Assembly: GCA_019057475.1 (NCBI GenBank)
Contig: DXJO01000041.1
Coordinates: 1-64,000 of the forward strand
DNA length: 64,000 bases
Direction: 5' to 3'
From: Candidatus Thorarchaeota archaeon
Lineage (GTDB): Archaea > Asgardarchaeota > Thorarchaeia > Thorarchaeales > Thorarchaeaceae
Shown: positions 1 through 64,000 of the stretch, one piece after another
Position numbering within the stretch: the stretch's first letter is position 1
Layout of the letters: each line of letters begins with the position of its first letter
Made by a program: the position numbers and the translations under genes
Notes under the pieces: model-generated
What the model saw: only the letters and a program-made list of their open reading frames with translations
Databases searched by the model: none
What the model was told of the DNA's origin: nothing

Positions 1-213
1 TCTGCAAAGAGTGCGGGTTGGAGATGGACCGCGATCTGGACGCTGCATGTAATCTTGTCGCCGCCAGTTGGACGGAGACAGAAAACGCCTGTGGAGAGGA
101 CGTAAGACTTGTCGCAGATTCAGTAGGATTTGCAGAGCAGACCTCAATGAATCAGGAACCGAACATCAGTCAAGGACATTGATGTCCTAGATTGCATGAG
201 TTTCGGGCAACGG
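1..213 (+). mobile_element. Right end of a tnpB-carrying insertion sequence (IS607-like/IS200-IS605 superfamily); left part lies outside the window
   Basis: Contains the tnpB 3' end, a hairpin AGGACAT-TG-ATGTCCT (173-188) and a terminus GAGTTTCGGGCAACGG ending in GG (213), as in IS607-type right ends. The flanking GNAT ORF loses homology at this point. Confidence 0.7.
3..182 (+). CDS. tnpB: TnpB RNA-guided endonuclease, C-terminal fragment (5' partial)
   Basis: Frame from nt 3 reads CKECGLEMDRDLDAACNLVAASWTETENACGEDVR...TSMNQEPNISQGH*. This is the zinc-ribbon CxxCG plus RuvC-III DRDxNAAxN-like motif and the typical ACG...SMxQE tail. Confidence 0.85.
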   Translation, partial: CKECGLEMDRDLDAACNLVAASWTETENACGEDVRLVADSVGFAEQTSMNQEPNISQGH

Positions 214-523
214 CCACCATGCAGTTGACTACGCAGAGGTCCTTTCCGTCGTGGAAGTTGGAGAGCTCGATTGGCATGTATTCGATGAAGCCGATTGGTT
301 CCTGTCCGTCGTACGCGATTCTAGCGGAGAGACCCCTAGGCACCATCTTTCTCAGCCAATCCGCCTTCATCTCGGCCGCACGGAGCGCAATCTGTTCCTG
401 TTCTGTGAGTCTGGATTCTTTGTCCAAGTCGCGCCTGCCACCGATACAACATGCTTCTGCGATTATCGTGTCATCATCCAGTGGCCTAATCTCAATCGTC
501 ATCCTAACCCGTTTCCGAACCAT
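214..523 (-). pseudogene. YoaP-like GNAT acetyltransferase, N-terminal half, interrupted by the IS
   Basis: KADWL...IGFIEYMPIE...LCVVNCMV resembles YoaP/GNAT N-termini. The ORF runs into IS sequence before any acetyl-CoA-binding GxG motif. Confidence 0.6.
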
Positions 524-586
524 TGAACATATCTGTAAGTTACAGCATCCTTATGCGTATTCTGATTCGAAAAGAGGAGTTATAGA

Positions 587-1294
587 ATGAGCGAATCCAA
601 GAGCCAAGCCATCAGGGTTTTCATTGCTGTACTGCTAGGACTGTTTGTCCTATTCGCGTCAGCTTTCATGGCAATTATCGGAACCGCGTTCATTCCCGAG
701 TCATTCGGATTCCTTGCCGAAATACCCTTTCTCACACACTCGGGTATGTTTGTCCTTTCGACACTCATAATTTGGTTCTTGACAAAGGGGAAACTCTCGG
801 ATTATGGCTTCAAGAAGCCAATCGATGTAGATCTAGCGCGGATTATCATGCTTGCCGTGAGCGTTGGGATCATTGTGGCCCTATTCCGGTCATTTCTTGC
901 AGGAGGTTGGGGAGGCTCTCCAGAAGACTCCTTCAGTATTCAGATTATTATTGGAATCTGGATCTACGCCAGCATCGCTGAAGAGGTCCTGACACGAGGA
1001 TTAGTCCAAGGTCATTTGAAGCTCCTCGCCAGGAAAGGATTGACCATATTGGATACCCGCATTAGTGTTCCAGTGCTCATAGGCGCATTGTTCTTCGCGC
1101 TAATGCACATTGCCATGGTGACGCTGGGAGTAGACCTCGTTTCCGTAGCTGCCACGGTCATTTCTGCATTCGTCGTGGGAATCATTGCGGGTTACTACTG
1201 CGAAAAAACCGAGAGTCTTGTGCCAGCTATTCTGGTTCACATGCTCTTCAATGTGACAGGGTCTCTTGTGTTCTTCCTTAGCGGACTACTCTGA
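587..1294 (+). CDS. CPBP family intramembrane glutamic endopeptidase (CAAX protease/Abi-like)
   Basis: Multi-TM protein with EExxxR (AEEVLTRG), FxxxH (FALMH) and HxxxN (HMLFN) motifs. Confidence 0.9.
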   Translation: MSESKSQAIRVFIAVLLGLFVLFASAFMAIIGTAFIPESFGFLAEIPFLTHSGMFVLSTLIIWFLTKGKLSDYGFKKPIDVDLARIIMLAVSVGIIVALFRSFLAGGWGGSPEDSFSIQIIIGIWIYASIAEEVLTRGLVQGHLKLLARKGLTILDTRISVPVLIGALFFALMHIAMVTLGVDLVSVAATVISAFVVGIIAGYYCEKTESLVPAILVHMLFNVTGSLVFFLSGLL

Positions 1295-1296
1295 TA

Positions 1297-2751
1297 CTAG
1301 AAACCCGTCAGAAGCTTGGATTGTGGGATTCCGTGCCTCTTCAAAATGCCTTGCAGAGTGCCATCCAGCCGCTCTTCAGTTTCTTGTGGGAGAGGAGTAG
1401 GAACATGTTCACTGAGTAGACGGTTGACGTTCTTGCGAGCCCTCTCGAATGCATCTTTCGCACCCGCTTCCTTCCAAGATTCAGGCGAGAGTCTGCAGAA
1501 GATGTCCGATGGGATGAAGAGCTCCTTCCTGAAGTGCACCCTTGTGTGCTCCTGTTCCAGAAAGTAGCCTCCTGGACCCACACTCTTGATTAGGTCTACC
1601 GCCAGGTCAGAACTCTCCAGTCTGACATCCTCAATGAGCCTGTAAGCTACGCCGCATAGTTCGTTGTCAATCACAAGCTTCTCGAGAGATTGACAATTGA
1701 CAGAAGCAAGCATCCCCGGCCCTGATACCACATTGATTCTAGCCAATGCGCCGAGAGCTATTCCTAATCCCGACTCATAGCCACTCTGTGCGTCCACAGT
1801 CTTTGAATCGCTGACACCCAAGTACGCTTGTGTGGGTATCCCATAGTGCTTTCCTATCTCAGCTGACGCACAGGCAACCATCATCGCTTCTACAGCTCCA
1901 AGACATGGTGTAGCGTGTCTCATGTCAAGTACCATTGGCGCTGCTCCGTAGACGACTGGACTGCCTTCACGTACAAGCTGTGAAATCACTACACCACTAA
2001 GAACCTCTGCATTGGACTGCACAAGGGTTCCCGTCACAGTGACAGGGCTCGTGACCCCCATTTGCGGTGCAGGAACTATCTCAGCAGGGACATCGTGTTT
2101 GCTGCAGTCAATGAGATTCTGAGCAGTGACATCGCTCCACATCAGAGGCGAAGATGGACAGCAGTCAAAGATAGCCCGAGGTTTGCGAGCCAGATCTTCA
2201 GGTGTGCCTGCAACAGCCTCCAGCATCCGTATCATATCTAGGAGACCCTCCGTGGAGAAGGCTCCAGTCACGATGGGCTTGGTGGAGTTCCTCAGAATAA
2301 CATACAGCCTATATAGGTCGGATATCGTGTCGGGAACATCCCCGGGAACTACTGCTGTGCTTTGTGCTTGCAGGTACTCCAGTCCATCGACTAGCTTTAC
2401 GAGATGAATAAGATCATCCAATGTTGCCCTTCGCATCTCTCCGGTTGTCCGGTCCAAGAACTGAAGGGCGGTCGACCCAGGATTGTAGATGACTTCGTCG
2501 CCACCCACAGTGAAACATCTGTCACCTTCTCGTGTGCAAAGCTGGAATGAACTCGGCACCTTCTCGAGAGCGTCCTCCACAAGATTGGGGGGTATCTTGA
2601 CAATGTTGGAATCGATTGTACATCCTGCGTCTTCAAGATTTCTCAATGCATTGCTGTTTTTCACTAGGACCCCTGTTCGCTCTAGCACTTCAAGGGAGGC
2701 CATATGGATGCCATCAATGTCATCCTTAGACAGGATTCTGATTCTTGTCAT
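1297..2751 (-). CDS. Trimethylamine methyltransferase (MttB) superfamily protein, non-pyrrolysine type
   Basis: 484 aa with IHxASLEVLERTGV, SSPL, TSPVTVTG, SDSKTVDAQSGYE, GML...SLEKLVIDNE and VGPGGYFL. No in-frame TAG. Confidence 0.9.
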   Translation of the reverse strand: MTRIRILSKDDIDGIHMASLEVLERTGVLVKNSNALRNLEDAGCTIDSNIVKIPPNLVEDALEKVPSSFQLCTREGDRCFTVGGDEVIYNPGSTALQFLDRTTGEMRRATLDDLIHLVKLVDGLEYLQAQSTAVVPGDVPDTISDLYRLYVILRNSTKPIVTGAFSTEGLLDMIRMLEAVAGTPEDLARKPRAIFDCCPSSPLMWSDVTAQNLIDCSKHDVPAEIVPAPQMGVTSPVTVTGTLVQSNAEVLSGVVISQLVREGSPVVYGAAPMVLDMRHATPCLGAVEAMMVACASAEIGKHYGIPTQAYLGVSDSKTVDAQSGYESGLGIALGALARINVVSGPGMLASVNCQSLEKLVIDNELCGVAYRLIEDVRLESSDLAVDLIKSVGPGGYFLEQEHTRVHFRKELFIPSDIFCRLSPESWKEAGAKDAFERARKNVNRLLSEHVPTPLPQETEERLDGTLQGILKRHGIPQSKLLTGF

Positions 2752-2978
2752 TGTCCCGCGATTTCACCTTCCGTACAAGCAAGTGCTCAAAGACCCCGGC
2801 AGAGGTAAGCATGTTAGCCTGTGAAGGCATTTAACCATTTCAATGGACCTACACTCGGTCGAAATGTAGCGCCGGACCTTATCATCCCCCTCTTGTTATT
2901 GATAGGTGCAGTTGTCAAAGAGATTTTGTCAAGAAACTGTTTTAGCAAATTCACCCGTATTGGAGTAGGTGAATTGTA

Positions 2979-3518
2979 TTGAACAAGGAGGTTGAGGCGA
3001 TCATCTTTGATGTGCTTGCTCATCCAGCAAGACGTGACATCCTGAGGCTAGTGGCCTATGGAGATGATGGAGCATCGTATACTGAGGTCCTCAGCGAACT
3101 TGGCCTGTCAACCGGGAAACTCAACTATCACATCAAACAACTTAATGGATTTATTGAGAAGAATGAACACCTGCGATATACACTCACACCCCTTGGCATG
3201 GCATCAATGGATCTGATGCTATCGCTTAAGGAGAAACCCACCAACGATTTTGGCAAGTACCTGAAGGTAAGAAAGCCCGTTTCTCTGATGCCTGCGATGA
3301 GGTGGATGGCATACATTCTAATGTTTTCACTTACGATTCCAATCTTTTTTACCGGAGTGCAACTCTATGAGAGTCTTCTGAAGGGCGGCCCCATTAAGGG
3401 TGTGCTATTCCTGTTTGCCGCCTTGGCCAGCGGGATAGCCGTCTTCGCTTGGATAGTCTATATGGTGAAGAACGCCCCGGAGCTCCTAGAGCATCTGGAG
3501 AAGAGGTTCTATGGGTAG
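2979..3518 (+). CDS. ArsR-type winged-HTH regulator with two C-terminal TM helices
   Basis: IFDVLAHPARRDIL...LSTGKLNYHIKQL...YTLTPLG, followed by two hydrophobic segments. Confidence 0.8.
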   Translation: MNKEVEAIIFDVLAHPARRDILRLVAYGDDGASYTEVLSELGLSTGKLNYHIKQLNGFIEKNEHLRYTLTPLGMASMDLMLSLKEKPTNDFGKYLKVRKPVSLMPAMRWMAYILMFSLTIPIFFTGVQLYESLLKGGPIKGVLFLFAALASGIAVFAWIVYMVKNAPELLEHLEKRFYG

Positions 3519-3701
3519 GTCTGCGGATTCTGATGGCACAGTTGGTTGGAGAGCTGGATTCTCACAGCCCACCGATGGCTTGTCGAACGATGCGGCTGGA
3601 CCAGTCGAGCAGCCGAAAAATGTTCGGTACCTCTTAGCTCTGGGACATGTTATCCTCTTCGCGTCTTTGACTTGAAGAACACAGCTTCATCTCACCAGCT
3701 A

Positions 3702-3902
3702 TCATGCTATCTTCTCAAAACTCACTTCCAGTACAGAACCGCAATAGGGACACTCTAGGTTTGTAGGTCCAATCCACTTCACTAATCTCTGGTCTATCCG
3801 ACCACCACAGTGTGTGCATTTCTGTGGAACTCGAGGCATAACTAATGTGGAGCTTGCATGTGTTGTACTTGCTCCAGGATTGGTCACATTTTTCTTCGAC
3901 AT
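3702..3902 (-). CDS. Small zinc-ribbon protein
   Basis: CTHCGG...CPYCGS (two CxxC pairs); start taken at MSKKNV. Confidence 0.6.
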   Translation of the reverse strand: MSKKNVTNPGASTTHASSTLVMPRVPQKCTHCGGRIDQRLVKWIGPTNLECPYCGSVLEVSFEKIA

Positions 3903-3924
3903 ATTCCTTCTTCGTTTTCCAAGT

Positions 3925-4257
3925 TTAGGTCCACAACCCATCTATATTCCTCCTCATTGAATTGCAGCATTGGTGGGTGTTCGCATCTGAGTACCAAAAG
4001 TGGAAAGCAGGCATCTCTCTGTTTGCCAAGACCGTGATGATGTCTATAGATATCCAAATGGACTCATCGTCGCTCGCATACCCTGGCATATGTTCCAGAT
4101 GATCCATCATTCCCGGAATCCCGGGCATCCGTGGCATGTACGGCATTCCTGTCGAATCAGTTTCATCTGACCCATGTGCATTCACCGGAAAGGCTGCAAC
4201 CCCGATTATAAAGAGCGACAACATGAGGAATACAATAAGATTCGCTTGTATTCTCAT
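3925..4257 (-). pseudogene. Probable truncated secreted protein (signal peptide plus N-terminal fragment)
   Basis: Signal peptide (…VAAFPVNA), Met/Pro-rich stretch and WISIDIITVLANREMPAFHFWY, then an abrupt low-complexity end. Confidence 0.4.
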
Positions 4258-4397
4258 GGTCTATGCACCATAACCGTTTCGCAACAATTAGTATATAATG
4301 ACTCTGAACGAGGACACATTCTTATCAAGGACAAAGAGGCCTATTAGCTGATTACGTGGTGTTTAATGGTTTATGGATTCTTTAAACGGTTGAAGGG

Positions 4398-4485
4398 GGG
4401 CGCCCCTGGAGCTTCACACCGTACAACCAGCTTTGGAAGGAGGTGAACTCTTCCACAACAGTACAAGAAGCCCTCCATGGCGCCC
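4398..4485 (-). ncRNA. Candidate ~88-nt structured small RNA (long interrupted hairpin)
   Basis: Nested stems: GGGCGCC/GGCGCCC (4398-4404/4479-4485), TGGAG/CTCCA, CTTC/GAAG, GTAC/GTAC, TGGAA/TTCCA, GAG/CTC. A TATA-like ATTAAA sits on the minus strand ~25-30 nt upstream (4510-4515). Strand is inferred. Confidence 0.45.
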
Positions 4486-4543
4486 GTATACGTTCAGACC
4501 AAGTGACTCTTTAATCTTATTGTACTTCGTCGTTTCACGTGCG

Positions 4544-4804
4544 TCAGCGGCGCCTGTGGCTCTTCGGCCGTCTAGTTCGTTCCCAAGCCTTCTTGATGTG
4601 ATGTGCCCGATGCTTCTTCTGAGATGAGAATACTCTCAAATTCCTCATGCGATTATCCATTTTGATCCGATTGCTATGATGGACAACCTCGTCAGGTCGC
4701 AATTTGCGGCCAAGCTTCTTTGCCGCAGCCCACCTATGGACAAGATTCCCTGAATTTATGAAGCGGAGATATCCGTTCGAATCCCTGTAGGTCTTTCGTC
4801 CCAT
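4544..4804 (-). CDS. Minimal free-standing HNH endonuclease (HNH_3-like)
   Basis: NGYLR...VHRW...LGRKL..DEVVHHSNRIKMDNRMRNLRV...H..HH, an 86-aa basic protein. Confidence 0.8.
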   Translation of the reverse strand: MGRKTYRDSNGYLRFINSGNLVHRWAAAKKLGRKLRPDEVVHHSNRIKMDNRMRNLRVFSSQKKHRAHHIKKAWERTRRPKSHRRR

Positions 4805-6449
4805 GCCTGACCAAGTTGACGTGAATCTTAAGGATGTTCTTCACAGGGCGCCAAAGATATGGGCTTGTATCTTCGTCAGACCGCGAATTTGCTGGACCAG
4901 AACGGTCAGGTGCCGCTTCAATGAATGTAGCTAATTTGGATGAAGCAGGTGCTGGAATCAAAGTGGTGTTCCACTGGACGAACATATCCACAGAGTAGTG
5001 ATCCGATCCTGTGTTAGCAGAGAGGGTGTCACCGCAGGTTGAGTTGAGAAGCTTGTCGACGAAGAAGGAGTTGACGATTATGTAATCTATGCGTGACAAG
5101 TAGGAGGGGTTCTGGTGTCCGAAGGAGTAACCCGGGTCGGTCGGATTCAGAATCCTGAATACATCGATGAAATTGTGCACTGTTGATGAGTATATGCCAT
5201 AGGTCGAGTCATCTGGATACAACATCATGGTCATAGGACCATAGCCTAGGTCACCACGCGGTGCAAGATCCCCTGTGTCGTCCGGAGAGAACGAATTCTG
5301 GTCGCTGAGATACATTATCGGGACATCTCCCAAATCGTCCATGTAATTGATGATGCCCTCTGTTTCTCTCTCACGTCTCCACTCGTTGTTGCTCCCGCCC
5401 ATGGCCTTGAGGTGTGCTCCAAAAACATGTACATTGGTGCCTTTGATGTTAACTACTGCTTCAATGAAGTCGTGCGTGACATCATAATCTGAACCATCAT
5501 CCAGTGGAACAACCGGAATCTGATTGAAGCTGACAACAGGAAAGCGACTTAGGATTGCCTCTCCACTTGTGTAGTAGTAAATCCATTGGGCACAGTACCC
5601 GACATATGGCGATTCATTGACGAAGTAGGCGTTGAACTGATTGACAATTGCATCTAGGGTGGAATTCCCGTTGTCATCGAAAGCTCCAGTTTCTTCGAGA
5701 ATGAGAATATCTGGATTCTCCTCCCAAACCACGTGTTTCCAATCTGGATTGAAACCAGATTCTTCTATGTTGTACGTCATGACCTTGAAAGTGCCGCTGA
5801 ATGGCTTGATCGTTGATTCAACATTGTCCACGAGCACTTCTATACTGTCAGAGTCCGTCAATCCGTTGCTATCAGTCACTTGAGCGCGTATCGTGTGCAA
5901 TCCTTCTATGTAGACAGTTGTGTTCCAGTCATAGGTGTTAGCGGTGATCAAGTAAGAGTCGTCGATGTATATGTCCGCAATAAGGTTCTCTTCATCGGTC
6001 ACAGAAACACTGATTGTGGTCGTGTTAGATACAACTCGACCATCGTGAGGGCTGCTGAGCGAGATTCGAGGGGCGCTGTTGCTATCACCATTATCTACAG
6101 ACACGGAGATTGTGTGCTCACCCCAATTCTCAGATGTGTCCCTGGCACGGCATCTCACTGAGTGTGCTGTGTTACTCTCAGTAGTGGTATCCCATGTATA
6201 CGACTGCGTTGTTGATTTCAGCTGGTCATCAATGTAAATCTCGTACATCTCAATTGGATTTTCATCTGTCGCATTGAAAGTGATCACGACTGAACCTGTA
6301 AGCACCTCACCGGGACTTGGTGTGGTAATCGTCACTACCGGAGGCACATCATCCCGAGCTAGTTGATTATTGTGCACAAGAAGCACAAACGCAACCGAAA
6401 CCACCAGACAGATCACTACTATGACAAGGAACGATGTTCTACGATTCAA
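4734..6449 (-). CDS. Membrane-anchored/secreted endonuclease-exonuclease-phosphatase (EEP) with two Ig-like (Big_7-type) domains
   Basis: N-terminal TM, two 'P.V.I.SP..G' Ig repeats, then VMTYNI, PDILILEE, HLK, SDQN, RIDYI and SDH motifs. Confidence 0.85.
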   Translation of the reverse strand: MNRRTSFLVIVVICLVVSVAFVLLVHNNQLARDDVPPVVTITTPSPGEVLTGSVVITFNATDENPIEMYEIYIDDQLKSTTQSYTWDTTTESNTAHSVRCRARDTSENWGEHTISVSVDNGDSNSAPRISLSSPHDGRVVSNTTTISVSVTDEENLIADIYIDDSYLITANTYDWNTTVYIEGLHTIRAQVTDSNGLTDSDSIEVLVDNVESTIKPFSGTFKVMTYNIEESGFNPDWKHVVWEENPDILILEETGAFDDNGNSTLDAIVNQFNAYFVNESPYVGYCAQWIYYYTSGEAILSRFPVVSFNQIPVVPLDDGSDYDVTHDFIEAVVNIKGTNVHVFGAHLKAMGGSNNEWRRERETEGIINYMDDLGDVPIMYLSDQNSFSPDDTGDLAPRGDLGYGPMTMMLYPDDSTYGIYSSTVHNFIDVFRILNPTDPGYSFGHQNPSYLSRIDYIIVNSFFVDKLLNSTCGDTLSANTGSDHYSVDMFVQWNTTLIPAPASSKLATFIEAAPDRSGPANSRSDEDTSPYLWRPVKNILKIHVNLVRHGTKDLQGFERISPLHKFRESCP

Positions 6450-6679
6450 GCTGACTGCCTCTGCCTTACATGGCGAATTCCATCGGATGGTATTTCTTAT
6501 TGTGCCTTTATGAGGGGATACTGAGAAGCCACCCCAAAACGATGACGCCTTGCCAAATTCAAGAATTCAGCTCCTTTAATCTGATTCATATTGGCAAACC
6601 GTGCACTGACTTCAATTCTGGCAGGTCCCCAGTAACGCAGATAAGTGGAACTCGGTAGAAAATGACACGGCGAGAATAG

Positions 6680-7141
6680 ATGAAGAAAGCTATCATTATC
6701 TACGAAAGCCTTTACGGAAACACGAAGCGGGTTGCCCAAGCAATCAAGGACGGCATGGAACAGGCTGGGGATGTTGAGTGCTCAATTCGGAAAACCAGCG
6801 AAATCCACACAAATGACCTGTTGAGGTATGATGCGATTCTGTTTGGTGGTCCCAACCATAATCAAGAGCCTGCGCGAAACATACTGAAGTTTATTGATCG
6901 AGCTGCAATAGTAGACCTGAATGGAAAGATTGGTGCTGCCTTTGACACATATACGGGCGGCAATATTGGTATCGCAGTTGCCAAGTTGGAAACCATAATC
7001 CAAGAGAAGCTGTCAGGTATGGAGTTGGTGGTTGATGGATTCTCTGCACTAGTTGAAGATAGAAAAGGACCACTCGCCAATGAGGAGATTCCGAGAGCAA
7101 CAGAGTTCGGTGCTTTAGTAGGTCGCAAGCTGCAAATCTGA
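6680..7141 (+). CDS. Flavodoxin-like protein
   Basis: IIYESLYGNTKRVA FMN-binding loop, YDAILFGGP and GKIGAAFDT. Confidence 0.9.
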   Translation: MKKAIIIYESLYGNTKRVAQAIKDGMEQAGDVECSIRKTSEIHTNDLLRYDAILFGGPNHNQEPARNILKFIDRAAIVDLNGKIGAAFDTYTGGNIGIAVAKLETIIQEKLSGMELVVDGFSALVEDRKGPLANEEIPRATEFGALVGRKLQI

Positions 7142-7220
7142 TTGTATTCCTGTTGCAGCAATCTATTATCTAGTCAATTCATAAGCAACGTAACCCCATA
7201 CAGATTGTATAATCAGTTCG

Positions 7221-7787
7221 GTGGTTAGGTCGATGCGTCAGAAAGAGGTGTTGGTTGCCAGCATCGTTGGAATAGCCATGTTCATCACAGACCTGAAGTT
7301 CAGCTGGCTCTCCATGTATCTGGGAACTATTCCTGGGTTGTTTGTAATTGCTTTTGTTGTCGGAGTGCTGGCAACAGACATTGGAGGTGGGCTCCTGAGC
7401 GCCTTCGTGGCCCTAGTAGGAGGTGTGGCAGTATCGGGTGCCTTCTTTTCCTACCTGTTCCCAGAGTACTGGAATCCAGAAACTACTCTCGCAGGCGTAA
7501 TCCTGTTTGTGGTAGTCTATTCTGTTAGGAATCTGTTTCCCGACGAAGAGATGTCCCCTGCTGAAGCAATCGGGATGTTTATTGTAATGTTGGTCCTCAC
7601 TCCAATGGCATATGGATTCTGCATGGTGTTGGGAGCCATTGGTGGCTTTGTGGGAAGGCTTCTCAGAGAGAATATTATTGAATCAAGAGGGTGGCAGCCG
7701 CCAGCCCAGGTAGATGAAACTCCAACTGAAGAGGCCCCCGTAGAAGAAACATCCCAAGATGAACCAGCTTTCACCGTCGGCCCATGA
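7221..7787 (+). CDS. Hypothetical multi-pass membrane protein
   Basis: About five hydrophobic segments and an acidic C-terminal tail. Confidence 0.7.
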   Translation: MVRSMRQKEVLVASIVGIAMFITDLKFSWLSMYLGTIPGLFVIAFVVGVLATDIGGGLLSAFVALVGGVAVSGAFFSYLFPEYWNPETTLAGVILFVVVYSVRNLFPDEEMSPAEAIGMFIVMLVLTPMAYGFCMVLGAIGGFVGRLLRENIIESRGWQPPAQVDETPTEEAPVEETSQDEPAFTVGP

Positions 7788-7826
7788 TTCATAATCAGAT
7801 TATTGCAGGTGCGGATTAAGCAAGCA

Positions 7827-8282
7827 CTAGAAATCAAGGCGAATTGTTTCCCAGCGAACCCGCCCCGCGTCCACAGCTTCCTTGATCCTACGTTCAGTCT
7901 TGCTGAGCCTAGCGTTACCTGTCTTTACATCTGCCAGAATCACGGTAATCGGTTCGTCTGAGTTCAGGTCCTTCACTGCGGTATAACCATCGAAGATTAG
8001 GTAGTCTATGGGCGCTCCGATGAACCTTGCATCTGATGGGTCGTACTTGAAAATGTCACTCAAGAGAGGGACCATGTGTTCAGCAATCTTTCCCTTGAGT
8101 ACATAGCGGCTACGATCTGCAGCGTCTTTCCTAATCCCCTTCTCCTGTTCAGCCCAGAGCTGTCTGAACTCGGCCTCAACCAATGAGATGCGATGCCTGA
8201 AACGCGCACTCATGGCAAGATACACAATCAGTGTGAGGAGCAGTCCTACAGCAAGTCCGAGCAGGATGTCTTCGAAAGCCAT
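7827..8282 (-). CDS. Holliday junction resolvase-like PD-(D/E)xK nuclease (Endonuc_Holl) with N-terminal TM
   Basis: SRYVLKGKIAEHMVP, DARFIGAPIDYLIFDG and DVKTGNARLS...G.VRWE. Confidence 0.85.
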   Translation of the reverse strand: MAFEDILLGLAVGLLLTLIVYLAMSARFRHRISLVEAEFRQLWAEQEKGIRKDAADRSRYVLKGKIAEHMVPLLSDIFKYDPSDARFIGAPIDYLIFDGYTAVKDLNSDEPITVILADVKTGNARLSKTERRIKEAVDAGRVRWETIRLDF

Positions 8283-8674
8283 ACAGTACTAGTCTAACCA
8301 AGCTATTTATGCGCGGGTAATAGACAGCTGGTACGAAAGGTGGTCATACCTGGACAATTCCATTGTGGGCTTTATATGGAGCAATACGACTTTGATCTCT
8401 GAGGAATATCACGCACCTGTAAAGGTTCCTCACGGAGTAGTCCAGTGCCGTTTTCTGGACGTACTAGACTTCGGTGTCCAACTTTGTACAACTTACAATG
8501 AACGGAAATCGGAGAACTATACGAAGCAGGAATACCTCGCATCGATTAAGAATCGTGATTATTCGTTTTTTGAAAGGTTGGTCGGATGCAACTGGAAGTG
8601 CGACATTTCGATAGCAAACACCGATGGTGCATCTCTTAAGTGACGGTTTCACAGGATTGCGAGGTGGAATCGAG

Positions 8675-9721
8675 TTGACTGAGAATATCCTAGACTTGCT
8701 CAGAACCCTGTGTGCAGCTCCTGGACCCGTAGGAAGAGAAACTCTCGTTCAGGAGAAAATCAAAGAGCTGGTCAAGGACTACTGCAGCGATGTTTCTGAG
8801 GATAAAATTGGCAATCTCATTGCTACCATGGAAGGCACGGGTAGACATTACGCGATAGTAGCACACGCAGATGAAGTGGGATTCCTAGTTAGCAACATTG
8901 ACGAGAACGGGTTCATCCGAGCGAAATGGAACACTCAAGGATACATTCCGGATTTAAGGCTGTTACCAGGACAATGGGTGCTTATCATGACAGAGGGTGG
9001 CTTCATTCCGGGAGTATTTTGTGTGAAGACTGCTCACATAGCAGGCGCTGAAGGGAAGAAGAAGATTCCCAAGTGGGAGGATGTATTCCTGGATGTTGGC
9101 CTGGGTTCAGCAGAAGAAGTGGCTGAAGCAGGGATACAGATCGGGGATCCAGTCATCTATGCCGCACCAATCGAGAAAATCGGACACAATCTATGCGGCA
9201 AATCATTCGATGATCGCGTGGGTCTTGTGATAATGGTCAAGCTTGTTGAGATGATATCCAAGATTTCCGAGAAGGATCGTCCAACACTCACATTCGTCAG
9301 CACGGTCATGGAAGAGCTGGGAGCCAAGGGTGCAGCGGCAATCGCGCGAGATTTGGATGTTGATGGAGTGCTTGTTGTTGATATTGGCCTCGCAGACGAT
9401 TATCCTGGTACATCAGGCGAAGCAGGTGTATCTCTGGGAAAAGGCCCTGTGATTGTCATAAAGGATAACCAGATACACTACTCACACAAGCAGAATCAGG
9501 AACTATTCGCTTTGGCAAAGAAATTGGGCATTCCGGTGCAGAGAGCTGTATATCACAACTACGCTACTGATGGTTCCCAGATAGCTTCACAGGGTCAGGT
9601 GGTGTCAGCTATTGGGATTCCGTGCAGATACTCTCATAGCAGCTTCGAAACCATCAAGCTTGAAGATGTGGAAAAGACGATTCAACTCATCTATCAATTC
9701 CTGTTGAGCAACGCCAAATGA
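8675..9721 (+). CDS. M42 family metallopeptidase (TET aminopeptidase-like)
   Basis: AHADEVG, SFDDRVG, MEELG, VDIG, ATDG and RYSHS metal-binding motifs. TTG start follows GAGGTG. Confidence 0.9.
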   Translation: MTENILDLLRTLCAAPGPVGRETLVQEKIKELVKDYCSDVSEDKIGNLIATMEGTGRHYAIVAHADEVGFLVSNIDENGFIRAKWNTQGYIPDLRLLPGQWVLIMTEGGFIPGVFCVKTAHIAGAEGKKKIPKWEDVFLDVGLGSAEEVAEAGIQIGDPVIYAAPIEKIGHNLCGKSFDDRVGLVIMVKLVEMISKISEKDRPTLTFVSTVMEELGAKGAAAIARDLDVDGVLVVDIGLADDYPGTSGEAGVSLGKGPVIVIKDNQIHYSHKQNQELFALAKKLGIPVQRAVYHNYATDGSQIASQGQVVSAIGIPCRYSHSSFETIKLEDVEKTIQLIYQFLLSNAK

Positions 9722-9723
9722 GC

Positions 9724-10140
9724 TCACGAGTGAGGTTCAGTGTTCTCGGGCACATCCTCAGTTGGACCAACGTGGACCTTAAAGCTCTCTCTCGAAACTA
9801 TTCGTACCTTTGACCCAATTGGAAAATCAGTTCCTTCATCACAACGAGCGACCCATATCTCAGAACCAAGTCGTACCTTCCCAGATGTGTTTGTCACAGC
9901 GTCTATCACAACGGCGGTCATTCCAATCAGATTGTAGAGTTGATGTGACTCCGTTTGTTTGAGTGTAGGATACACCAAGTAGTACTTGACGGGCACAAAA
10001 ATTGCTGCAATAATGATTCCCGCGACAGCGACTAGTACCGTGTACTCTGGAGCGAAGAAGTGTGCAAGCACAACAGCAATTGGCACTAGCGCTAACTCAT
10101 CCAGAGTGATGATTATGAACTTGGTTCTGGCTGAAACCAC
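9724..10140 (-). CDS. NfeD-like C-terminal OB-fold membrane protein
   Basis: Two TMs plus LIGMTAVV...GKVRLGSEIWVAR...GSKVRIV. Confidence 0.85.
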   Translation of the reverse strand: MVSARTKFIIITLDELALVPIAVVLAHFFAPEYTVLVAVAGIIIAAIFVPVKYYLVYPTLKQTESHQLYNLIGMTAVVIDAVTNTSGKVRLGSEIWVARCDEGTDFPIGSKVRIVSRESFKVHVGPTEDVPENTEPHS

Positions 10141-10270
10141 TTTGCATACCGTCCCTATTTGGTATTAGGAAGGAGAGATAATTGCTTTTGCTATGATCTC
10201 AAACTGCTCTCTACTTCGACAACCTTACCAGACTGTTAAAAAGATAGATGACAGAGGAGCGGTCCAGTGA

Positions 10271-11419
10271 TTGTGTTTGAAGACTGAAACTGTGCAGCTA
10301 ATGGCAGGGGCGGCCATACTCTCATCCTTCACATACGTCCCGATTCTTCTCCAAGGTCTAGGAGCAAGTAATATCCAAGTCACCTGGATTGCAGGCGCTT
10401 ACTCCGCAGCTGTATTCATCTCCAGTTACATTTTTGGCAGAGCCGGAGATATCCACGGACGACGGCTCATTCTCCGTGCGGGGCTCCTGGCTTCGACGTT
10501 GAGCGTTGCACTTCTGTTCCTAGCGGATAGTGTTGAAGTGCTCCTAGTGATTAGAATCGTAACCGGCTTCTGCGTGGGTGTCTATCCAGGAGCCTTGGCA
10601 GCTTACGCGCATGACTCTAAAATGAAGATGGGAAGATTTGCCTCATTTGGTGCCGTTGGATGGGGAGTAGGCACAGTTACCGCTGGTTTTGCAGCAGGCC
10701 TCGATATTCACTACGCCTTCTTGATTTCGTCCTTTTTCTTCCTGATAGCATTCTTGAGCGCTCTGACGCTACCACCGATTTCCAGAGTACGGGTTAAAGT
10801 CCCGCTATTCCCAATTGAAACGATCAAGCGAAATTTCCCAGTCTATCTCGGGATGCTCATTAGGCATAGTAGTGCCCATGCCATGTGGACTCTATGGCCC
10901 CTTTTCCTTCTCAGCTTAGAAGGAGCAGATTTGTTCATGATTGGAATCATCCAGGCAACGAATGCCCTAGCTCAGGTAGTGTTCATGATTTGGCTAACCG
11001 ATCGCTTTGACAGTAGAAAGCTAATCTCCATTGGCCTAATTACGAGCGCAATGGCTTTCGCCTCCTTCACTCTTATCACAAATATATTCGAAGTCCTCCC
11101 AACGCAGATTCTACTTGGGCTTGCGTGGGCATGTCTCTATGTTGGTGCGCTGAAGTACGTGACTGAACGCAATGTTGAGAAATCTACAGCATCTGGTCTT
11201 CTGCAGTCAGTCATGTCAATCTCCGGCGTGATAGGACCATTGATTGCGTTTCTCCTGATTTCAGTGTGGCCAGGCTATCTTGCCATAATGATTAATGGCG
11301 CCATAATGTCGATAGTGGCGTTCCTGATGTTTGTATTCAGTTGTAGGCGAGCAGCTGCAAACGAAAGCAACTCAGAGGGATGTGACTTGCAGACCGAAAA
11401 TGCAGCGGTGGAGTCTTAG
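10271..11419 (+). CDS. MFS transporter
   Basis: About 12 TMs and motif A GRAGDIHGRR. Confidence 0.9.
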   Translation: MCLKTETVQLMAGAAILSSFTYVPILLQGLGASNIQVTWIAGAYSAAVFISSYIFGRAGDIHGRRLILRAGLLASTLSVALLFLADSVEVLLVIRIVTGFCVGVYPGALAAYAHDSKMKMGRFASFGAVGWGVGTVTAGFAAGLDIHYAFLISSFFFLIAFLSALTLPPISRVRVKVPLFPIETIKRNFPVYLGMLIRHSSAHAMWTLWPLFLLSLEGADLFMIGIIQATNALAQVVFMIWLTDRFDSRKLISIGLITSAMAFASFTLITNIFEVLPTQILLGLAWACLYVGALKYVTERNVEKSTASGLLQSVMSISGVIGPLIAFLLISVWPGYLAIMINGAIMSIVAFLMFVFSCRRAAANESNSEGCDLQTENAAVES

Positions 11420-11420
11420 A

Positions 11421-12146
11421 CTAGCGTCGACATGCAATCACAAGGAAGTACTCTGACTGGCCATTATTGGATCCTGAGAGGACTCTCGTTATCTCGATAT
11501 TCCTGAAATGCGTAGATAGAAGCTGCTCTATCATGTTTCTGGTGAATGCATAGGGCTGCGATTCTGGGATAGGTTCTCGTGGACCTCGTATTATGCCAAT
11601 GTATTCGCCCTTTGGTTTTAGAATCTCAGTCAGGCGCAGGACATAGTGGGCACGCTGTGTGGGCGGCAGCGTCTGAAGAAACGATCGCTCAAAGATATAA
11701 TCAAACTCTCCTTCCGTGGGACCGTTCCTCAACACGTCCCCGACAATCAGGTCGACATCAAGCCCCAGTTTCTCGATGCATTTACGAAGCATAGATACTG
11801 CCCTTTTTGAGATGTCCAATACAGTTACTCTGAATCCATTAGAAGCGAGATACACCGCATCATGGCCCAAACCGGGACCTGGTTCGAATACTCTCCCGGG
11901 CACTATTCGCTTGGTTTTTACTAGGTTGACCAGAGCGGGGTGCGGTCGGGATATATCCCAAGGAACATCGCCCTTGCTGAAAGCGACATCGTTGGCTGTC
12001 CTTGCCATGCATGGATGATGCGCCATACCATCCTGTCCAAGCATAGTTTGGATCCATCCTCTCACTTCTAGAAGAGGGTTATCATCAGTGGAAGGTTCAT
12101 TGCACAATATGCATCTTGGTCGTTCATCGCCCATCAAGAATGACAT
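11421..12146 (-). CDS. Class I SAM-dependent methyltransferase (thiopurine/TehB-like) with N-terminal CxxC..HxxC finger
   Basis: VPWD..RPHPAL, VFEPGPGLGHDAVYLA..GF.VTVLDIS and FDYIFER. Confidence 0.85.
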   Translation of the reverse strand: MSFLMGDERPRCILCNEPSTDDNPLLEVRGWIQTMLGQDGMAHHPCMARTANDVAFSKGDVPWDISRPHPALVNLVKTKRIVPGRVFEPGPGLGHDAVYLASNGFRVTVLDISKRAVSMLRKCIEKLGLDVDLIVGDVLRNGPTEGEFDYIFERSFLQTLPPTQRAHYVLRLTEILKPKGEYIGIIRGPREPIPESQPYAFTRNMIEQLLSTHFRNIEITRVLSGSNNGQSEYFLVIACRR

Positions 12147-12168
12147 CTCTCTGTGCTCGGCACAGACA

Positions 12169-12430
12169 CATCCCAGTTCTTGTGTGTTTGGCTCGATTAA
12201 AGGCGAATCTAGAACATGCGCAAGTACTCAGGCGAGTTTAATATCCGAGCGTCCATAGGAATGTGGATATGCTTGCCTCCAATACCATAGAATTTCAAGG
12301 ACCCAGTGTCATACACGAAGCCACAGGTCCCTGATGCTTGTTCTCCATTTACATTTTCAACCCAGTAGTTCCTGACTATCTCTGCTGTGCCAATCGTGTC
12401 GTACCATTGAAGACCATATGTGATTAATCC
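12169..12430. repeat. 262-bp direct repeat, copy 1 (pseudogenised 3' end of the 16939-18354 gene)
   Basis: Ungapped match to 16911-17172 with about 19 mismatches by manual count. On the minus strand it encodes GLITYGLQWYDTIG...PEYLRMF*, with a TGG>TAG premature stop. Confidence 0.95.
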
Positions 12431-12819
12431 ACCCTGTCCATCAGGACTTCTACGAGGTATGTCCGTGAACGGAATCCGTATTGGTCAATTTCGATTTCGT
12501 CAATCTCATTTAGATAAAGAAAAATGGACCATCTTTTCGAAAAAAAATAACATCAAAGGATTCATTAACTAGTGTAGTGACTACTCTATTGAGATAACAT
12601 AGACCATGGGTGGTGACTGCAGGATTGAACTCTGATAGTCCTTTACCGATATCCAAGCAAAGGAGTCCTGCATATCCAATCCTAACTAGGATTCGAGCAA
12701 GTCAAGTGTTAGCTATTGATTCTACATCTAATCCAATCAATACCCTTTGGAATCGCAATTGGAGTGGAAGAGTAAAGACTCGCAATCCACAAAATCACAT
12801 AACTAGGAGTGTTTCATCT

Positions 12820-15800
12820 ATGTGCAAGAGAATTTGGAAAAGGGATTTTGCAGCAGCGTTCATCCTTCTGACGTTCATTCTGGGTCTGTCGATGTTTATA
12901 TCACTAGCAGTAATGCAGGATGACATTGCGCATCTATCTATGCCTGTTGTCCACAGAGGGCCGACAAGGAAGATGACAACCGCCTATATCACCCATGGTC
13001 CAATTGTGATAGACAGTGATAATAACTTTACAGCCACAGCGTTGGCTAAAGGATGGCCTGGTCTTGGTTCGCCTGGAGATCCCTTCATCATAAGGAATTA
13101 TTCGATCGACCTTGGGGGTGCGATTGGTCATTGCATCAACATCAGCAACACTCGTGTCAGCTTCATCATCAGAAACTGCAGTCTAACTGGTGCCAATGTA
13201 TCGACATTTCTTGTAGATAGTGCTGGCGTCTTTCTGAAAAATGTCACCAATGGTGAAATAGTCAATAACATCTGCACGAATGACTGGTATGCAATCTATC
13301 TAACGAACTCTACTGGAAACACTATTGCCAACAACACCTGCTCATACAATCTCGACAGGGGGATATGTTTGGAACAGGCTTCCAATTTCAACATTATTAA
13401 GAACAACACCTGCAACAGCAATACCGAATATGGCATCTCCCTCTATCAAAGTGACTATAACGAGATGATCAACAACACCTGCTCCGATAACATAAACGAT
13501 GGCATCTATGTCTACTATTCGGATTACACTCTCCTTATCAACAACACCTGCTACTCGAACACTCAGCATGGTATCAACCTGTATTTCGCCTGTTACTATA
13601 GCGAGATAATCAACAACACCTGCTCCGATAACACCTATGGAATCTATGTCTACGCTTCACGGTACAATCTCTTTACCAACAACACCTGCAAGACAAATGA
13701 TTATGGTATTGTCTTTGACTTTCATTCGGAATATAACGAGGTAATCAACAACACCTGCTCCGATAACATAGAAGATGGCATCCTTGTTTTCGAAGGTTCA
13801 GATTACAATCTCCTTGCCAATAACACCTGCTCCGATAACAGCAAAGGTATCACTGTTTCGAGGGGTCCTTTTGTCGGAAGTTCATCCCACAATCTCCTTG
13901 TCAACAACATCTGCGAGAGAAATGGTGTTGGTATTCGCCTCTTAGGTGATTCATCTGATGATAGGTCACTATATAACGAGATAATCAATAACACCTGCTC
14001 CGATAACATAGACGATGGCATCTATGTCATATGGTCGAATTACACTCTTATTGCTAACAACACCTGCGAGAGAAATAGTGATGGTATTGTCCTTTGGCTT
14101 GGCTCGGACCATAACGATATAATCAACAACACCTGCTCCGTTAACAGCTTGTATGGAATCTATGTCTACGCTTCACGGTACAATCTCCTTGCCAACAACA
14201 ACTGCTCCGATAACAGCTATGGCATCTCTCTCGACGGTTCCTACAATCTCTTATTCAATAACACCTGCTCCGATAACGACTATGGCATCGTAGTCTGCGG
14301 TTCCTACAATCGTTTATTCAATAACACCTGCTCCGATAACGACATGCATGATCCCGATTCAGGCTTTGGCATCTTACTTTATTCTATTTCAAATTACAAT
14401 CTCCTTGCCAACAACACCTGTGAGAGAAATGATCATGGTATTGGTCTCGTATCATATTTATATTCTCCAGATCATAACGAGATAATCAATAACACCTGCT
14501 CCGATAACATGAAAGGTGGCATCTATCTCGACGGTCCAAGTTACAATCTCCTTGCCAATAACACATGTGAGAGAAATGACTATGGCATTTACTTCGGATC
14601 TCTTTCAGAATTTAACGAGATAATCAACAACACCTGCTCCGATAACACCTATGGCATCTATCTCGACGGTGCGGATCACAATCTCCTTGCCAATAACACA
14701 TGTGAGAGAAATGATTATGGTATTGGCCTTGTATCTTCCTTAACTTGGTCAAATGATAACACACTCGTGAACAACACCTGTTCATGGAATACATTTTGTG
14801 GAATACTCCTCAACGTTAATACTCACCATAACGTGGTCACTAACTGTACCTGCAATTACAACGGTGAATTCGGAATCATGCTGGCTGGGTCAGATCATAA
14901 CAACATCACCAGCAATACCTGTAATGGGAATCTTGAAGGCATTCATATCAGTGACTCGGATTCGAACATCATCGCGAACAACACAGTCTGCCACAACACT
15001 GGTCCAGGAATACGCCTACTCTCAACCTCGTTGAGCAACACCGTCCAATGGAATATTCTCATGAACAACTCTTACAATGTCTGGAACGACCACTCAAGCA
15101 ATGTGATTGACTACAACTACTACTCAGACTATGATGGTTACGATAACGACGGAAATGGCATAGGTGATGTTCCTTATCTGCACGATGGCTCAGCAAACTC
15201 CGAAGACACTCACCCGTATATGTTTCCTGGTGGTTATCTGTACATCACTTGGACCGAGGCGATTACAGATCAATTTACTGAGTATATGGAATCTTGGCAA
15301 TATGATATAGATGTGATCGTGAAGACAAATGTTTACTTATGGTGGATCAACGACACAGCCCACTTCTCAGTCGATCCCACTGGACTAATCACCAACAAGA
15401 CCCCTTTGGTGGTTGGCACCTATGGAGTTATGATATATGTCAATGACACTGAAGGTCATGTGCTGCGAGGCGCATTCACCCTGGTAGTGTATCCTGCAGG
15501 GGCTCCAGAGTGGGTTCAAGCACCCACTGACCAGACTATAGAGTTTGGTGCCACCTTCCAGTACGACCTTGATGCGGTTGCTCCTTCAGGAATTGACTTC
15601 TGGCAGATTAATGATACTGCCAGGTTTCATATTGATCAGACTGGATTGATAACAAATGCCACGGTTCTGATTGTGGGTACATACCATCTTGAAGTCATAG
15701 TCAATGACACTTTGGGTCAAGTGCTGATAGGAGCATTCACCCTGGTGGTGGATCCTGCAGCGCCTCCAGAGTGGGTTCAAGAACCCACTGACAAGACCAT

Positions 15801-16728
15801 AGAATTCGGTGCAACCTTCCAGTATGACCTTGATGTGGTTGATACTTCAGAAATTGACCTCTGGCTGATTAACGATACTGTCAGGTTTCATATTGATCAG
15901 ACTGGATTGATAACAAATGCGACGGTTTTGATGGTAGGTGTATACTATCTTGAAGTCATGGTCAATGACACTTTGGGGCATGTGCAGACTGCTGAGTTTG
16001 CTGTGATAATACAGGACACTACAGCCCCAACTTGGGATGTTACACCAACAAACCAAGTAATCGAATATGGTAGTCTGTTTAGTTATGACCTTGATGCATC
16101 AGATCTGTCAAGCATCCATCACTGGTGGTTGAATGACACCACAAGCTTCGCTATTGATAGCAATGGTGTTATTACAAATGTGACTACTTTGGCAATTGGT
16201 GTTCATGGTTTACAGGTCTGGGTGAATGACACTATTGGTAACATCCAAACTGCAGCATTTTCAATCTCTGTTGAAGATACAACCGATCCAGTGATTACAG
16301 CGATTCCAGAAGACATCGAATTTGAAGAAGGTGAGACTGGATACAGTATCACTTGGCAGTTCCATGATCTTGATCCATCAACTTACACAATCTATCTGAA
16401 TGGAGAAATCCTACTAACAGGTCAATGGAATTCCAGCAGTGAAGTATTCATCGTTGTTGTTGATGGACTAGCTACAGGATCGCATAACTTCACCATAGTC
16501 GTGACCGACGGTTCTGGAAATCCTGCTATGGATGAAGTCACAGTAACAGTGACAGCGGTAACAACGACTCCTACAACAACCACCACAACTACAACGACTA
16601 CCTTATCGACGGAACCTGATGGCACGTTAATGGGTATAATGCTGACTGGCGTTGGTGGGGCGGCCATCGCCATAACCATTGTAATAATAAGCCTCAAAAA
16701 GCGAAGAAGACAACCAAGACAAGAATAG
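12820..16728 (+). CDS. Large surface glycoprotein: NosD/parallel beta-helix repeats, Ig/cadherin-like repeats, Thr-rich linker and C-terminal TM
   Basis: Signal/TM near the start (ATG 12820 after AGGAG), HGPIVIDSD..GWPG.G...DP lead-in, >25 'NNTCSDN..GI.L' repeats, three or four ~88-aa repeats, poly-Thr, TM and basic tail. Confidence 0.9.
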   Translation: MCKRIWKRDFAAAFILLTFILGLSMFISLAVMQDDIAHLSMPVVHRGPTRKMTTAYITHGPIVIDSDNNFTATALAKGWPGLGSPGDPFIIRNYSIDLGGAIGHCINISNTRVSFIIRNCSLTGANVSTFLVDSAGVFLKNVTNGEIVNNICTNDWYAIYLTNSTGNTIANNTCSYNLDRGICLEQASNFNIIKNNTCNSNTEYGISLYQSDYNEMINNTCSDNINDGIYVYYSDYTLLINNTCYSNTQHGINLYFACYYSEIINNTCSDNTYGIYVYASRYNLFTNNTCKTNDYGIVFDFHSEYNEVINNTCSDNIEDGILVFEGSDYNLLANNTCSDNSKGITVSRGPFVGSSSHNLLVNNICERNGVGIRLLGDSSDDRSLYNEIINNTCSDNIDDGIYVIWSNYTLIANNTCERNSDGIVLWLGSDHNDIINNTCSVNSLYGIYVYASRYNLLANNNCSDNSYGISLDGSYNLLFNNTCSDNDYGIVVCGSYNRLFNNTCSDNDMHDPDSGFGILLYSISNYNLLANNTCERNDHGIGLVSYLYSPDHNEIINNTCSDNMKGGIYLDGPSYNLLANNTCERNDYGIYFGSLSEFNEIINNTCSDNTYGIYLDGADHNLLANNTCERNDYGIGLVSSLTWSNDNTLVNNTCSWNTFCGILLNVNTHHNVVTNCTCNYNGEFGIMLAGSDHNNITSNTCNGNLEGIHISDSDSNIIANNTVCHNTGPGIRLLSTSLSNTVQWNILMNNSYNVWNDHSSNVIDYNYYSDYDGYDNDGNGIGDVPYLHDGSANSEDTHPYMFPGGYLYITWTEAITDQFTEYMESWQYDIDVIVKTNVYLWWINDTAHFSVDPTGLITNKTPLVVGTYGVMIYVNDTEGHVLRGAFTLVVYPAGAPEWVQAPTDQTIEFGATFQYDLDAVAPSGIDFWQINDTARFHIDQTGLITNATVLIVGTYHLEVIVNDTLGQVLIGAFTLVVDPAAPPEWVQEPTDKTIEFGATFQYDLDVVDTSEIDLWLINDTVRFHIDQTGLITNATVLMVGVYYLEVMVNDTLGHVQTAEFAVIIQDTTAPTWDVTPTNQVIEYGSLFSYDLDASDLSSIHHWWLNDTTSFAIDSNGVITNVTTLAIGVHGLQVWVNDTIGNIQTAAFSISVEDTTDPVITAIPEDIEFEEGETGYSITWQFHDLDPSTYTIYLNGEILLTGQWNSSSEVFIVVVDGLATGSHNFTIVVTDGSGNPAMDEVTVTVTAVTTTPTTTTTTTTTTLSTEPDGTLMGIMLTGVGGAAIAITIVIISLKKRRRQPRQE
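13270..15000 (+). repeat. Intragenic tandem repeats of ~66-80 nt (AACAACACCTGCTCCGATAAC core)
   Basis: A near-identical DNA core recurs many times across the beta-helix region. Confidence 0.85.
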
Positions 16729-16910
16729 CCCAAGTGGTGGTTAGTATTAGACAGGAAATTCGCGGTCTAATCGTTGCCTAGTTTCTTCTGCTTCTTTGGA
16801 GGAAGTAGTGACACATAGTCGATAGAAAAGTTCAGAAAGGACCTTATCGTTAGATAATAGATCCCTATGAATAACCAGATACTCTTTCATCACTCGACCA
16901 GGCCTAGACT

Positions 16911-17172
16911 CATCCCAGTTCTTGTGTGTTTGGTTCGATTAAAGGCAAATCCAAAACATGTGCAAGTACTCAGGCGAGTTCAACATGCGAGCGTCCATGG
17001 GAATGTGGATATGATTACCTCCAAAGCCATAGAATTCCAAGGACCCAGTGTCATACACGAAGCCACAGGTCCCTGATGCTTGTTCCCCATTTACATTGTC
17101 AACCCAGTAGCTCCTAACGATCTCTGCTGTGCCAATCGTGTCGTACCATTGAAGACCATATGTGATTAATCC
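16911..17172. repeat. 262-bp direct repeat, copy 2 (intact 3' end of the 16939-18354 gene)
   Basis: Matches 12169-12430 at an offset of 4742 nt. Confidence 0.95.
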
Positions 17173-18354
17173 CTGATCACCGAGCGACATTATCACATCA
17201 ATTGCTGTAATCACTCCAGGTTGAAACAGGTCATCCCGGAGATTGTGAGCAGTAACCGCCACGTCGTAGAAGTCCAGTGCGATATATGGAGTGGTTATCT
17301 CGACATGAGGGATAATCACGATGCCGCCGTTGGTTTCCAGCCGCGTGACCTCTTCCTCGAAGGCTTGATGAATTCTCTCAAGTTGATTTCTGTCGATCAG
17401 TACGAACTGGAGTGTGGTCCCTTCTTTCCACGGGTGGTGGTCCATTCTGAAGACATTGTTTTCTAACCAGCCTCCGCTGTAGTAAGATCGATACCACCAG
17501 TTGGTCATGCCATTCATACTGTCAATAACATGGGTATTCATGGACTCATTGAAATGATACTCTAGGCTCACCAAACCTCGGTTAGAGAGATCTACAAGAA
17601 TATCGAACATAGAGAAATGGCCATCAGTGAACAAGTCAGGACGAGTTGTTTCAATAGCGGACCAATTAAATCCATGCTTAACTCCGTCGACACTCGCATG
17701 TGCGGTGGTAACTCCCACAGGCGGAGGAAGAGTTGTGTTTCCGGGACTAATGACCGTTTCATTGCTGCGCGGCGGTACAGCCAGTGGAATGTCAATTTGA
17801 GGTGCATTGAGAAATACAACGGTCACTAACAGCGACACTGTTAACCCGATTATGAAAAGATTCGCGATTTGTTTGGAGACTCCACGGCGTATCGAGAGGA
17901 ACTTCAGTCCCACTCCCACATGGAGAATAATCAAGACTGCGAGAAAAGCGTCATAGATTCTGTGCCACCCAAAGGGGATTGTTTCGCTGAAGACAGTCGC
18001 AAACCAGATGTATCCGTTGAGCCCAGGAATGATAACGAGAAAGGCAAAGATTACAATTAGCCAAGCAGACACCCTTTGAACAAGTCGTAGAAGATGAATT
18101 GATGTTCCCTTCTTATTCTGAACCCCATCAAGCAGTCTTCTCCACGTTAGCTTGAAGTGCACGAGGGTAATTGCCACATGGATAATTAGGAATCCAATGA
18201 AGAAGACCTCGAGTATTCTATGTATCGAGGAGATGAGATAGATATCAACTAACCATCCGCGGGCAAGACTGTAACCGGTGGCTATTATCGCCAGAGAGAA
18301 TATCGCGAGTAGCCATGCGGTGTAACGATGCACTCTTACCCTTGTGGATGACAT
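16939..18354 (-). CDS. Membrane protein with His-bearing cytochrome b-like TM region and duplicated extracytoplasmic domain
   Basis: Two 3-TM units (HRYTAW...HRILE..IIH and QRVSAW...HRIYD..ILH). The C-terminal internal repeat is RPDLF..GHFSMFDIL / RDDLF..GVITAIDVI. Confidence 0.7.
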   Translation of the reverse strand: MSSTRVRVHRYTAWLLAIFSLAIIATGYSLARGWLVDIYLISSIHRILEVFFIGFLIIHVAITLVHFKLTWRRLLDGVQNKKGTSIHLLRLVQRVSAWLIVIFAFLVIIPGLNGYIWFATVFSETIPFGWHRIYDAFLAVLIILHVGVGLKFLSIRRGVSKQIANLFIIGLTVSLLVTVVFLNAPQIDIPLAVPPRSNETVISPGNTTLPPPVGVTTAHASVDGVKHGFNWSAIETTRPDLFTDGHFSMFDILVDLSNRGLVSLEYHFNESMNTHVIDSMNGMTNWWYRSYYSGGWLENNVFRMDHHPWKEGTTLQFVLIDRNQLERIHQAFEEEVTRLETNGGIVIIPHVEITTPYIALDFYDVAVTAHNLRDDLFQPGVITAIDVIMSLGDQGLITYGLQWYDTIGTAEIVRSYWVDNVNGEQASGTCGFVYDTGSLEFYGFGGNHIHIPMDARMLNSPEYLHMFWICL

Positions 18355-18456
18355 ATTCTTTGCAAATGCACTAAGTTACAAATATTAACCATTAGGTATG
18401 GCTGTTGCGCTATCTGTAACCAAACGAGATCGTGCATACGACTAGAAAAGTGTCCG

Positions 18457-18479
18457 GGGAGGACAACAGGTGTCCTCCC
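18457..18479 (-). terminator. GC-rich hairpin downstream of the MFS sugar transporter
   Basis: GGGAGGACA-ACAGG-TGTCCTCCC (9-bp perfect stem), followed on the minus strand by a short T tract. Confidence 0.5.
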
Positions 18480-18499
18480 GAACGTGTTCATGATGTGGC

Positions 18500-19825
18500 T
18501 TATGCGATTGCTGCGTCTCCTGCTTCGCCGGTTTTTATTGTCATAGTCAGGAAGAATGCTACAACAAAGAAGACGATTGACAACGGATAGAGTATTCCGA
18601 TTCCGAGTAAATCGAAAAGAACACCTGACACAACCGGACCGCTAATCGCAGCACCCATACTGGCGGCATAGTACAGTCCTGTCCCCGCACCGACACGAGC
18701 CTGACCCAGATGTTCCCAGAGCATCACGATACTATTGACGTTTATCAATGCCCATCCGACGCCAGTTATTACAAGAACGCCGAGTATGGTCCAGTAGTCT
18801 GTGATGACCCAGAGAAGGCCTAAGGATACTATCATTATGATAAGGCCGGCCAGTATCGTGTTTTTCCGCCCAAACTTGCCTGCAATGAAGCCCGCTGGGA
18901 CTGCAAAAACAACGAATGACAGAGCAATACCGTTTAGAAGAAATGAGGCATCCGCGACTGGGAAGCCAAGTACTTCATTGCCGTACTTCGTGAACCACGT
19001 TTCTAATGCGTTCCACCCGAAGAACCAGAAGAAGATTGCACCCATGATAGCCGCAGCAGACTTGTCCTCTGAGAAGGACACCTGCTGGAATGCCTTGATA
19101 ATACCAATCTCTCTTTTGGCGTCAACTGGCGGGACTGAAGGTTCCTTGACAATAATATAGAGAATTAGTACTGCAACAATCATAATCACTGATGTCGTCA
19201 GAAACGCCAATATGGGCCCTGACTGCACGGCGGTTACACCCAACATCGTGCCCAGAGAGGGGTCATTGATTTTGTAGATTTGCGATGCTATTGCAAATGC
19301 ATAGATCGCACCAATTCCGCCCATCAGATTGATGACTCCATTTGCCTTCGAACGATTCTCACTGGAAATAAGGTCAGGCATCAGTGCCACTACAGGAGCC
19401 CGATAAAACGCCATGGCGACATTGAAAATTGTTAACATCGCAAGCATGAACCAGAACCCAAAGACTGCCCAGCCATAGGCTGCCAGTGAGAAGAAGAGTG
19501 CGGCAATCGGCGTGCCTATCATTATGTAAGGCATTCGCCTGCCCCATTTTGTCCGTGTCTTGTCTGACCGCGCCCCAATGTAGGGCTGAAGGAACAGAGC
19601 AAGAAGATTATCCACGACCATGATTGCACCAATGATTGTGTTCTGTAGATCACCAACGATGAAATCTGGTAGAAATGCAGCTGGTAGATAGCTGTTGTAG
19701 ACGCTCCAACTGACACTCGTTGTAAAGAAGCCAAGACCAATCGCGAAGATGTGTAGCCATCGCATCTTAGTCGGAGCTCCAACTTCCAGAGCAGATGTAT
19801 CGTCCGTACCATCAGTAGATGTCAA
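18500..19825 (-). CDS. MFS/GPH sugar transporter (SLC45/MalA-like)
   Basis: QPYIGARSDKTRTKWGRRMPY, RAPVVALMPD and RSKANGVINLMGG. Probable TTG start follows AGGAG. Confidence 0.9.
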   Translation of the reverse strand: MTSTDGTDDTSALEVGAPTKMRWLHIFAIGLGFFTTSVSWSVYNSYLPAAFLPDFIVGDLQNTIIGAIMVVDNLLALFLQPYIGARSDKTRTKWGRRMPYIMIGTPIAALFFSLAAYGWAVFGFWFMLAMLTIFNVAMAFYRAPVVALMPDLISSENRSKANGVINLMGGIGAIYAFAIASQIYKINDPSLGTMLGVTAVQSGPILAFLTTSVIMIVAVLILYIIVKEPSVPPVDAKREIGIIKAFQQVSFSEDKSAAAIMGAIFFWFFGWNALETWFTKYGNEVLGFPVADASFLLNGIALSFVVFAVPAGFIAGKFGRKNTILAGLIIMIVSLGLLWVITDYWTILGVLVITGVGWALINVNSIVMLWEHLGQARVGAGTGLYYAASMGAAISGPVVSGVLFDLLGIGILYPLSIVFFVVAFFLTMTIKTGEAGDAAIA

Positions 19826-19950
19826 ATCATTCACTCCTTTTCGATATGCGAATTGTGAACTCAGGAGGTGATGGTAAGCCGCTAAAGGAGTGCTGGACAC
19901 TATAGCACACGATTCATATCTTACATATCGTAGGTCATACCGGTGCATCA

Positions 19951-20223
19951 ATGAATATACAGTACATTTCACAGCCTAGAGTGAAGGAACTCCTGCTACA
20001 TCTCAAGTGGGGCGATAGGTTCGAGGAGGAAATGAGAGAGGCATTAAAGGCCATTCGCGAGTCGGAGTTGGACTTCGAGCAAATTAAGCGAGAGCTGACA
20101 GAATCGGGACTAGTACTGCAACTCCGCGGAGAAGGAGGGAATCCGTATCTGGCGCTGACGGATATGGGTCAGGCAATCGCAGACCTGCTTCATGAGATTG
20201 AGTTCATCTTGACGCCAAGATGA
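19951..20223 (+). CDS. Small winged-helix protein
   Basis: ELTESGLV...YLALTDMGQAIA wing motif. Confidence 0.65.
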   Translation: MNIQYISQPRVKELLLHLKWGDRFEEEMREALKAIRESELDFEQIKRELTESGLVLQLRGEGGNPYLALTDMGQAIADLLHEIEFILTPR

Positions 20224-20711
20224 CTACAAAGAATCAGAGTGAAGCTCTCGCATGGCGTCCCACGCGAAAACTTCCTCACGTGTGATCGTAGAATGAGCTT
20301 GGGTGCGCCGGGGACTATCTCCCTTATCTTCGGCACAGGACTGAACGGAATCGTTGTCGGATACCATTCTAATCCCCCTCTATCGGTTGTAGAGATATGC
20401 GTGTGCGACTGCATTTGTCGAAACAGGCTTCTTCGGGAGCCCCTTCCTCTCGTTCTCACCTATTTTTGCGAGTGCCAGTTCTATCACCTCCGATAGATGT
20501 ATGCGTGGTATAGTGCTCCGGTCGACAGGACCTTTGCAACCTTTGCGTTCTGCGTTCCAGATACGTTCCTTGTGTTCTTTGATAGTGCCATTGTGTTTCA
20601 CCGTTCGCTAAAGGGTGTGTAAAACAAACCATTCAGCCATCTATGGTATAGTCATAAACCCATATAAGGTTTGTGTCGCAAACCAATCTATGCAAAACGC
20701 GTGATGGATAA

Positions 20712-21545
20712 ATGGTTTGTACCAGAAACTTAAATAGGGCAAACCAAGATATCCAACTTGGAAACGCAGTAGAAAGCGAGGCAGTCAATTTGGGAAACAT
20801 CAATACAGTCTTCGAAAACGAAACCGACACTCTGAAGGACATTGTCCTTACTAAGGAGGGCAAGACGCCTCAGAAAGAGGTCGAATTCGTCTATGACAAG
20901 CAGAAATGCGATGAACTTGCGGAGCCTGTAAGGTTTCAGATCGTCCAGGTGCTAAGGCAGGGCATTGATGATACTCAAACGACCGAGGATTTCAATGAGG
21001 AAACCAATGAGAGAATCATCCGACAGAAAATGGTGAAACGCAACACCATGTCAGTTGTCGAAATTGTTAAGGCATCAACCCAGTCTGACTGCTGTGAAGT
21101 CATTACGAAGAATCAACTGTATCACCACCTCCCCAAACTGATTGAAAGCGGTTATGTCATCAAATACGGCACAGTCACAACGGGTAAACGAACCACAGAT
21201 TACTACCGTCGTACGGCCAAGGGATTCATGCTGCTTGGAGCGGACCCATCAGCCGATGAGGATCATATCAGGCGCAAGATTTCTGAGGGGCGAGAGAAGA
21301 TTGTAAGCATATTTGATCTCAATATCTCCCCAGAGAGTAGCAATGAGCTTTCAGAGTTGTGGGTGAAGAGCACTCAATTGCAGATGGAGTATCGCGTGAA
21401 GATTGCCAAGATGATTCGAGGCGATGTGGCTGATTCGGAAGTATTGGAACTTTTTGAGTTGATGTTGAACATCTACTCAATGGGCTCGGATGAGTATGTG
21501 CAGATTCAGAGAAGGATGCAGGAGATACTATTCTCGGACACCTAG
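20712..21545 (+). CDS. ArsR-like winged-HTH transcriptional regulator (true start probably later)
   Basis: LAEPVRFQIVQVL...NQLYHHLPKLIESGYV...YYRRTAK. Confidence 0.8.
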   Translation: MVCTRNLNRANQDIQLGNAVESEAVNLGNINTVFENETDTLKDIVLTKEGKTPQKEVEFVYDKQKCDELAEPVRFQIVQVLRQGIDDTQTTEDFNEETNERIIRQKMVKRNTMSVVEIVKASTQSDCCEVITKNQLYHHLPKLIESGYVIKYGTVTTGKRTTDYYRRTAKGFMLLGADPSADEDHIRRKISEGREKIVSIFDLNISPESSNELSELWVKSTQLQMEYRVKIAKMIRGDVADSEVLELFELMLNIYSMGSDEYVQIQRRMQEILFSDT

Positions 21546-21636
21546 TGGCTCCTCAGACATACAATGGTATGCAGTAAACCAAAGTGCAGCATCACTGGGT
21601 TGCGGTGAGGTTCCTCTGATTACCGATCAACAGGAT

Positions 21637-21873
21637 CTATCTAGAAGCACAGATGTTAGTCTGCGTTTCGCCCACGCCTTCAACTGTTTTTATTTTGTCC
21701 ACAACGAAGTTACTCATCGCGTCATTGTCCGTGAACTCAGCATGAATTATCAAGTCCCAGGCGCCGAACAGGATGTAGGATTCCACAACTTCTGGCATGG
21801 CCTTGAACTTTTCTAGAATAGCCCTATTGTCGCCGCCTATTATTTTTATCAGAATGAATGCTGCAACCGTCAT
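21637..21873 (-). CDS. Stand-alone Lrp/AsnC ligand-binding (RAM) domain protein
   Basis: AFILIK...PEVVESYILFGAWDLII...KIKTVEGVGETQT. Confidence 0.9.
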   Translation of the reverse strand: MTVAAFILIKIIGGDNRAILEKFKAMPEVVESYILFGAWDLIIHAEFTDNDAMSNFVVDKIKTVEGVGETQTNICASR

Positions 21874-21945
21874 TGATTAGTTCCCTCGAATAGGAAGCCG
21901 AGTATGTAGAAATGTAGAACACCTCTTATTCTTTGCGCAACGGAG

Positions 21946-22088
21946 GGCCCTGTGGAATAAATCGAATGGCGTGAGGAAAAGCATCTGAATTCACACTCAG
22001 TAATGTCAGGATTCAGACACTCCATGATAAAACGAATGTCGATTCTGATTGTGCTGATAGTGGACTAACGGGATTATTCCACAGAGCC
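21946..22088. mobile_element. 143-bp MITE with 15-bp TIRs and 9-bp target-site duplication
   Basis: TIRs GGCCCTGTGGAATAA (21946-21960) and TTATTCCACAGAGCC (22074-22088) with one mismatch, flanked by perfect GCAACGGAG at 21937-21945 and 22089-22097. Confidence 0.85.
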
Positions 22089-22188
22089 GCAACGGAGAGA
22101 GTCCATGTTACGTGAGGCTGCGTTTCAGGAAAAGCCGAGGAATAGCATGAATGTACTAATTCAAGTGGAATCAGACACTGAGATGTGT

Positions 22189-22563
22189 TCAGATCAATCC
22201 CTTGAAACGAAGCGCAGATCTTGCTAGGTCAATAACAGCCAACTCGGGGATGGACTCAGGAGTGGCCCAACCCAGCAGCCATGTAGTCCGATCGATAGAT
22301 GCCATCAGGAAATGACCTTGATTGTTCTCAGCTGTTGCCACATAGGAATCGGAAGAAGAGCTTATCCTGCGGTAGGTGACCCCATTGACGTTCACTGTAT
22401 CAGCCGCATTCTTGGGGGCCTGTGCTAGGTCTGAAACATCGTTCACTAGATTCCAGTTACCAGTCTGCCAGATTATTATTGATTCCTTGCATACTGCAAA
22501 CCGCTGCATGCGGGGATTGCTGGAGTAGAGCTTTGCCCACTCATCCTCAATGATTGACCCCAT
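22189..22563 (-). CDS. Profilin-like protein (Asgard), divergent paralog
   Basis: 124 aa; IIWQTGNWNL, VNGVTY, YVAT..NNQGHFL and WLLGW align with the neighbouring profilin. Confidence 0.75.
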   Translation of the reverse strand: MGSIIEDEWAKLYSSNPRMQRFAVCKESIIIWQTGNWNLVNDVSDLAQAPKNAADTVNVNGVTYRRISSSSDSYVATAENNQGHFLMASIDRTTWLLGWATPESIPELAVIDLARSALRFKGLI

Positions 22564-22662
22564 GACACTACCACCGAAACTGATTCACAGTGGACCTTCG
22601 AGCCGTGGTGTAGGGGAGCCCATATAGATAGCCCTCGATCCCTGCGCTTCAGCTGTTGCTAA

Positions 22663-23043
22663 TCATATTTTACCTTTAAGAGATTTGGCAGCCCGATCTA
22701 CGTCGACGTAGATTCCATCGGGTGCGGCGTCTTTCGCAGCCCAAGCAACTACCCATTTGTCACCTTCAATCTTGGCTAACACCAGGGTTCCATTGCCACC
22801 GGTGTTTCTGGCCACGAGACTTTCTGGACTCGTTCTTAATGTGCTGTACTTCACTTCATTTTGTATCACGCTAGCAGCTCTACTGGTGACCGCTGAAACC
22901 AAGCTCTTAGCATCTGCGCTGAGATCCCAGTTGTCGCTCTGCCACAATACTTGCCCGCCACCGGTGATCACTCCAAAAGCTTGAATCATCTTTCCGGAAT
23001 CGTTGTACGCCTTTGTGTATGAATCCATTACAGGATCGCCCAT
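22663..23043 (-). CDS. Profilin (Asgard/Thorarchaeia type)
   Basis: 126 aa; AFGVI..GGQVLWQSDNWDL, VKYSTLR.SPESLVARN.GGNGTLV is the pattern of Asgard profilins. Confidence 0.85.
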   Translation of the reverse strand: MGDPVMDSYTKAYNDSGKMIQAFGVITGGGQVLWQSDNWDLSADAKSLVSAVTSRAASVIQNEVKYSTLRTSPESLVARNTGGNGTLVLAKIEGDKWVVAWAAKDAAPDGIYVDVDRAAKSLKGKI

Positions 23044-23180
23044 GATGTTCACCCCGTTGAACATAGTCAAACGGTCTTCGAGAAACTCAAGAAGCTATTT
23101 CCCATATAAGGAAATTCTTGATGGCCTTCAGTCTAATCTCCTAGAACACACTCTTATGGCGGACGATGTGCTCAACTTAC

Positions 23181-23492
23181 ATGCCCAAGATGGCAATTGA
23201 AGACACAGCAGACGGCGTTTTATTGAGAGTGATTGTGAAACCAAGATCTAGAGCTACATCATTCATTGCAGAGATAGGCGTGGAGTACGTCATTCTGAAC
23301 CTTAGAGCTCCAGCAAGAGAAGGAAAGGCCAACACAGAGCTACTGAAACGGGTCGCAAAATCGTTGAAACTATCCACCGCGGATGTCATCTTGGTCAGCG
23401 GCTCCAAATCACGCGATAAAACGCTCCTGATACGGGGGGTAATGGCCGACCAAGTTCTTGGTATATTGCAGGCCGTCATAAACAATAAATAA
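23181..23492 (+). CDS. DUF167/YggU family protein
   Basis: VIVKPRS...APAREGKANTEL...VSGSKSRDK. Confidence 0.9.
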   Translation: MPKMAIEDTADGVLLRVIVKPRSRATSFIAEIGVEYVILNLRAPAREGKANTELLKRVAKSLKLSTADVILVSGSKSRDKTLLIRGVMADQVLGILQAVINNK

Positions 23493-23593
23493 CGATGTCG
23501 TTCTGAAACCCTGCTCTTCGCGCCCATAAATAGCAATTAATCCAACCTACAATGACGAACACACGTATTCGAACTGGAGGATGTCTGTAGAAT

Positions 23594-25813
23594 ATGCCAA
23601 CAAGGTCAACAAGAGCTCTAATGGCGGGGATGTTCCTTGCGGGGCTTATCTATGGGCTCTTCGCGATGTCTACGGGGAGATACGACGACCCGTTTGTGTG
23701 GCTGGCGATTTACATAGAGCTCGTACTACTAGTTGCCTCATTGACCCGAAAGCCACCCACGAAGATGGATCTTGTCTTCTTGACGTTGATCATGATGACC
23801 TACACCATGGCCGCATCCATGCTAGGCCTCCTCTCGGAGGTTGCAATCATGGCGATTGCAGGAATTGTACTCTATGCTGGCATCATGACTGAACCCAAGT
23901 TTCCCCTGACCAAACGCGCAATCATTACAGGGCTTGTTGTTGGTGTAATTTACACATTCTTGGGCATCTACCTAGCACTCAAAATAGGAGTTGTCTACAT
24001 CGTTGGCGCCGAGATGCTTGGTGCGATCGCTCTCAGTGCGTGGGGCAAATACACGAAAGAAGAGAACACAATCGTTGTAGCAATATCCAACTCATCGGCT
24101 ATGATTAGCATAGGTGTTCTCATCACATTTCCAGCGATTGCGATATTCACCCCTGAAATCGCATATGGACCACCCGCTCTCATCACGTACCCGTTCATCG
24201 TGTTTGTGACGGGAATAAGTGCGATTTTCGGCTTGCTCCTCCTAGCACCTCTAAGAGAACGCTTTGAAAATGAGCCATGGCCACAGGTGCGTCCTCAAGC
24301 TGAAACAATCATCTCAATGGGATTGGACCAGACAGCCAAACGTACTGTGCTTACTGGAGTTGCAGCTTCAGCGGCATGGGTAGGAGCAACAAAGATTGCT
24401 GAAGCCTCGGATCCGGGCGCTCTAGCTGCGGTTCCAAATGCGTTCAAATCCATCATTCCTGCCGCAGGAGCTATCCCAGAGTGGATAGGAATCACAAACT
24501 CCCCATTAATTGCCAGCATAGGGTTCTTCGTTGGTTGGAAACGAACTCTAGTGATATTCGCGGGCAGCATAGCCTCAATGCTAATCTGGATCATCCTCGA
24601 AGGGGCTCAACCTATCACGTATGAGGAACATCTGAAGCGAGCTGAGATTCTCTATCTTGCGATAGGTGTGTTTGTATCAATCATTGTTGGTGATGTACTC
24701 TCAAGTAGGAAGAAAGAGATGAAACCAGAGGAGTTCGAAGAGATTGTGAAGGCACACTCAACTGGCTCCGAGGGGGAAAGCGAGGGCATAATAATCGAAA
24801 CCCCGCACAAGGCCTCTGAAGTGCCAGGGCTCATGCGAGTAAAGGAAGCTCTCTTCTCAATCGAAGCAATGCAAGAAGAGATACGTGCGATGATTGCCAA
24901 TCCTAGAGCATACATACGGGACAACCGAGGACAACTACCCATTTGGGTAACATTCATTTCCCTGATTCTCTATGCGATATTTGGTATCTTAATATTCTCG
25001 TTCGTCCCAATATTCCCGAATCTTCAGATTCATTGGACGTTATTCGTAATTGGCACGCCTCTTGTATTTGTTTCTGCATATTTCACAGCGCGAGCAATCT
25101 GCGAAACAGGGATGCTCGCAGGCTACATATCAGATATGGTTGCCATCCCTGCGATCCTCTTATTGCACGTATCATTTCAGTCCATAACTGTATTCATGTC
25201 AATGCTTGGTGCACTCCAAGATGCCGCGATAGCGCTGCTGGTTCATCTGAAACTGGGACGGTTCACTGGTGTTCGCGGCAGGGACATCGTAAAGGCAGTA
25301 TCAATCGGCATGGTTCTCGGCACTTTCGTTGGCTCACTGATGATCTACGCCATATTCACAACGTATGGCTTTGGGGGTTCTGACTTTCCAAGCCCAGCAG
25401 CACAGCTCTTTGGTTTCCTCGTGTTGAGCCTGCAGGGAATAGGAAACCTTGAGCTTCCAGGAGTGAATCAGTTCCCAGGAATGCCCCAGGAATTCATTTT
25501 CTTCTATCTCATTGCATTTACAGCCGTTGGTTTCATTGCAGGGAGAGAATTAGGCAAGAAAGGCATGAGTGCCATGAGTCTCGTCGTTGGTGTTTTGATT
25601 CCACCTGCAACAGCGGTGGCGATGCTATTTGGCGCATACATAGACTATAGAGTCAAGAAACAGGACGGTTTCCAGCCTGATTCCGTTGGCTATGAAACCA
25701 CATTTAGTCCGCTTCGCAAGAAGATGAGCCGCATTCTCAGCGGCATCGTAGCAGGAGAAGCGATAGTGGTCGTGATATGGGTGATCTGGAGCGCAATCAT
25801 TCTATTTGCCTAG
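23594..25813 (+). CDS. OPT/YSL family oligopeptide transporter
   Basis: YLALKIG, EENTIV, ARAICETG, FPSPAAQ and SGIVAGE in a multi-TM protein. Confidence 0.85.
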   Translation: MPTRSTRALMAGMFLAGLIYGLFAMSTGRYDDPFVWLAIYIELVLLVASLTRKPPTKMDLVFLTLIMMTYTMAASMLGLLSEVAIMAIAGIVLYAGIMTEPKFPLTKRAIITGLVVGVIYTFLGIYLALKIGVVYIVGAEMLGAIALSAWGKYTKEENTIVVAISNSSAMISIGVLITFPAIAIFTPEIAYGPPALITYPFIVFVTGISAIFGLLLLAPLRERFENEPWPQVRPQAETIISMGLDQTAKRTVLTGVAASAAWVGATKIAEASDPGALAAVPNAFKSIIPAAGAIPEWIGITNSPLIASIGFFVGWKRTLVIFAGSIASMLIWIILEGAQPITYEEHLKRAEILYLAIGVFVSIIVGDVLSSRKKEMKPEEFEEIVKAHSTGSEGESEGIIIETPHKASEVPGLMRVKEALFSIEAMQEEIRAMIANPRAYIRDNRGQLPIWVTFISLILYAIFGILIFSFVPIFPNLQIHWTLFVIGTPLVFVSAYFTARAICETGMLAGYISDMVAIPAILLLHVSFQSITVFMSMLGALQDAAIALLVHLKLGRFTGVRGRDIVKAVSIGMVLGTFVGSLMIYAIFTTYGFGGSDFPSPAAQLFGFLVLSLQGIGNLELPGVNQFPGMPQEFIFFYLIAFTAVGFIAGRELGKKGMSAMSLVVGVLIPPATAVAMLFGAYIDYRVKKQDGFQPDSVGYETTFSPLRKKMSRILSGIVAGEAIVVVIWVIWSAIILFA

Positions 25814-25850
25814 GTGGTTTCCCCAAAGCATCCGACCAAACGCGAGAATG

Positions 25851-27236
25851 TTACCGCTTGTACGTGTCTTCAAGAGCCTTATCCCATTCGTCGTGTTCTT
25901 CTTCGGTCTTGCGCCTTTTCTTGGCCTTCTTGCGCGCCCTTCGAGATTTGACCGCGGCTTTCTTTTTCTTCTTCAGCTCTTCGCGACGTTTCTTGATTGC
26001 TTCCTTCTCTTCCTTGGTCAGCTCCACTACTTCTACCTCTTCCCGCTGTGAGAACCACCCTATTATCACAGAAACAAAGACGAAAAGCAATGAGATAGGC
26101 AGAAGGAAGATTAGTATGAACTCTAGTTCGAGAAGCTCTGCACTGTATTCAACTCCTGGAGGGAGATTGAGCATAGAAACAAACAATGCAGGACTCATCA
26201 TCAAGAATGAGATAGCCACTACGCCTAAGAAACGCATTGCCGATCCTGTGATGGTCGAGCCAATCACATAACTCTCTGATGGTGCCGCAGCCTTAGCTGT
26301 GAGCTCTTCTCTTGCATTGGGATTGCTCAGGAGTAGATCATTAACAAAGTGTTGGAGACGACGCACATCACTCACGGCATCAAGATTTTCAAGAGCCTCA
26401 GTACTCCCGAACATTTTCCGCTCAATCGCCTCTCTAAGAAATGAGAATGCTGTTGCACCGGAGGCACGGCTCATCGCTGTTGTCCTGACCTTCTCGCCAC
26501 GCTCAATAGCATCCTGTTTCCGAGTGGCTTGGCGAAGCGCCAAGAGCTGTGTCTTGAGAGTTTCCTCCCGATCTTCTACCGGCTTACCTACCGAATGACT
26601 ATAGATCATCTGATAGCTAAACTCCAGATAGGCGAAGGAAACAAGTGCCAGAATCTGTGGAGAACTCGTGAGAAACGTAGTGATATCAGTCGGAAAGATT
26701 GTGAAGTTGGGAACCGTCAGACCTCTGAAGGCACCAATAATTAGAATGGATTGAATTGAAAGAAAAGCGCCGCCAGAGAACTTGTGATCCATTCTTACAA
26801 GTGATTGTAGAAACAGGGCAACACCAAGACCTGCTAGCAGGAAGAAGAGGAAGCTGAATGTATTGTCCCAGAGAGACAGCATAACACCAATCAGGTCCAT
26901 TTGGAAGCTCTCGAACACCAGATTGACGTCTGAGATGGGACCATCTACTCCATAGGGCTGCAAATTCCAGAATTTCAGAACCAGTGTATTGTACAACCAA
27001 GCAATCGTTTGGTCTGGTAATTGGCCTCCGAAGATCGCTGCTGTCAGCCCGTTCATTATCAGAACTGATAGGAAGAAAGCAAGCAATGAGAGAAGATGAA
27101 ATACCGTAACCACAAAGTCGTATGGAGCACTCCAACCCCATGCGCTTGACTCATCCAAGGCCAAATAGACTAGGTAAGCCATGTATGCGAAAGTGGCAGT
27201 TGAGAGGATGCGCAAAATCCAAGTGACCATCTTCAA
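25851..27236 (-). CDS. Hypothetical membrane protein, last gene of the MoxR operon
   Basis: Multiple TMs, a cytoplasmic helical loop and a Lys/Arg-rich C-terminus; overlaps the DUF58 stop by 4 nt. Confidence 0.75.
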   Translation of the reverse strand: MKMVTWILRILSTATFAYMAYLVYLALDESSAWGWSAPYDFVVTVFHLLSLLAFFLSVLIMNGLTAAIFGGQLPDQTIAWLYNTLVLKFWNLQPYGVDGPISDVNLVFESFQMDLIGVMLSLWDNTFSFLFFLLAGLGVALFLQSLVRMDHKFSGGAFLSIQSILIIGAFRGLTVPNFTIFPTDITTFLTSSPQILALVSFAYLEFSYQMIYSHSVGKPVEDREETLKTQLLALRQATRKQDAIERGEKVRTTAMSRASGATAFSFLREAIERKMFGSTEALENLDAVSDVRRLQHFVNDLLLSNPNAREELTAKAAAPSESYVIGSTITGSAMRFLGVVAISFLMMSPALFVSMLNLPPGVEYSAELLELEFILIFLLPISLLFVFVSVIIGWFSQREEVEVVELTKEEKEAIKKRREELKKKKKAAVKSRRARKKAKKRRKTEEEHDEWDKALEDTYKR

Positions 27237-28555
27237 AACATCGCAACCCCCATTCGCTTTGCCTCTTCATACTGTTTGATGATGGTAGGCAAGAAATCTG
27301 CAGGCCCCACGTTGACCACGGCTATTCTAAAACGTGCCAATGCGCGTGAAATCTTGCTACGCCGCTCCCAGAGCTCCTCCGAAACAGCCTCGGCAAGTAC
27401 TTTCTCCACTGGACCAAACTGACCGACTGGAACCTCAAACCATGGACCGAACGGACTAATCACCATAGCCTTGTGACCGTTTGCAACCACAGTCTTCATG
27501 GCATTCAGTAGGGGGGCTGGACTCTCTTCAAGATCAGTCAGCCAGATGAATAATGAACGTTTTCTTGTCTGTCGGGTGACATACTCAACTGCGGACTCGT
27601 AATCACTCCAACCACTTGGCTCAACCATCGCAAGAGATTCCAACACGCCATACATATGATTGGGATGAGTACTAGGTGGAACATACGAATGCACGACATC
27701 TGAGAAGACACACGTGCCGACAAGATCTCTTCTCTCCATCCCCATATGCGTTAGAAGAACTGCCGCGCGAATTGCATACTCGAGCTTTGTGTTCTCGGGA
27801 TAGCCATTGCCCATACTTCCGCTAGAATCAACCATGCACACAACTTGGATGTTCTTCTCCATCTCGAACTGCTTGATGACCATGTCACCACGTTTTGCAC
27901 TGCTCTTCCAATCAATCAACCTGAAGGGGTCTCCGGGCACATACTGTCGAAAGCCCGCAAAGTCAGTCCCCATACCAACAGTCTTTGTCCTATGAGATCC
28001 AAACATGAGACCAAGCTGCCTTTGCTTACCCATCGCCTCAAGACGCCTAACATCCTTCCAAGTGGGATAAACGAGAACTTCTGTTTTCTCCTTCAATACA
28101 CGCTTGAAGTAATGCATCCCCAGGCGATCACGCATAATCACCTCGGTGGGACCTAGGAAGTAGCGCCCTCGCATCCGTGCCTGCAAGATGTACGAGAAAG
28201 TCATGCTGCTCCCCGGCTCTATTCGGGAAGCGATGAAATTCTCGCCTATAGCTAGAATCCAAGTTTCTGGGTAGCGGTCCCAGACTTCAATGAAATCGAA
28301 ATGCCGCCTTGACGTGTTCTTGATAGTGACTCGCACACGCAGGAAATCCCCCGAGAATACTTTCACTTTATCAATCTGGCGATCTACCTCGATACCGGCA
28401 ATGTTGGCGGCCAACGCAAAGAAGGGGAGTGTCACGACAAGCCCTACTATGAGGTAGACTCCCAACAGGGCCAAGTAGGCGTTGACGAAAACGAATCCAC
28501 TCGTAAGGAGCAGGACGCCTCCGAACAGCACTACAAAGCCTCTTTGCGTGATCAC
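27233..28555 (-). CDS. DUF58 domain (vWA-like) protein
   Basis: RGRYFLGP, D.LG, GTDFAGFRQYVPGDPFRLIDWKSSAK and MIDAS-like DSSGS. Confidence 0.92.
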   Translation of the reverse strand: MITQRGFVVLFGGVLLLTSGFVFVNAYLALLGVYLIVGLVVTLPFFALAANIAGIEVDRQIDKVKVFSGDFLRVRVTIKNTSRRHFDFIEVWDRYPETWILAIGENFIASRIEPGSSMTFSYILQARMRGRYFLGPTEVIMRDRLGMHYFKRVLKEKTEVLVYPTWKDVRRLEAMGKQRQLGLMFGSHRTKTVGMGTDFAGFRQYVPGDPFRLIDWKSSAKRGDMVIKQFEMEKNIQVVCMVDSSGSMGNGYPENTKLEYAIRAAVLLTHMGMERRDLVGTCVFSDVVHSYVPPSTHPNHMYGVLESLAMVEPSGWSDYESAVEYVTRQTRKRSLFIWLTDLEESPAPLLNAMKTVVANGHKAMVISPFGPWFEVPVGQFGPVEKVLAEAVSEELWERRSKISRALARFRIAVVNVGPADFLPTIIKQYEEAKRMGVAMF

Positions 28556-28595
28556 TTCACATCGTCTCCGGCATCATGTACGTGTTTTCGTTCAT

Positions 28596-29585
28596 CTACC
28601 TTGGACAGTCTACTTCACCAAGTATCTTCGAAACGACCCGCTGGACTGTGAGTCCTTCGAGTTCAGCTTCGGGCTTCAGAATCAACCTATGATTGAGTGT
28701 TTGGACGCACAGCTTCCGTACATCTTCAGGCACAACATAATCACGATTTTGCATCGTCGCACGGCTCTTGGACGCGCTCATGAGCACCAAAGATGCGCGC
28801 GGTGAGCCACCAAGCAGTATCTGGGGGTCGTTGCGCGTACGTACAACGATGTCTCGGATGTAGTTGATGATGTCCTCCTCAAGGAAGACTGTCTTGCAGG
28901 TGTTTTGCATTGCAACGATTGTATTAGGGTCAGAAAGCACACGCAAATCAGTGGCCATCCCAATGTGCTTCCGGCGAACAACTTCAGCCTCTTCAGTATC
29001 AGTTGGATAGCCAAGTATTAATCTGAACATGAACCTGTCCAACTGTGCTTCTGGCAGCGGGTACGTGCCCTCCTGTTCTACTGGGTTTTGAGTTGCGACT
29101 ATCAAGAAGGGCCTTGGTAGCTTACGCGTAACGCCCTCGATTGAAACCTGTCGCTCTTCCATCACTTCAAGCAACGCACTCTGCGATTTTGGAGGACAGC
29201 GGTTGATCTCATCAGCCAGAACCAGATTCGCGAATACGGGACCCTTGCGGTACCAAAATTCACCTGATTTCTGGTTGAAAACGTTGCTGCCCAAGAGGTC
29301 AGCAGGTAGTGTGTCAACAGTGAGCTGAATTCTCTTGAAAGCACAGCCCAGGATTGAAGCAAAGGTTCTCGCCATGTAGGTCTTCGCAATACCTGGTACC
29401 CCTTCAAGGACCACATGTCCGTTTGACAGGAATGCGACGAGCACATCCGCGAGAATGTCGGTCTTGCCGACTATAACCCGGCTGCACTCATTGATTATCT
29501 CAGTTGTCAAGTCATGGACTTCTTGGATGGTCAGCACCTGGGACACCTCCGCTTGACCTTGGTCGGTTGCATCTTTTGTTGTCAT
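28596..29585 (-). CDS. moxR: MoxR family AAA+ ATPase
   Basis: GVPGIAKT, LADEINR, ATQNPVEQEGTYPLPEAQLDRF and G.SPRA. Confidence 0.95.
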   Translation of the reverse strand: MTTKDATDQGQAEVSQVLTIQEVHDLTTEIINECSRVIVGKTDILADVLVAFLSNGHVVLEGVPGIAKTYMARTFASILGCAFKRIQLTVDTLPADLLGSNVFNQKSGEFWYRKGPVFANLVLADEINRCPPKSQSALLEVMEERQVSIEGVTRKLPRPFLIVATQNPVEQEGTYPLPEAQLDRFMFRLILGYPTDTEEAEVVRRKHIGMATDLRVLSDPNTIVAMQNTCKTVFLEEDIINYIRDIVVRTRNDPQILLGGSPRASLVLMSASKSRATMQNRDYVVPEDVRKLCVQTLNHRLILKPEAELEGLTVQRVVSKILGEVDCPR

Positions 29586-29603
29586 GCTATTTGTTCCACC
29601 TCA

Positions 29604-30995
29604 TTATGTTACAATTAGTAGTTTTTCGATATCGCGCATCCAAAAGAATAGCGACATCATCTCACTTTCTCTGATCTTCATTCCCGGTTTTGCGGAGATT
29701 TCCTCGATTCGTCGGACTGTCTTGAAGAACTTGTCCTCTGTCAACCGGGGGTCTTTGTGTCTAGCCAGAGCCCACATCTTCTTCGGGTCATATTGGTCCC
29801 ACATATGCTTCGTCTGTAATCCTCGCCGCATCTTTCTGTATATCATCTTGACTACCCGGGCGTAGTTGCCCTCAGTCCGGTAGTATGTCATCCGCTCGCT
29901 GAAGTAGGTCTGCCCTCTCCGTAGGAAAACGTCGGATACGTTCTTGACTTCGGGTTTCTTAATCTCTGGCAGATACTTCTTGATACCAAGAGCGGTCAAA
30001 ATGGGATATAGTGATGAAACGAAAGGTAAGGCACTCATCCACATTATTCTGCTTAGGAATTGACCGAACCAGAACTCCGCTGAGTTTGGAGGTACTGCGA
30101 GTAGTTGTTCGCAGAAGAGAATTGGCGTTTCAGCGTCACTGAATGAGAGCCAATCCAGAATGTTCATCCCGAACCGCTGATTTCCAGCAAATTTCTCCAG
30201 CATATCATTAGTGAATATGCTGGGGTCACTTACCGCTACAAGCCTGCCTGAACGTCCACCTGTCAAACTGGGAACTTCAAGCACGCCCGCAACAGGAAGC
30301 CGACCTGCCCATTCGCCGGGGTCCGGATTCGGGTTTGACTGGCTTGTATTAGTTTCACACCAGGACCGTGTTGATGACCACGCCACAGCTGCAATCGGAG
30401 ACCCGAGAAGGCATGTTGGACTCAGGGTCGATGCCCAGTTGAGATGCAGGTCGCTCACGCCATTCGTAACGGGATGGCCTACGAAATCGGTGATAATTGG
30501 GAATCTTGGGCTAGTATCGTAGGAGTCTAGATCAAGAAGAAGACCGCGTGTGAAGGAGAGGAATCCATCCACGCCAGCTTCTTCCAGCCGCGCACCGCCC
30601 ATGATGTCAAAGAGATACTCATTGAGCCAGTAAAACGAACTGTTTGCAGTCCCAAAATCGTCCGCCACCAGGACACTGCCGCCATTTGACAGGTGACCGA
30701 ATATCGAGAAGACTGTATCTGCACTGAAGTCTCTAACAGGACCCATGATGACCAGCACTGCTGAACCATTGTATCTAGTAACAACGCTCATGGAGGACTG
30801 TACCGCCAACACTTGATTCCCGTTTTCCTCGATCATGGATCGATATGTGCTGAGTCCATTCCATTCGGTGTTGTAGATTGAGAAGTCCTGTGTGTAAGTC
30901 CCTGAGGCGCCAGTGAGAGTACTGCCGATTAAGAATCCAGCTGGGAGCCAAACTAGAATGAACAACACGATCCAGAGACTCTCTTTCCAGCCCAT
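29604..30995 (-). CDS. DUF4350 domain membrane protein
   Basis: FSIYNTEWNGLS, GGSVLVADDFGTANS and VSDPSIFTNDML. Confidence 0.85.
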   Translation of the reverse strand: MGWKESLWIVLFILVWLPAGFLIGSTLTGASGTYTQDFSIYNTEWNGLSTYRSMIEENGNQVLAVQSSMSVVTRYNGSAVLVIMGPVRDFSADTVFSIFGHLSNGGSVLVADDFGTANSSFYWLNEYLFDIMGGARLEEAGVDGFLSFTRGLLLDLDSYDTSPRFPIITDFVGHPVTNGVSDLHLNWASTLSPTCLLGSPIAAVAWSSTRSWCETNTSQSNPNPDPGEWAGRLPVAGVLEVPSLTGGRSGRLVAVSDPSIFTNDMLEKFAGNQRFGMNILDWLSFSDAETPILFCEQLLAVPPNSAEFWFGQFLSRIMWMSALPFVSSLYPILTALGIKKYLPEIKKPEVKNVSDVFLRRGQTYFSERMTYYRTEGNYARVVKMIYRKMRRGLQTKHMWDQYDPKKMWALARHKDPRLTEDKFFKTVRRIEEISAKPGMKIRESEMMSLFFWMRDIEKLLIVT

Positions 30996-31012
30996 CTCAG
31001 TTCACCTATCAG

Positions 31013-31465
31013 TTACTCAAGCTTTGCCTTCACGCTCGCATCAACACGTGGATACAGATCCGTGAATGTTTTGATTGCGAACTCATAGCGCTCACGTGTC
31101 ATCTCGTGATGCGAGAATCGAGCCTCCTCGTAGGTGTGCAGAAAATCTTCGACTGCCGCACCATCGATAGGGAGCTCCTTTACCATGCGTTGCATGAACC
31201 CGTGTGCTGTTTCGGAGTTGAGTCGTTCTGCGCCCATCTTTGAGCCACACATCTGCTCGAATGTACGGTATGCTAGGGTAATAGCTGCACCGTACTTTCC
31301 CGCGTCTGCCAGCTTCTTTATGTTCCTAAGTTTGCTGGGGATATCCACCCGCTCTGATTCGACAGGGCCTTGAAACATCCCTCGCACATAGTATAGATAG
31401 AGTAGAACAACTATTATCGCGCCAGCTAGAGCGGCGATTGGAAGGATCTGGTCTAGTGTTTGCAT
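31013..31465 (-). CDS. DUF4129 domain protein
   Basis: TM plus AAITLAY...SETAHGF...YEEARFS. Confidence 0.85.
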   Translation of the reverse strand: MQTLDQILPIAALAGAIIVVLLYLYYVRGMFQGPVESERVDIPSKLRNIKKLADAGKYGAAITLAYRTFEQMCGSKMGAERLNSETAHGFMQRMVKELPIDGAAVEDFLHTYEEARFSHHEMTRERYEFAIKTFTDLYPRVDASVKAKLE

Positions 31466-31469
31466 CCCA

Positions 31470-34400
31470 TTACCACCGTTTACCTTTATGATGATTAAAT
31501 GATATATTGAGTCTGAAACCCGGCTTGTAGGATTTTAGGAACCGGGTGTATGATCGTCTGTACCGTGCTATGACCAACAATGCGATGATGCCCTCCACAG
31601 AGATTACTAGAATCCACATGATTAACATCATCCCCGCAGGAATCTCACCAGGGCCAGATATATTGACCGTGTACTGGCCCGAGCGAACATCCGTAGTTTC
31701 GGATGACGTAATTATGATGCGGTACGTGAAAGCGCCCTCCTCTGCTGGAACCGTCGCTGTGACCGTGAATGTGCCGTCCGGGCCAGTCGTGGTCGGATTC
31801 GTTGTGGTTGTGAAATTAACTACAATCTCGATGTTGCGGTTGGCTATCGGATCCCCATTTTCGTCGATGAGTAGTCCATTGAATGTGAAATTCTGTCCAG
31901 GAGCAACCATTGTGAGAGTGCCAGTCATGTCGAAACTAACGTTGTCTGTAAAGATATGCATCCTTTCAGATGTTTCTGCAGAAGAGGCTAGTACGCCTGT
32001 AGTGCCGGAGTACTCAACCCGTAAAGCGTAATAATCAGACGTGTCCCAAGAAACCGGCAGAGTGAATCTGAATCTGTGTTCACTGCTGGTATTGATTGCT
32101 GCGACGCCTATTGGGGTACTCTCGAGAAGGGTGTCAAGATAGATGTTGACTACTGCCCCCGGTATTGCATTTCCAAGGTAGTCAGCAAGACTGATGATGA
32201 ATGAATAGCTCTCTCCGGGCATAATATCTGGGGGGGTTGAAGGGTCAAAGCGCACCTGTAGGGCCGACTGCGTAAACAATGTGATGATCCATGTGTCCAC
32301 ATTGCTGGTGACATCATAGTATCCGGGCACATTTGCGAGACTGAGTACATAATTTCCGAAAGAATAAGCGGAAGTATTAGTCCATGTTCTGGAAAAATTG
32401 CCGTCCGATTGTGAAGTAGTTGTGAGAATACGACTGCCATCAACCAAGATGTCTAATGTAATTCCGGGAGCTGGCCCACCTCCATTGGAAACATAGCCAG
32501 TCACTATCAAGGATTCACCAATGTTCAGGGCGGTAACTAACTGAACGTTCATGTGCAGTTCGACCGAGTCCCAAATCTCCAGACTTTCGGGAGCGGTCTG
32601 AGCATTCTCGATTGCAGGCGTAGGTGATGAGAATAGAGCATAAATGTTGCTTGGGCCAAGCGGATATATCCAAGGTATGGAGTAGTTAACTGAGAAGCTG
32701 CCCCCACCGACAGTAGTCGCATTCCTGACCGAGACCCCAGCAAGCATAATATCTACAACATAACCCACCATGGGAGTACCATTGGCAAATGTCAGGGTGC
32801 CAGAAATAGTGACTGAAGCCCCCCTATACACTAAGCTCGGAATTGCATTCGCAGTGAGATTGACAGGAATCTGCTGAACCTGAACTGGAATGATAAGCGA
32901 TTGACCGGAACTGATGTAGGAGTCTGCCGGTGTACAGTTGGCCCACACCTGTAGTATCCCCACGGGTACCGCTTCGGTGATTTGGACCACAACCCAGAAC
33001 CGTCCGCTGCCATCAGTGACTAATGACTCTATGAAGAAGTCAACGAAATCAATGCTATGGCGACCCCAGATATCAACGGCGGCAAAGGCATATGGAGTGC
33101 CATTGTCAAGGCTGAGAACACCTGAGATGTTCAAGTTCTCCGAGATGTAGACAGGATTTGGTGTTGCATCAAACGGCACCCAGACCAAAGTATAGGCGTC
33201 AATATCAATCGGGATTGGTATTGCTGTATGATTGTCTATCCAGTTCACACTCGACAGATATCGCACAGTGACATCGTAGCTGCCCGGAGTCGTTGATTGA
33301 GGAATCGTCCAAGAGCAAGTGAAGGATCCGTCAGATGCGGTGGTGTCATTGTCAACCACTCCCACGCCCACAACAAGCATCTCTACAATGACGCCTTCAA
33401 AGGGCACACTCGACCCGTACTCCAGTGTTCCTGTAACCACCACGGTTTCGGTGAGATGGAAGACTGTGATTCCACCAGTACTAAATCCAATGAGTGTCGC
33501 CCATCGTTGAAGGGTTAATGATTCGTGAGTGGATTCAACACCCTCAATGAGCTGAGTGCCATTATAGATCCCGTAGACCTGAACAGAGAGATCCGTGTAG
33601 TCATGCATGCCAGAGTAAGGATGACTCGCCTGACCACTCCCATCGGTAGTCACGTTCGTAATCCATGAAATCCCAGTTGAGTTTTCCCACCATAGCGAAA
33701 CCACTGCACCGCTAATATTAGCACTATTGTGAGAGAAGTAGAGATGAACAGTGATTGTGACAGTTTCGTTCAGATAGACTGAATTGACAAAGGAAACGTC
33801 CAGAGTCACAAGGTAGAGCGACAGAGTTACCGTTTCAGTTGCTGATGTGTCACTCTCCACGTACGGGTTCAGGCTTGTGTAGCTTGCCCACATCTGAATA
33901 TCTTCTGCATCATCACTGATAGAGAGGTTGTAGAGGAAGCTATAGCCGCCCGTGCTGTTAGTTGTCTTCTGAAACGTGAATGTTCCAGAGCTGTTTACAT
34001 AATATATAGTGATGATCTCCCCAGCAAGGGGTGTGCCATCCACAAGAGTCAGATTGCCGGAGAACACGATGACCTCGTCGAGGAAGTGAAAATCTGAGTC
34101 GGGGGTGCCAGTTAGTGTTACCTGGTACAACTGAACCGTTAGAGAAGGCGTAAGAGTTGCTGAAGCGTCGCTCTGAGTTGCTATAGTTGAGTTCCACTCA
34201 ACCCATACTGCGACCGTGCTGGTGGAGTCGCTCAGTGTTAGATTGTAGTAGAAATCGTACCAGCCTGTGGAGTTTGTTGTGGCGTTGAACAGGTATTGTG
34301 TCCCATTGTCCCAGTAGATTTGAATGGTCATGTCTACAAATGGAGACCCATCCGAACCGTTTTGGAGCCTACCCCAGATGTGCACGACCTCATCCAAGTG

Positions 34401-37289
34401 GTAGTGTGTAGCATTGGAATAGACTGAGACGATGCTGCTTAGCCGCTCGATTGTGACCGAAACCGTTGAAGAGTTTGCACCTGCAAACGGAGATATTTCC
34501 ACAAACTGAGCCCATACAGTCACACTTTCATCTAGATGACTGAATGGCACCTCATGGTCATAGACATACCCACCTGTTGCGTTTGAAATTACATTCGTTA
34601 TGTTGAAGGTGCCCGATGAGTTGGTCCACCATATCTTCACGGAAGCGCCAGCAAGCAGCGCTGGGTATTCAGGGACTATTACAAGTCCCTCGATTCTCGT
34701 GGTTTCGAGTGGATGTAAGGTTGTAGGATTGACTGCTATGGTAAGTACAATGTCCCAGTTCTTCACGGTAATTGTCATGCTTGAGGAGGTCGCATTTAGG
34801 TAGTTGGGATCTGAGGACCCCTCCCACTTCGACCAATAGGTTACAGTCCCCATGTCGCTTGGTAGTGCGGTATACTCCAACTCATAATATCCAGTTGCGT
34901 TGGTGAAAACCGTGCCAATCAAGTGCGGTCCCGTCGAGTTCTGCCAATAGATATTGACCCACTTGTTTGCCAAGCCACTACTGTTGATTGGGTCATAGAG
35001 CTGTCCGAATATGGTGATGTTTTCCCAAACGTGAAGGCTTTCTGCGGGTGGTTGCGGTACTGAGTCAATGGTTAGCTCCGCTCCCCGAATGGTAACTTGG
35101 ATAGGCACAGTTTCGCTCCAGTTGCCTAGGACATGATCTATCGTGGAACTCCAATTCGCTCGAGCATTATATGTCCCCGGCGCGTGTGCAGCAGGGATTG
35201 TATAGGGGGCATTGAAGCCACCAGTACTGTTTGTAGTGGCGCTAAACAGGAAATTTCCGTCAAAGAAGAGGCCAATATCCTCTCCGATAAGGGGTGTCCC
35301 ATCCAGAAGTTCGACCTGACCATCGTACGTTATTGATTCCCCTCGAAAGACGGGAGATGGAATAACATTCAGTGTGAATGAGATCTTGCCCCACACATCA
35401 ACGGTCGAGTTGTCAATAGATTGTGCCGGAAATAGATGGGGAACTCCCTGTCGGTACTCCCCTGCGTAAAAGGACCATACCTCGTGCATCCCCGTGCCCA
35501 TTCTCGGGTCAGCGGCGTCCACATAGATGTCTAGCTGGTAGGTGCCGTCAGCCTGTATCGTTGCATTTCCAATCCAAGTTTCATCCCACATAATCTGGAT
35601 CTGGTCGTTGATGAGTGTCGTACCGTTCACTGGTTCGCCTTGCACAGTCATCAATCCATGCGCATGAACTGTGTCTGTCCACACAGAAGTGTAATTGTCC
35701 CAACCGAGTTTCAGATTCACATCGATAGTTTCACTGAAACAGAACCTGCCTTCGCCGAGCGGCTCTGGCTGAGCCACCGCAAAGACGTAGGTGAAGTTGG
35801 TGACGCTGAAACTTCCCTGGTCGTACGTTGCGCTTATGTTGTGAAGACCCAGGTCGGCATCCGGTGGAAATGCATAGGTAAAGTTGGCCAGCGGCCATAG
35901 AGTCCCCTGTACTATCGTAGCAGTGCCAAGATGAAGAGACGCAGTTTCGTCACGGAACCGTATCGTCGCACCCTCGCCTGTAGGCAGGCCCTGAAGCAGC
36001 AAAGCAGCACTGAGATCGAATGGGTCCTCGAGTAACGCCCAGGGCTCAGCCAAGTTAGGCCAAACAAGAACCTGAAGATCTCCTTCTCCAACATTCTCAG
36101 GGATATCCCCCCCACCCATATCATCCGGCAGTGGGATTGGAACTACCTGTATCCACTCGCCACCCCCACCCGACATCGGTATGAAGACCTCAGCCCAGAA
36201 CATCATGTGACGTACTCGCACCACACTATGTGTTCCTTCTTGATCTCCCACAGCATAGCCTATTGTCATTCTAGCGGGAATGTCAAGATAGCGCATGTAG
36301 ACACAGTAGGCTGTGGCAAAGTCCATTGGTAAACCACCACCCCTCTCGATGAACCAATCCGTAACCTCTCGGCCTGGCTCGGGGCGCTCCTGGTAGTTAT
36401 CGAGCGTCAGCTCGAATGTAGTGCGGAAGTAAGCATCGACCAACACGGCCATTTCATAGGCATTGTCAGCCGCTCCTAGGAACTGAGAAGCATTGTCTTG
36501 TACGCGTTGTGAGAGCGGTTCAACATCCTCGAGCGCAGTGTAGGTTGTGTAGATATCTTCCGGGGCGAAATTTCCCGGCATCGCATTGCTCGCGACGTTG
36601 GTTAGGTCTTGTTGCCTGTATGTTACCTCGTAACTGATCAGCACATACTCGTCGCTCTCGCCTTCTATAAGGGGGTTGAACAGAAGTGTGTTGTAATCAT
36701 CTGTTTCAAGGGTGTACTGCAGAAGTAAGCCATTCGGATGGCTTTGAAACGAGTCTTGTATGACTTGGATTTGCGGGAACAATGCAGGCAGCTCAACACT
36801 TCCTGTTGCCCCTCCTGCGGAAACATTGATGAAAATCGTGTAAATCGTGTTGCCTTGGGTTACCGCCTGTGCTCTGGTAATGAGCTCTGTGCTGTCAAGG
36901 GGTCCTGTATCCAATTGTGTCTTGGCCCATCCAGAGCCATCATAGCTATCATAGGCGGTACTGCGCCATAACTGAGGTGGATTATACGGGTCTACGATGA
37001 AGAGCACGTTCTCAAGCTGTTCAAGGAGATTGTCGGGAAGGGTCATGTTAAGTGGCAGGTCTTGATAGGTCACGTTCTCGAACCAGTTACTCGTCCAGTC
37101 ATTAAAGTTAACGTTGATTTCCCATTCGTCAGGAGGATATGGCTCGTGTGGATTTTCCAACCTCACCACACCTGCTTGGATGTTGAGAACGCTCCAAGTG
37201 GCCCAAATTATGGTGGCAACTAGGAATAGTGAGCTGATGAGAGTTATTGGGCTTGCCTTGCGGCGAACACCGGTTTTTGTGGCACTCAA
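31470..37289 (-). CDS. Giant transglutaminase-like (catalytically degenerate) surface protein with many Ig-like repeats and C-terminal TM
   Basis: LWRSTAYDSYDGSGW, DWFIERGGGLPMDFATAY..RYLDIPARM.IGY and FWAEVF, followed by >10 'T(T)N.TG.Y' beta-sandwich repeats. Confidence 0.85.
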   Translation of the reverse strand: MSATKTGVRRKASPITLISSLFLVATIIWATWSVLNIQAGVVRLENPHEPYPPDEWEINVNFNDWTSNWFENVTYQDLPLNMTLPDNLLEQLENVLFIVDPYNPPQLWRSTAYDSYDGSGWAKTQLDTGPLDSTELITRAQAVTQGNTIYTIFINVSAGGATGSVELPALFPQIQVIQDSFQSHPNGLLLQYTLETDDYNTLLFNPLIEGESDEYVLISYEVTYRQQDLTNVASNAMPGNFAPEDIYTTYTALEDVEPLSQRVQDNASQFLGAADNAYEMAVLVDAYFRTTFELTLDNYQERPEPGREVTDWFIERGGGLPMDFATAYCVYMRYLDIPARMTIGYAVGDQEGTHSVVRVRHMMFWAEVFIPMSGGGGEWIQVVPIPLPDDMGGGDIPENVGEGDLQVLVWPNLAEPWALLEDPFDLSAALLLQGLPTGEGATIRFRDETASLHLGTATIVQGTLWPLANFTYAFPPDADLGLHNISATYDQGSFSVTNFTYVFAVAQPEPLGEGRFCFSETIDVNLKLGWDNYTSVWTDTVHAHGLMTVQGEPVNGTTLINDQIQIMWDETWIGNATIQADGTYQLDIYVDAADPRMGTGMHEVWSFYAGEYRQGVPHLFPAQSIDNSTVDVWGKISFTLNVIPSPVFRGESITYDGQVELLDGTPLIGEDIGLFFDGNFLFSATTNSTGGFNAPYTIPAAHAPGTYNARANWSSTIDHVLGNWSETVPIQVTIRGAELTIDSVPQPPAESLHVWENITIFGQLYDPINSSGLANKWVNIYWQNSTGPHLIGTVFTNATGYYELEYTALPSDMGTVTYWSKWEGSSDPNYLNATSSSMTITVKNWDIVLTIAVNPTTLHPLETTRIEGLVIVPEYPALLAGASVKIWWTNSSGTFNITNVISNATGGYVYDHEVPFSHLDESVTVWAQFVEISPFAGANSSTVSVTIERLSSIVSVYSNATHYHLDEVVHIWGRLQNGSDGSPFVDMTIQIYWDNGTQYLFNATTNSTGWYDFYYNLTLSDSTSTVAVWVEWNSTIATQSDASATLTPSLTVQLYQVTLTGTPDSDFHFLDEVIVFSGNLTLVDGTPLAGEIITIYYVNSSGTFTFQKTTNSTGGYSFLYNLSISDDAEDIQMWASYTSLNPYVESDTSATETVTLSLYLVTLDVSFVNSVYLNETVTITVHLYFSHNSANISGAVVSLWWENSTGISWITNVTTDGSGQASHPYSGMHDYTDLSVQVYGIYNGTQLIEGVESTHESLTLQRWATLIGFSTGGITVFHLTETVVVTGTLEYGSSVPFEGVIVEMLVVGVGVVDNDTTASDGSFTCSWTIPQSTTPGSYDVTVRYLSSVNWIDNHTAIPIPIDIDAYTLVWVPFDATPNPVYISENLNISGVLSLDNGTPYAFAAVDIWGRHSIDFVDFFIESLVTDGSGRFWVVVQITEAVPVGILQVWANCTPADSYISSGQSLIIPVQVQQIPVNLTANAIPSLVYRGASVTISGTLTFANGTPMVGYVVDIMLAGVSVRNATTVGGGSFSVNYSIPWIYPLGPSNIYALFSSPTPAIENAQTAPESLEIWDSVELHMNVQLVTALNIGESLIVTGYVSNGGGPAPGITLDILVDGSRILTTTSQSDGNFSRTWTNTSAYSFGNYVLSLANVPGYYDVTSNVDTWIITLFTQSALQVRFDPSTPPDIMPGESYSFIISLADYLGNAIPGAVVNIYLDTLLESTPIGVAAINTSSEHRFRFTLPVSWDTSDYYALRVEYSGTTGVLASSAETSERMHIFTDNVSFDMTGTLTMVAPGQNFTFNGLLIDENGDPIANRNIEIVVNFTTTTNPTTTGPDGTFTVTATVPAEEGAFTYRIIITSSETTDVRSGQYTVNISGPGEIPAGMMLIMWILVISVEGIIALLVIARYRRSYTRFLKSYKPGFRLNISFNHHKGKRW

Positions 37290-37524
37290 CAGACATTTCC
37301 TCCGATTTTGTGATAGGTAAGATACATTGGGCGCGTGCTAAGGGGGGAGATATGGTCACCCCTCTGACAAACGATTTCGGGCCTAGCAATTAAAGCGTTT
37401 CTCGGATACGCAGGTCATTTATGACATCTTCGCGCATTTTTATGCCACTCAGAACACAGATATGTGGCTTTCTTGTCCGCGCTATTGTTTCATCCTTGAG
37501 TCACATGAGGAGTGCTGTATTCAG

Positions 37525-38115
37525 ATGATGGACGAAAAACTCGATGAGTTCGTAAGGAGTGTGCTTCTCACTTCCGAGAAGGGCGCTCACTCGTATGATC
37601 ACACAATGCGTGTCTATTCGCTTGCGATGTCAATAGGTTCGAAGGCTGGAGCAGATCTCAAGGTGCTTGGCGCTGCAGCTCAACTTCATGACATTGGGCG
37701 ACCACGTGAAGCACAGACAGGTGAATCACATTCAGCAATCTCTGGTGAGATGGGCAGACCCATCCTGCGAGAGGTAGGATACACTGAGCGCGAAATCGAA
37801 CTGGTTGTGCAGGCAATAAGGACACACAGGTTTAGTGAGGGCTTGACACCCACTTCGATCGAAGGTGAGGTTCTTAGTGATGCGGACAAGCTTGATGCAA
37901 TAGGAGCAATTGGCGTGTTTCGAGCCATTGCCCAAGCATCAATGACAGGTGTAGGTATTGACGGTTTTCTCAGTCACGCAGATGAGAAGCTATTGAAGCT
38001 GCGCAAGGTGATGTACACTAAACAGGCGAAGACCTTGGCAGAAAAGCGTCACTTTATTCTTGACAGATTCGTCAATCAGCTACGTGAAGAGATTCAATCC
38101 TATGTGGAGAATTAA
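37525..38115 (+). CDS. HD-domain phosphohydrolase (YedJ-like)
   Basis: HSYDHTMRV, LHDIGR, HRFS and DADKLDAIGAIG. Confidence 0.9.
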   Translation: MMDEKLDEFVRSVLLTSEKGAHSYDHTMRVYSLAMSIGSKAGADLKVLGAAAQLHDIGRPREAQTGESHSAISGEMGRPILREVGYTEREIELVVQAIRTHRFSEGLTPTSIEGEVLSDADKLDAIGAIGVFRAIAQASMTGVGIDGFLSHADEKLLKLRKVMYTKQAKTLAEKRHFILDRFVNQLREEIQSYVEN

Positions 38116-38120
38116 GGGAA

Positions 38121-38699
38121 TCAACCTTGCAGAAAGAGCTCCAAATAGGATGCTCTAATCGATTTATTCGAATCAAGCCCCAGTCGCTCAATGAGGTTGA
38201 ATATTATGTCCAGAGTCGGGTTCATGTCACCCCTCGATGTGACGACACGTTCCAGTTCCAAGAAAAGACCAACGTCCTCCACATCATCGACACTAACAGT
38301 GACAGAATCTACAGTGTAGAACACACGTCGTTTTGAGATGGTGGCCACGTGCTTGAATCCAAGACTCTCTAGGATTGACCGGGCGCTGTTTATGTTGCTG
38401 ATATTTACTGAGAGTTCAACGCGCGATTTGGACCGGGACTCTAGCTTTGGCCCCTTGTAGGTCAGCTCATATGGAGTGGGGATTGTGTTGTCTTTTTCGT
38501 CCCCTTCCACATCGGGATGACGGCTTCTTAGACGAAGAGCCTCGTCGGTTTCTTGAAAAGCCCTTGCAGGATGGTCGAAATAAACATCAACTTGGGTTTC
38601 GCTGTTCATCTTTTGCGCACCAATGCGATGAAGAGCTTCCTCAACGGACTTTCGATTCTCTATCGGTATCTTGACCTCAACCTCAATAGATTCCTTCAT
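38121..38699 (-). CDS. cyaB: CYTH-domain protein (class IV adenylate cyclase-like/triphosphate tunnel enzyme)
   Basis: EVEVK, D.YF..P, DEALRLR, TYKGPK, GLFLELE and SYLEL. Confidence 0.9.
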   Translation of the reverse strand: MKESIEVEVKIPIENRKSVEEALHRIGAQKMNSETQVDVYFDHPARAFQETDEALRLRSRHPDVEGDEKDNTIPTPYELTYKGPKLESRSKSRVELSVNISNINSARSILESLGFKHVATISKRRVFYTVDSVTVSVDDVEDVGLFLELERVVTSRGDMNPTLDIIFNLIERLGLDSNKSIRASYLELFLQG

Positions 38700-38811
38700 C
38701 TAAAACTAGGCTCCTGTCAGTGCATAGGTAAGAACTGCAAAATGACGGGGAAACAAGTCAATAGGTGTTTCCATAGAATCTATTTCTTACATTTCATGTG
38801 AGTGACACTCA

Positions 38812-39220
38812 ACTGCAAGAAATTCCTGTGTTCCACCCGTCCCCTGCCAGTGTCGCCACCTCCCAGACTCCTATAGAGCCTGAGATTAGCAGGGGCTTTG
38901 TCTGTCATCATCGGGATGAGATCCCTCCCACAGTTATGGCTTCTTCCTCCTGTTTCACTACTGGGGTATCACTCCCAGCCACAGAGAGGCTTTCCACAGT
39001 TCTTGCCACGGCGGGGTCCTTATCAACCATCTCAACCTCGTCACCAAGACTGAGAAGGCTCGTCTGAGCATGGTGAACGGCCGCGGACTCCCCAAGACCT
39101 GATACAAGGCCCTTAGAGGAGAGTAAGGACTTCCCTCGAGAAGAGCTCGTCTTCCCTCGGGCTTTCGGGAGTGAGCGTGGACTGCGTGAAACAGCGCTTA
39201 CCCACTTGCCTAGTCCTATC
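38812..39220 (-). ncRNA. Candidate large structured non-coding RNA (~410 nt), family not recognised
   Basis: No credible ORF. At least eight helices are visible, G-U pairs favour the minus strand, and the ends pair (GCAAG/CUUGC). Confidence 0.55.
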
Positions 39221-39389
39221 ATAGTATGTGGTGGCTCTCCAGGACTAATAAGGACTCCACGATTACAATTGTCTAACATTTCAAGTACAACATTATTTGG
39301 GGAATGCAAGATTCCAACCTATCTAGACAGAGGAGGAGAAGAAACACTGTGGTCAGGGACGGTCCCGCAAGCTAGAAATTTTGCGAGTT

Positions 39390-39430
39390 TCCTACATTCT
39401 CAGCTGTAAAGTACTTAGAAGAATGTAGGA
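39390..39430. promoter_or_regulatory. 11-bp inverted repeat upstream of thrC
   Basis: TCCTACATTCT-N19-AGAATGTAGGA. Confidence 0.4.
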
Positions 39431-39491
39431 TTTCACGCATTCCATAACTATCATAACGGAGGCCTGACACGCATTGAAAGCAGGTGTAGCC

Positions 39492-40745
39492 ATGTCAAGA
39501 ATCAAACAGCTCAAGTGTGCCAAATGCGGGAAGGAATACACCGACAAAGATGTGCCGCCCAACGATGGATGCGGGGGAAGAATCGACATATCCTTTGACC
39601 TCGAGGAACTCAAGGAAATCTTCACTAGGCAGAGCGTTGAGCAACGAAAGGGAGGCTTGTGGAAATACTTCGAGCTAATGCCCCTGAAGAAGCGGGAGAG
39701 CGTAGTAACTCTGGGTGAAGGAAATACGCCCTTGTTACGAAGTAGTCGACTTGGGGATCAGTTGAAACTTGGCAATCTGTTCTTGAAGATCGAAACGACG
39801 AATCCCTCAGGATCTTTCAAGGACCGACCGATATGTGTGGGAGTGAGTCGTGCCTATGAGGATGGTGCAGAAACGGTATCTGCAGCATCATCAGGAAATG
39901 CTGCGGCATCCATGTCTACGTACGCTGCTAGAGCGGGAATGCAAGCCGTGGTCTTTGTGCCAGAGGACGCTCCTGCAGGCAAACTCATACATCTCAGGAC
40001 TCTTGGAGCACGCGTATTCAGAGTCCAGAAGGTCAAGGATGGAGTAGATCCCACAACAACCTTGCTCAAAGCTGCTTGTGCAGAACTGGGGTGGACACCT
40101 ACCCCATCATTTGGACCGTTCAATTGCTTTCAGTTCGAAGGCACAAAATCGCTTGGCTATGAGATTGCCGAGCAGATGAACTGGGAGTCACCGGATTGGA
40201 TACTATTTCCCACTGGTAGTGGAGGACTTATGGCCGGGACAATGAAGGGACTATGGGAGTTCCGGCAGATGGGGCTGATAGACAGCCTACCTAGACCAGT
40301 TGTGGTTCAGCCAGAGGGATGTGCACCCATCGTTCGGGCGTTCAAGAAGAATCAAGACCCTCTTGATATCACTCCATGGGACTCGAACAAAACCGTGGCA
40401 GGAGGGCTTGCAGATCCATTCCCGTGGGACGGCGATGCGGCGCTCAAGTATCTGAAGATGGCAAACGGTAGAGCGATTGCAGTACCGGACGATGCCATAG
40501 AGCGGCAGCTTATAGCTCTCGGCAAACTGGAGGGTGTCTTTGCTGAACCGAGTGGTGTTGCAGCATTGGCAGGGCTTGAATCGCTTGTTAACCAAGGGGT
40601 CATCGATAAGTCTGACAGAGTTGTTGTGCCAATAACAGGTTCTGGTTTCAAGGATTTGGTAACGCCTGATCGACTCACACCCCAGGTCGTTCTCATAGCG
40701 CCAGATCTTGACCAGCTGAAAGCTGCACTTGAGAGCAGTACTTGA
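39492..40745 (+). CDS. thrC: Threonine synthase
   Basis: LGEGNTPL, NPSGSFKDR (PLP lysine), ASSGNAA, PTGSGG, FAEPS and ITGSGFKD. Confidence 0.88.
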   Translation: MSRIKQLKCAKCGKEYTDKDVPPNDGCGGRIDISFDLEELKEIFTRQSVEQRKGGLWKYFELMPLKKRESVVTLGEGNTPLLRSSRLGDQLKLGNLFLKIETTNPSGSFKDRPICVGVSRAYEDGAETVSAASSGNAAASMSTYAARAGMQAVVFVPEDAPAGKLIHLRTLGARVFRVQKVKDGVDPTTTLLKAACAELGWTPTPSFGPFNCFQFEGTKSLGYEIAEQMNWESPDWILFPTGSGGLMAGTMKGLWEFRQMGLIDSLPRPVVVQPEGCAPIVRAFKKNQDPLDITPWDSNKTVAGGLADPFPWDGDAALKYLKMANGRAIAVPDDAIERQLIALGKLEGVFAEPSGVAALAGLESLVNQGVIDKSDRVVVPITGSGFKDLVTPDRLTPQVVLIAPDLDQLKAALESST

Positions 40746-40759
40746 AAGGAGTAGTGAAG

Positions 40760-41236
40760 ATGACCAAACATCAACAGTCCAAGCCCACAATGCCAGAGAT
40801 GGTTCGTTTCATGAAAGAGGCGTTAATCGAGGCCAAGAGAGGATTCGTAGACGGTGGTATACCTATCGGATCGGTGTTAGTGATTGACGATGAGATTGTG
40901 GGTCGAGGGCATAACCGCAGAGTCCAGAAGAGCAGTGCAATCCTACATGCTGAGATGGATTGTCTTGAGAATGCAGGACGATTGAAGGCGTCGGAATACC
41001 AAAGGGCCACGATATACTCCACCCTTTCTCCTTGTGACATGTGCAGCGGGGCCATACTTCTATATGGCATTCCTAGGGTTGTTGTGGGCGAGAACAGAAA
41101 TTTCAAGGGACCAGAGGAGTATGTTCGGAGTCGTGGAGTAGAGGTTACGATCATTGATGACAAGGACTGCGTCGAGATCATGCGGAAATTCATCAAGGGC
41201 TACCCAGAACTGTGGAACGAGGACATTGGCGTCTGA
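40760..41236 (+). CDS. Cytosine/nucleoside deaminase (FCY1-like)
   Basis: GGIPIGSVL, GHNRRVQ, HAE, PCDMC and LWNEDIG. Confidence 0.9.
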   Translation: MTKHQQSKPTMPEMVRFMKEALIEAKRGFVDGGIPIGSVLVIDDEIVGRGHNRRVQKSSAILHAEMDCLENAGRLKASEYQRATIYSTLSPCDMCSGAILLYGIPRVVVGENRNFKGPEEYVRSRGVEVTIIDDKDCVEIMRKFIKGYPELWNEDIGV

Positions 41237-42243
41237 ACCTGATTGCAAATGGAAGTGACAGAATCCTGATAGGAAAAGAGCAACGCAAGAGAGCCAAGGA
41301 GATTGCCAAGCAGTATGGATATCTACCGTACATGATTGAAAGATATGCTGCTCTCTGGGGCGAACAGGAAGCAATCCAGTTCCTAAAGGCATGTGAGCAG
41401 CCAATCAAGAAGTCCATCAGACTCAATACACTTCGAGCGACCGCAGAGGAAACACTCAGCAGACTCAAAGCCAAAGGCGTAAGGCTTGAGAGAGTTCCAT
41501 GGCTAGATGCGGGATACACTGCTGATTTCAGTCATATCTCGCCTGGTTCACTCCTGGAGCACATGCGAGGATTCTACTATGTCCAGGGAGTACCATCTAT
41601 GACCGTGGCGGAGGCACTGAGCCCGCAACCAGATAGTCTAGTTGTAGACATGGCAGCTGCCCCGGGCGGGAAGACTACGCACATAGCTCAGATAATGAAT
41701 AATTCCGGCGTTATCATTTCTATTGAACAAGACAGGCTTCGTACTGCAAGTCTTGAGAGTAATATCCATCGTTGCGGCGTGACAAATTCGATTGTGTTGC
41801 GCGGTGATTCTCGCAAGCTTCACCAGCTTGGTATAGCACCAGATTACATACTACTTGACGCACCATGTTCTGGAGAGGGACTCATCGCTCTGGATTCCTC
41901 ACGAAAGCGCAGTAAGAGCATGGCGGACATCAGGTTTTGCGCAACCAAGCAGGATGTGCTACTCGATGCTGCAATCACCTCTCTCGCCCCGGGAGGAACT
42001 CTCGTCTATTCAACCTGCTCCATCGCTCCTGAAGAAAACGAATTCGTCATTGATGATCTCCTGAAACGGCGACCTGAAACGAAGTTAGTGCCCATCAACA
42101 TCGAGTTTGGCATCCCTGCATATCCTAATCCGTACGGCGTTGAATTGCACGAATCACTGACCTTGGCAAGACGCTTTCTTCCCCATAAGCACAACTTGGA
42201 AGGTTTCTTCATTTGCAGAATTGAGAAGGAGGAATCGTCTTGA
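41212..42243 (+). CDS. RsmB/NOP2 family RNA m5C methyltransferase
   Basis: DMAAAPGGKT, LLDAPCSGEG and YSTCS...ENE. Confidence 0.93.
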   Translation: MERGHWRLNLIANGSDRILIGKEQRKRAKEIAKQYGYLPYMIERYAALWGEQEAIQFLKACEQPIKKSIRLNTLRATAEETLSRLKAKGVRLERVPWLDAGYTADFSHISPGSLLEHMRGFYYVQGVPSMTVAEALSPQPDSLVVDMAAAPGGKTTHIAQIMNNSGVIISIEQDRLRTASLESNIHRCGVTNSIVLRGDSRKLHQLGIAPDYILLDAPCSGEGLIALDSSRKRSKSMADIRFCATKQDVLLDAAITSLAPGGTLVYSTCSIAPEENEFVIDDLLKRRPETKLVPINIEFGIPAYPNPYGVELHESLTLARRFLPHKHNLEGFFICRIEKEESS

Positions 42244-42782
42244 AACCAGAGTATGTAGACTCGGTACAGTGGGACACGGTGCGGAATCAGATAGATTCGG
42301 ACTTTGGTGCCGGTGTGACAAAGCGCATCTTGGGTACTCTTACACCAGTATCATTACCCAGAGCCAAGGGAATCTCATTCTATCTAGTTCCTACCGGCTG
42401 GCTGCAGATTATTGACCGTGACTTCAAGCAATTCACGCCCCTCTCACTCGGCATGTGGCTTGGAGACCTCGTGGATGGCAAGTTTAGGTTGAGCCTACCA
42501 GCACTGGAACGCGTTCAAGAATTCACTTCCAACCTTCTCATTGTTTCAAGGCGGGGAGCTGAATCATTTACATACGGAAGAAGCATTCTCAAAGAGTCAG
42601 TTATCAAGATTGACCCTTCACTTTTGAGAGGTCAAAAGGTTTTCATCCTCAACGAATCAAACGAGTGTCTCGGTCTGGCAGCGCTCTCAGTGGATGCTGC
42701 CAAGATTGGACGTCTGGCCAAGGATAGACTTGTGGCCAAGAACCTTGTTGACATCGGATGGTACATACGAAGGTTGAGCTAG
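42240..42782 (+). CDS. NIP7-like PUA-domain ribosome biogenesis protein
   Basis: ESFTYGRSIL, ECLGLA and DIGWYIR; follows the NOP2 gene. Confidence 0.8.
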   Translation: MKPEYVDSVQWDTVRNQIDSDFGAGVTKRILGTLTPVSLPRAKGISFYLVPTGWLQIIDRDFKQFTPLSLGMWLGDLVDGKFRLSLPALERVQEFTSNLLIVSRRGAESFTYGRSILKESVIKIDPSLLRGQKVFILNESNECLGLAALSVDAAKIGRLAKDRLVAKNLVDIGWYIRRLS

Positions 42783-43519
42783 ACAAACATGTCAGAGGTC
42801 CGATCGTCGGATTCGATTGATCTGCGCATCTTCTCAAGCCGTTCAATCTCTTTGCTCTCTTCTAGGAGTTGCTCCACATTGGCCTTTAGACCGTATACTT
42901 GGTTCAGCTTCTCCAGCATTGCGGCGGCTGCTCGCGGATCTGGTCTTCCTCGTATTGCATAGGACAGCAGACCGATTGCGGGAGCATCTCGCATCTCTAG
43001 CTCTGCCAGCAGGAGCGCGAGTGGACCAGCCACGAAGAGCCCCTCCTCTAGGAGCGGAACATCCCACTTCTCAATTAAGGGTTCATACTTGCTCGTTGGG
43101 ACGCAACGCATGTTGGCTTCACCTTCCTTAAAGCTTGCATCCAATCCGCCTAGGAGGATGGTTTCTGAGAACTTGCACTTTGCTAGCCACTCAGCCAGTC
43201 TGTCGACAAAATTCCACTGGTCGCTCTGATGTGGCTGGAATCGAGGTACGAGAAAGATCAGTTTCTTTTTTGCATAGGAATAGAGCTCGAACGGAAGTAC
43301 CAACCTATTATTTTCCATCGATACAAATAATGGCAGCATGTCGCTCTTGATGAACCCAACTCGTTTTGCTTCTAATGTTCTGGTCAAATGGGCGGTGCTT
43401 AAGAAGCCTACTTCGCCCAGACCATGAAAGCCGCAGATGAATGTGGAGCCGGGCTTGACTTGGAAGCCCTTCTTCAAGATGATGTCAAAACCAGACTGTC
43501 TCGTTGCAACAAATGCCAT
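42779..43519 (-). CDS. PAC2 family proteasome assembly chaperone
   Basis: GFHGLGEVG, LGGLD, GPLALLL and PDPRAAA. Confidence 0.88.
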   Translation of the reverse strand: MAFVATRQSGFDIILKKGFQVKPGSTFICGFHGLGEVGFLSTAHLTRTLEAKRVGFIKSDMLPLFVSMENNRLVLPFELYSYAKKKLIFLVPRFQPHQSDQWNFVDRLAEWLAKCKFSETILLGGLDASFKEGEANMRCVPTSKYEPLIEKWDVPLLEEGLFVAGPLALLLAELEMRDAPAIGLLSYAIRGRPDPRAAAAMLEKLNQVYGLKANVEQLLEESKEIERLEKMRRSIESDDRTSDMFV

Positions 43520-43815
43520 TCTCTCATGCCTCTTTGAAGTAGCAAGGGATGTATTTGCCGTTCCTTGCCCTTTCAAATAGCGCTGTGGCTCTGTTCCTTT
43601 TTAACACTGTGTCATAGCAGGATAGGACACCATCATCTTGTCTGCTCAGATTGACAATCGAACCGAAAGGGAAGCGAAGGGCAACTCATCAATATTCCAA
43701 GAAATCGCTGCTGCTGGGTATTTTTGGATAATACTAGCACTTTTTGGTTAACGACAAAGCAAGAGAATGACATATCCTCATATGTTCCATAAGGTTAGCA
43801 TCGGAGCAGATTTAG

Positions 43816-46035
43816 TTGAGCACGCTTAGAGAACTTGAAATCGAGCATGTTTCGCCTCGTCTATTGGAAGTTCTCAGAAGAGAGGGCCTGACTAGTCTAA
43901 CCCAATTTCAGTCTGCTGCGGTTGATGGAGGGATTTTGAGAGGGGAGAGTCAAATTCTGCAGACCTATGATTATGAAGAGGCCTATCAGATAGCGGAGAT
44001 ATCGCTTCTGAATCGCGTAGCGTCTGACTTCAAGACGAGGGCGCTTGTGCTCTGTCCAAACCCACATCAAGCCGAGAAACGATTCCATTCGTTGAGCTAC
44101 AGATGTAAACGACTTGGCATCGAAGCTACAGCAATCATTCGGAGAAGGACAGCAATTGGGGACGCATGGAAAGGGGGACGCGTAATCGTTGCCACCTTCC
44201 GGTCTCTAGACATCGCTCTGCGCGTACATCCTGATGCATTCAAAGGTATCGAGTGTCTCCTAACCGACCGTCTTGACTTGATTGGCCAGCCAAGGCTTGG
44301 TGCGAAGCTGGAAACTGTGCTGGTTACATTAATGGGCATGAACACTGAACTGCAGCATGTCGTGGTAAGCCCCCCGGTCGCAGATGTAGAAGATCTTAGT
44401 TCATGGCTAGGCGCGGGGATTGTAGAGGACACTAAGACTGACATGAAACGCATATTCAGTGTCAAGGCATTCGAAAGCGTCAGCGAGTCTCTCGCGGACC
44501 TCACTGAGTTTGTTCACCATAGGCGTGGACAGGTAGCCATTCTTTGCTCCAACATTCATGCATGCGAAGAGTTGGCGGCTCAGCTTACAGGAGTAGGTGA
44601 TGCAAGCAAGGAGTCAGCTCTTGATCTTAGGCTAGCGCCCGAACATAGGGATGACCTTAGAGGCCTCTCGAGGGATATTATGGGGAGGTACCCAGAATGC
44701 GCGACATCAGTTATGCTGGGGCGAACCATCTCCAGAGGGGTTGCATTCATTCACGAGGGAATTGCACGAAATCAGAGGAGGACCATATCCGGTGCGTGGG
44801 AAGACGGTCTCGTGCCAGTGATTATCATGCCAACGCGCTTTGCGATTGCAAGCGGACTGAGAGCGACTGTAGTCTTTCTCATCGGAGTCTTCATGCAGGA
44901 TCTAATTGGAGACCTGGCAGATGAGGAGGAGTTAACCCAACTCTCTGAATGGCAACTCAATGATGTACTTAGCTCTGTTGGAAGGAGAAGAGTCGACAAT
45001 GAAGCTTTTGGAATAGTCGTTGTCGGCACCCAAACTGAAAGGCACAGAGTTCTTGCACAATACTTCGTCGAGGATTCGGAAGGGAACATCAGTCCCAGGC
45101 TTGGTGAGGTTGACAGCTCGATGGATGATCCAGAGAATGCTCAAGATCTCGTACTTCGACAGCTGTGCAATGACCACACAAAAGAGGAAGACCCATTCTC
45201 GATTATGGACCGTACATTCTGGGCGGCGACCAATCGCGTCACTCAGATATCTCGCGAGGGTTTAATGTTGGCAGACGATGCTGATGTTCAGACACTAATT
45301 TCCCTGCGTACAACGAAATCCACAACCACACGTGCGCGCGAGATACCTGACGAGGATGTGAGGTTGGTAAGCATAAGCCCTAGCAAGATCGAGGGTCTCG
45401 TGCATAGTCGAAGTCGCGACTTGTGGCACCATGTCGTTGTCAGGGCAGGGGAGGGGGTTTCCTGCACCTGCGAGTCATGGAAGTATCAAGGAATCAAGAG
45501 GCACAGGCTATGCAAACACCTGGTTAGATTTTCGGATTTCGCTCTTCAGAACGATGAAACCAAACCATACGCCGCTTCGGTAATTCGACAATCGCTGAGA
45601 GGATTGGAGATTCTTGGCGAATTGGAGAGAGAAGGATTGATGCAGCGGGATGGTAAGGGTTTCAGATGTACTGAACTCGGGCAAAGTATCACTGTTCTGG
45701 GTGTTTCCGTGAAGGATGCGAAGAGATTGACCAAAGCACTGGGACAAGCGAGGAATAAGCTGGCGAATATCCTGATAGATGTTGCAGTGGCAAGAACGGG
45801 AATGCCTAGGAAGGCGATTGCGGGAGTTCTTGATGCGGTACAGACACAAGACGTGAAAAAAGTTGTGAAGTGTGAGCAACATGGACTAGGAATTGTTGAG
45901 AATTGTTTGGAAGAGTTGCACTACATCAACAGCATCCTGATAGGCATCATGGGAAGAAAAGCCGACAAAGAACTGAAGAGAGAGATTCGTAAACTAGACA
46001 AGAATTTGACGGCCACCGTAGACACCATCAGTTAG
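43816..46035 (+). CDS. Hel308/Ski2-like SF2 helicase homolog with degenerate ATPase motifs and a SWIM zinc finger
   Basis: Q-motif LTQFQ..AV.GGIL.G; Walker A replaced by TYDYEEAY; DExH replaced by DRLD; RGVAFIHEG retained; CTC-x13-CKH SWIM motif. Confidence 0.8.
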   Translation: MSTLRELEIEHVSPRLLEVLRREGLTSLTQFQSAAVDGGILRGESQILQTYDYEEAYQIAEISLLNRVASDFKTRALVLCPNPHQAEKRFHSLSYRCKRLGIEATAIIRRRTAIGDAWKGGRVIVATFRSLDIALRVHPDAFKGIECLLTDRLDLIGQPRLGAKLETVLVTLMGMNTELQHVVVSPPVADVEDLSSWLGAGIVEDTKTDMKRIFSVKAFESVSESLADLTEFVHHRRGQVAILCSNIHACEELAAQLTGVGDASKESALDLRLAPEHRDDLRGLSRDIMGRYPECATSVMLGRTISRGVAFIHEGIARNQRRTISGAWEDGLVPVIIMPTRFAIASGLRATVVFLIGVFMQDLIGDLADEEELTQLSEWQLNDVLSSVGRRRVDNEAFGIVVVGTQTERHRVLAQYFVEDSEGNISPRLGEVDSSMDDPENAQDLVLRQLCNDHTKEEDPFSIMDRTFWAATNRVTQISREGLMLADDADVQTLISLRTTKSTTTRAREIPDEDVRLVSISPSKIEGLVHSRSRDLWHHVVVRAGEGVSCTCESWKYQGIKRHRLCKHLVRFSDFALQNDETKPYAASVIRQSLRGLEILGELEREGLMQRDGKGFRCTELGQSITVLGVSVKDAKRLTKALGQARNKLANILIDVAVARTGMPRKAIAGVLDAVQTQDVKKVVKCEQHGLGIVENCLEELHYINSILIGIMGRKADKELKREIRKLDKNLTATVDTIS

Positions 46036-46202
46036 CATTACTCGAAACTTTAACGAACCTAAACACTCCAACGAAAATTTGCACGGGTCGGATACCAATC
46101 AAAGCATTCCTGCATTTTCAGTTACCTTTTTCTAGCTCAGAGTGTCGGTCCGAGCCTATGCCCGGGGTCGTACAATGAGCCCCAAAGCATGGGAGCATTA
46201 TC

Positions 46203-47348
46203 ATGAAATTACTTGAGCATGAAGCCAAGGACATTTTCCGTGCCTTCAATATGCCTACACCCCCCGGAGGTGTAGCTAAGACGCCTGAAGAAGCGATGAA
46301 TCTCGCAGCCAAGGTGGGTAAACCCGTTGTCGTCAAGGCACAGGTACTCTCAGGGAAGAGGGGGAAGGCAGGCGGTGTGAAGTTCGCAGACACACCTGAG
46401 CAAGCCAAGGAAGTCGCAAAGCATATCCTTGGATTGAAAATCAATAATTTGTCCGTGGAATCAGTCTTGGTTGAGGAAAAACTGGACATTCAACAGGAGA
46501 TCTATGCAGGCATTACCATTGACAGGAATAAGCGAAAATACGTTGTGATAGGCAGTGGAGCCGGTGGGATGTCAATCGAAGAGCTTGCAGAAGAAAACCC
46601 TGAGAAGATTGTGAAGATGCATGTAGATCCGAGCATTGGATTCCTGCCCTATAATGCCCGCGAAATGGCCACAAGGATGGGGTTCCGAGGGAAGCAGATT
46701 AACAAGTTGGCAAGCTTCTTCCTCAAACTGTGGAACATTGTTGAAGCAAACGACGTAGAGCTGACAGAGATTAATCCCCTTATTCTAACAAAGGATGGCA
46801 GATTCCTAGCAGCTGATGCGCGTCTGAATGTGGATGATAATGCACTCTTCAGGCACAAGCAAATAATGGATAGTCTGAAGAGGGACCCAGTAGAGCAAAA
46901 TGAAAGAGAGAAGTTAGCAACAGAGAATGACATGGCCTATGTCGAGCTCGACGGCAACATTGCATGCATCTGCAATGGAGCAGGACTCACAATGGCAACC
47001 CTTGATACTGTGTCGCTGTACGGAGGCAGCGCGAGCACCTTTCTTGACCTAGGTGGCGGGGCAGATGCAGAGAGAGTGGAGAAAGGCATCGAGGTAGCCC
47101 TGATGTATCCCAAGGTCAAAGCCATACTCATCAACATAATGGGAGGAATAACGCGATGCGACGAGGTGGCGAAAGGTATCCTAGCCGCACGTGATGATGG
47201 CGACATAACCGTGCCAATGGTTGTACGCATGGTTGGAACGAATGAAGAAGAGGGACAAGAGATTCTGAACAAGGCAGGAATCCCGTTCCTGAAAACCATG
47301 GAGGAAGCAGCCTCCAAGGTGGTTAATCTTGCAAAGGAGGCAAAATAG
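46203..47348 (+). CDS. sucC: Succinyl-CoA synthetase beta subunit
   Basis: KAQVLSGKRGKAGGV, EINPL, NGAGLTMAT, FLDLGGGA and GGITRCD. Confidence 0.95.
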   Translation: MKLLEHEAKDIFRAFNMPTPPGGVAKTPEEAMNLAAKVGKPVVVKAQVLSGKRGKAGGVKFADTPEQAKEVAKHILGLKINNLSVESVLVEEKLDIQQEIYAGITIDRNKRKYVVIGSGAGGMSIEELAEENPEKIVKMHVDPSIGFLPYNAREMATRMGFRGKQINKLASFFLKLWNIVEANDVELTEINPLILTKDGRFLAADARLNVDDNALFRHKQIMDSLKRDPVEQNEREKLATENDMAYVELDGNIACICNGAGLTMATLDTVSLYGGSASTFLDLGGGADAERVEKGIEVALMYPKVKAILINIMGGITRCDEVAKGILAARDDGDITVPMVVRMVGTNEEEGQEILNKAGIPFLKTMEEAASKVVNLAKEAK

Positions 47349-47349
47349 A

Positions 47350-48219
47350 ATGGCGATTTTAGCAGACAAGGACACCAGAGTCATCATTCAGGGAATCACA
47401 GGTGGACAGGGAACATTTCACTCACGGGCCATGCTTGAGTATGGAACCAAAATCGTTGCAGGGGTGACACCTGGGAAAGGCGGTCAAGAGGTCAATAGAA
47501 TCCCGGTCTTTGATACTGTAATGGAAGCAAAGGAGGCACATGATGCCACTGCTGCGGTAATTTTTGTTCCTGCACCGTTCGCAGGAGACGCCGCACTTGA
47601 GGCAATTGCTGCACAGCTGAATCCTGTTGTTGTGATAACTGAGCATGTTCCCGTTCGCGATGAGATTAGAGTAATTCATACCGCTAAAAGGCAGGGAATC
47701 ACCGTGATTGGCCCCAATACGCCAGGAGTGATTACTCCAGGAGCAAAGCAGAAGCTTGGCATCATGCCCGGTCACGTCTTTGCTGATGGTCCTGTGGGAC
47801 TCATGTCGCGAAGCGGCACACTAACCTATGAGATTGCAGCTGGGATGACATACGCAGGAATCGGAATGACCACTGCGATTGGTCTTGGTGGGGATCCATG
47901 CGTTGGACTGACGCCCATAGAGGCAGTCAAACTGTTCGAGAACGACAATGACACCAAGGCATTGGTTCTTGTGGGGGAAATAGGCGGTGATGCAGAAGAA
48001 CGCGCGGCAGCATATATCAAAGAAAACTATGACCGACCTGTCGTAGGCTACATCGCAGGAAGAACCGCGCCTCCAGGCAAGAGGATGGGACACGCAGGAG
48101 CCATCATAAGTGGCAGCACCGGAACTGCACAGGCCAAGATCAAGGCGCTGAACGACGCAGGCATACCAGTGGCAGAAAAGCCAAGTGATGTCGCCAGATT
48201 GCTCCAAGATGTCTTGTGA
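47350..48219 (+). CDS. sucD: Succinyl-CoA synthetase alpha subunit
   Basis: QGITG, GVTPGKGG, IGPNTPG, SRSGTLTYE and MGHAGA (phospho-His). Confidence 0.95.
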   Translation: MAILADKDTRVIIQGITGGQGTFHSRAMLEYGTKIVAGVTPGKGGQEVNRIPVFDTVMEAKEAHDATAAVIFVPAPFAGDAALEAIAAQLNPVVVITEHVPVRDEIRVIHTAKRQGITVIGPNTPGVITPGAKQKLGIMPGHVFADGPVGLMSRSGTLTYEIAAGMTYAGIGMTTAIGLGGDPCVGLTPIEAVKLFENDNDTKALVLVGEIGGDAEERAAAYIKENYDRPVVGYIAGRTAPPGKRMGHAGAIISGSTGTAQAKIKALNDAGIPVAEKPSDVARLLQDVL

Positions 48220-48343
48220 GCGGGCTCAGTACATGCAAATGGTGGCGTAGAGAGCATAAGTTTTTTAACGTCACCTAGCGGGGATGCCTGAGCAGACTTG
48301 AGGGGAACCAGATAGTCCGCCGTTAAGGAATGAGGTTATAGAT

Positions 48344-48502
48344 ATGCCAGTAGCAGATATCGAAAAACGCAGACTTGCACAACATTATCTGCTCTACAAA
48401 TCGGTATGCCGTTATTGCGGAGCTACCAACCCGCTGAAGGCGAAGAAGTGTAGAAAGTGCCATACAAAGGACCTCAGGCCGAAGAGGCGGTCTAGAAGGT
48501 AG
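48344..48502 (+). CDS. rpl40e: 50S ribosomal protein L40e (not in ORF track)
   Basis: [52 protein letters not shown]. Confidence 0.92.
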
Positions 48503-48530
48503 TTCCTCCCGAGTGATGAGCCGGCAGTAT

Positions 48531-48607
48531 GGGCCGGTGATCTAGTTGGCTATGATGCCGCCTTCACACGGCGGAAATCGGGTGTTCGAGTCACCCCCGG
48601 CCCACCA
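48531..48607 (+). tRNA. tRNA-Val(CAC), intron-less, CCA encoded
   Basis: Acceptor GGGCCGG/CCGGCCC, anticodon arm CCGCC-TTCACAC-GGCGG, T arm GGGTG-TTCGAGT-CACCC and 3' ACCA. Confidence 0.95.
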
Positions 48608-48638
48608 CTGACAAGAAATGATAACAAGGGGCGCAACA

Positions 48639-48854
48639 ATGCCAAAGCAAATCTATGACGCAGAAAAGTTCCTCGAGATGACTGAGAACGCAACAGAGTG
48701 TCGCGTGAAGCGAGGCGCAAACCAGGTCACTCTGAAGCTCCGGACTGGTAGGTATCTTTACACGCTTATCGTTGAACCCCAGAAAGCTGAAGAGATTCTT
48801 CAGCAGGTGAAGTGCCAAATCGTAGAGGCTCGCTCCATTTCCGAAGAGAGCTAG
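48639..48854 (+). CDS. rpl38e: Ribosomal protein L38e
   Basis: MPKQI.D.EKFLE...CRVK...KLRT.RYLYTL...KAE matches the eL38 pattern. Confidence 0.88.
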   Translation: MPKQIYDAEKFLEMTENATECRVKRGANQVTLKLRTGRYLYTLIVEPQKAEEILQQVKCQIVEARSISEES

Positions 48855-50116
48855 ATCTCGAAACTCTCGCTAACCTCGGGCACATGCGCTCGACGACCTG
48901 ATTTCTTCAACTTCTCCGCCAAGGCGTCACAAGACTCAGACTCGCCGTGAACCACGTAGAACTCTGGGTCTCCGGGTATCTTCTTCAGCAAGTCCAACAG
49001 ACCTCTAGAGTCAGAATGAGATGATAGATGGTGCATCCTTACTTCGGCGTCCACTTCGAAATCACGGTTGCCAACTGTGACCCTATTCTTTGCCAGCAGC
49101 TCTGCACCAGGCGTCCCAGGAATCTGGAAACTGACGAGTATGATCGCATTCTTTGGATTATCATATAGCATCTTAAAGTACAGGTGGGAAGCTCCACCCT
49201 TCAACATCCCTGCTGGAGAAATTATGATTCCGCCCTTCTTGACTGCGCGCTGACGATCTCGTTTGTCATGTATTGCATGTGCCCTCGACACAGCCCGTGA
49301 GAATGCTTGAGGCGAAGCGATGTATTCTGGATGTTTCACCAAGATATCATTGACCTTTCTGGCCATTCCATCCACATAGATTGGGTATTTCCGGGGAATA
49401 TTGCTGGCCTCAAGAATGCACATAATCTCTTGACTTCTCCCAACAGCAAACGCAGGAATGAGGACCGTCCCTCCGCGCTCCAAGGTTTCAATGACGGTGT
49501 CTACTAGATCTATCTCTATCTCTTCCCGATTCGGGTTCATTCTGCGAGCGTACGTGCTTTCGGTGACAACCACATCGTGCTTCGGGAGGTTTTTCCTTGC
49601 ACCCATATTCAGTCTAGACTCTATCGCGTTGAAGTCGCCAGTGAACAGGATTCTCTTGCCATTGCATCGCACAGAGACCATCGCACTCCCGGGGATATGT
49701 CCAGCATTGAACAGCGTCAACTCGAAGTTGTGACCAAGTGGGACCGTTTCCTCGTAGGCTGTAGGTTGACATTGACGCTTCACACGCGGAATCTCATTGC
49801 GACTGAAGGGAAGACGTCCTCTGGAAATCTTATCCATGTCGCGGAGCAGGAGTACGCTCAGATCGCGGGTTGCAGGCGTGCAGAAGAGAGATACATCGGG
49901 ATCTGAGAGGACCATGGGTATTCCCCCAGAATGATCAAGATGTGCGTGAGTGAGTGCGACCCCTTGGAGAGTATCCAACGGTACTGGGGGCGGAAACGCA
50001 GGCGGGTTGAGGAACTTAACACCATAGTCCACAATCACGCTCTCTTTGCCCTCTTCAATGAAGAACCCAGCACGACCTATCTCTCTACAGGAACCGAGGA
50101 ATGTCAACATTGTCAT
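48851..50116 (-). CDS. MBL/beta-CASP ribonuclease (aCPSF2-like)
   Basis: THAHLDH, AGHIPG, TGD, ESTY, AFAVGRSQE and SSHSD; no KH domains. Confidence 0.9.
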   Translation of the reverse strand: MTMLTFLGSCREIGRAGFFIEEGKESVIVDYGVKFLNPPAFPPPVPLDTLQGVALTHAHLDHSGGIPMVLSDPDVSLFCTPATRDLSVLLLRDMDKISRGRLPFSRNEIPRVKRQCQPTAYEETVPLGHNFELTLFNAGHIPGSAMVSVRCNGKRILFTGDFNAIESRLNMGARKNLPKHDVVVTESTYARRMNPNREEIEIDLVDTVIETLERGGTVLIPAFAVGRSQEIMCILEASNIPRKYPIYVDGMARKVNDILVKHPEYIASPQAFSRAVSRAHAIHDKRDRQRAVKKGGIIISPAGMLKGGASHLYFKMLYDNPKNAIILVSFQIPGTPGAELLAKNRVTVGNRDFEVDAEVRMHHLSSHSDSRGLLDLLKKIPGDPEFYVVHGESESCDALAEKLKKSGRRAHVPEVSESFEI

Positions 50117-50324
50117 CCGTCTTTACTCCGAAGGGTGACCGTGTTCGGTCGCAAGAAAAGGCTTTCGAAGGCGAATGTCCAGAATTTCTTTCTGATGCTC
50201 CAATAGGCGTGACATGCCTGCTCGCGGTTAAATCCAGCAATGTTTCCTAGCATCGGAATCAATATTAGAAGGACTCTACAGAGGGGCTATATTGAATCAG
50301 CGATAGCAAGCGTGGTGACTTCGG

Positions 50325-50639
50325 GTGACGGAGGGAAAGCCTGACAAAGTAGAGCAGACAGACTTCGGGCCTAGAGATGCAGTCGTCCTCGTTGGGTCAA
50401 AGAATGTGATGTCTTACGTGCTAGCATGTGTGACCCTCTTCAACAAGGGTGCCGAAGAAGTTGTGATTAAGGCCCGGGGGCGGCTCATTAGCAGAGCTGT
50501 TGACGTGGCTGAGATAACCCGTCATAGATTCATCACCGATGTTAAGGTCAAGGACATACAGATAGATACAACCACCGTGCAGACTGACAAGGGAAGCGAC
50601 TTGAACGTTTCCACGATCGATATTACGATCTCCAAATAG
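50325..50639 (+). CDS. albA: DNA/RNA-binding protein Alba
   Basis: [12 protein letters not shown]...[16 protein letters not shown]...VSTIDI. Confidence 0.95.
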
Positions 50640-50715
50640 TCTGAGAACAACTGATATTGTCCTCGCCCGAAGCCTGGCTACAGCTGGAGCGTTCTAGATT
50701 GGCGAGGAATAGAAA

Positions 50716-51306
50716 ATGAAAATACCAGTTTGCCGTTTTGATTTGGAGTCGGATACTCTGTGTCCCAATTGTCAGGAGCGATTCGATAAGGGCAAGATTA
50801 CTTCTTTCGATGTTGAGTTCTGCAAATGGCTGCTGGAAAAGGAGAAAGATTACTCAGCTTTGCAGGACCTCAATCTTCAACGAGCCATCAAGGTGGCAGA
50901 CCAGATAATCCTAGTTGTGAAGAAGAGGACCAAGGTCGCCTTGTTATCTGCGGAAGAGCTCATTGGTGATATCACTGAAACATTCGGTGAAATAATAATC
51001 ATCGAAGGGCCCATCAAGCTCCGGAAGATTGTCAGAACATTCATAGACCCTGCAATCGAAGTGGGAGTCAATAGTCTGCACATGCCCGGAGGATATAGGG
51101 AGAGCATAGTAATCTTGAGGGCGGACGATAAAGAACGGATTCCATACACGACTGCTCAACTCAAGGAAATTGTTTCCGCAATCATGGGAGAGGAAGTACT
51201 GTTTGAGTACGACGACGGTCGCCTTGAGAAAGATGATGACGCAACAGAGGATGAGTTCGAAGAGAGTATGCGAAAACTCAGCGAAAAACGGCGAGATATG
51301 AACTGA
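50716..51306 (+). CDS. NusA-like KH-domain protein with N-terminal Cys cluster (archaeal NusA paralog)
   Basis: MKIPVC..D...LCPNCQE N-terminus typical of this archaeal family. Confidence 0.7.
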   Translation: MKIPVCRFDLESDTLCPNCQERFDKGKITSFDVEFCKWLLEKEKDYSALQDLNLQRAIKVADQIILVVKKRTKVALLSAEELIGDITETFGEIIIIEGPIKLRKIVRTFIDPAIEVGVNSLHMPGGYRESIVILRADDKERIPYTTAQLKEIVSAIMGEEVLFEYDDGRLEKDDDATEDEFEESMRKLSEKRRDMN

Positions 51307-51307
51307 C

Positions 51308-52660
51308 TCAGATTCTGTTTATGGGATGATTCTTCATTAGCTCGCGCATGACTATAGTTGCGTAGGATCCCTTCCTAAGGTTGAACTGCAGCCAGAGCCC
51401 GTCATCGTCACATCGTGGATTGAGTTCAGGGACCTTGATTGAGATTAGATGCAGACTCCCAGGAGAATCCAGCGCTTTGCTTTCTGTGCTTCTGAAATCC
51501 ATGAGGGTTATCCCTTCATCATTCAGTATTCTCTCAAGCATCTCTGATTGTAGGGATGGAGGCGTTCTCGTGGAATATCCAGGTAATGGGGCAGCCACAC
51601 CATATGCATCGGAACTCACAAGTTCTTTGCGTTGTTCGAGGTTCCGTTCTGTCACGAAAAGCCAGGAATCACGACCCGAATGCGCTTGATCCAATTGCAT
51701 CAGGAAATCGCCTGGTATGGGTGACTGTATGGAAAGCCCGGATCTCAGGCGTTGACTAATCAGTCGATTAAACAGATACGACTGATAAGAGTGCACAAAA
51801 AAGGTCTGAATACGTGAAGGTATCTTAGTGAACGCCCTGCGATAGTCGCCAGGATGTTTCATGAGATGTCTAAGCACGATACGCTCATGTCCCAGTCCCC
51901 TTGGGAAGCAATCGAGTATTTTCTGGTTCACAGTCATATTCTGCGCAATGTCCTGACGAGCTCCTGTGAGCTCTTCCGATTCATACTCACTTGTGACCGT
52001 CAGCATGATGCGAAGAGCCCCCTCGAAATCGCCCTCTACGGCAGTCTTTCCCACCATGTGTGTATCCGGTCGGGTTACACCAAACCGTTGAACGCCAAAG
52101 TAGTTGAGAATGAATTTTCCCGTCAACTCTTGCGCGATGTCCATGGAGTCCGTGCAACTGGATTCGAGTTCCCTCAATAAAATAGCAAACCGGTTTCCCC
52201 AGAGATCACCTATCAGAACGGGTTGTCGCACATACTCCATATCCCTGATTGCCATTTTGAAGAGTTTGAGCTTCGCAAGGGATTGAGATGCTCCAGCGGG
52301 CACTGACATGGATTGCACAGTCAGAGCACGCTTATCCTTCAGGCCAGCATAGGAGACTAGATGCCTTGGGAGGCCCAATTCTGTGGCGAGTATTGTGGAA
52401 ACATCCATCGTGGACAGGCCGAGTTTCTGGACAGTGAATCGAACGTATTTCCTTTTATCCCCGTCAATCGTGAGTTCAACCGCGGCTGCTGGGTCTGACT
52501 CATCAAGCGATTTCTGTAACTCCAGATTCCTCCCGTCTGGCAGTATCTCTTCGACGCGGAAATCCTCAAAGCGCGTCTTCAGCCGTCCTCCGATACCCTT
52601 CGCCTCAGTGCTGTAGAGCTCCATTCCCACTAGGACCTCGAGTGGATGGGGCTCAATCAA
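51308..52660 (-). CDS. truD: tRNA pseudouridine(13) synthase TruD/Pus7
   Basis: EDFRVEE, YAGLKDKRALTVQ, NYFGVQRFG, HSYQSYLFN and GSYAT..MRE. Confidence 0.95.
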   Translation of the reverse strand: MIEPHPLEVLVGMELYSTEAKGIGGRLKTRFEDFRVEEILPDGRNLELQKSLDESDPAAAVELTIDGDKRKYVRFTVQKLGLSTMDVSTILATELGLPRHLVSYAGLKDKRALTVQSMSVPAGASQSLAKLKLFKMAIRDMEYVRQPVLIGDLWGNRFAILLRELESSCTDSMDIAQELTGKFILNYFGVQRFGVTRPDTHMVGKTAVEGDFEGALRIMLTVTSEYESEELTGARQDIAQNMTVNQKILDCFPRGLGHERIVLRHLMKHPGDYRRAFTKIPSRIQTFFVHSYQSYLFNRLISQRLRSGLSIQSPIPGDFLMQLDQAHSGRDSWLFVTERNLEQRKELVSSDAYGVAAPLPGYSTRTPPSLQSEMLERILNDEGITLMDFRSTESKALDSPGSLHLISIKVPELNPRCDDDGLWLQFNLRKGSYATIVMRELMKNHPINRI

Positions 52661-52672
52661 GTGAAGTCCTCC

Positions 52673-53044
52673 TCAGAGCAGCTTGAGTTCACTAGTTACA
52701 AGATCGATATCTTCAATCTTCGCGGGGCCTATACCTAAAACTGTGACAGTGCCGGGAGGAAGTTCAGTCATTCCTGCATCTCTGATGAGAGCGATGGGAA
52801 GATTCTTGGATGCTGCTACGATTTCAAGTTTTAGCAGCTCTTCTTCTGAGCCAACTTTGACGGCCACCTTCTTCTGACCTTCATTGAGCCAGCGTTTCCA
52901 GAGCTCAGGCGCTCTAACCCTTGTCCGCTCAGCAGCAGTCACTGCACCGTGAGCCACCTGAACAGATATCTTACCGCGACTCATGCCCAAGTCGGTTCTG
53001 ACTGCGATAACTTGCTTGTATCTGAACTCGCGTTTAGCCATCAT
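52673..53044 (-). CDS. pth2: Peptidyl-tRNA hydrolase Pth2
   Basis: KQVIAVRTDLGMSRGK..QVAH, GQKKV, DAGMTE and GIGP. Confidence 0.95.
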   Translation of the reverse strand: MMAKREFRYKQVIAVRTDLGMSRGKISVQVAHGAVTAAERTRVRAPELWKRWLNEGQKKVAVKVGSEEELLKLEIVAASKNLPIALIRDAGMTELPPGTVTVLGIGPAKIEDIDLVTSELKLL

Positions 53045-53121
53045 TTTGACCGCCCAGTCAGCTCTTCGACTCCAACCTAGGCGAGAGATAATAAAGGGTT
53101 GCCCTCAGGATTAATTCGAGA

Positions 53122-54336
53122 GTGGCTATTCTGAACCCCGAAGCGATTGTCATCGGAGCAGGGCCGGCGGGATTGCTGGCTGCAGCCGAAATCGCTCAAA
53201 GTGGTCATCGGGTTCAGGTGTTTGAAGAGCATCCTGAGATAGGGAAGCCTGATCATTGTGCTGGCTTGCTGAGCGCATCCGGATTGAACTTGCTGGGGCT
53301 CAAACCGCCTTCCGATGTTATTCAGAATCGGGTTTCGGGCGCCAGGATATTCGCTCCAGCGGGACAATCGCTATTGATTGAACGTGGTCGTCGTGAGGCG
53401 CTAGTAATCAATCGGTCGCGGTTCGATTCATGGTTGGCAGATAGGGCTAGGGACAACGGAGCAGACATCAATACTCAAGCGAAAGTTCTTGGAATACGAA
53501 CGAGTGAAAGCCATACCAAAATATTGAGCATTAGAGAAGAAGGAATGTCGTCAGAACGCAGTGCTCAAGTCATTATCAATGCAGAAGGCTCTCGGTGTCA
53601 GATCTCCAAAGCATTGAGTCTACCGGTAGTATCAAGGCGGAACAAGCTTCCTGCGTACCAGTATGAAGTGAAAGGTGTCGATATTGATGATGACATTGTG
53701 GAGATGTTCTATGGACGCCAGATTGCGCCTGGGTTCTTCGCTTGGTTGATACCTATGGGCGAGGGGAGGGCAAGAGTTGGTCTTGCAGCCAAGGATAGTG
53801 CGAAACCTCGACTAAGAGCCGCGATTAATCACCACCCAGTCCTACGAGAGCGACTAAAGGGTGCCACTCTAGAGAGAGGATTCGGAGGAATTGTGCTCGT
53901 GGGGTTGCCGGTAAGAAGATCCTTTGCTCAAGGGGTCGTTGTAGTAGGTGATGCTGCGGGTATGGTCAAGGCAACAACAGGCGGCGGTATTATTGTGGGA
54001 GGAATTGCAGCTCAAATTGCAGGAAGGACTGTCACCAAAGCGCTTGATGAGAGGGATTTCTCACACAAATCACTGAGCCGCTACGAATCGGGTTGGCGGT
54101 TCCGAACCTTGAAAGACTTGCGGATGATGTACGTAGCTCAAAGAGCATTGTCCGTTCTCTCAGACAAGGGATTGAACTCCATAATAGAGGATGCGAAATC
54201 TATGGGACTTGTGGAGATTGTGAAGGAAGAGGGCGACATGGACATGCAGCGCAAGGTGATCGCTCGGCTTATGCGGGATCCCAGAACGTTTGTCTTGGGT
54301 CTGAAAGCGTTGAAATACATAGACCCACTTGTCTAG
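53122..54336 (+). CDS. Geranylgeranyl reductase family FAD-dependent oxidoreductase
   Basis: GAGPAG, P.HCAG, PGFFAWLIP and VGDAAG..KATTGGGI. Confidence 0.88.
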   Translation: MAILNPEAIVIGAGPAGLLAAAEIAQSGHRVQVFEEHPEIGKPDHCAGLLSASGLNLLGLKPPSDVIQNRVSGARIFAPAGQSLLIERGRREALVINRSRFDSWLADRARDNGADINTQAKVLGIRTSESHTKILSIREEGMSSERSAQVIINAEGSRCQISKALSLPVVSRRNKLPAYQYEVKGVDIDDDIVEMFYGRQIAPGFFAWLIPMGEGRARVGLAAKDSAKPRLRAAINHHPVLRERLKGATLERGFGGIVLVGLPVRRSFAQGVVVVGDAAGMVKATTGGGIIVGGIAAQIAGRTVTKALDERDFSHKSLSRYESGWRFRTLKDLRMMYVAQRALSVLSDKGLNSIIEDAKSMGLVEIVKEEGDMDMQRKVIARLMRDPRTFVLGLKALKYIDPLV

Positions 54337-54371
54337 TGAATAGCCATCTTTATGTGTAAAGTGCATGCCGG

Positions 54372-55769
54372 GTGACGATGAGGCCCTACTACATGGTGGG
54401 TAGAGAGAAACCAGGGATACTAGACACCGCAGCATCATTGCTCGAGGAATACCCTCTATGTAACAGATGCTTGGGTCGACAGTTCGCCTGGTTGAGCACT
54501 GGCACATCGAACGACCAGAGAGGATATTCAATCAAGCTCATACTCTCAATGAAGGCTGATGAGATAATCAAATCTGATGCGAAGGACGAAGGCAGGAAAC
54601 TACTCGCGACTCTCGCTGGCAACGGCATGTTCTCTCCAGCGCAGATTCTTGCTGAGAAAGAAGCACTAGATCATGAGAAGGGCAAGGTCTGTCACCTCTG
54701 TGCAGTGGATGTTGATTGTGCGTTCGACAAAATACCAGAGATCGTTCAACGGGCGGTGAGGGAAACAGAAGACATCGAATTCTACACCTTCCTCGCAGGG
54801 TCCATACCACACCCAATCCTCGCGGAAAGGGAAGATGAATTGAAAGGACAACATAATCTCATCTACGGAGAAACCATGAGGTCTGACTTCAATAGGGAGT
54901 TCGGGAAACAGGTTAGCGCGGCCTTTGACAAACCCGTTGACTTTGATAAGCCGGAACTGGTTGTAGTCTATGATATGCAGAACGATTTGGTTAGGCTGCA
55001 AATCAACCCGCTGTTTATCTACGGTAGGTATCGAAAGAGGGTGGTGGGAGTCCCCCAAAGCCGATGGGATTGTTCGGATTGCAATGGCAAAGGATGTGAT
55101 GCTTGTCACAACACCGGGAGAAGGTACCCGGACTCCATTTCGGAGTATGTTAGTTTGCCAATCCAAGAAGCCGCCAAAGGCACCCGTTTCAAATTTCATG
55201 CTGCAGGACGGGAAGATGTGGACGCTCTGATGCTTGGGTCTGGACGTCCATTCGTTGTGGAGATTACTAGGCCTCGCGTAAGAACGCTGAATCTTCCTAA
55301 GCTGGAGAAGAAAATCAGAAAGAAATCACGCAAGAAGGTGGAAGTCGAAGGCTTGCGGCCCACTAACAGACAACATCTGCAACGACTTAAGAGTGAATCT
55401 TCTGAGAACATCAAGGAGTATTCAGCCATCATCAAGACGGACCGAGAGTTGACTGATGATGAAGTAAGAAGAGCAGAAAGAGAACTAACAGGTATTGACC
55501 TTGCTCAGAGAACTCCAATGCGAGTGGCACACAGAAGAAGTGACTTGACAAGGAAGAAGCACATCTACGAGGTACGACTGAAGAAGAAGGGAAACCATGA
55601 GCTGGACGGTTACTTCAAGGTTCAAGGTGGCACCTACATCAAGGAATTGATATCAGGAGACGAAGGAAGAACTATACCATCGGTTTCCGATAAGGTAGGT
55701 TCTGCATGCGTTTGCACCGAATTGATTGTTACAGCGATTCACAGCCTAGAAACAGACCATAATCCTTAA
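54372..55769 (+). CDS. pus10: tRNA pseudouridine(54/55) synthase Pus10
   Basis: LCNRCLGRQFA, GRYRK, HAAGREDVD..MLG.GRPF, QRTP.RV.HRR and GGTYIKELISGD. Confidence 0.95.
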   Translation: MTMRPYYMVGREKPGILDTAASLLEEYPLCNRCLGRQFAWLSTGTSNDQRGYSIKLILSMKADEIIKSDAKDEGRKLLATLAGNGMFSPAQILAEKEALDHEKGKVCHLCAVDVDCAFDKIPEIVQRAVRETEDIEFYTFLAGSIPHPILAEREDELKGQHNLIYGETMRSDFNREFGKQVSAAFDKPVDFDKPELVVVYDMQNDLVRLQINPLFIYGRYRKRVVGVPQSRWDCSDCNGKGCDACHNTGRRYPDSISEYVSLPIQEAAKGTRFKFHAAGREDVDALMLGSGRPFVVEITRPRVRTLNLPKLEKKIRKKSRKKVEVEGLRPTNRQHLQRLKSESSENIKEYSAIIKTDRELTDDEVRRAERELTGIDLAQRTPMRVAHRRSDLTRKKHIYEVRLKKKGNHELDGYFKVQGGTYIKELISGDEGRTIPSVSDKVGSACVCTELIVTAIHSLETDHNP

Positions 55770-55862
55770 GTGGCGACCCAAGAGGAGAGGCTCGGCCTCG
55801 GGTACGTAAGGGAATATCTCTCGCACCAATCGAGGTACTAACGAACAACATGTTGATGCCCT

Positions 55863-56159
55863 ATGGTCAAGAAGAGTCATGGTTACCGTGCTCGCACAAG
55901 AGCTTTGATGAGCAAAAGGGTACGGACGCGTGGTCTTGTCCCTCCGAACAGAGTGCTCGTCGACTTTGAGAAAGGGCAGAGAGTCGATATAGTGATAGAC
56001 CCGGGTTTTCACAAGGGCATGCCTCATCGAAGGTATCAAGGGAGAACGGGTGTTGTCAAAGAAATGCGTGGAAGGGCAGTTGTCGTTGATGTCAGCCTTG
56101 GTAAAGCCATGAAGACATTGATCATAAGACCCGAGCACCTTCAAGTCAGCAAAGGCTGA
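55863..56159 (+). CDS. rpl21e: 50S ribosomal protein L21e
   Basis: SHGYR..TR, HKGMPHRRYQGRTG and RPEHL. Confidence 0.96.
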   Translation: MVKKSHGYRARTRALMSKRVRTRGLVPPNRVLVDFEKGQRVDIVIDPGFHKGMPHRRYQGRTGVVKEMRGRAVVVDVSLGKAMKTLIIRPEHLQVSKG

Positions 56160-56169
56160 GTGATACCAC

Positions 56170-56505
56170 ATGCCAAGAGAAGTCTTAGCGGAAGAGGAAA
56201 TAACCCTCCCGCAAGTGAAAAAGGTCCTAGCCAAACGAGCCAAAGAGGGGGAGCTATCATTTCAGCAGACAATCACTCTGGAGCATGCTTCATCGTTCTC
56301 TAAGATGGCACCAGCTGTATCAAGGAAGCTCGTGGAACGCCTCATCAAGAAGTATTCCGTCAAGCGGGTTAAGGCCGTTCAAGTGGCAAATATAGCTCCA
56401 ACAACCAAGGAAGAGCTGAGGACTATCCTTGATGCGCGGTCTACTGACGTGACTGATGAACAGCTGATAGAGATAGTGGACCTTGTTTTAAAGTCAAGAT
56501 CTTGA
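56170..56505 (+). CDS. rpoF: RNA polymerase subunit Rpo4 (RpoF)
   Basis: ELSFQQ..TLEH...F and ANIAP...EELRTIL; conserved position after rpl21e. Confidence 0.9.
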   Translation: MPREVLAEEEITLPQVKKVLAKRAKEGELSFQQTITLEHASSFSKMAPAVSRKLVERLIKKYSVKRVKAVQVANIAPTTKEELRTILDARSTDVTDEQLIEIVDLVLKSRS

Positions 56506-56620
56506 ATTTCGACCAATTGACTGCGACCAGAACTGGTGTGAAGTAAGAGCGCTGCATTTTTATCCACAAACAGCTATTTGCTCATGTAATGCGGCTTGAT
56601 AGTGTCAGGAGTGTAAGAGT

Positions 56621-57223
56621 ATGGAATCATCTCAAGGCAGGATGTACGAGAGTCACGCATATGTCCTGGCAGTCATTCAGCCGAAGCTATACCTGAGAGA
56701 TTCACGACCACGAGGAGACCCCGTAGTACAGGCAGTGGGTGAGTCGCACTTCACTCTTCTTGAACTTGTACCCCGAGGTGGTGCTAGATTCAACCCTCAA
56801 GATCGTGTGTCAATTCAGAAGGACTCCCAGACCAACATCGATCATGTGAAACGGAGAGTCTTCTACGAGGACCTGATTCCTGAAAGCACAGCAGAGCTGT
56901 CATTCGTCATTGAATTAATCGTAACGAAGCATGAACACAAATTCGTGCAGTTCTTCAATGAAGCGAAACCAATCACAACTAGAATGCATTCGCTCCAACT
57001 CCTTCCTGGTGTGGGGAAGACGTTGATGTGGGCGCTTCTTGATGAGAGAAAGAAGGCGCCATTCAAGAACTTCGAAGATATCGCTGCTCGGACCAAGCTG
57101 CAGAATCCAAAGAAGACCATTACTGCAAGAATCATCAATGAGCTGAAAGAGGATGTTAAGCGGTGGATATTTGTTCGTCCGTCTAGGCGAAGCGATGATG
57201 AGAGAAGACAATGGCCAGGGTGA
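56621..57223 (+). CDS. DUF655 family HhH RNA-binding protein
   Basis: QAVGE..FTLLEL and FFNEA.PITTRMHSLQLLPGVGK. Confidence 0.92.
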   Translation: MESSQGRMYESHAYVLAVIQPKLYLRDSRPRGDPVVQAVGESHFTLLELVPRGGARFNPQDRVSIQKDSQTNIDHVKRRVFYEDLIPESTAELSFVIELIVTKHEHKFVQFFNEAKPITTRMHSLQLLPGVGKTLMWALLDERKKAPFKNFEDIAARTKLQNPKKTITARIINELKEDVKRWIFVRPSRRSDDERRQWPG

Positions 57224-58098
57224 GATCTCTGTATCAAGAAGAGGTCAAATCCCTGCTTCAGAAATACTCGGTACGACCTAGCAAGAAGGCTGGTCAGAGC
57301 TTTCTCACAAGTCACAGAATTGCCAAGGACATCGTATCGTCCGCGAATCTGACCAAGGATGAATCGGTCTTGGAGATTGGCGGAGGGCTAGGCATTCTCA
57401 CTCAATGGCTTGCTCAGTGTGCTAAGACTGTATATGTTGTCGAGAAGGACGTGGGATTAGTCAGAGCTCTAAGAGAAATCCTGAGTGGACTGGACAATGT
57501 CGAGATCATAGAGGGCGATGCACTGGCGATAGACTTCCCTGAAGCTGACAAAGTGGTCTGCAATCTGCCCTACAGCATTTCTTCTGATATCACCTTCCGA
57601 CTTATTGAGCAAGTGAAATTCGAAAGCGCTACTCTGATGTATCAGAAGGAATTCGCAGAAAGACTCCTTGCAGAACCGGGGTCAGGCAATTACGCACGTT
57701 TGACAATTGGTGTGAGATATCATGTTGATGTGGCACAGATCATGAGTGTGCCAGCAAGTATGTTCTATCCCGTTCCAAAAGTCGATTCAAGTGTTGTTTG
57801 CTTGACACCCAGATTAGCGGGGCCATTCGCGAGAAATCCTGAGGTTTTCTTCTGGCTTATTCATGGCACATATTCCTACCCAAACAAACAGATTGGGAAG
57901 GCACTTCGAATCTGGTTCCGAAATATGAAGTTGGACAAAGCCCTAGCTAACACGCTCCTGGATAGAGCGGGGGCTTCTGTGACTGGCACCGAACGGCTAA
58001 GGAACCTAACACTGGATATCCTGGTTACGCTTGCAGACTGCCTCGTGGAAATGATAGAGGACGAATTAGTACCGGGTCCAAGGGGCAAGAACATGTGA
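57211..58098 (+). CDS. rsmA: 16S rRNA dimethyladenosine transferase KsgA/Dim1
   Basis: GQSFL, LEIGGGLG, NLPYSISS, QKEFAERL and P.PKVDS. Confidence 0.95.
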   Translation: MARVRSLYQEEVKSLLQKYSVRPSKKAGQSFLTSHRIAKDIVSSANLTKDESVLEIGGGLGILTQWLAQCAKTVYVVEKDVGLVRALREILSGLDNVEIIEGDALAIDFPEADKVVCNLPYSISSDITFRLIEQVKFESATLMYQKEFAERLLAEPGSGNYARLTIGVRYHVDVAQIMSVPASMFYPVPKVDSSVVCLTPRLAGPFARNPEVFFWLIHGTYSYPNKQIGKALRIWFRNMKLDKALANTLLDRAGASVTGTERLRNLTLDILVTLADCLVEMIEDELVPGPRGKNM

Positions 58099-58682
58099 GA
58101 GTAGAAGACCTTGATTTTAGGGTTGATTCCGGGGTGTATGCTCCAGTTGAAGACACGTTTCTATTGATAGATGCCATTGATTTTGACCGCGATGATGTTT
58201 TTCTGGATGTGGGCTGTGGTGCTGGGCTTCTGACACTAGGCGCCGCCAGAATCGCAAAAAGAGTTGTAGCGATTGATATCTCCCTGGAGGCTGCTTGGAA
58301 CACGCTAAGGAACCTCGAGCGAAACGGGCTTGATCTCCCGTGCAGTGTCATGCAGTCGGAATTGCTTGGTTCCATTCCTCCAGCCGCATTGTTCTCAGTA
58401 ATCGCCTTCAATCCGCCATATCTTCCTTATGATGGCACCACAACTGATATGGATCATGCGTTGTTGGGAGGGGTTAACGGCACTGAACTCGCCGAGCGTT
58501 TCATTCAACAGGCTGTCAGGCATCTTCAGAAAGGGGGTTCTATCTTCGTCGTCAGTTCATCTCTTGCGAACATCAAAGACTTGAAGAATGTGATGGTGAA
58601 TTGTGGTCTTGATATTGATATCGTAGCGAGTTTGTCAATATTCTTTGAAAAGATACAAGTACTGAAGGGAACTCAGCAATAA
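58095..58682 (+). CDS. HemK2/PrmC-like methyltransferase
   Basis: VYAPVEDTFLL, LDVGCGAG and FNPPY. Confidence 0.9.
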   Translation: MRVEDLDFRVDSGVYAPVEDTFLLIDAIDFDRDDVFLDVGCGAGLLTLGAARIAKRVVAIDISLEAAWNTLRNLERNGLDLPCSVMQSELLGSIPPAALFSVIAFNPPYLPYDGTTTDMDHALLGGVNGTELAERFIQQAVRHLQKGGSIFVVSSSLANIKDLKNVMVNCGLDIDIVASLSIFFEKIQVLKGTQQ

Positions 58683-58744
58683 TACCACAAGGAAACCGTT
58701 TTATTCCACCATCAAATTGGGCGGCAAAATACACATCGAAACGC

Positions 58745-59569
58745 GTGAGGTTATCGACAGTGTCCAACGAAAAGGCCAAGAAGAAGACAACCAAGAAAAA
58801 ACCGAAGTCCACGAAACAGACAACAGGGAAGAGTGCGGCCAAGAAGCCGGTTGCTGAGAATGTTGTTAGCGAAGGCAGTCTCCTGTATGTCGATTACATC
58901 ATTAAAACCAAGAGAGATGGAAAAGTCTTCGATTGTACCATGGAGGATGTCGCGCGGAAAGAAGGCATGTACAAGGAGGATGAGCGGTATGAGCCAATGC
59001 TCGTCGGAATTGGCTGGAACTGGCTTCTCGCTGCTGTCGAGGAAGAGCTAATCGGGATGAAGGTGGGGGAATCAAAAACTGTTGAGGTGCCACCAGAGAA
59101 AGGATCAGGACCTAGAGACCCAAGCAAGATCAAACTATTCGCCAAAACAAAACTGGCCAAACACGGAGTACGGCCCATAAAGGGGGAAGAGGTGAAGATA
59201 GGTCACGAGCGAGGTGTGATTACCCAAGTGCTTGGACGTCGTGTCAGAGTTGACTTCAACAGTCCGCTAGCCGGAAAAACCCTTGTTTTCGATATTACGG
59301 CCAGAGAGCTCGTTACTGACCCCGAGAAGAAGGTCTTGGCAGTCATCAAAAGAAGAATCCCTGCCGTACCAGTAGACCAGTTTGGTGTGTCCATTAAGGG
59401 AAAGACTGTCACTATTGAGTTCCCGCAGGCGAGTCGCTACATTGAAGGAATTCAGTATGCGGAGATTGGCGTGGCTTCTGACGCGCTTAAGGTGATTGAG
59501 AAAGCCAAGAAAGTCAAGTTTGTCGTCAACTACGAACGACCTGAGGCTCCTAAGAAAATCGAAACCTAG
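58745..59569 (+). CDS. slyD: Long-type FKBP peptidyl-prolyl isomerase (SlyD-like)
   Basis: VDY...DGKVFD, VPPEK and VDFNSPLAGKTL.F. Confidence 0.88.
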   Translation: MRLSTVSNEKAKKKTTKKKPKSTKQTTGKSAAKKPVAENVVSEGSLLYVDYIIKTKRDGKVFDCTMEDVARKEGMYKEDERYEPMLVGIGWNWLLAAVEEELIGMKVGESKTVEVPPEKGSGPRDPSKIKLFAKTKLAKHGVRPIKGEEVKIGHERGVITQVLGRRVRVDFNSPLAGKTLVFDITARELVTDPEKKVLAVIKRRIPAVPVDQFGVSIKGKTVTIEFPQASRYIEGIQYAEIGVASDALKVIEKAKKVKFVVNYERPEAPKKIET

Positions 59570-59699
59570 CTCCACAAGGATTTCAACGCAAGTGAATCGC
59601 AAGAGCGACCACTAAGAAACGTTTTAATACGAATCTCAGGACCAGCTCTTTGTCACTAGTTCTCCTAGGCTATATTTCATTGATACGGAGTTACTCGAT

Positions 59700-60338
59700 A
59701 TGGAACATCAGATGCAGCCACCTGCAGAGGTAACCAAGACAGGAACTACAACTGTTGGCTTGATAGCAAAAGATTGTGTCATCCTGGCTAGCGACCAGAG
59801 AGCGACCATGGGTTACCTTATCGCCAATAAGACAGCCAAAAAGATTTACCAAATCAGCGACAGCATTGGTGCGACAATTGCAGGTTCAGTTGCTGATGCT
59901 CAGGCAATTATGGAACTTCTGAAAGCAGAAGCGAAGCTCTTTGAGATTCAGAGAGGACGACCCATGCGTGTTAGGGCACTAACACGTCTCTTGAGCAACA
60001 TAATGTTCTCAGCTCGAGGAACATATATGCTCCAATGCCTAGTGGGAGGATTTGATGACGAGGGCCCACAGGTCTTCTACACGGACTTCATTGGGTCCGT
60101 CCTGCCCGATAAGTACACATCGACAGGATCGGGATCCCCGATAGCTTTTGGTGTCTTGGAAGCAGAGTACAAGGATGGGCTTGCCAAGAAGAAGGCCATA
60201 GAGCTTGCAGTGCGAGCAATCGCCGCAGCAATCGAAAGAGATGCTGCAACAGGAAACTCGATTCTTGTGAGTGTTATCGATAAGGACGGCTACAAAGAAG
60301 TAGACAAAGACGTCATCACGAAGATCTGGAAACGGTAG
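59700..60338 (+). CDS. psmB: Proteasome beta subunit
   Basis: Propeptide..KTG|TTTVG, ASDQRAT, AGSVADAQ, GSGS and RDAATG. Confidence 0.96.
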   Translation: MEHQMQPPAEVTKTGTTTVGLIAKDCVILASDQRATMGYLIANKTAKKIYQISDSIGATIAGSVADAQAIMELLKAEAKLFEIQRGRPMRVRALTRLLSNIMFSARGTYMLQCLVGGFDDEGPQVFYTDFIGSVLPDKYTSTGSGSPIAFGVLEAEYKDGLAKKKAIELAVRAIAAAIERDAATGNSILVSVIDKDGYKEVDKDVITKIWKR

Positions 60339-60453
60339 TAGTAGACATTGTTTTTTGTCAGCTCTATCTGAAACCGTTTCAGCCCAGTGGCTGTGGGTCT
60401 TAGATGAAACCATAGGGGCAAGTAATACGCCTTAAACTACGATGTGATTCTAG

Positions 60454-62364
60454 ATGGGTTCCCGCAACAATGAGCACGTTGACATTCGTGAAGCAATCAA
60501 GGAAGCGCTTCCAAGATCGGCCGCGATAAGCGCTGTTGAGTATGAAGGTCCGGAGATTGCGATATATTCGAAAGCGCCAAAGATACTTCTTGACGACGGG
60601 GATATGATCAAGGCACTAGCCCGCAAGATGAGAAAACGCATCGTAGTCAGGTCGGCCCCGGAAGTGAGAATTTCTCATGAAGATGCTGAGAAGTCGGTAC
60701 GTGAGCTGGTGCCTGCGGATGCGGAGATAACCTCAATTGATTTTGACGATTCAAGAGGCGAAGTCATAATCGAAGCCCAGAAACCGGGCCTCGTGATTGG
60801 CAGAAGTGGAACAACGCTCAGAGAGATTACGAGGCGTACCTTTTGGCGGCCAGCCGTGATGAGAACTCCACCTATTGAAAGCAAGCTGATTAAACAGATT
60901 CGTTACATCATTCAATCGGAGGCAGCAAGCAGGAACAAGTCATTCCGGGAGATTGGGAGAAGGATACATCGGCGGAGTCTGGTGGATAACGGATGGATTA
61001 GACTAACTGCACTAGGAGGGTTTCGCGAGGTTGGAAGACAATGCATGCTTCTTCAGACTTCTGAGAGTAGCATCCTGATTGAATGCGGCGTGAACGTGGG
61101 CACTCCAACTAGAGCTTTTCCTCGTTTGGATATGCCGGAGTTCAGCATTGACAATCTAGATGCGGTGGTCATCACCCATGCTCACCTAGACCACTGCGGC
61201 ATGGTTCCGTTCTTGTTCAAGTATGGGTATCGCGGACCAGTTTACATGACTGCCCCGACACTCAATCTCTCCACGCTCCTTCAGCTAGACTATCTCGATG
61301 TGGCTGAACGAGAAGGGAAGCTTAGACCGTATCGTGATAAAGATGTGAAAGAAGCTATTCTGCACACAATTCCATTGAACTATGGAGAAGTAACTGATAT
61401 TGCTCCAGATGTCCGTTTGACACTTCACAATGCAGGGCATATCCTCGGATCGGCCATTATCCATCTGCACATAGGAGATGGTCGATATAATATGGCATAC
61501 ACAGGCGACTTCAAGTTCGGCCGCACTAGGCTTCTTGAGCCCGCTACGTTCACATTCCCCAGGTTGGAGGCCCTCATCGTAGAGAGTACTTATGGCCACC
61601 CGACAGACAAGATGCCCCCTAGACAGGAGGTTGAGAGAAAGTTTGCGTCGATAATTAAGCGAACGTTAGCGAGAGGCGGGAAGATACTGATTCCAGTCCT
61701 TGCAGTTGGCCGAGCACAGGAGATTATGCTTGTGCTGGAGGACTTAGTTTCCAAGAAGCGGATTCCGAGGATTCCAATCTACATTGAGGGGATGATTGCC
61801 CAAGCCACAGCAATCCATACAACACATCCAGAGGCCCTCAGCAAAAAGATACGGGAAATGGTATTTCACCAGGGGGTCAACCCATTCTTGAGCGATATCT
61901 TTGTTCAAGTGGACAACCCCGACCAGCGCGAGGAGATTGTGGAGGGCGAACCCTGCATTATCATGGCTACCTCGGGGATGCTAGCTGGTGGACCAAGTGT
62001 GGACTACTTCCGACTCCTAGCATCTGATGAGAAGAATACGTTGGCATTTGTTTCATATCAAGGGGCAAATACGCTTGGCAGTAGAATCCAAAAGGGCTGG
62101 AAAGAGGTACGCATGAAGAACCATGAGGGAGAGACGAGGGCGATTCCCGTGAACCTTGAGATTACCACTGTCGAAGGCTTTTCGGGACACTCCGACAGAA
62201 AGCAAATACTGAACTTCGTTAAACGTGTCAGTCCCGTTCCAGAAATTGTACTAACCTGTCATGGAGAAGCGTCCAAGTGCACGAATCTTGCCTCAACAAT
62301 CCACAAAGCGCTAAACATTGACACAATGGCGTTGAGGGTCACAGAAACCGTCAAGCTGAGATAA
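60454..62364 (+). CDS. aCPSF1/FttA KH-domain beta-CASP ribonuclease
   Basis: EYEGPEI, KH GLVIGRSG, THAHLDH, AGHILGS and GFSGHSD; 636 aa, adjacent to psmB. Confidence 0.95.
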   Translation: MGSRNNEHVDIREAIKEALPRSAAISAVEYEGPEIAIYSKAPKILLDDGDMIKALARKMRKRIVVRSAPEVRISHEDAEKSVRELVPADAEITSIDFDDSRGEVIIEAQKPGLVIGRSGTTLREITRRTFWRPAVMRTPPIESKLIKQIRYIIQSEAASRNKSFREIGRRIHRRSLVDNGWIRLTALGGFREVGRQCMLLQTSESSILIECGVNVGTPTRAFPRLDMPEFSIDNLDAVVITHAHLDHCGMVPFLFKYGYRGPVYMTAPTLNLSTLLQLDYLDVAEREGKLRPYRDKDVKEAILHTIPLNYGEVTDIAPDVRLTLHNAGHILGSAIIHLHIGDGRYNMAYTGDFKFGRTRLLEPATFTFPRLEALIVESTYGHPTDKMPPRQEVERKFASIIKRTLARGGKILIPVLAVGRAQEIMLVLEDLVSKKRIPRIPIYIEGMIAQATAIHTTHPEALSKKIREMVFHQGVNPFLSDIFVQVDNPDQREEIVEGEPCIIMATSGMLAGGPSVDYFRLLASDEKNTLAFVSYQGANTLGSRIQKGWKEVRMKNHEGETRAIPVNLEITTVEGFSGHSDRKQILNFVKRVSPVPEIVLTCHGEASKCTNLASTIHKALNIDTMALRVTETVKLR

Positions 62365-62374
62365 CGCTGTGTGC

Positions 62375-62776
62375 TCAGTACTTGACGAACCAGGGTGTTA
62401 CTATGACGCAGTTATCGTTAACTAGAGCAATGTCTGCACTGTAGCTTCGGGTTTCTCCACGAATGCGCTCGATTATGCGTTTCAATTCCAGATGGCTCTG
62501 TTCTTTTCCGTCATTCATTCTTGTGATGTCAAGGAGTATGATGTTGCCATTACGGATTTGATCTACAACATAGGGAACATCATTGAGAGAGTCAAGGCGT
62601 TTTGATCTAATGAATATGGACTCGAGCTCCGCTAGCCTCTTGCATTCATGAGCAGGGTCTGGACTTTCGCCTTTCACAGCGGGCGAGAATACACCTAGGC
62701 CTGCATATGGCGGAATTACCGTCGTTTCATTGTCAGCCTCTTTCTTGTCTCGCTTGCGTCTAAACAGGGAACGCAC
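62375..62776 (-). CDS. sepF: Archaeal cell division protein SepF
   Basis: L.SL.DV..V...IRNGNIILLDI...LKRIIERI...ADIA...VIVTP. Confidence 0.8.
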   Translation of the reverse strand: MRSLFRRKRDKKEADNETTVIPPYAGLGVFSPAVKGESPDPAHECKRLAELESIFIRSKRLDSLNDVPYVVDQIRNGNIILLDITRMNDGKEQSHLELKRIIERIRGETRSYSADIALVNDNCVIVTPWFVKY

Positions 62777-62984
62777 TTAGAATCACCTCGAGTTACGGAT
62801 GCTCTAAACTGGCATAAGAAGAAAAGACCTAGTATTATGAGGTTGGCATAGCCTCATCAAAGAGGAGCCTCGCAAGGAACAGATTCGCCAAGAACTCGGG
62901 ATTGGAACCTGAATTTGCAAAGGAGCTGTACAAGGCTGCACTCAATCATATCCGAGCAGAGATGGCCAAGGATGACTGAACAGT

Positions 62985-63500
62985 TCAAATCTTGAATTCC
63001 CAAAGCTTGTCGCCGATATGGTGTATTGATTGAATTACCTTGCCTGAAGCTGCGCTACGGAGTTCTTCACTTGACATCTTGGAGACCCCAACTGCAAGAG
63101 GTTTTCCATGCCGCTCATCGACTATGGCGACGATTGATCCCGCCTTGATTCCATCCTCTATGTGAGTGATTCCGGGCCGCATGATGTCTGCACCGTTGAC
63201 GACAAACTTGACTGCTCCCATGTCGACTGTCACCTTCGGGATCCTCACAACTTCGCTGAGTAGTGCCCGGAGAGTTGGGAAGAGAACTCCATCGGTTTCA
63301 AAGAAGATAATCTCGCCTTCTACTAGGATGACCCGTGACCCGTCATCCAGCACGCCTTCTTCGAGCTTTGTCTTTTCATCCAGCCCTGTTATACTCGAAC
63401 TCAGAATATCCTCTATCCGCTCCAGCTCCCTCCTCTGGTCGCGTTTCTTCATTGGATGGCGTCTTCTAATACGTTCTATCTTTGGCATTAACCATCCCAA
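62985..63500 (-). CDS. PUA-domain RNA-binding protein (MCT-1/DUF1947)
   Basis: FPTL, VDMGAVKFV.NGADIMRPGI and HHIGDKLW. Confidence 0.92.
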   Translation of the reverse strand: MGWLMPKIERIRRRHPMKKRDQRRELERIEDILSSSITGLDEKTKLEEGVLDDGSRVILVEGEIIFFETDGVLFPTLRALLSEVVRIPKVTVDMGAVKFVVNGADIMRPGITHIEDGIKAGSIVAIVDERHGKPLAVGVSKMSSEELRSAASGKVIQSIHHIGDKLWEFKI

Positions 63501-63657
63501 ATGACTATGTCCTTTTGAAACCTATGGCGCGAGAGTGGCTGGAAACGTGACCAGGTTGGCTGGTTTCATCGTCACGTTTTTAAGCCAAACCCAGCGACAA
63601 GACGAAAGCGTCGAGGGCCCGGAGGCTCCGACTATTGTTCTGTGTTGGTGAAGACTG

Positions 63658-63918
63658 GTGAACGCAGGTAGACCTATGGAACTGCTCAAAGAATCAATTG
63701 GCGCTCAGGTGCTCGTTGAGATGAAGGGGCGTAAGAAGGTCAAGGGGAAATTGCTTGGTTATGACCAGCATCTGAACCTCATACTTGAGAACGCCGAAGA
63801 GATAACCTTCGACCCAGAAACCAATACGGAATCTGTTGTGGCTATCGAGAATGTGATTGTGAGAGGAGACAACGTCGTAATCGTTAGTCCGGCACCCAAG
63901 TCAGGTAAGAAGGAGTAG
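63658..63918 (+). CDS. Sm-like archaeal protein (SmAP/Lsm)
   Basis: G.L.GYDQHLNLIL and IVRGDNVV.VSP. Confidence 0.95.
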   Translation: MNAGRPMELLKESIGAQVLVEMKGRKKVKGKLLGYDQHLNLILENAEEITFDPETNTESVVAIENVIVRGDNVVIVSPAPKSGKKE

Positions 63919-63924
63919 ACTGCT

Positions 63925-64000
63925 ATGGGAAAGGGCACTCCAGCCAAAGGCAAGAAGAATAATCCCCACCACATTCGCTGCAGAAGATGCGGCAGACGAT
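63925..64000 (+). CDS. rpl37e: 50S ribosomal protein L37e (3' partial)
   Basis: MGKGTPAKGKKNNPHHIRCRRCGRR; directly follows the Lsm gene. Confidence 0.93.
   Translation, partial: MGKGTPAKGKKNNPHHIRCRRCGRR

Follow-up and report, generated by a model that had tools for sequence, protein, structure and literature searches.

The closest described relatives of the locus analysed here are the Asgard aCas1-TnpB elements of the Cas1H-Asgard-1 and Cas1H-Asgard-2 groups, in which aCas1 lies beside tnpB, a GTTCACTCA motif follows downstream and aCas1 is proposed to be the transposase (Altae-Tran et al. 2023, PMC10691335, main text). The main text of that study gives no RNA fold or length, duplication length, mini-elements or leader guide, and suggests a hypervariable stretch upstream of GTTCACTCA as a possible guide. 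The omega RNA (reRNA) of ISDra2 TnpB has a 231-nt scaffold, with a dispensable 5′ half and a 3′ pseudoknot beside the guide (PMC10097598). Among RNAs that serve CRISPR effectors, the guide of tracr-L partially matches the promoter of its own locus, over 11 bp (10.1101/2023.03.03.530964); that source makes no mention of TnpB.

The window is a 64,000-nt stretch of DNA from a Candidatus Thorarchaeota archaeon (positions 1 to 64,000 of contig DXJO01000041.1; source genome GCA_019057475.1, here G000). Within it, a 665-bp unit on the minus strand (38776-39440) separates a CYTH-domain gene (cyaB, 38121-38699, minus strand; Pfam PF01928) from a thrC-like gene for a PLP enzyme (39474-40745, plus strand; Pfam PF00291), both of them host flanks outside the element. 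On the far side of cyaB, at 31470-37289 (minus strand), the window encodes a putative 1939-aa, repeat-rich surface protein with transglutaminase-like character. The initial annotation had marked a highly structured RNA between cyaB and thrC, and had offered as readings a new class of RNA or ribozyme, a very divergent RNase P/MRP-like RNA, or an orphan transposon-derived omegaRNA. The last of these proved correct, as tnpB-linked homologues, empty alleles and a target duplication attest. We hold with high confidence that the structured block is the TnpB omega (guide) RNA scaffold on a nuclease-less deletion derivative of a Thorarchaeota aCas1-TnpB transposon. Filled and empty alleles and the fusion to tnpB were seen directly. 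The 665-bp unit is a recent insertion that duplicated 6 bp. The same RNA lies 3′ of an intact tnpB in full elements, whose other product is a divergent protein of Cas1/Cas4/RecA fold. The fold of this scaffold is conserved and includes a pseudoknot at the 3′ end, past which conservation ceases.

The parent family fits the published Asgard aCas1-TnpB elements: it has an Asgard (Thorarchaeota) host, a divergent Cas1 next to tnpB and the GTTCACTCA motif downstream of tnpB (compared with the main text of PMC10691335). The aCas1-TnpB family, rearranged TnpB and gene-less omega-RNA elements are all already known kinds. Our literature search, which covered Altae-Tran 2023 in its main text, returned no report of a ~443-nt scaffold, of a 6-bp duplication with empty alleles, or of a leader RNA that pairs with the scaffold and carries a guide to its own promoter; a search on TnpB autoregulation returned nothing relevant. 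The mobility of aCas1-TnpB elements was formerly a prediction only. The cyaB-thrC locus supplies both forms of the allele, filled and empty, along with exact ends and the 6-bp duplication, and so defines 665 bp of DNA on which aCas1 integration could be assayed. It also provides a covariation-backed model of an omega RNA about twice the length of that of ISDra2 and without an Rfam entry, and its family yields a candidate TAM and a putative split-guide autorepression circuit that are open to testing, matters of relevance to TnpB biology and CRISPR origins.

Filled and empty alleles at the cyaB-thrC site

In four genomes of the same genus (G002, G003, G004 and G006), the CYTH flank is joined directly to the thrC flank. 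These empty alleles contain a single hexamer, TCCATA in G002, G003 and G006 and the variant TCCAAT in G004. In the source genome, TCCATA stands on both sides of the 665 bp, at 38770-38775 beside the right end (TATGGA on the minus strand) and at 39441-39446 beside the left end, where a 7-bp duplication is possible; G001 also carries a filled allele at this site. Two sister copies elsewhere likewise measure 665 bp, each with its own duplicated hexamer. We therefore take 38776-39440 as the whole of a non-autonomous mini-element, comprising a left end, a putative promoter and the omega RNA.

A duplicated 6-mer flanks 16 of 44 gene-less copies, against 5.1 expected, and 12 elements combine the duplication with the left-end motif, against 1.6 expected; these 12 have the consensus TCTRGA and include two aCas1 elements. 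Most copies have no matching hexamers at their two ends, and the non-matching flanks of many may reflect later rearrangement or mis-assembly at repeats. At one locus (L066, G004:C130), a mini-element stands between flanks that are separated by 47 kb in the source genome (C42:83140 and ~36275), through either a rearrangement or a mis-assembly at a repeat. Another copy (L012, G035:C15) interrupts a surE-like coding sequence and is flanked by a clean duplication of 6 bp.

The left end (39223-39440, minus strand) carries subterminal TCYTACA and TGTARGA motifs (39430 and 39396) in the same register as those at the left ends of aCas1-bearing full elements. This match is one of motif register only: among the loci compared, the left end of the window subfamily has no BLAST match to aCas1-bearing elements, and six-frame translation of the window left end revealed no aCas1 remnant. 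The left 100-270 bp of the elements varies freely between copies. The two ends are asymmetric and share only the 7-nt subterminal motif, in inverted orientation, with no true terminal inverted repeats. Within 39380-39440, the left-end motifs form an inverted pair, CCTACATTCT and its complement, which could be a protein-binding site or a hairpin.

A TATA-like box at 39246-39251 (minus strand) lies ~28-33 nt before the first helix of the RNA. Gene-less copies, unlike tnpB-linked ones, have all-AT hexamers clustered between -35 and -27, and on this clustering we infer a promoter. A scan of the locus for sigma-70 promoters, a model ill-suited to archaea, and for terminators was blank.

The block is present in 42 of 60 genomes of the same family, mostly in multiple copies, and in 0 of 40 outside genomes searched; related tnpB loci fall almost entirely in records labelled Thorarchaeota or uncultured archaeon. 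G000 itself holds seven near-full copies as well as fragments. Two of its copies stand directly behind an intact tnpB of the 558-aa type, after its last motif, with the tnpB frame running on for ~105 codons through the RNA. Among 117 copies in the loci compared, roughly half are tnpB-linked and the remainder gene-less. The gene-less form arose repeatedly (13 parsimony changes), and the independent deletions all retain the full ~440 nt from the first helix onwards.

The parent element and its proteins

On contig C42 of G000, 5.8 kb upstream of tnpB, stands the left end of the commonest mini-family, and the stretch between them holds a single 1806-aa gene, which faces away from tnpB. Most full-length tnpB loci with sufficient upstream sequence carry such a divergent large gene (~1800 aa). 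When residues 1-235 of this fusion protein were compared with known structures, the top 12 VIA rows were all Cas1 or casposase (best Z 13.1, rmsd 3.7, 175 aligned). Casposase 6opm matched at Z 10.8 (rmsd 4.0, 193 aligned); Foldseek matched Cas1 only at E 0.07. The Cas1-like region lacks the N-terminal beta domain and has the invariant residues E80, H167, D174, D177 and R180. Residues ~250-590 resemble Cas4/PD-(D/E)xK nucleases at modest scores (Z 6.5-7.6), and residues ~611-850 resemble proteins of RecA/RAD51-like fold (Z 12.6; Foldseek E 2e-6). The remainder of the protein, residues 850-1806, matched no fold and was searched only as part of the fusion. Pfam returned no credible family for the large gene and no Cas1 in G000, and ESM Atlas gave only weak AAA/PD-(D/E)xK leads (0.77). 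Across 301 genomes searched, the Cas1-like domain occurs in 43 of 76 genomes of the same family and in 3 of 11 of one other family. Further aCas1-type genes in G000 (C53:1359-6821 and C54:166210-171540) face another divergent ORF rather than this tnpB, and a serine resolvase gene adjoins the one on C53.

The TnpB partner (Pfam PF07282 and PF01385) keeps the RuvC-I D, a Gly with an alternative Glu at RuvC-II, the zinc finger and the RuvC-III D across 120 homologues. This rearranged RuvC layout is active in TvTnpB (PMC10530073), and by its residues the family TnpB looks catalytically intact.

Neither of the usual classes of tnpB-bearing element accommodates this family. IS200/IS605 elements, which insert 3′ of a TAM, and IS607 elements, which carry a serine-recombinase TnpA, make no target duplication. 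A 6-bp duplication is present here, and a Y1 transposase (TnpA, PF01797) was not found in G000, which is 96% complete, at odds with IS200/IS605. The two resolvase genes of G000 both lie outside the full elements, at odds with IS607. Scarless junctions of the IS605 type have been described (10.1101/2023.03.14.532601). The mini-element resembles the PATE-like IS200/IS605 elements of that study in being gene-less, in keeping both ends and a guide RNA, and in its proposed dependence on proteins in trans; it differs from them in its 6-bp target duplication, in the lack of a Y1 transposase in G000 and in its aCas1 parent.

Casposons (PMC9939771) share with this family a Cas1-fold integrase, a target duplication and frequent tRNA-adjacent sites. 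The duplication measures 6 bp here, in contrast to 15 bp in A. boonei (PMC9939771), and the Cas1 domain is fused to Cas4-like and RecA-fold domains, with TnpB as cargo. Unlike casposons, the 7.6-kb C42 element has no separate PolB gene, fusion residues 850-1806 being thinly tested in this respect, and its asymmetric ends have no true terminal inverted repeats.

Scaffold RNA and overlapping reading frame

From the alignment of homologues, the omega-RNA scaffold spans 38776-39218 on the minus strand, ~443 nt within a family range of 406-461. The words quoted in the initial annotation were found where it had placed them, and its choice of strand was correct; the limits it had set, 38812-39220, fall short at one end, as the RNA continues for ~36 nt more, to 38776.

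In a structure alignment of 56 copies (70% mean identity), the consensus fold between 39218 and 38776 has 30 helices, made up of 147 pairs. Pairing is present in 90.4% of cells, compared with 41-44% in slid-register controls, and is maintained in gene-less lineages. Double changes occur at 98 pairs, a score that 0 of 500 shuffles reached, although kinship among the sequences inflates the covariation figures. Related sequences can beat a shuffle test. A tree-based null is stricter; by that test three pairs exceed the null maximum, all of them in the predicted fold, and most of the top 30 also lie within it. Part of the sequence conservation of the RNA is owed to an overlapping reading frame.

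The claim of a structured RNA thus stands on its homologues, while the single sequence folds near chance: 38812-39220 reaches no better energy than shuffled controls, at z -1.19 for the minus and +0.41 for the plus strand, and the corrected limits give z -1.74. The helices that had been proposed from the single sequence fared unequally across 81 copies. CCGCGGC/GCCGUGG (99%), GGGAU/AUCCC (98%) and CCCCUGC/GCAGGGG (96%) hold throughout the family, CUGGG/CCCAG (84%) and CAGGCUC/GAGUCUG (77%) are partly kept, and conservation is lacking for the supposedly terminal GCAAG/CUUGC (71%), for the GUCCUUA hairpin (62%) and for the CUCC/GAGGA pseudoknot (52%).

The 5′ domain (39125-39218, minus strand) is closed by a helix between 39218-39212 and 39131-39125 that is paired in 93% of cells and absorbs one of the RNase P-like words. 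At the other end of the RNA, 39015-39020 (minus strand) forms the 5′ strand of a pseudoknot with 38780-38775, beside the guide. This helix (helix 14, 89.6% paired) was placed by eye rather than by a prediction program. Two of its pairs show 11 and 6 double changes, with CG, AU and UA forms at one position; it lies below the tree-based covariation threshold, and the window copy forms 5 of its 6 pairs, with one mismatch. A 3′ hairpin (38782-38823, minus strand) contains a GTTCACTCA-type motif, here GTGTCACTCA. Over 81 copies, GTTCACTCA is exact in 29 and TCACTCA is present in 49. Directly after GGTTA-T, conservation drops from 1.0-1.8 bits to at most 0.35, the point at which an omega RNA passes to its guide. 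The flank beyond (38755-38774, minus strand) would be read as the cis guide; its sequence is that of the empty site, where the candidate TAM described below is missing.

The RNA thus has the arrangement of a TnpB omega RNA, overlapping or following the 3′ end of tnpB on the same strand, with a 3′ pseudoknot adjoining the guide and a scaffold that ends at the element end. As in ISDra2, it overlaps the 3′ end of tnpB and a poorly conserved C-terminal tail; it differs in being conserved throughout its ~443 nt, whereas ISDra2 has IS605 ends, a Y1 transposase and a TAM at the insertion site. The hypervariable stretch suggested as a possible guide in the main text of PMC10691335 belongs here to a paired stem, complementary to the leader as well, and the end of the scaffold comes ~25 nt later. 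HEARO/IscB omega RNA, sot and HgcC gave no Rfam match, and the partner is TnpB rather than IscB with the 5′ guide of HEARO.

The initial annotation had seen no credible ORF in this interval. A 104-codon frame (38908-39222, minus strand) nevertheless overlaps the RNA: it starts at an ATG and is a remnant of the TnpB C-terminal tail, with 71% identity to TnpB residues 458-558. It is intact in 20 of 21 gene-less copies of the ATG type, the window copy among them. Under a simple model, the frame is broken in 1 of 40 tnpB-linked copies (22.8 expected), in 1 of 21 gene-less ATG copies (8.1 expected) and in 7 of 13 copies without a start codon (5.3 expected), the last group serving as a control for constraint from RNA structure; the copies compared are non-independent kin, and the ATG group is younger on average. 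These counts indicate that the tail frame is subject to selection.

Leader RNA, candidate guides and competing explanations

In full elements, a short leader between aCas1 and tnpB has as its last word GAAACAGGTCA, which it shares with the large RNA; the C42 leader (L119:6800-6947 in G000) is one of 39 that we compared. In 35 of the 39 non-redundant leaders, the next 14 nt match the element's own upstream promoter at 12 or more positions, compared with 2.6% for matches across elements. This leader guide begins exactly after GGTCAG, and identity falls off after 13 nt. Its target lies 92-99 nt upstream, overlaps a TATA-like box and is preceded by CTT(A/C)AT; the candidate TAM, TT(A/C)AT, is deduced solely from this leader target.

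The leader is also complementary to the 3′ hairpin of the large RNA (mean -22.4 kcal/mol, shuffled -11.9), own leader-scaffold pairs outperform permuted ones (p 0.0002, a figure inflated by kinship among the sequences), and compensatory changes occur in at least four elements (L034/L048, L171, L179 and L199). In the window, 38815-38799 is complementary to the tnpB leader of full elements, with a predicted duplex of -24.8 kcal/mol with the C42 leader.

From these features we propose how the mini-element might work. It would be moved in trans by the aCas1 of a full element, which linkage, common end motifs and the duplication make quite probable. We also think it likely that the RNA is transcribed from its own TATA-like box (39251-39246) and taken up by TnpB made elsewhere; we assign this role to the box because gene-less copies that arose by independent deletion have AT-rich hexamers 27-35 nt ahead of their first helix, whereas tnpB-linked copies do not. 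As to its main role, the scaffold could act as a tracr-like partner of the leader, whose 12-15-nt guide would direct TnpB to its own promoter beside TT(A/C)AT, where binding without cutting would lead to autorepression. This is a serious possibility, to which we give slightly less than even weight. On this reading, the simplest one, the guide would be too short for cleavage, and we draw an analogy to tracr-L, with its 11-bp match (10.1101/2023.03.03.530964). Like tracr-L, CreA and CRISPR-repeat-like RNAs, the leader has a short guide that partially matches the promoter of its own locus. Those RNAs serve CRISPR effectors, whereas the effector proposed here is the TnpB of a transposon, with no CRISPR array. 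Alternatively, the complementarity of the leader could reflect an antisense effect on the aCas1 transcript, or an inverted repeat that acts at the DNA level in protein binding.

Extending the tracr-like reading, we tentatively suggest a two-RNA TnpB system, in which the 443-nt RNA would be tracr-like, the leader would be crRNA-like, the aCas1/tnpB promoter would be repressed and mini-elements would add scaffold in trans. In this scheme the leader would form a 16-20-bp duplex followed by a 12-15-nt guide. If real, such a system would stand as a present-day intermediate, already equipped with a Cas1 integrase, on the way from single-RNA OMEGA to type V CRISPR-Cas.

Several other explanations bear on what the RNA does. 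Under classical homing, as in PATE-like elements of IS605, the copy would load TnpB in trans and its flank guide would cut the empty allele, so maintaining the insertion. The sharp end of conservation after GGTTA-T, a pseudoknot adjoining the flank as in ISDra2 (PMC10097598), the precedent of PATE-like omega-RNA elements (10.1101/2023.03.14.532601) and the seemingly intact catalytic residues of TnpB would all suit it. However, 0 of 12 duplication-confirmed empty sites have TT(A/C)AT before the guide, with no upstream consensus and only the first T of the duplication shared, and genome-wide no G000 guide has a seed of more than 8 nt behind TT(A/C)AT, the combination of TAM and seed standing at chance level. 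Because the empty sites lack the candidate TAM, homing seems doubtful. Were TT(A/C)AT indeed the TAM, cleavage of the empty site by the flank guide would be impossible, and we expect that the guide of the window copy would probably leave it uncut. A different use of guides, resembling that of CAST elements, would have TnpB mark tRNA or rRNA genes through short fixed guides while aCas1 integrates nearby; mini-elements would contribute additional scaffold, and might also provide an adaptor in the form of the 104-aa tail peptide. At least 11 nt of the flank match G000 tRNAs in 6 of 32 aCas1 elements (null 1.6%), seven groups of tnpB elements share 12-19-nt flanks before diverging, several elements adjoin the matching tRNA or 16S gene, and the tail frame appears to be under selection. 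We nevertheless judge this improbable: the geometry of target and insertion is inconstant, the tRNA targets lack TT(A/C)AT, TnpB has not lost its nuclease site, similar flanks could arise when conserved genes are hit repeatedly, and such a guide is found in 0 of 56 gene-less copies, that of the window included.

The RNA might instead be an inert passenger, kept only for binding sites at the right end, with gene-less copies making no functional RNA. The youth of this copy, its near-chance single-sequence fold and its pseudoknot mismatch are compatible with this, but independent deletions keep the full ~440 nt together with a TATA-like box 27-35 nt upstream, and pairing is preserved in gene-less lineages; we accordingly give this explanation a low probability. 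Self-splicing from host transcripts, as in IStrons, would explain an intron-sized RNA and the copies inside coding sequence (L004, L012 and L060). It is very unlikely given the absence of an Rfam group I or II intron match, the lack of orientation bias (6 sense and 8 antisense insertions, by the longest spanning frame) and the freely varying left 100-270 bp. The least probable reading, which we set close to nil, is a cellular RNA: a divergent RNase P/MRP, SRP or box C/D RNA or a new ribozyme class, as a large conserved fold and short RNase P-like words had invited. An Rfam scan of the locus gave no match up to E 10, and scans of four full-element loci gave none on the RNA; the initial annotation had itself seen no canonical P4, SRP helix 8 or group I/II intron core. 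The sole genome hit to archaeal RNase P RNA (RF00373) is canonical and lies at C42:8090-8434 (172 bits), and the sole hit to archaeal SRP RNA (RF01857) is on C54 (95 bits); because the genome has both on other contigs, the block is neither. The P4 pseudoknot of RNase P (a GAGGAAAGUCC strand with a 3′ CR-V strand) is excluded, as AGUCC is engaged in 96% of cells with a 5′ GGACU of the same RNA, and the RNase P-like words are poorly conserved (16/81, 1/81 and 19/81) or paired otherwise. No conserved box C with a partner box D was found: the box C-like word, RTGATGA, is present in 19 of 81 copies, and the TGA within it, which never varies, is the stop codon of tnpB. The RNA is, moreover, multicopy, polymorphic between close relatives and absent from the locus in four congeners; a target duplication surrounds it, and about half of its copies are joined to tnpB. 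All this speaks against a new cellular RNA.

Some features of individual loci are recorded here in their own right. The 3′ flanks of L163, L165, L172, L168, L193, L167, L194 and L122 match neighbouring tRNA or 16S genes. In L168, the flank apparently matches a tRNA-Asp in intron-less form, the local gene for this tRNA being interrupted by an intron. L122:1-1032 (G000:C9) is a full element directly 3′ of a 16S rRNA gene, with a 3′ flank that resembles a 16S segment. Tandem partial copies of the RNA 3′ end with different flanks, reminiscent of a primitive array, occur in L165 and, downstream of the RNA, in L163; a second 3′-end repeat downstream was found in 2 of 32 aCas1 elements and 0 of 88 others, not clearly above background. 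The consensus 3′ hairpin (38808-38783 in the window) starts with GTTCACT and ends with TAAGAAA, a post hoc resemblance to the Pseudomonas type I-F CRISPR repeat, a string that a literature search located in 11 papers; the best structural matches of aCas1 are likewise to I-F Cas1.
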